DNA from: Octopus bimaculoides
Lineage: Eukaryota
Reading direction: 5' to 3'
DNA length: 45,666 nucleotides
NCBI RefSeq assembly: GCF_001194135.2
Contig: NC_068996.1
Location: 19,620,664-19,666,329 of the forward strand
How positions within the stretch are numbered: the stretch's first letter is position 1; every line of letters begins with the position of its first letter. The position numbers and the translations under genes are program-made. Shown here in pieces: positions 1 through 45,666 of this stretch. Below the pieces are notes generated by a model. The model ran no database searches. It was not told where the DNA came from and was given only the letters and a program-made list of their open reading frames with translations.

Positions 1-21714: not shown

Positions 21715-22665
21715 ACTTACTTATTTTTTATGGTGTGCTTTAGCTGCAATAACGAGCGCAGCTTTGTGTGCCTCGGTACTTGCTGTGGTTTGTTGTGCTG
21801 TTTTTATCTTCACTATACTGAAAGTGCTTCACGCGGTGTATAGGACTGTAATTTTCTGTATGTTATATACATTTGTAAGTCCCGGTATTTTGATTATGTA
21901 TTTGTCTGAAAGTTTGTTTTTTTATCATACTTAATGTACATATTATTATAAGGATTGTATCTGTTTTTAGATTCCACACACGGGTTGTCTCTATTTTTAG
22001 ATCATTGTATTTTGAGAGTTACTTCGGTTCTTTTAGAGATATATTATCATCATTTGGGATTGATACATAGAAGCTATTGTTTTTTATGATATCTGACTAC
22101 TATATTCGATTTATTAGCCTTGATCTCTCTATTTGAGTGTATTGGCATAGTCCTGAGAGTGGCTGCTTTGCCATTTTCTCGGACCCTCTTCTGGGATATG
22201 CGTATAACATTTTTTTCTGTTGTTATTCCATAGTGTTAGCATAACTTCCAGGGCATATAAGTCCCAATTCTATCATATCTGTGGATATATTCCTTCTTAG
22301 CCAGGACTGGGTAGCCAGAGACTATAAATTAATGTTTCTTCTCCATCACCACATATTCTACAGTTACTTGTATTTTTCTTCATTATGTGTATCTGGTGAT
22401 TACTGGTGGTAAGGCTTCGATCTTGTGTTGCAATTAAAAATCCTTCAGTCTTTGATTTCAGTCCTGAGCTTCTCAACCATTGCGGAGATTTTACTTTGTC
22501 TATTTCTTTTCTGTTGAGCTTATCCCAGTATTCCCACGAAAGGGCTTCTCTTGCTATCATTTTATCATGGTATGTTATTCCAGTTTTAGTTTGGATTTTA
22601 GTTATCTTACAGCTTTTATTGTTCGCCGTTTTTCTTCGGATTGTTAGATACTATGATTTATTTCT
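21715..22665 (-). mobile_element. R4/Dong element of a related subfamily, decayed
   Basis: WLRSSGLKSKTEGFLIATQDRSL...CRICGDGEET knuckle, REL remnants, and a 3' UTR similar to the neighbouring copies. Confidence 0.88.
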
Positions 22666-22686
22666 TGTATTATTAATATTATTATT

Positions 22687-22848
22687 GTTCAGTAGTTTTA
22701 TTTTTATAACGTGCTTTCACTTCACTACCGAGCACAGCTCTGTGTGCCTTGGGTATGTGCTGTGGTTTGCTATGATGCTTTTATGGTTACTGTATTGAAA
22801 GTGTTTTGCGTAGGATGTGTGCAGTGCCCAGTAGTGCAATTTTCTGTA

Positions 22849-22850
<2 letters not shown>
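22687..22850 (-). mobile_element. Very short R4/Dong 3' end (164 bp) in (TAA)n
   Basis: IQKIALLGTAHILRKTLSIQ* plus 3' UTR. Confidence 0.9.
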
Positions 22851-22918
<68 letters not shown>

Positions 22919-23026
22919 NNNNNNNNNNNNNNNNNNNNNNNNNNNNNNNNNNNNNNNNNNNNNNNNNNNNNNNNNNNNNNNNNNNNNNNNNNNNNNNNNN
23001 NNNNNNGTATTATTAATATTATTATT

Positions 23027-23190
23027 GTTCAGTAGTTTTATTTTTATAACGTGCTTTCACTTCACTACCGAGCACAGCTCTGTGTGCCTTGGGTATGTGC
23101 TGTGGTTTGCTATGATGCTTTTATGGTTACTGTATTGAAAGTGTTTTGCGTAGGATGTGTGCAGTGCCCAGTAGTGCAATTTTATGTATA
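23027..23190 (-). mobile_element. Near-identical second copy of the 22687-22850 fragment; possible assembly duplication across the gap
   Basis: Same sequence apart from about one substitution, separated by an N-gap. Confidence 0.6.
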
Positions 23191-23229
23191 TTATTATTAT
23201 TATTATTGTTGTTGTTGTTGTTGTTGTTG

Positions 23230-23263
<34 letters not shown>

Positions 23264-23591
23264 CGTTTTTGTTGCTGTTGTAGTTGTTGTTGATGCTGTT
23301 GCTGTTATTATTATTATTGTTGTTGTTGTTGTTGTTGTTGTTATTAGACAAATTAATACTTTGAATGGTATTTCAACAGCTTGCCTGTCCTTGTCGAGTT
23401 CAAAATGAAGAAATTCAAAATTTTAGAAATTCAAATTCAAAAGTTTCATCGAGGAGATCCTGCGTTCCCACTTTGATGGAATGACATCAATCAGTCTTCA
23501 GTTTTCAATTTTACAACTGGCTAAAAAGAAAGAATGGAAACAAGAGACAAAAGTAAAAGAAAAAGGAAAAGAAGAATTGTATAAATATGAT

Positions 23592-23872
23592 GAAATTATT
23601 ATTAACGTTTCTTTTTATTACAAGTTTTGTTGGAGCTCCAGCATTGCGGGCTTGCTACCTATACCCTATGATACTATCCTATTCGTTCTTTTCAACTATC
23701 TAATACTTTCCTGATTATTCTGGCCGTGCCAAGGAGGCAAACCTTTTGCAACATTTCTACTGGGTACTCTATTCCGATTTCCTTTATAATCCTCTTGATA
23801 CCTTCTGTTACTGTTCTCAAAGACCCAACAATAATTGGCACTATCTTCATTTTCCATAGTCGGACTATCATC
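23592..23872 (-). mobile_element. 3' end of another R4/Dong-type family
   Basis: RLWKMKIVPIIVGSLRTV...LQKVCLLGTARIIRKVLDS*. The 3' UTR ends in aataataat, and the 5' side abuts (ATG)n. Confidence 0.85.
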
Positions 23873-23888
23873 ATCATCATCATCATCT

Positions 23889-23938
<50 letters not shown>

Positions 23939-24223
23939 TATTATTATTTTTATTATTATCATTATCATCATCATCATTATCATTTATCTATGTTTTCGCC
24001 TTCTTCTTGACTATTTGTGGGTCAAAGGGGCATGCAACATCAGCTATATAGCTTATGCGGTGCACCTTGTCCACCATAAATACTAGATTTGTTATCCTCT
24101 AGCACCTGATCTGATTGGATTAGAGAAACTCAAAGGATTTTGCTAGTCTCCGACACCGCCACTATCTGCAGTTGTGCTCATGCCACGTCTTGCTTCTCAC
24201 TAGACCCCACTTTCGCACAGTTT

Positions 24224-24890
24224 CTAATGTAGCACTTTCCTTACCTGGTCGTGTCGCCACACCTTGTAGTGGTTTTGGGCAAGTCTAGGGCGTTCGTTCG
24301 GGATATGGGTAATGGTTTCATCCACTATATTGCAGATGAGGCACAGTGGAGACACTTGCTCATTCCTAAGTTTGACCCTCCAGTTCTTGGCCAACGCTTG
24401 GTCTTGTGCTGCCAATATAGTGCTTTCGGTCTACCCCTTTTAGTGTTCCTTTCTTCAGCCAATTCCACCTATGTTTTCCAGCAACTTCTGTTGTGGCTAC
24501 ATGGAATTGACTGTGTAGTCCCTGCTTGCATAATTCTTCTTTATGTCCTTTTTGCACTTCTTCCTTTATTTTCCTTTTTTTTCTCTGCTTTCAATACTCC
24601 CTCTTTCTTAACTGTCACTAGCAAGGTTTTCTTATTTTGGGCCAGGTATCGAACTCTCGAGTTCGATACGCACACTTATCACTCCCCTTTCTCCATATGC
24701 TCTCTTCATGTATAGGCGATCAGTGTCTGTACGTGGATGATGGGCTCTATGCATCGTTAAGAGCTTTCTTGACTTCCTGTCCATCTCCTTTAGCGCCTCC
24801 TCTGTCCACTTCAGGATTCCAGCGCCATACCGAACTACTGCGACTGCGCGCGAGTTTACGCGAGTATTCGCGAGTGAACATCACCACCAC
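24224..24890 (-). mobile_element. R4/Dong-type remnant (post-RT region to CCHC knuckle)
   Basis: VVRYGAGILKWTEEALKEMDRKSRKLLTMHRAHHPRTDTDRLYMKR, WLKKGTLK, AAQDQAL, CLICNIVDETITHI, RHDQV. Confidence 0.88.
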
Positions 24891-25159
24891 CACCACCACT
24901 ACTNNNNNNNNNNNNNNNNNNNNNNNNNNNNNNNNNNNNNNNNNNNNNNNNNNNNNNNNNNNNNNNNNNNNNNNNNNACCATCATGATCATCATCATCAT
25001 CATCGTCGTCGTCGTCGTTATTGCTAGTACAAGTTTAATTTAAGTTTTCCTTGAGGCCGTTCAAGCCGGTCGCTAACTAAGCGACAAGACAACATCACTT
25101 GAGTTGAGTTGGGGTGTTGGTTGAACTGTCGGTTAATACACCCAAGTGTGTGCATCTAT

Positions 25160-25380
25160 TCACATACAAATCTCAGATGGAGAATGTCTTAGCAAACCTT
25201 CCGCGGAAGTTTCTTTTGCTCTTTTTCTTTCTGTGAAACCGAGTATTTCTTGTTTTTGTGCAAATTTACTGGTATATAACCTAATGCACCTACGATGATA
25301 GGTACGAAGAAGAATTCATATTCAAGATATAAGGGTTATAAGATTCGCATTAATTTGCCATAAATGTCTTTTTCCTGAAC
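25160..25380 (-). mobile_element. R4-like REL C-terminal fragment, same type as 42230-42740
   Basis: KDIYGKLMRIL*PLYLEYEFFFVPIIVGALGYIP. Confidence 0.7.
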
Positions 25381-26283
25381 TCTACAATGGCGCATGACTT
25401 CTGCTTTCTGTCCCACAGGTCTGTTACTTTTGCACCGAATTGATGCTTTAATTGAAGTGTATGTATGTATATACGTACGTTCGTGCGTACGTACGTACGT
25501 ACGTACGTATGTACGTATGTATGTATGTATGTATGTATGTATGTATGTGTGTGTATGTACGCGTGTGTGCGCGCGCGTAAGCGTGTGAATTTCGTTGCAT
25601 CTGTTTCACAGAACGGGTGTTGATTTAATAATTAATGTGAATTGTTAATGTTTGAAATACAGTATGTACATTCATGTAGTTTGTTAACCAATGAACCTGG
25701 ATGCATACATTAATGATAAGTCATATCATGAATATATATACATCAAGAATAGATGTGGATCAATACCCTTGATTTAGGAAACACGCTCAGTATATAAAAG
25801 AAAAAGAACTGCAAAAATGAAAACCTGTACTCGGTTTTGTAACGTGACCACCCCCATATCCACTGTTAGAAATAACAGTTAAATCTTCCTCACCTGATGG
25901 TGTTTTTCTTTTAATGAAAGAGCACATTGGGTAACATGGTTTCTAATTAGCTGAGGATGGAAAATGACCAATTAGTCATAGTCATGGCTGAAATGTCTTT
26001 GCTCAAATACATGGACGATTTGGAGTCTGCTTGAAGTTAAATAACAACTGTTACATTAATGTCATTAGTCTATAGAAGTGAAGTGCGACCATTTACGTGG
26101 TCACTTGAATGTGTTAGAAATTTTAGCCAAATATTACTCAACTACTTCCTAAAATATTGAAAATGTATGATGGATCATGGTATGAGCGGTGATGACCGAA
26201 AAACCATTTCCAACAAGAAGACGCCGTCACAGTTGATCGTAGGGAGGTTCGGTCAATATTCTTCTTCTTCTTCTTCTTCTTCT

Positions 26284-26315
<32 letters not shown>

Positions 26316-27189
26316 CTCCTCCTTCTCCTCTTCCCCTCTTCCTCCCCTTCCTTCTTATCTCTCCCTCCTTCTTCTCCTCTTCCTCTCTACCTCCTCTTCC
26401 TCCTCTCTCTCTCCTCTCCTTCTCTCTCCCCCACTTTCTGTATGTGTGTGTGACGTGTATGTGCATGAAGCAGTTTATGTAAATGTGCATACACCTGTGT
26501 GATGTCCATAAGAATGTGGGTTGCCTGCGGGAATGTACTATGCGTGGACGAGTCATTTTGTTCGTGCTTGATTGCTCATGTGCACATGCTTACAAGTCTA
26601 TGTGTACAAGTCGTGACGCACGGGCGCACACACAAATAAGCACGCATATATGCATATACACACAAGCATATATATACTATTAGATATACATATGTATATA
26701 TATATATATATATATATATNNNNNNNNNNNNNNNNNNNNNNNNNNNNNNNNNNNNNNNNNNNNNNNNNNNNNNNNNNNNNNNNNNNNNNNNNNNNNNNNN
26801 NNNNNNNNNNNNNNNNNNNNNNNNNNNNNNNNNNNNNNNNNNNNNNNNNNNNNNNNNNNNNNNNNNNNNNNNNNNNNNNNNNNNNNNNNNNNNNNNNNNN
26901 NNNNNNNNNNNNNNNNNNNNNNNNNNNNNNNNNNNNNNNNNNNNNNNNNNNNNNTAGTTTTTTTTTTTTTTTTAAACGGAGAAAAGAAGGATAACAAGAA
27001 AAAATAATAGCGTGAGGACGTGGTACACGCATGGTATTAATAAGAGACACACGAAATATCAGCGTTTAGCCTTTTGCCGAACGACCTGCACAATGATTTG
27101 TTTATAGTGCTCAAATGTTCGGGCCGCACGTTAGCTTACTCTCACCATAAAATTTATGTTGCTGAATAGATGCACTGTGAACCGCGCGT

Positions 27190-27323
27190 CAGGTGGAAGT
27201 GATCGCAGAGCAAAGTGAGATGAAGAGTTTTGCTCAAGAACATAACGCACCAACCAGTCAAGGGATTAAAATCACGATCACCAAATCGTGAGGGCAACAT
27301 CCTAACACCTAAGCCATGCGCCC
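27190..27323 (-). mobile_element. tRNA-derived SINE 5' part (third type)
   Basis: ggcgcatggcttaggtgttagg (A-box-like) ...gtgattttaatccc (eroded B-box) ...gttcttgagcaaaactcttcatctcac. Confidence 0.7.
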
Positions 27324-27539
27324 TGCAAGATATATATATTTCTTGTATGTATATATATATACATATATATAAATATACATATATATATATATATGTGAGT
27401 GTGTGTGTGTGTGTGTGTGTGTATACATATATATACATACATATGCATACATATATATGCATACATACACATACATGCATATATGTACGTACATATACAT
27501 GCATATATATACATACATATACATACATATATATGTATA

Positions 27540-28568
27540 CATGACAAGGTATAAATAATGGTTAGTACATTTTTTTTGTTATAAATTTGACTTACATCTG
27601 TTTCCAGTAATTACAATAGGTTCGTTATAGATAGCCTTACTTAATCGATTGAGAAAAATTGAATGACCTAGTTTCGTAAGAATCATTGGTTCCTTTATCC
27701 ATTTTTGGATACAGAAAGGCAATTTTAGCAACTTTTCAGAAGTGTGTCACATCATTACAGCTTCTCCAACATAAACTACTAAGAATATCTAATGGGCTTT
27801 GTTTGACCATTATTCTGTATTTCCGTTAGTTACTGGTTCCATTTTATATTTAAATACCAAAGTATTTTATCCAATTCACTGACAATGTGTATGCCTATCT
27901 CTTTAATTTTATAGTTTTCTTATCGTTCCCCTATAGTGATTATTCTCAATTTATTNNNNNNNNNNNNNNNNNNNNNNNNNNNNNNNNNNNNNNNNNNNNN
28001 NNNNNNNNNNNNNNNNNNNNNNNNNNNNNNNNNNNNNNNNNNNNNNNNNNNNNNNNNNNNNNNNNNNNNNNNNNNNNNNNNNNNNNNNNNNNNNNNNNNN
28101 NNNNNNNNNNNNNNNNNNNNNNNNNNNNNNNNNNNNNNNNNNNNNNNNNNNNNNNNNNNNNNNNNNNNNNNNNNNNNNNNNNNNNNNNNNNNNNNNNNNN
28201 NNNNNNNNNNNNNNNNNNNNNNNNNNNNNNNNNNNNNNNNNNNNNNNNNNNNNNNNNNNNNNNNNNNNNNNNNNNNNNNNNNNNNNNNNNNNNNNNNNNN
28301 NNNNNNNNNNNNNNNNNNNNNNNNNNNNNNNNNNNNNNNNNNNNNNNNNNNNNNNNNNNNNNNNNNNNNNNNNNNNNNNNNNNNNNNNNNNNNNNNNNNN
28401 NNNNNNNNNNNNNNNNNNNNNNNNNNNNNNNNNNNNNNNNNNNNNNNNNNNNNNNNNNNNNNNNNNNNNNNNNNNNNNNNNNNNNNNNNNNNNNNNNNNN
28501 NNNNNNNNNNNNNNNNNNNNNNNNNNNNNNNNNNNNNNNNNNNNNNNNNNNNNNNNNNNNNNNNNNNN

Positions 28569-28600
<32 letters not shown>

Positions 28601-29187
28601 CACAACCTTATACTTGTATTTATGCATATATGTACGTGCATGTGTGTGTATGGGCGTGTGGAATGCCAAAGTGTAACATGCTGATATAAACATCATTAGT
28701 TTCACGGAAGAAAACACATTTAATGAGCTAGGCTACATAGTTCATGTTGAACAGACACAATGTCATCACGACCTTGTGTATGACGTGTGCTGTCATGTCA
28801 TATGCATTTGTGTGTACTGGCATTTCTACTGCACATACATATATACATACACAAAGACAGACATAAACATATAAAAGTTTACATACGTATACACACATAT
28901 ATATACGTACATATATTTGTCTATCTATCATCTAGCTATCTATTTATGTATCTATCACTCACTCTCTCTCTCTCCCCTCTCTCTTTCACTCTCTCTCCAT
29001 CTTTATATATGTATGCGTGCGTGTGTGTGTGTGTGTGTATGCTAAAAATCTGGTTGTGTCGTAACAGCCTGTTCCGGGTTCAGTACCACTATGCGTCACC
29101 TTGGACAAGTGTCTTCTAATATAGCCTCGGGCCGGACAAATCCGAGTGAGTGGATTCGGCAGAAGGAAACGGTAAGAAGCTTGTCGT

Positions 29188-29220
<33 letters not shown>

Positions 29221-29925
29221 TANNNNNNNNNNNNNNNNNNNNNNNNNNNNNNNNNNNNNNNNNNNNNNNNNNNNNNNNNNNNNNNNNNNNNNNNNNNNNN
29301 NNNNNNNNNNNNNNNNNNNNNNNNNNNNNNNNNNNNNNNNNNNNNNNNNNNNNNNNNNNNNNNNNNNNNNNNNNNNNNNNNNNNNNNNNNNNNNNNNNNN
29401 NNNNNNNNNNNNNNNNNNNNNNNNNNNNNNNNNNNNNNNNNNNNNNNNNNNNNNNNNNNNNNNNNNNNNNNNNNNNNNNNNNNNNNNNNNNNNNNNNNNN
29501 NNNNNNNNNNNNNNNNNNNNNNNNNNNNNNNNNNNNNNNNNNNNNNNNNNNNNNNNNNNNNNNNNNNNNNNNNNNNNNNNNNNNNNNNNNNNNNNNNNNN
29601 NNNNNNNNNNNNNNNNNNNNNNNNNNNNNNNNNNNNNNNNNNNNNNNNNNNNNNNNNNNNNNNNNNNNNNNNNNNNNNNNNNNNNNNNNNNNNNNNNNNN
29701 NNNNNNNNNNNNNNNNNNNNNNNNNNNNNNNNNNNNNNNNNNNNNNNNNNNNNNNNNNNNNNNNNNNNNNNNNNNNNNNNNNNNNNNNNNNNNNNNNNNN
29801 NNNNNNNNNNNNNNNNNNNNNNNNNNNNNNNNNNNNNNNNNNNNNNNNNNNNNNNNNNNNNNNNNNNNNNNNNNNNNNNNNNNNNNNNNNNNNNNNNNNN
29901 NNNNNNNNNNNNNNNNNNNNNNNNN

Positions 29926-29966
<41 letters not shown>

Positions 29967-30434
29967 AACAGAACGAGAGAAAGAGAAGTAAAAGAGTGGA
30001 GAAAGAATGTAGAGCCTCCATAGTTGCTTCGTGGCATTGTTGCCGTTGCTGAGATGACAGAATTGTCAGTGAATTGGATAAAATGCTTTGGAACATTACT
30101 TCCAGGTATTTAAATATAAAATGGCACCAGTAACTAACGGAAACACAGAATAATGGTCAAACAAAACTCATTAGATATTCTTAGTAGTTTATGTTGGAGA
30201 AGCAGTGATGATGTGACACACTTCCGAAAAGTTGCCAAAATTGCCCTTCTGTATCCAACAATGGATAAAGGAACCAATGATTCTTACGAAACTAGGTCAT
30301 TCAATTTTTCTCAACCAATCAATGGGCCGATTAAGTAAAGCTATCTATAACGAACCTATTGTAATTACTGGAAACAGATGTAAGTCAAATTTATAACAAA
30401 AAAATTTACTAACCATTATTTATACCTTATCATG
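27540..30434. mobile_element. Long inverted repeats (27540-27886 / 30062-30434) bracketing ~2.2 kb; candidate non-autonomous long-TIR or foldback transposon
   Basis: catgacaaggtataaataatggttag...ccaattcactgacaat matches the reverse complement of attgtcagtgaattgg...ctaaccattatttataccttatcatg. Two indels of roughly 13 bp and scattered substitutions. Confidence 0.75.
29050..29188 (+). mobile_element. tRNA-derived SINE 5' half
   Basis: gttccgggttcagtaccact...accttggacaagtgtcttcta.tatagcctcgggcc matches 34871-35035. Confidence 0.85.
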
Positions 30435-30508
30435 AATACATGTATATGTATGTATATGTATGTATATATATGTATGTGTATGTATATATATATGTATGTA
30501 TATGTACG

Positions 30509-30559
<51 letters not shown>

Positions 30560-31251
30560 NNNNNNNNNNNNNNNNNNNNNNNNNNNNNNNNNNNNNNNNN
30601 NNNNNNNNNNNNNNNNNNNNNNNNNNNNNNNNNNNNNNNNNNNNNNNNNNNNNNNNNNNNNNNNNNNNNNNNNNNNNNNNNNNNNNNNNNNNNNNNNNNN
30701 NNNNNNNNNNNNNNNNNNNNNNNNNNNNNNNNNNNNNTTTATATAAAACGAGAGAGAGAGAGAAGGTTAGAGATGGTGCTAGTATGGGCATGACTAGAGA
30801 TAATACCATTATGTAACTTATCTGCTTTGACCATATGTTCACATATACCTTTCGGAATTTGTGTGAAGTAAATATGTCGAGTTATTTGAGCTATTAGGAT
30901 TGTCGGTGTTTTGTTATTATAATATAGACAAGAAGAATACACAAGACAAAGTGGTGTGTTCTGTTATCAGTATATCTGACTTTAGATGCAAATAAAAGGT
31001 GTACTGTCGGCGTCTGTAATGGTTCCAGCAATGTGATACGTATTAATATCCATATTTGATTAACAAGATATCGACGACTGTGAATTAGATGTGAAACAAA
31101 CAACAACAAAAGCAATTATATCAATTATACATATATGTCTACATGTATGTATGTATGTATGTATGTATGTATGTATGTATGTATGTATGTATGTGTGCGT
31201 ATGTATGTATAACTATCTATATCTATTTATATATATGTATGGATGGAGGTA

Positions 31252-31311
<60 letters not shown>

Positions 31312-31315
31312 TGTA

Positions 31316-31420
31316 GGCGCAGGTGTGCCTGTGTGGTATGAAGTTTGCATCGTAGCCACGTTGTTCCGGGTTCAGTCCGACTGTATGAAATCTTGGGCGG
31401 GTAATTTCTACTATAGTCTC
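31316..31420 (+). mobile_element. tRNA-derived SINE 5' part, interrupted by a local foldback
   Basis: ggcgcaggtgtgcctgtgtggta...gttccgggttcagtcc. Confidence 0.8.
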
Positions 31421-31457
31421 GTGTCCCCCAAACCCTTGGTGGACACAAAGGTTTGAT

Positions 31458-31510
31458 GGACACGAGATTTCGGATGATTTCGGATTGAATTAATCCTCAT
31501 CACTGACACT
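31458..31510 (-). ncRNA. Degenerate hammerhead-like motif
   Basis: Minus strand: GTGATGA-GGATT-aattc-AATCC-GAAA-[10-bp tandem duplication]-TCTCGTG-TC. Perfect 5-bp helix II with a G-C closing pair. C3 is G and helix I cannot be recovered. Confidence 0.4.
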
Positions 31511-31593
31511 TACTCTGCTGCCTAGAGTTAAACTGAACTCGCCCTGTCAGTTTATAGAGAATATCATAGGAATCTGTGGCTGTTTCAGTAAAG

Positions 31594-31911
31594 TGCTTTA
31601 CCTCTGGCTAAAAGTTGTTTTGACTCTTATTTCTGCAATGCCGTTGCTCACTAGATCCCTTAGTCACTTTAATGACGAGTGTACTTGTGTCTTTCAATTT
31701 TGAAATTGCAACTGGCCACCTTAATAATTCCCATTTTACTGTAGAGATGTTGTCTCCCTTATCCTGTCAAGAACTGCTTTGCCTTTGGCTAACAGTTGTT
31801 TTGACTCTTATTTCTAACAATGGTGGTGCATAGTTTCACCCTAAATCGCTTTAGTGACGATTGCACTTGTGCCTTTTGGTTTTTAAATTGCAACTAGCCA
31901 CCATAATAATT
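31594..31911. repeat. Two diverged tandem units with ~181 bp period
   Basis: tgcttt.cct.tggcta.aagttgttttgactcttatttct...aaattgcaact.gccacc.taataatt starts at 31594 and at 31775. Confidence 0.85.
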
Positions 31912-31934
31912 TATACACACACACGCACGCGCGC

Positions 31935-31984
<50 letters not shown>

Positions 31985-32894
31985 GAGAATATACAAATAA
32001 TAACAACAGACGAAGACAGGTGGTGTAAATAACAAAAGGATATATTAGTATGACGCTCGNNNNNNNNNNNNNNNNNNNNNNNNNNNNNNNNNNNNNNNNN
32101 NNNNNNNNNNNNNNNNNNNNNNNNNNNNNNNNNNNNNNNNNNNNNNNNNNNNNNNNNNNNNNNNNNNNNNNNNNNNNNNNNNNNNNNNNNNNNNNNNNNN
32201 NNNNNNNNNNNNNNNNNNNNNNNNNNNNNNNNNNNNNNNNNNNNNNNNNNNNNNNNNNNNNNNNNNNNNNNNNNNNNNNNNNNNNNNNNNNNNNNNNNNN
32301 NNATATATATATATATATATATATATATATCTATATATATATATATATATATATATGGATGTGTGTGTGTATATATTCACACACATATATGATAGTAACT
32401 GACAGAACGGATATAGAAAAAAGAAAGAGAGAAAGAGAGGGGAGTGAATGTGGTTTTGTATGCTATTGAGTGTTAGTTCCGTTAATGTCAATAAATACGC
32501 TATGTATATATGTGTATATGTGTATATGTGCATATGTGTATATGTGTATATGTGTATATGTGTATATGAGTGCGTGTCTGAGAAATGGAATAGTTGTATG
32601 GGTATGCGTATGTGTATTTATATATGCATATGAGTGGGAGAGCGGACGTGTTTGATTACCATCACGTGTACACAGTAGAGGATCTAATATCTATATAATC
32701 TGTGCATGTGTAAATATGTACAGAAATTTTGTATTTGTAACGGAGTGTGAAAGTATGTTTTTTATTGATTGATATCTTTACTAAAAGATCAAAATGGGAA
32801 AATAGTGAAAGACGAAAATATGTTGAACATATAAAGATGTTTACTGGTATTGTTGTTTGCAAATAGTATATGTATTTGTTTTAAATGTGGTTTT

Positions 32895-32936
<42 letters not shown>

Positions 32937-32937
<1 letters not shown>

Positions 32938-33836
32938 CATTTCTTTTATTAGCCACATAGGGCTCAACGAAGATGGGACAAATACAATGTAGAGCTTTTC
33001 TTTTTGGGAGGGGGAAGGAAGGAAAAANNNNNNNNNNNNNNNNNNNNNNNNNNNNNNNNNNNNNNNNNNNNNNNNNNNNNNNNNNNNNNNNNNNNNNNNN
33101 NNNNNNNNNNNNNNNNNNNNNNNNNNNNNNNNNNNNNNNNNNNNNNNNNNNNNNNNNNNNNNNNNNNNNNNNNNNNNNNNNNNNNNNNNNNNNNNNNNNN
33201 NNNNNNNNNNNNNNNNNNNNNNNNNNNNNNNNNNNNNNNNNNNNNNNNNNNNNNNNNNNNNNNNNNNNNNNNNNNNNNNNNNNNNNNNNNNNNNNNNNNN
33301 NNNNNNNNNNNNNNNNNNNNNNNNNNNNNNNNNNNNNNNNNNNNNNNNNNNNNNNNNNNNNNNNNNNNNNNNNNNNNNNNNNNNNNNNNNNNNNNNNNNN
33401 NNNNNNNNNNNNNNNNNNNNNNNNNNNNNNNNNNNNNNNNNNNNNNNNNNNNNNNNNNNNNNNNNNNNNNNNNNNNNNNNNNNNNNNNNNNNNNNNNNNN
33501 NNNNNNNNNNNNNNNNNNNNNNNNNNNNNNNNNNNNNNNNNNNNNNNNNNNNNNNNNNNNNNNNNNNNNNNNNNNNNNNNNNNNNNNNNNNNNNNNNNNN
33601 NNNNNNNNNNNNNNNNNCGATAGACTCGGCTGATAGACCGACTCGTCCCACACGCGATAGCAGTTGTTCGACGTAAGCCCACAGCTCGGAAATGGTGGGA
33701 CACTGTACGAGTGCGTGCAGAACGGTTTCGTCGCTCTGCCGGCATCTCGGACAGGTCGGCCCCGTGTTTCTCGAGCCATGCCTGTAGAGCTTATCCCGAA
33801 CGGGTAGTGCTTCTCGATAGCACTGCCAGGCCAGGG
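32937..33836 (-). mobile_element. 5'-truncated L1/Tx1 retrotransposon within a (GATA)n tract
   Basis: [20 protein letters not shown]...CPRCRQSDETVLHALVQC (CCHC zinc finger). The 3' UTR has AATAAA. (ATCT)n lies directly on both sides. Confidence 0.88.
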
Positions 33837-33886
<50 letters not shown>

Positions 33887-33957
33887 CAGAGGAGAGAGAG
33901 AGAGGCAGGCAGGCAGGTAGGGAGGTAGGGAGGTAAGTAGAGAGGTAGGAATGTAAG

Positions 33958-34005
<48 letters not shown>

Positions 34006-34062
34006 CAGAGGAGAGAGAGAGGCAGGCAGGCAGGCAGGCAGGTAGGGAGGTAGGAATGTAAG

Positions 34063-34120
<58 letters not shown>

Positions 34121-34273
34121 GGAATGTAGGCTGATAGATTGATAAATATGTAGGTCGGTAGATAGATAAATAAATGGATATATAGATACAAAACAGATAA
34201 TTGTACAACTGACAGAAATATTTACACTCACATTAACACCCACACACACATACGCATGCAGTTATATCAGTCT

Positions 34274-34393
<120 letters not shown>

Positions 34394-34870
34394 CATACAC
34401 GCACATATCTGTATATAAATGTATATCACCAGTGAACTAAACCCCTCATATTCTATATATTATCGTTAGAGGAGACAACAAACATTAAGACAAGGCAAAC
34501 ATCTCAAGTCATATACAATATTATTACTGGGAAAAAATTCAGTCTTACAGCTGTTTCTGGGATATCCATGAGTTTGGGATATCAGAGACAAATGGGGGGA
34601 AAATAGAGAAAATGAGAATGTTATATATTAATGAGATGACGACATAGAGGAAGTGAGTAAAAGGATAAGGAGATGGAAAGAAAGAAGTAAAAAGAAGCAT
34701 AAATGTTTGTTGCCCTTTTTAATACTTATATATCCGCTGCGTCAGAAATCTGCAATGGCTCCATAACTACCGTCTCGTCTATAACCTTGGGGCCCTACAG
34801 CATTTACCTAGCGTGCCTAATCGTTTAGATCACTTGTGAACTAAACCCCCATAATTTGTGGCTGTGTAAT

Positions 34871-35267
34871 AGGCGCAGGAGTGGCAGTGTGGTAAGTAGC
34901 TTGCTTACCAACCACATGGTTCCGGGTTCAGTCCCACTGCGTAGCACCTTGGGCAAGTGTCTTCTATTATAGCCTCGGGCCGACCAAAGCCTTGTGAGTG
35001 AATTTGGTAGACGGAAACTGAAAGAAACCCGTCGTATATATGTATATATATGTGTATGTGTGTATATGTTGTGTATCTGTGTTTGTCCCCCAACATCGCT
35101 GGTGTGTTTAAGTTCCCATAACTTAGCGGTTCGGCAAAAAGAGACCGATAGAATAAGTACTAGGCTTACAAAGAATAAGTCCTGGGGTCGATTTGATTCG
35201 ACTAAAGGTGGTGCTCCAGCATGGCCGCAGTCAAATGACTGAAACAAGTAAAAGAATAAAAGAATAT
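34871..35267 (+). mobile_element. Full-length octopus-type tRNA-derived SINE with an internal (TA/TG) microsatellite
   Basis: A-box-like GTGGCAGTGTGGTAAG, B-box-like GGGTTCAGTCCC, conserved body and A-rich 3' end. Many partial copies occur in this window. Confidence 0.92.
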
Positions 35268-35760
35268 ACATATATATATATATATTTACATACACACACA
35301 TTGCTCCGAGAATTGTAATGTTTTCTAAGTTTAACTAAATTAATTCATTTTTATTTTGGACATTATTTCAAGGTGTTACTGATGCTGGGTTTAGAGAATA
35401 GAGTCATTTTACGAAATAATTCCATTTTGAATTTATAATGAATTTCTAAATAAAAAATGATTGCGCATTTTTTATTTCTGGCTTTAATTTGATCCGAAAA
35501 CAAACAAGTTCGAACACGGCCAAAGAGGTGAAAAAATATTACTGATCATACACTAATAAATGAAGGAAAATGAAAAAGACAAAGCCATAGGAATGACGTT
35601 TTAACAGCGAATAAGGTGAGACAACACAAAAAGAAAGCCTTTTTTAAATGAGGTTACAGGTTATTGATTTGAGAGGTATTTTGTTGCTACTTTTTGCAGC
35701 TCGAGTTACTGCAAATTAGCACGTCAGTTACCTTCTTATATAATTAGCTGGAAAGGGAAC

Positions 35761-36245
35761 TGGACCGATTTTAAGCCAATTAGATAAATTTGTTCAAACT
35801 GGATCCCGCGTCAAGAGAGGGCCCAACACACATGCTCGAGCGGAGGACGCGATGATGAATTTTTAGTATATCATTGTGGGCTAACGATGAAGCCTGAAAC
35901 CTACAACGATTTTTGGCTGCGACTGGCGTACTACACGTCAATCTTCAGCTTTTTTAGAGTAGAGGTCCCCATAGACAATTCCCTAATAGGGCCCCACAAT
36001 TCTTCGCGCCGGATCTGTTGGTGGTAATAGTTTCTTTTTGTGATAGCGCTAGTGGTTTTAGACAGGACATGTTTTATGCCAATTGGACAGATTTATTCAA
36101 ATTGGGTTGTGCGTCAAGAGAGGACCCCGAGAACACACTCGAGTGGAGGACGCTATGATGAATTTTTAGAATATCAGGCCCTGAACGCTTTTCGGTTGGG
36201 ACTAATGTACTACACGAAGCATAAAACTTCAATCTTCAGTTTTTG
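35761..36245. repeat. Diverged tandem duplication with 303 bp period
   Basis: gccaatt.ga.a.attt.ttcaaa...gcgtcaagagagg...ctcgag.ggaggacgc.atgatgaatttttag.atatca...tactacacg...tcaatcttcag.tttttt occurs twice (GCGTC at 35808 and 36111). Confidence 0.85.
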
Positions 36246-36250
36246 TAAAC

Positions 36251-36415
36251 AGAGGCAGCATTAATACAGAAGGGAATATTCAACCCCACTTAAACGTAGA
36301 TGTTCTATTAGAACAAACTATACAGCGGTAGTTACCATGAGAGAAATGCTCATATTGCTTTTTTTTTTAGTAAAACAAAGCTTTCTTGTTATATCACCAG
36401 TGGGAAGATAAATCC
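36251..36415 (-). mobile_element. Partial inverted copy of the retrozyme-like unit, without the hammerhead part
   Basis: The reverse complement ggatttatcttcccactggtgatataacaag...tttctctcatggtaactaccgctgtatagtttgttctaatagaacatctacgtttaagtgggg aligns to copies A, B and C. Confidence 0.8.
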
Positions 36416-36416
36416 C

Positions 36417-36800
36417 TAATAGAACATCGACGTTTAAGTGGGACTAAATATTACCTCTCGGTATTAACACTGCCTATGTCACTAATATATGTGTTTGTTA
36501 ACGAATTAACTGCCTGATTGTGACACCAGCGCCTGTTCTGGCACTCTCAATCTATATATTGCTGGCGATGAGGTGAATCGCTGTTGTCTCTAGCGGCCGA
36601 GCGTCCATCACCAACGAGACCAAAGAAGGTTGAAATCATGTGATCTGGTGGTCTCGCTAGCAATATAAACAAGAGTGCATTTTGCACCAAAAAGACAATA
36701 TAAGAGTTTCTCTCATCGTATCTACCGCAGTATAATTTGTTCTAACAGAACATCCCATGTTTAAGTGCGGATACATATTACCTCCCGATATCACTACTGC
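36417..36800 (+). mobile_element. Retrozyme-like repeat, copy B (~1.15 units, period 327 bp; hammerhead motif at 36605-36651)
   Basis: agaacatc...gtttaagtg..tattacctc recurs at 36421 and 36748. The hammerhead region reads CCATCA-CCAACGA-GACC-AAAGAA-GGTT-GAAA-TCATGTGA-TC-TGGTGG. Confidence 0.8.
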
Positions 36801-37067
36801 CTTTGTTGTTAATATATATTAATCTTACTCTACTTTAACACTCTCGGCTCAATCAATGATAGGTTCATGTAATTCCTGGCCTGATATTACTACTGTAAAG
36901 TTCTGTCTCATTGAGACGCACTGTACGGAAGTTCGAATAGCAGTAGATTCCTTAAGTTAGTATATAACCGTATTATTGTGTATACTGCCCCTGGCTAAGG
37001 AGATTAAATAGAGGAAGAAGTTGAGAAGATTCAGATCGTATTTTCTTTACTTTCCCAAAACAAATCA

Positions 37068-37230
37068 GGCGTGGCTGTGTGGTAGGAAGCGTACTTCCCA
37101 ATCGCATGGTTCCGGTTTCAGTCCCACTGCGTGATACCTTGAGCAAGTCTCTTCTATTGAAGCCTCGGACCGACAAAAGCTTGTGAGTCGATGTAGCAGA
37201 CGGAAACTGAAAGACGCCCGTCTTATATGT

Positions 37231-37316
<86 letters not shown>

Positions 37317-37685
37317 ACAGAAACACAAACACACACACACGGACACACATATATGAGTGCAAGTATGGCTGTGTCTTGCACAATAGCTTCGGGCCAACCA
37401 AAGTCTTGTAAATAGATTTGATAGACGAAAACTGAAAGAAGTATGTGCGTGTGTGTGTGTGTGTCTGTGCTTGTTCCCACAATAATTTGACAACAGCCGG
37501 AGTTGACGTGTTTACGCAACCGTAATCTAGCACTTCGACAAAATGTTCCTATAGAAAAGAGAGAGACAGAACAAGTATCAGGCTTTAAACATGTACTGGG
37601 GTCGATTCGCTCGACTGAAATTTTTCAAGGCGGTGCTCCAGCATGGCCAGAATCTAATGACTGAAACAAGTAAAAGAATAAAACA
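37068..37685 (+). mobile_element. Two adjacent SINE copies (5' half at 37068-37230; internally deleted copy at 37355-37685)
   Basis: Similarity to 34871-35267. Confidence 0.85.
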
Positions 37686-37885
37686 ATAAAATATAAAAAT
37701 AAGAAAAAAGTCGATACCTGATGAGGTTAAATGTGTAATGAAACAGAATTGCAGACGTACAGAATGCGATACTGAAATGTCATTATCTGTCGTTACATGT
37801 TTTGTACTTTCAAAGTTTGGTTTTTGAGACGTCCGGCGCCCTGGGACGCTAACATAAAATTTTGACTTTGTTAGTGTCTCGTCTC

Positions 37886-37951
37886 ACTGAAGATGATGCT
37901 TGGTGGGACACTTGACTGTTCCACTGTCTTGGCCAGGTCATCATCCGCAGT
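37886..37951 (+). ncRNA. Pre-miRNA-like hairpin (candidate only)
   Basis: ACTG-aa-GATGATG-CTTGG-TGGGACA-(14 nt loop)-TGTCTTG-g-CCAGG-t-CATCATC-cg-CAGT; 23 pairs including G-U. Confidence 0.3.
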
Positions 37952-38142
37952 ATCGCCAGGTGTGTTGCATAAACATGTGAATGGACCTCTTCACGTTAAT
38001 TATTTTTCATCTTTTACTTTCAGTTCATTTATTAGCTGTTTGTTTCGTAAATTGTGATCTTTTTTACTGTCAGAAATAATACTTATAAATCGCCTGAATA
38101 TCTTTTTAAAAATACTATAAGAAATAGAAAAGTTAAGAAAAG

Positions 38143-38555
38143 TAATGTGACTATGTGTTAAGAAGCTTGCCTCCCAACAAAATGGCTCCGAGTACAGTCC
38201 CGCTGCGTGGCACCTTGGTGTCTTCTACTATAGTCTTGAGCCGACCAAAGCCTTGTGAGTAGATTTGGAAGATGGAAACTATAAGAAGGCCGTCATATAT
38301 ATATGTATATATATATGTGTGTGTGTGTGTGCGTGCGTGTGTGTATGTGTGTGCGTGTGTCTGTGTGTCTGTGTTTGTCCCCATTCCACCACTTGACAAC
38401 TGGTTTTGGCATCTTTACATCTCCGTAACTTAGCAGTTCAGCAAAGGAAACCGACAGAATAAGTACCTGGCTTTAAAAAAAAGGACTGAACATTCTTCAA
38501 GGCGGTGCCCCAGCATGACCGCAGTCTAATGACTGAAACAAATAAAATATAAATG
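38143..38555 (+). mobile_element. Near full-length, diverged tRNA-derived SINE
   Basis: Colinear with 34871-35267, including the central microsatellite. Confidence 0.88.
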
Positions 38556-39144
38556 CTAAAGCAAAGAAAAATATATTCATTTAATATATCGTTTTAAAAG
38601 GACATAATAAATTTGAAGCAAAAACAATTTCAATTAAGAAATAAAGTATGAAAAACGCTAAAACTGGTGGTATTTCTAGAAACACATGCATTGCAATGGC
38701 TGTATCAACTGCAAAATTTATATCATGCTATAAAATTTTGACAGTTGAGAAGCTCCTGGTAAATTATTCGACTGTGGTTGCAGGAGCCTAATAAATATTA
38801 CTTTTTGAATACATAAGTTACCACCGATGTTTCTAGCGAAGACCTTGATAGAAAACCATAACTTCTGTGGTCTGACAGCTGTCGAAATGGGTTTTTTTAT
38901 GTGCTCTCTAAAGCGTTTATGAAACGAACGAATGGCTCTGTGTATGAAAAACCTGTTGCATTCTACATATTTAATAGAAAACATTCATTATCTAAGCTTT
39001 CATTTGTCATGTATTTTTAAGTGGACAGTTTGCTAATGTTTGTATTCGATGGGGATCAAATGTTTTCCATTACACTGTGAGTTACTTAAATAAAATTCCG
39101 AATAAACAGGTTGTTGTCCAAATTTTATGCACCTTCAAAAGTTA

Positions 39145-39652
39145 CACTGTGTAACACGAATTTTGTCCTTAAGTAGCAACTGTTATTTCCTATTTGTTTA
39201 CCCCCAGAAATGTAAAATGGCTAATATTTCATTAAAACTTTTCTTTAGTACATTTATTCAAACCTCAAAAACTCCCTCTCAACACATGGTTATGATGCTC
39301 CCTAACTACTCTTGCTCATCATCAGAGATACACATATTGTCAGCCACTAAGGAACATGCTCAAGAACTTCAAGTCAAGCAACTGACAGCCAATCTGTGCT
39401 ACCGAGCAAAACATTTGCTATAACGATATTTCTGCTTCAGCAACTCAGCCCTGAATCTGTCTGAAATGTAATGGAAAATAAGTCAATTTCAAAATATTGA
39501 TATCCAGGTAACAAATGCAAAGTTTGGAAGGAATAATAGTCAGTTACTTTGATTTTCGGATAGAAAAAAATAAGAAATAACACTTACTGATCAAAGACAA
39601 TAAATGAATAAATAAAAAGAAAATTAAAAATTAAAAATTTTGTTACACAGTG
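39145..39652 (+). mobile_element. ~508 bp MITE with 19-20 bp terminal inverted repeats (Tc1/mariner-like TA target)
   Basis: TA-CACTGTGTAACACGAATTTT ... AAAATTTTGTTACACAGTG-TT; no ORF. Confidence 0.85.
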
Positions 39653-39869
39653 TTCTCAAGCATCTTGAAACTACTTTTTATGAGAAATTTACTACTACAA
39701 TATCGTCCATGTATCTCGCTAAGTCGAGTCAAAAAGACACCAACATATACTGTGCAAGCCGCACAAACGTCACTGCAGAACGGTAGTAGTCGAATTAGGC
39801 CTGCATCCTTTATTCTAAAGCCTTAGCGTGGAGCGTTCCCCCAATAGGCCTTTCTGAATGACACAATGA

Positions 39870-40290
39870 CATAATCATTCTGATGAGACTAGGTTCTCGT
39901 TTCAACATAAAACCGGCAGATCTCGATCATGAGAATGGTAATAACCCCGATGGAGCAACCCTCTTTCCATTCAAGGCAAGCAGATCTCTAGTCTGGGACG
40001 TGACGTGGAGCGACACGTACTCCGGTTCCAGCCTTGCAGCATCACCTGCAAACCTGGATGTCGCTGCCTGTAATGTGTAGGAGAGTAAAATCAATAAATA
40101 TAGGTGCCTTCCTTGACGCTATCAGTTTGCATCGGACAAGTTAACTAGGACCTCATACTACCAATTTTCTCTGCAAAATAGGGATAACGTTGACCTATCG
40201 GAGAAATTAGCCCCGTGAGGTGGAATAGCTGGTGTAGAGAGTGTCGCTGGTAACGCCATCGCGGTCATTAGCGCGGGGCGCGGCTGAGCT
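39870..40290 (+). mobile_element. CRE-like REL-endonuclease non-LTR retrotransposon remnant
   Basis: NGNNPDGATLFPFKASRSLVWDVTWSDTY...AACNV*ESKINKY...YQFA...PREVE*LV*RVSL fits the RPDG.T..PW..G..L.WD.T..DT...K..KY pattern. Clade assignment is tentative. Confidence 0.7.
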
Positions 40291-40939
40291 CTCCAACAGT
40301 TATGGAATATGTGGCCCATCGCTCGATCTCCCTCCATCTTCCGCTCCTTTACCCCGCCCCTTTTTTTCCTATTTTCTTTTTCTTCATCATTTCTTTCCTC
40401 TTTCTTTGAATCTGTGTGAATCTTTTAAATTTAAAACCTATGACAAATAGAGAGAGAAATCGCGTATTAGAATGATATTGTAATAGCAAACCAGTTCTTA
40501 CTTCACAATTAAGTTCACGTTAATAATTGGAAGTGTCCAGATGTAAAAACAATTATTTCAACAAAAAACATGCCCAGGAATGAACTCTTTACGAGGACTC
40601 ATCTGCTCAGTCGTGCAATGTACGAGAAATAGCAGACAGATCTCACATAATCATACTCCACATTTTGAATAACTTGGAACAGACAAAATGACCACATTTG
40701 AAATGCATTCGATCATTGGTATGGTCAACATCCGATAGGTGAGGACTAAACAAAAGTAAAACAAAAGACATTTTCATGTAAGAGATTATTAGTAATCAAT
40801 GACCTTGTTGCAACTTGGAGAGTTATTTTTATTCTCATTGCTGAAGAGATTTATTTTGAAAAAGTGTTTCTATTTCACGCAATCAGAATCAGTTCAACTC
40901 TGTTTTCCGTCTCAGTTTTTTTCGCACCAATATACAATA

Positions 40940-41015
<76 letters not shown>

Positions 41016-41155
41016 AATACCAACAACTTTTACTATTGCCGTCGTAGCCAATGGCCTTCTTACTAATGCATGTGAAGTCCAGTCTTCTGCTGCGTATAGA
41101 CTTGCTTTTTGAGTAACTCTTTGCCGTATTACATTTCTGTCCTGTAATCATTTAT

Positions 41156-41524
41156 AATTTTCCGCCACCTCCAGCGCCGAGACCACCAGGTCACGTTATT
41201 TCGACCTTATTTGTTCTTTTCAGTGATGGATGCTCGACCGCTAGAGACAGCAGCAATTCATCTTACCCCCAACGGTATATAGATTGAGAGCGCCAGAATA
41301 GGTGCTAGTGTCACGATTAGGGAGTTAGCTTGTTAAAAACTATATATTAGTGGCAGAGGCAGTGTAAATACCAAGAGGTAATATTAATCCCCACTTAAAC
41401 GTGAAGTACAAACTATATTGTGGAAGATTACGTGAGAGAAACTCTCATATTGGCTCTTGAGTTTAAAATGGCCCCTTGTTTATATCAGTAGCGGGAGACA
41501 ATTCCCCACTATATCCAGCGCCGA
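41156..41524 (-). mobile_element. Retrozyme-like repeat, copy C (one 344 bp unit plus ~25 bp terminal redundancy; hammerhead motif at 41183-41229)
   Basis: ccagcgccga occurs at 41171 and 41515. The minus strand reads CCATCA-CTGAAAA-GAAC-AAATAA-GGTC-GAAA-TAACGTGA-CC-TGGTGG. Confidence 0.8.
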
Positions 41525-41865
41525 TCAATTGATTTCTACCTTGTTTGGTCTTGTTATTGATGGTCATTCGACCGTGTGTCAATCTTCAGACTCACAATTC
41601 TATTGATAACCGTATATGAGGATCAACGCTGGAATATTGCTATTTTAAACCAACGGTAAAATTACTAAATAAATTTATGCAAAATAAACCCTATCTTAAT
41701 ACAAAACATAAAACTAGGGCACAGCCGAGTTTTCAATGCAAAACAAATAAAAACTGTTGTACATACATAAGGTATACACACATATACACACATACATACA
41801 TACATACATACAAACATACATACATAGCATACATACATACATGCATAGCATACATAAGCGGTATT

Positions 41866-41983
41866 GTCTACGGCCATATCACGCTGAGGCATCGGTTCTC
41901 GTCCGGTCACCGAAGTTAAGCAACGTCGAGCCTAGTGAGTACTTAGATGGGTGACCGCTTGGGAAACCTAGGTGCTGTAAGCA
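41866..41983 (+). rRNA. 5S: Solitary 5S rRNA copy, probably a retropseudogene
   Basis: GTCTACGGCCATATCAC...CTCGTCCGGTCACCGAAGTTAAGC...AGTACTTAGATGGGTGACCGC.TGGGAA...GGTGCTGTAAGC, 118 nt. No oligo-T terminator; an A-rich tract follows. Confidence 0.9.
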
Positions 41984-42229
41984 TAAAGAAAAGAAAAATA
42001 ACAAAGCGATGGATCGGGGCTTGTGGGGTCGGAGCGTGGCCTGATCATCGCTTCATTTGTGTTGTCTAACGTACTGTTAATATCATTCGATTTTTTATAT
42101 TTTATATAATTTTTAAAGTGATATTTTATGTAAACCATTCGCATTACTGATCCCAATCAGTTGTTTTGTACCATTCTATGTTTAGCCCCCTGTGGGTAAT
42201 AAAGAAATTGGTATCATCTACCGATAAGA

Positions 42230-43000
42230 CATGAATGTTGAAGCTAATGTTCTATATAATGAGATCCGTTGGAAGGATAACCCTGAAGCCAAAGAAATAA
42301 GAACCCACAATATGGTAGAGGCCATAGTCACTCATAATATAAAAGAATACAGATGAAATGTCCCAGTGAAAGCCTCAAAAGTTTTCAAAAATAATAGCCC
42401 TGACATAGTGATTTAGGACAAGGAAGAAAAGCTGCGTACAGTAGTACAAATTAGCTGCCCATCGGATGTTAATATAAAGCTAAAGATCAGTTGAAAACAA
42501 AATACCTACGCTGAATTATTGAAAAATCTACAGTTACTGTATCCAGATTACAGCTTCAGTAATTATTGGAGTACTACCAGTAATTATTGGGGTACTGGGA
42601 TATGTAACACACCGCCAAAGAACCAATCTTGAGAAATTAGGCTTCTCAAAGCCAGAAAGGAGAAAGCTGATTCGAAGACTACAGATCCAATCCATCACTG
42701 GAACTGTAAAAATTTGTAAAACTTTCCAGGCATTTATCATTTAAGCATATACGAGCATGTCTAGATATGCAACTATACGCGTGAGAGTATATACATAAAA
42801 CAAAACACAAATGTGCATATGCACTGACTCCAGATACTCTACATATACACACATACATGCAGATATACCCTGTTGGTGTTGCTGAAATTCCAGTGAAGGA
42901 NNNNNNNNNNNNNNNNNNNNNNNNNNNNNNNNNNNNNNNNNNNNNNNNNNNNNNNNNNNTCTATTGACAAGAAATCTTGGAATAAAACTGAATAACCAAA
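42230..43000 (+). mobile_element. R4-like REL non-LTR element 3' end followed by (CATC/CATA)n
   Basis: NSPDIVI*DKEEK...QISCPSDVNI...YAELLKNLQLLYPDY...IIGVLGYV...NLEKLGFSKPERRKLIRRLQIQSITGTVKICKTF, plus 3' UTR. Confidence 0.85.
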
Positions 43001-43285
43001 TCCATCCATCCATCCATACGTACATACATACATACATACATACATACATACATACATACATGCATACATACATACATGCATGCATACACACATACATACA
43101 TGCATACTACGTACACACATACGCACGTACGTACATATATACATAAATATTATACATTCATATTTACTTACATAAACACATTCATACAAACACATATAAA
43201 AACACATATACCTTCATATACATACATTGTCTTACTTCAGGCATGACTACAACAATAACTACGGCTGCTGCTGCTGCTGCTGCTG

Positions 43286-43327
<42 letters not shown>

Positions 43328-43539
43328 TAATAGAGCCTAATAATGAAACTGACCGCTGCATGTCGACACATATCCATGCTGACTATCAACATATTGTCAG
43401 CATATTTTGCAACAAGAGAAACGATAAAAGAAAAAATTTCCTAATAGTTGTCAGAACGTCGTATCTAATCATTTAAGAATATTCTTAATGAAATATTTCA
43501 AGAGAAAATAATTTCACTATCAAAACTATTGCTTGAGAT

Positions 43540-43780
43540 TGCTCATGGCTTTGGTGACTTGATAAACTTTCTCCATATTGGTCGCTTTTTCGCTTGGGTT
43601 TGCCATTTATCACGATCAGTTCCTTTCTACTTTATATTACTTTTTGTAGTATCTTTGAATCTCAGTATAAGTCTTTCATGGTTTCTTTTCCCCTTGCATA
43701 GTTGGAAGTAAAGAAGTTGTCTGGGGATTCTGTTGTTATTTATCCTGTGTACGTGGCCCAACCAACCTAAAACTCTATCA
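43540..43780 (-). mobile_element. RTE-clade LINE C-terminal remnant
   Basis: GWLGHVHRINNNRIPRQLLYFQLCKGKRNHERLILRFKDTTKSNIK...W...A..RPIWRK. Confidence 0.85.
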
Positions 43781-44309
43781 ATGAGGATTTTTAACAAATG
43801 TAAACAAATAAATAACAAATGTAAATAAATAAATAAAATAAAGCGAAAATGAATGAGTTCCTAACGAAATATAAAGATAATGTAAAGGCATACTTATCTC
43901 AATGATTGCAACACAACACAATGGCGATACAGAGAAAAAAAATTGAAGAAATGTAAAACAATAACAATAAAATAGTGCCACTGTGGGACTTTGAATATTG
44001 AAAAGGGGATCATCGATGTACAGAAAACTATCAATTATGTCGTGTTTCCAATCACATGTAACTTGAGAAATAAATACGTTCTCCACCAACAAAGAATGAA
44101 AAGTAAAGCAGAAAAAGGATTTTAATATAAAGAGAACATTAAAATACCGGTTAATTGCTCTCAAACGGGAAGTGAAGGCCATCAGCGAAAAACTCCAGCA
44201 TCAGAAGAAACTAACTGAAAGCAAGTAAAATTCAATCGAAACTAATCAACAATGTACATCAATGGTTCTCAACCGTGATCCATATGACACTTTATTTACA
44301 TTATTTACA

Positions 44310-45226
44310 TTTGACGATATTTGTCTTCATCTATAGAAGTTCATGCTGGTGTTATGCCTAGGGTGTCATATATTTGGTTTTGCACATAGTATTGTTCTAG
44401 AGAATACTTAAGAAAACATAAGAAAATTATGAGTTTCATTTAAAATTTGAGATTACATAGACAGTATTTTACGTAGGATATGGGCAGTTCCCATGAGCAC
44501 TATCTTTTGAATTCCTACCATTTTGGGGTATCCTCGTATCCGAGTTAGGTAGCAATCAGCCCCTTTTGCTAGAATTCCTAGGGCACCTATGACAACAGGT
44601 ATTGTTTTAGTCTTCAGGTTCCACATTTTGCCAATATCTATTTCAAGATGTTTATACTTGCTCAGTTTTTGGTAGGTCTATTGGGACAACCATATCAATG
44701 AGGAGGCGTGATTTTTGTCTGCAGTCTGGCCTATTTTCATCTATCTTTCTGTTAGTTTGAATGGTGAAGTTCTAGAGCAGTGAGATGTGATCATTTTCAA
44801 GCACTGGAAGTGGTGTGTGTTTCCACCAGTTCTTATCATGGGCCAGGTCCAGGTTTTTGCAAATTACGCAGTGAATATATTTTGTAGCTCTATCATGCCT
44901 GTTAAGATACTCTGTAGGTGCAAGAAGACTGCACATGGAGACAACATGATCAATGGTTTCATTTTATTGTTGACATACACGACATGTTGGGCAGCTTCCA
45001 TTCTTTAATATGTTGGCCTGGTAGTTCATTGTAGGTAGGCATTGATCTTGGGCTGCTATGATAAACACTTCTGTTTCTGATTTTAAGCCAGAAACCATTA
45101 AGCATTGATGGATAAGGGCTTTGTCAACATCGACATTATTAGCTCTCTTTGGGTATTTTCCATGGATAGGTCTTTCTTGCCATTTATCAGTAAGAATATC
45201 TACGGCAGCAGTTTTAGCACGAGTTT

Positions 45227-45227
<1 letters not shown>
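44310..45227 (-). mobile_element. R4/Dong element 3' portion; its 5' end abuts (TAA)n
   Basis: KWQERPIHGKYP...SGLKSETEVFIIAAQDQCL...CRVCQQ knuckle, REL remnants, MGTAHILRKILSM*. Confidence 0.9.
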
Positions 45228-45303
<76 letters not shown>

Positions 45304-45666
45304 GTTCAGTAGTTTTATTTTTATAATGTGCTTTCACTTCACTACCGAGCGCAGCTCTGTGCGCCTTGGGTATGTGCTGTGGTTTGCTGTGGTGCTCTTA
45401 TGGTTACTGTATTCAAAGTATTTTGCGTAAGATGTGTGCTGTGCCTAGTAGTGCAATTTTCTGTATGTTATATATATTTGTAAGTCCTGGTGTTTTTGTT
45501 ATGTATTTGTTTGAATATATTTTATTATACCTAAGGCACCTACTATAATAGGAATTGTTTCTGTTTTTAGATTCCACATTCGAGTTACCTCTATTTCCAG
45601 GTCTTTGTATTTTGAAAGTTTTTCCATTTGTTTTAGAGAGACGTTGTCATCTGCTGGTATTGATAC
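45304..45666 (-). mobile_element. R4/Dong 3' end (runs off the window) tailing into the same (TAA)n
   Basis: Nearly identical to 21302-21609. Confidence 0.92.

What the first reader, a model, noticed from the sequence alone, without database searches (positions are those of the whole stretch)
36605..36651. Hidden type I hammerhead ribozyme recovered as the consensus of three decayed copies: a retrozyme-like family
Seen: three homologous segments. A (3601-3645, +) CCATTA TTGACAA G-CC GAAAC GGTT GAAA TCCCGTGC TC TGCTGG. B (36605-36651, +) CCATCA CCAACGA GACC AAAGAA GGTT GAAA TCATGTGA TC TGGTGG. C (41229-41183, -) CCATCA CTGAAAA GAAC AAATAA GGTC GAAA TAACGTGA CC TGGTGG. Column-wise they give CCATCA-CTGAC(G)A-GACC-loop-GGT(C/T)-GAAA-TCACGTGA-TC/TGGTGG. 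That is helix I (CCATCA/TGGTGG, 6 bp with one G-U), the CUGANGA and GAAA core, a 4-bp helix II, a palindromic helix III (ATCACGTGAT) and an AUC cleavage triplet. G8 is present only in copy B; its loss in A fits CpG decay. Established: minimal type I hammerheads with palindromic helix III occur in Penelope-like elements and in animal non-LTR retrozymes, and can cleave as dimers. Inference: this is a cephalopod retrozyme-like family whose three copies here are each inactivated by different mutations. I cannot verify whether it is already described.
Basis: partly seen in the sequence, partly recalled or inferred. Interest (0 to 1): 0.92.

Follow-up and report, generated by a model that had tools for sequence, protein, structure and literature searches.

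The report
Decayed hammerhead ribozyme in a repeat family
A ~330-bp non-coding repeat present at three places in this window carries the mutated remains of a self-cleaving hammerhead ribozyme of the kind found in animal "retrozyme"/Penelope-type mobile elements. It is a real but dead member of a known class, not a new kind of thing.

Summary
The three segments sit at the stated coordinates and are homologous parts of a ~325-335-bp non-coding repeat. I also found a fourth copy of the motif (D, 41523-41563, minus) and a fifth partial copy without it (E, 36238-36420, minus).

Copy B is the only place in the window, on either strand, with all three helices in type I order and at most 2 core mismatches. 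Chance expectation is about 0.0013 per window.

A covariance model built only from four experimentally validated retrozyme hammerheads (coral, mussel, two axolotl) put copy B first (24.4 bits, E=5e-5) and copy C second (18.2 bits, E=0.004).

Majority consensus of four copies restores everything except G8 (1 of 4 copies, at a CpG) and G5 (a 2:2 tie). Every copy is inactivated, and none reaches Rfam thresholds.

The unit size, 40-44% GC, a tandem dimer (D-C, 334 nt) and a head-to-head inverted truncated copy (E/B) fit animal non-LTR retrozymes or non-autonomous Penelope-like elements.

No outside copies could be retrieved, so the ancestral core, the host species and any activity remain untested.

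Verdict: a new member of a known kind, of modest interest.

The parts
3484..3799 (+). Copy A of the repeat: almost one full unit, starting directly after a (TCTG)n microsatellite.
   Evidence: nhmmer profile positions 40-324 plus 1-16, E=1.8e-77; sequence.
3601..3645 (+). Hammerhead relic in copy A: CCATTA TTGACAA G-CC GAAAC GGTT GAAA TCCCGTGC TC TGCTGG. It has U3...A8 in place of C3...G8, a 1-nt deletion in helix II, a broken helix III palindrome and one helix I mismatch. The predicted cleavage site would lie between 3639 and 3640.
   Evidence: The external model R1 gives only 7.8 bits (E=5.2 window-wide, 0.016 locally). U3-A8 is a documented natural covariant of C3-G8 (PMC4209133).
36238..36420 (-). 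Copy E: an inverted, 5'-truncated copy lying head-to-head against copy B. It starts ~25 nt downstream of the ribozyme region, so it has no hammerhead. It ends within ~12 nt of the unit position where B ends.
   Evidence: nhmmer profile positions 221-323 and 1-61, E=4.7e-24 and 2e-11; alignments.
36416..36820 (+). Copy B: 1.2 units in partial tandem (profile 1-324, then 2-64).
   Evidence: nhmmer E=3.2e-108 and 1e-13; sequence.
36605..36651 (+). Hammerhead relic in copy B (the finding's coordinates): CCATCA CCAACGA GACC AAAGAA GGTT GAAA TCATGTGA TC TGGTGG. All three helices are intact, and the core is broken only at U4->C and G5->A. The predicted cleavage site lies between 36645 and 36646. A distal extension of helix I (CGAG 36598-36601 with CTCG 36653-36656) follows a small internal loop.
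   Evidence: Only descriptor hit in the window (chance 0.0013 per window). Top hit of external model R1 at 24.4 bits, E=5e-5. RNAalifold recovers helix I plus the distal stem.
41405..41575 (-). Copy D: a 5'-truncated unit in tandem upstream of C. It starts ~12 nt before the ribozyme region.
   Evidence: nhmmer profile positions 162-312, E=3.1e-40; sequence.
41523..41563 (-). Hammerhead relic in copy D: CCATCA ATAACAA GACC AAACAA GGTA GAAA TCAATTGA TC, followed by a 10-nt deletion of the helix I 3' strand. The helix III palindrome is retained as ATCAATTGAT (centre CG->AT).
   Evidence: R1 gives only 2.7 bits.
41172..41402 (-). Copy C: the unit in tandem downstream of D. Weaker similarity may continue to ~41050, where a (TAG)n/(TAC)n microsatellite begins.
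   Evidence: nhmmer profile positions 1-231, E=2.5e-74; MAFFT continuation; sequence.
41183..41229 (-). Hammerhead relic in copy C: CCATCA CTGAAAA GAAC AAATAA GGTC GAAA TAACGTGA CC TGGTGG. It carries G8->A, U16.1->C and one mismatch each in helices II and III. The predicted cleavage site lies between 41189 and 41188, which is 334 nt from D's site.
   Evidence: Second-best hit of external model R1 in the window at 18.2 bits, E=0.0038.

Best explanation
These are neutral, mutated insertions of an old non-coding retroelement family with a unit of ~325-335 bp and 40-44% GC. Its source element carried a canonical metazoan type I hammerhead ribozyme, which places it with the animal non-LTR retrozymes and non-autonomous Penelope-like-element derivatives.

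The inferred mechanism for the once-active element is as follows. It was transcribed across at least two tandem units. Helix III is too weak to form within one molecule (3 bp plus an ACGU loop). The palindrome AUCACGUGAU of two ribozyme copies therefore pairs between molecules to form a dimeric hammerhead. Each ribozyme cuts after C17 of the A-U-C triplet and releases ~334-nt monomers. Those monomers could be circularised by a host RNA ligase. A Penelope-type reverse transcriptase/GIY-YIG nuclease supplied in trans would copy and insert them, leaving 5'-truncated, partly tandem and inverted copies.

Shown here: the homology of the copies; the motif and its statistical and model-based similarity to validated retrozyme hammerheads; the tandem and inverted arrangement; and the inactivating mutations.

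Inferred only: ancestral G5 and G8, catalytic activity, dimer action, circular RNA, and the Penelope-like machinery.
For: (1) Five homologous copies lie at three loci.

(2) Copy B keeps helix I at 6/6, helix II at 4/4, helix III, GAAA and UC, with only 2 core changes. It is the only such site in the window, against 0.0013 expected by chance.

(3) Model R1 was built from four validated retrozyme hammerheads from other phyla (Suppl. Table 2 of PMC7229834). It ranks B first (24.4 bits, E=5e-5) and C second (18.2 bits, E=0.0038) across 45.7 kb on both strands with filters off. The best unrelated hit scores 13.7 bits.

(4) Majority consensus of four copies gives CCATCA-CT(G/A)ACAA-GACC-AAANAA-GGTT-GAAA-TCACGTGA-TC-TGGTGG. 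The other copies restore both of B's core defects: T at position 4 in 3 of 3, and G at position 5 in 2 of 3.

(5) In the named structure 82% of cells pair in register, against 22-42% when the partners are slid. RNAalifold independently finds helix I and a distal stem.

(6) The architecture equals the published canonical metazoan type I hammerhead: helix I 6 bp, helix II 4 bp, and a short helix III with a palindromic loop (PMC4209133). Unit size, low GC and tandem repeats match non-LTR retrozymes (PMC7229834; GC).

(7) The intramolecular helix III hairpin is not stable (0 kcal/mol), whereas the intermolecular 10-bp palindrome gives -14.3 kcal/mol. This parallels the dimer-dependent amphibian ribozymes.

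(8) The partial tandems and the head-to-head inverted 5'-truncated copy E/B match the insertion structures described for Penelope-like elements (PMC8557442).

(9) Hammerhead_1 loci and Penelope-like elements are reported in cephalopod genomes, if that is the host (PMC6962438; PMC13282606).
Against: No single copy has an intact core.

No Rfam hammerhead family matches at gathering score or at E<=10. That cut-off is multiplied over 4227 families, so it is strict.

G8 is a minority state (1 of 4) and G5 is a tie, so an ancestral catalytic core is not proven.

There is no informative covariation, because the copies decay neutrally.

The hammerhead fold is not the minimum-energy fold of the reconstructed 64-mer (-17.6 against -21.8 kcal/mol).

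The 334-nt monomer is not unusually structured (z=-0.54).

The unit shows no sequence homology to the mussel or coral retrozymes outside the motif.

Only four copies of the motif are available, and no genome-wide consensus could be built.
Confidence: 0.78

Rival explanations
1. The resemblance is chance or convergence. On this reading the repeat is an ordinary SINE or dispersed mini-satellite, perhaps tRNA-derived with GGTTGAAATCC as a degenerate B box, and it never carried a ribozyme.
For: In copy A, GGTTGAAATCC differs from the pol III B box / T-arm consensus GGTTCAAATCC by one base (consensus from established knowledge). No Rfam hammerhead hit was found. G8 is in the minority and G5 is tied.
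Against: ARAGORN finds no tRNA. Rfam reports no tRNA or other family at E<=10 over a full unit. No T-stem or cloverleaf pairing can be drawn in the consensus. A single copy (B) already matches a strict descriptor with 0.0013 expected per window. A model trained on unrelated validated hammerheads ranks B and C first and second in the window. A B box would not explain helix I, the CUGA box or the palindromic helix III.
Confidence: 0.1
2. The hammerhead is real, but the unit is not an independent retrozyme. On this reading it is the pseudo-LTR of an autonomous Penelope-like element, present here only as solo or tandem terminal-repeat fragments.
For: Penelope-like elements carry hammerheads in their terminal repeats. 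They insert as partial tandems with inverted 5'-truncated copies and favour microsatellites (PMC4209133; PMC8557442). That pattern is seen at E/B and D/C, and at the microsatellites next to A and C. [quoted passage not shown]
Against: Two hammerhead relics (D and C) are separated by only 334 nt with no ORF. In an autonomous element the repeats flank a ~3-kb RT-EN ORF. No reverse-transcriptase sequence adjoins any copy. The motif is the canonical type, with a 4-bp helix II and a 6-nt loop, rather than the minimal hammerhead typical of metazoan Penelope-like elements (PMC4209133). This differs from the best explanation mainly in naming.
Confidence: 0.2
3. At least one copy here, or the family in this genome, is still functional and is not merely a fossil.
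For: Copy A has U3-A8, a natural functional covariant of C3-G8 (PMC4209133). Copy D keeps a perfect helix III palindrome through a double CG->AT change.
Against: A has a deletion in helix II and two mismatches in helix III. B lacks U4 and G5. C lacks G8 and the 15.1-16.1 pair. D lacks the helix I 3' strand. The motif diverges from the reconstructed consensus (about 9% in B, about 13% in C; hand counts) no less than expected from the whole-unit pairwise K2P of 0.24-0.43. That indicates no purifying selection.
Confidence: 0.03

Closest known systems
Metazoan non-LTR retrozymes with canonical type I hammerheads (coral Amil224, mussel Mg353, axolotl Ax330/Ax353; Cervera & de la Pena 2020, PMC7229834)
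   Same: Both are non-coding units of a few hundred bp (here ~334; theirs 224-353) with low GC and a tandem arrangement. The ribozyme layout is the same: a 6-bp helix I ending ...CA before CUGA, a 4-bp helix II with a 5-6-nt loop, GAAA, a palindromic helix III (CACGUG core, as in Ax353), then UC and the cut before UGG... A covariance model built from those four sequences finds copies B and C as the top hits.
   Different: Here all copies are mutated. Arrays are only 1.2-1.6 units long rather than long multimers. There is no sequence homology outside the motif. Expression and circular RNA are unknown. The host is possibly a cephalopod, and I found no paper in the held library that mentions retrozymes together with octopus, squid or cuttlefish (two searches found only passing mentions).
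Penelope-like elements and their hammerhead-bearing pseudo-LTRs (Cervera & de la Pena 2014, PMC4209133; Craig et al. 2021, PMC8557442)
   Same: Both show partial tandem insertions, an inverted 5'-truncated copy head-to-head, microsatellite neighbourhoods, a hammerhead in the repeated unit, and the U3-A8 core covariant (seen here in copy A).
   Different: No RT/GIY-YIG ORF lies between or next to the copies. The motif is the canonical type rather than the minimal hammerhead.
Newt/salamander satellite 2 and Schistosoma Sm-alpha SINE-like repeats (~330 bp, type I hammerhead; named from my own knowledge and as cited within PMC7229834 and PMC4209133)
   Same: Both have a ~330-bp unit and a type I hammerhead with a weak palindromic helix III that is expected to work only as a dimer in multimeric transcripts.
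   Different: Those families have many intact, experimentally active copies. Here only fossils are seen.
Rfam RF00163 Hammerhead_1
   Same: The same topology and core order.
   Different: No copy reaches the gathering score or even E<=10.

Membership tests
Hammerhead ribozyme, type I | Conserved catalytic core: C3 U4 G5 A6 N7 G8 A9, G12 A13 A14, the A15.1-U16.1 pair, and H17 | tested here: inconclusive
   No extant copy has it complete. B has U4C and G5A. C has G8A and U16.1C. A has U3/A8 (a known covariant) plus damaged helices. D has three changes. The majority consensus has every position except G8 (1 of 4 copies, at a CpG) and G5 (2:2).
Hammerhead ribozyme, type I | Three helices around the core, with helix I open (order: I-5', core, II, GAAA, III, UH, I-3') | tested here: met
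   Copy B has helix I at 6/6, helix II at 4/4 and helix III at 3 bp plus a loop. Across four copies 82% of cells pair in register, against 22-42% when slid.
Hammerhead ribozyme, type I | Scores as a hammerhead with a covariance model | tested here: inconclusive
   Rfam gives no hit at gathering score or at E<=10. The independent model R1, built from four validated retrozyme hammerheads, gives B 24.4 bits (E=5e-5) and C 18.2 bits (E=0.0038) as the top two hits of the window. A and D are not significant.
Hammerhead ribozyme, type I | Self-cleavage after H17 | not testable with these tools
   This needs in vitro transcription of consensus monomer and dimer constructs.
Metazoan non-LTR retrozyme | Non-coding unit of ~150-450 bp with low GC (<45-50%) | tested here: met
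   The unit is 325-334 bp with GC 0.40-0.44. No ORF of 50 aa or more lies within a unit. The criteria come from PMC7229834.
Metazoan non-LTR retrozyme | Tandem repeats (dimers to multimers), each monomer carrying a type I hammerhead | tested here: inconclusive
   One dimer-like array (D-C) has two relics 334 nt apart. B spans 1.2 units with one relic, and A is a single unit. No long arrays lie in this window.
Metazoan non-LTR retrozyme | [quoted passage not shown] | not testable with these tools
   No transcriptome data are available. The host genome could not be reached.
Penelope-like element (autonomous) | RT plus GIY-YIG endonuclease ORF between the terminal repeats | tested here: not met
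   No ORF lies between D and C or next to any copy. The only GIY-YIG-like ORF in the window is 19 kb away at 16544-17113(-) and has no RT beside it.
Penelope-like element (insertion signature) | Partial tandem copies, with an inverted 5'-truncated copy adjacent | tested here: met
   E(-) at 36238-36420 abuts B(+) at 36416-36820 head-to-head. B and D/C are partial tandems. The description comes from PMC8557442.
tRNA-derived SINE | A tRNA-like cloverleaf or A and B boxes at the 5' end | tested here: not met
   ARAGORN finds none. Rfam shows no tRNA at E<=10 over a complete unit. Only a B-box-like GGTTGAAATCC is present, and only in copy A.

The most novel reading that the evidence does not exclude
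This may be a sample of an abundant, so far undescribed retrozyme family of the host genome. The family covers about 3% of this window (~1.4 of 45.7 kb; my sum of the copy lengths). On this reading, part of what is annotated as unclassified SINE or repeat in that genome would really be hammerhead-bearing elements mobilised by Penelope-like machinery. Younger intact copies elsewhere would still self-cleave as dimers and produce ~334-nt circular RNAs.
Probability: 0.15. Interest if true: 0.55.

Novelty: new member of a known kind. Interest (0 to 1): 0.33.

Why it matters
If confirmed genome-wide, this would add a further animal lineage to the hosts of hammerhead retrozymes. In the held library I found only a bare count of Rfam Hammerhead_1 hits for such genomes (PMC6962438). 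It would also give a concrete family in which to look for ribozyme-derived circular RNAs. The case further shows that ribozymes invisible to per-copy Rfam scans can be recovered from the consensus of decayed repeats, so hammerhead counts in repeat-rich genomes are likely underestimates. It does not change what is known about how such elements work.

Tried and rejected
(1) I first thought copy E begins exactly at the predicted cleavage site (CTGGTGA). Alignment showed that this string belongs to a segment ~25-55 nt downstream of the ribozyme, so I rejected the idea.

(2) By eye, the flanks resembled the mussel retrozyme Mg353 (TCGAGCGTC..., CTGGTGG..GATTTAT..CTCC). Local alignment scores lie within the shuffle distribution, so I rejected homology.

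(3) I tested a tRNA-derived SINE or B-box origin. ARAGORN and Rfam were negative and no T-arm pairing exists.

(4) Rfam hammerhead families gave no hit at gathering score or at E<=10. The whole-window E-value scan was swamped by microsatellite-driven microRNA false positives.

(5) Every attempt to find outside copies failed. These were two conserved DNA patterns in the viral, metagenome and prokaryote-genome collections, a pseudo-protein profile of the open antisense frame, and exact look-ups of two window ORFs. Homologues of the GIY-YIG-like and mariner ORFs reached at most 52% and 74% identity respectively, and the closest mariner hits sit on contigs of only 1.3-1.7 kb. For the same reason the host species could not be verified.

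(6) The covariation test was uninformative for neutrally decaying copies.

(7) The whole-unit RNA shows no structural stability beyond shuffles (z=-0.54), and the reconstructed hammerhead fold is not the minimum-energy fold.

(8) Target-site duplications could not be resolved by eye at these divergences.

Full report
**Observation.** The three quoted segments are in the sequence exactly as written. They are not isolated similarities. Flanks of ~320 nt align at 71% mean column identity. Iterated nhmmer defines a unit of ~325 profile positions, with E-values down to 1e-108.

The window holds five pieces of the family at three loci.
- A lies at 3484-3799 (+). It is nearly one unit and starts right after a (TCTG)n microsatellite.
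- E lies at 36238-36420 (-). It is 5'-truncated and sits head-to-head against B.
- B lies at 36416-36820 (+) and spans 1.2 units.
- D lies at 41405-41575 (-) and is 5'-truncated. It is followed in tandem by C at 41172-41402 (-), which may continue to ~41050 next to a trinucleotide microsatellite.

**Is the hammerhead-like pattern more than chance?** I wrote a type I descriptor that follows the published canonical metazoan architecture: helix I 6 bp, helix II 4 bp, and a short helix III with a small palindromic loop (PMC4209133). It requires exact GAAA, U16.1 and H17, all helix pairs (G-U allowed), and at most 2 mismatches in the six fixed bases of CUGANGA.
- Copy B is the only hit in the window on either strand.
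- In 175 Mb of composition-matched random sequence there were 3 hits, which is 0.0013 expected per window.
- B's two core defects are U4->C and G5->A. The other copies repair both: T at position 4 in A, C and D, and G at position 5 in A and C.

**An independent, non-circular test.** Supplementary Table 2 of Cervera & de la Pena 2020 (PMC7229834) gives four experimentally self-cleaving retrozymes. I extracted their hammerheads:
- coral Amil224: ACTGCA CTGATGA GGCC AGAAA GGCC GAAA CAGTACTG TC TGCAGT
- mussel Mg353: GCGTCA CTGATGA GTCT TTTGT AGAC GAAA CGCGCG TC TGGCGT
- axolotl Ax353 and Ax330

I aligned them and built a calibrated covariance model, R1, from them alone. I then searched the whole window on both strands with filters off.
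- The best hit is copy B at 36605-36651 (24.4 bits, E=5e-5).
- The second is copy C at 41183-41229 (-) (18.2 bits, E=0.0038).
The best unrelated hit scores 13.7 bits.
- Copies A (7.8 bits) and D (2.7 bits) are too damaged to be recognised on their own.

The calibration is shortened, so E-values are rough. The rank order and the coincidence with two homologous positions of one repeat family do not depend on that.

**Consensus and state of each copy.** Majority rule over four copies gives CCATCA / CT(G|A)ACAA / GACC-AAANAA-GGTT / GAAA / TCACGTGA / TC / TGGTGG.
- Everything required is recovered except G8 and G5. G8 is present only in B, and the site is a CpG with C7. G5 is tied 2:2.
- CpG decay is visible elsewhere in the family. 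For example, GCGT becomes GTGT in A and GCAT in C. The window's CpG observed/expected ratio is 0.76.
- A rough estimate with assumed substitution rates (my own arithmetic, no tool call) weighs "ancestral CG decayed three times" and "ancestral CA, one A->G in B" about equally. G8 is therefore plausible but not shown.
- Copy A reads U3...A8. The 2014 Penelope paper reports this as a natural covariant of C3-G8.
- Copy D keeps a perfect helix III palindrome (ATCAATTGAT) through a double change. Both points are suggestive but anecdotal.
- All four copies are inactivated. B lacks U4 and G5. C lacks G8 and the 15.1-16.1 pair. A has a deletion in helix II and a broken helix III. D lacks half of helix I.
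- Whole-unit pairwise K2P is 0.24-0.43. By hand counts, the motif differs from the reconstructed consensus by about 9% in B and about 13% in C. That shows no sign of slower decay, so these are neutral fossils.

**Structure.**
- In the named structure 82% of cells pair in register, against 22-42% when the partners are slid. There is no informative covariation, as expected for decaying copies of one source.
- RNAalifold on A, B and C independently predicts helix I plus a distal stem (CGAG/CUCG and beyond) across a small internal loop. This is the usual place of "loop 1" in type I ribozymes. For the middle of the motif it prefers an alternative hairpin.
- The reconstructed hammerhead fold scores -17.6 kcal/mol against a minimum free energy of -21.8 kcal/mol. 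The intramolecular helix III hairpin has no predicted stability, whereas the intermolecular 10-bp palindrome gives -14.3 kcal/mol. This fits the dimer-dependent behaviour described for amphibian retrozyme ribozymes, but it is inference.
- The 334-nt monomer is not unusually structured (z=-0.54).

**What kind of element?**
- The unit is non-coding: no ORF of 50 aa or more lies within a unit. It has 40-44% GC and is ~330 bp long.
- It occurs once as a dimer-like tandem carrying a ribozyme relic in each unit (D-C). These are the published features of metazoan non-LTR retrozymes (PMC7229834).
- The partial tandems, the head-to-head inverted 5'-truncated copy (E/B) and the microsatellite neighbours match the insertion structures of Penelope-like elements (PMC8557442). 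[quoted passage not shown]
- E and B end within ~12 nt of the same unit position, which is compatible with a defined 3' end and variable 5' truncation.

**Rivals.** For a tRNA-derived SINE, ARAGORN finds no tRNA, Rfam finds nothing at E<=10 over a complete unit, and no T-arm pairing exists. Only copy A has a B-box-like GGTTGAAATCC. Chance is addressed above. Homology to the mussel or coral retrozymes outside the motif was tested and is not significant, so the relationship is one of class, not of family.

**What could not be done.** No copy from outside the window could be retrieved.
- Two conserved DNA patterns found nothing in the viral, metagenome or prokaryote-genome collections.
- A profile of the open antisense frame found nothing.
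- Exact look-ups of two window ORFs failed.
- Homologues of the GIY-YIG-like and mariner ORFs reached at most 52% and 74% identity respectively, and the closest mariner hits sit on contigs of only 1.3-1.7 kb.

The host species is therefore unverified. The genome-wide consensus, which is the decisive test, remains to be built.

**Literature context.** The giant squid genome paper lists 235 Rfam Hammerhead_1 loci without further study. Penelope-like elements expanded in Octopus at a Jukes-Cantor distance of ~0.2. No paper in the held library mentions retrozymes together with octopus, squid or cuttlefish; two searches found only passing mentions.

**Verdict.** The repeat is a decayed, retrozyme-like / Penelope-derived family with a canonical type I hammerhead relic. 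It is a new member of a known kind. All copies here are dead and the mechanism is not new, so interest is modest.

Noticed in passing
window 41866-41983 (+): A full-length 5S rRNA match (89.8 bits, E=4e-18) lies ~290 bp from copy D on the opposite strand. Directly downstream (41984 onward) the sequence is A-rich, with no immediate run of T as a pol III terminator. It could be a gene, a pseudogene or a 5S-derived SINE head; the giant squid paper reports ~24,000 5S-derived loci.
   Followed up: partly
window 16544-17113 (-): A 189-aa ORF carries a CxC...C motif followed by a GIY...YVG-like segment. Its distant homologues (35-52% identity) carry the GIY-YIG nuclease domain PF01541. The ORF itself has no Pfam hit and no reverse transcriptase beside it. 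It is probably the remnant of a mobile-element nuclease, possibly Penelope/Naiad-like.
   Followed up: partly
window 6872-7336 (-): A mariner/Mos1-type transposase C-terminal fragment (PF01359, E=2.5e-18). Its closest database relatives are only 72-74% identical.
   Followed up: partly
window ~33620-33835 (-): The C-terminal zinc-binding domain of a non-LTR reverse transcriptase (zf-RVT, PF13966, E=6e-9). It sits next to an assembly gap and (CTGT/CTAT)-type microsatellites.
   Followed up: no
window 31460-31509 (-): A weak hammerhead-like hit of model R1 (11.5 bits, E=0.39): GTGTCA GTGATGA GGAT TAATTCA ATCC GAAA TCATCCGAAA TC TCGTGT. It has G at position 3, no proper helix III and one helix I mismatch. 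It is not significant and not part of the family studied, but it could be another decayed ribozyme.
   Followed up: partly
whole window, e.g. 18724-18807, 27385-27541, 34341-34411: The window is dense in di-, tri- and tetranucleotide microsatellites and contains 6,513 N in assembly gaps. The microsatellites produce hundreds of sub-threshold Rfam microRNA matches (mir-297, mir-3149, mir-466 and others). These are artefacts of low-complexity hairpins.
   Followed up: no
window 3646-3660 (+) and 41160-41182 (-): Just downstream of the ribozyme the unit repeats a helix-I-like string (CTGGTGGT / CTGGAGGT...GCGG). In copy A the covariance model prefers this second TCTGGTGG (3653-3660) as the helix I 3' strand. 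The significance of this short internal duplication is unknown.
   Followed up: no
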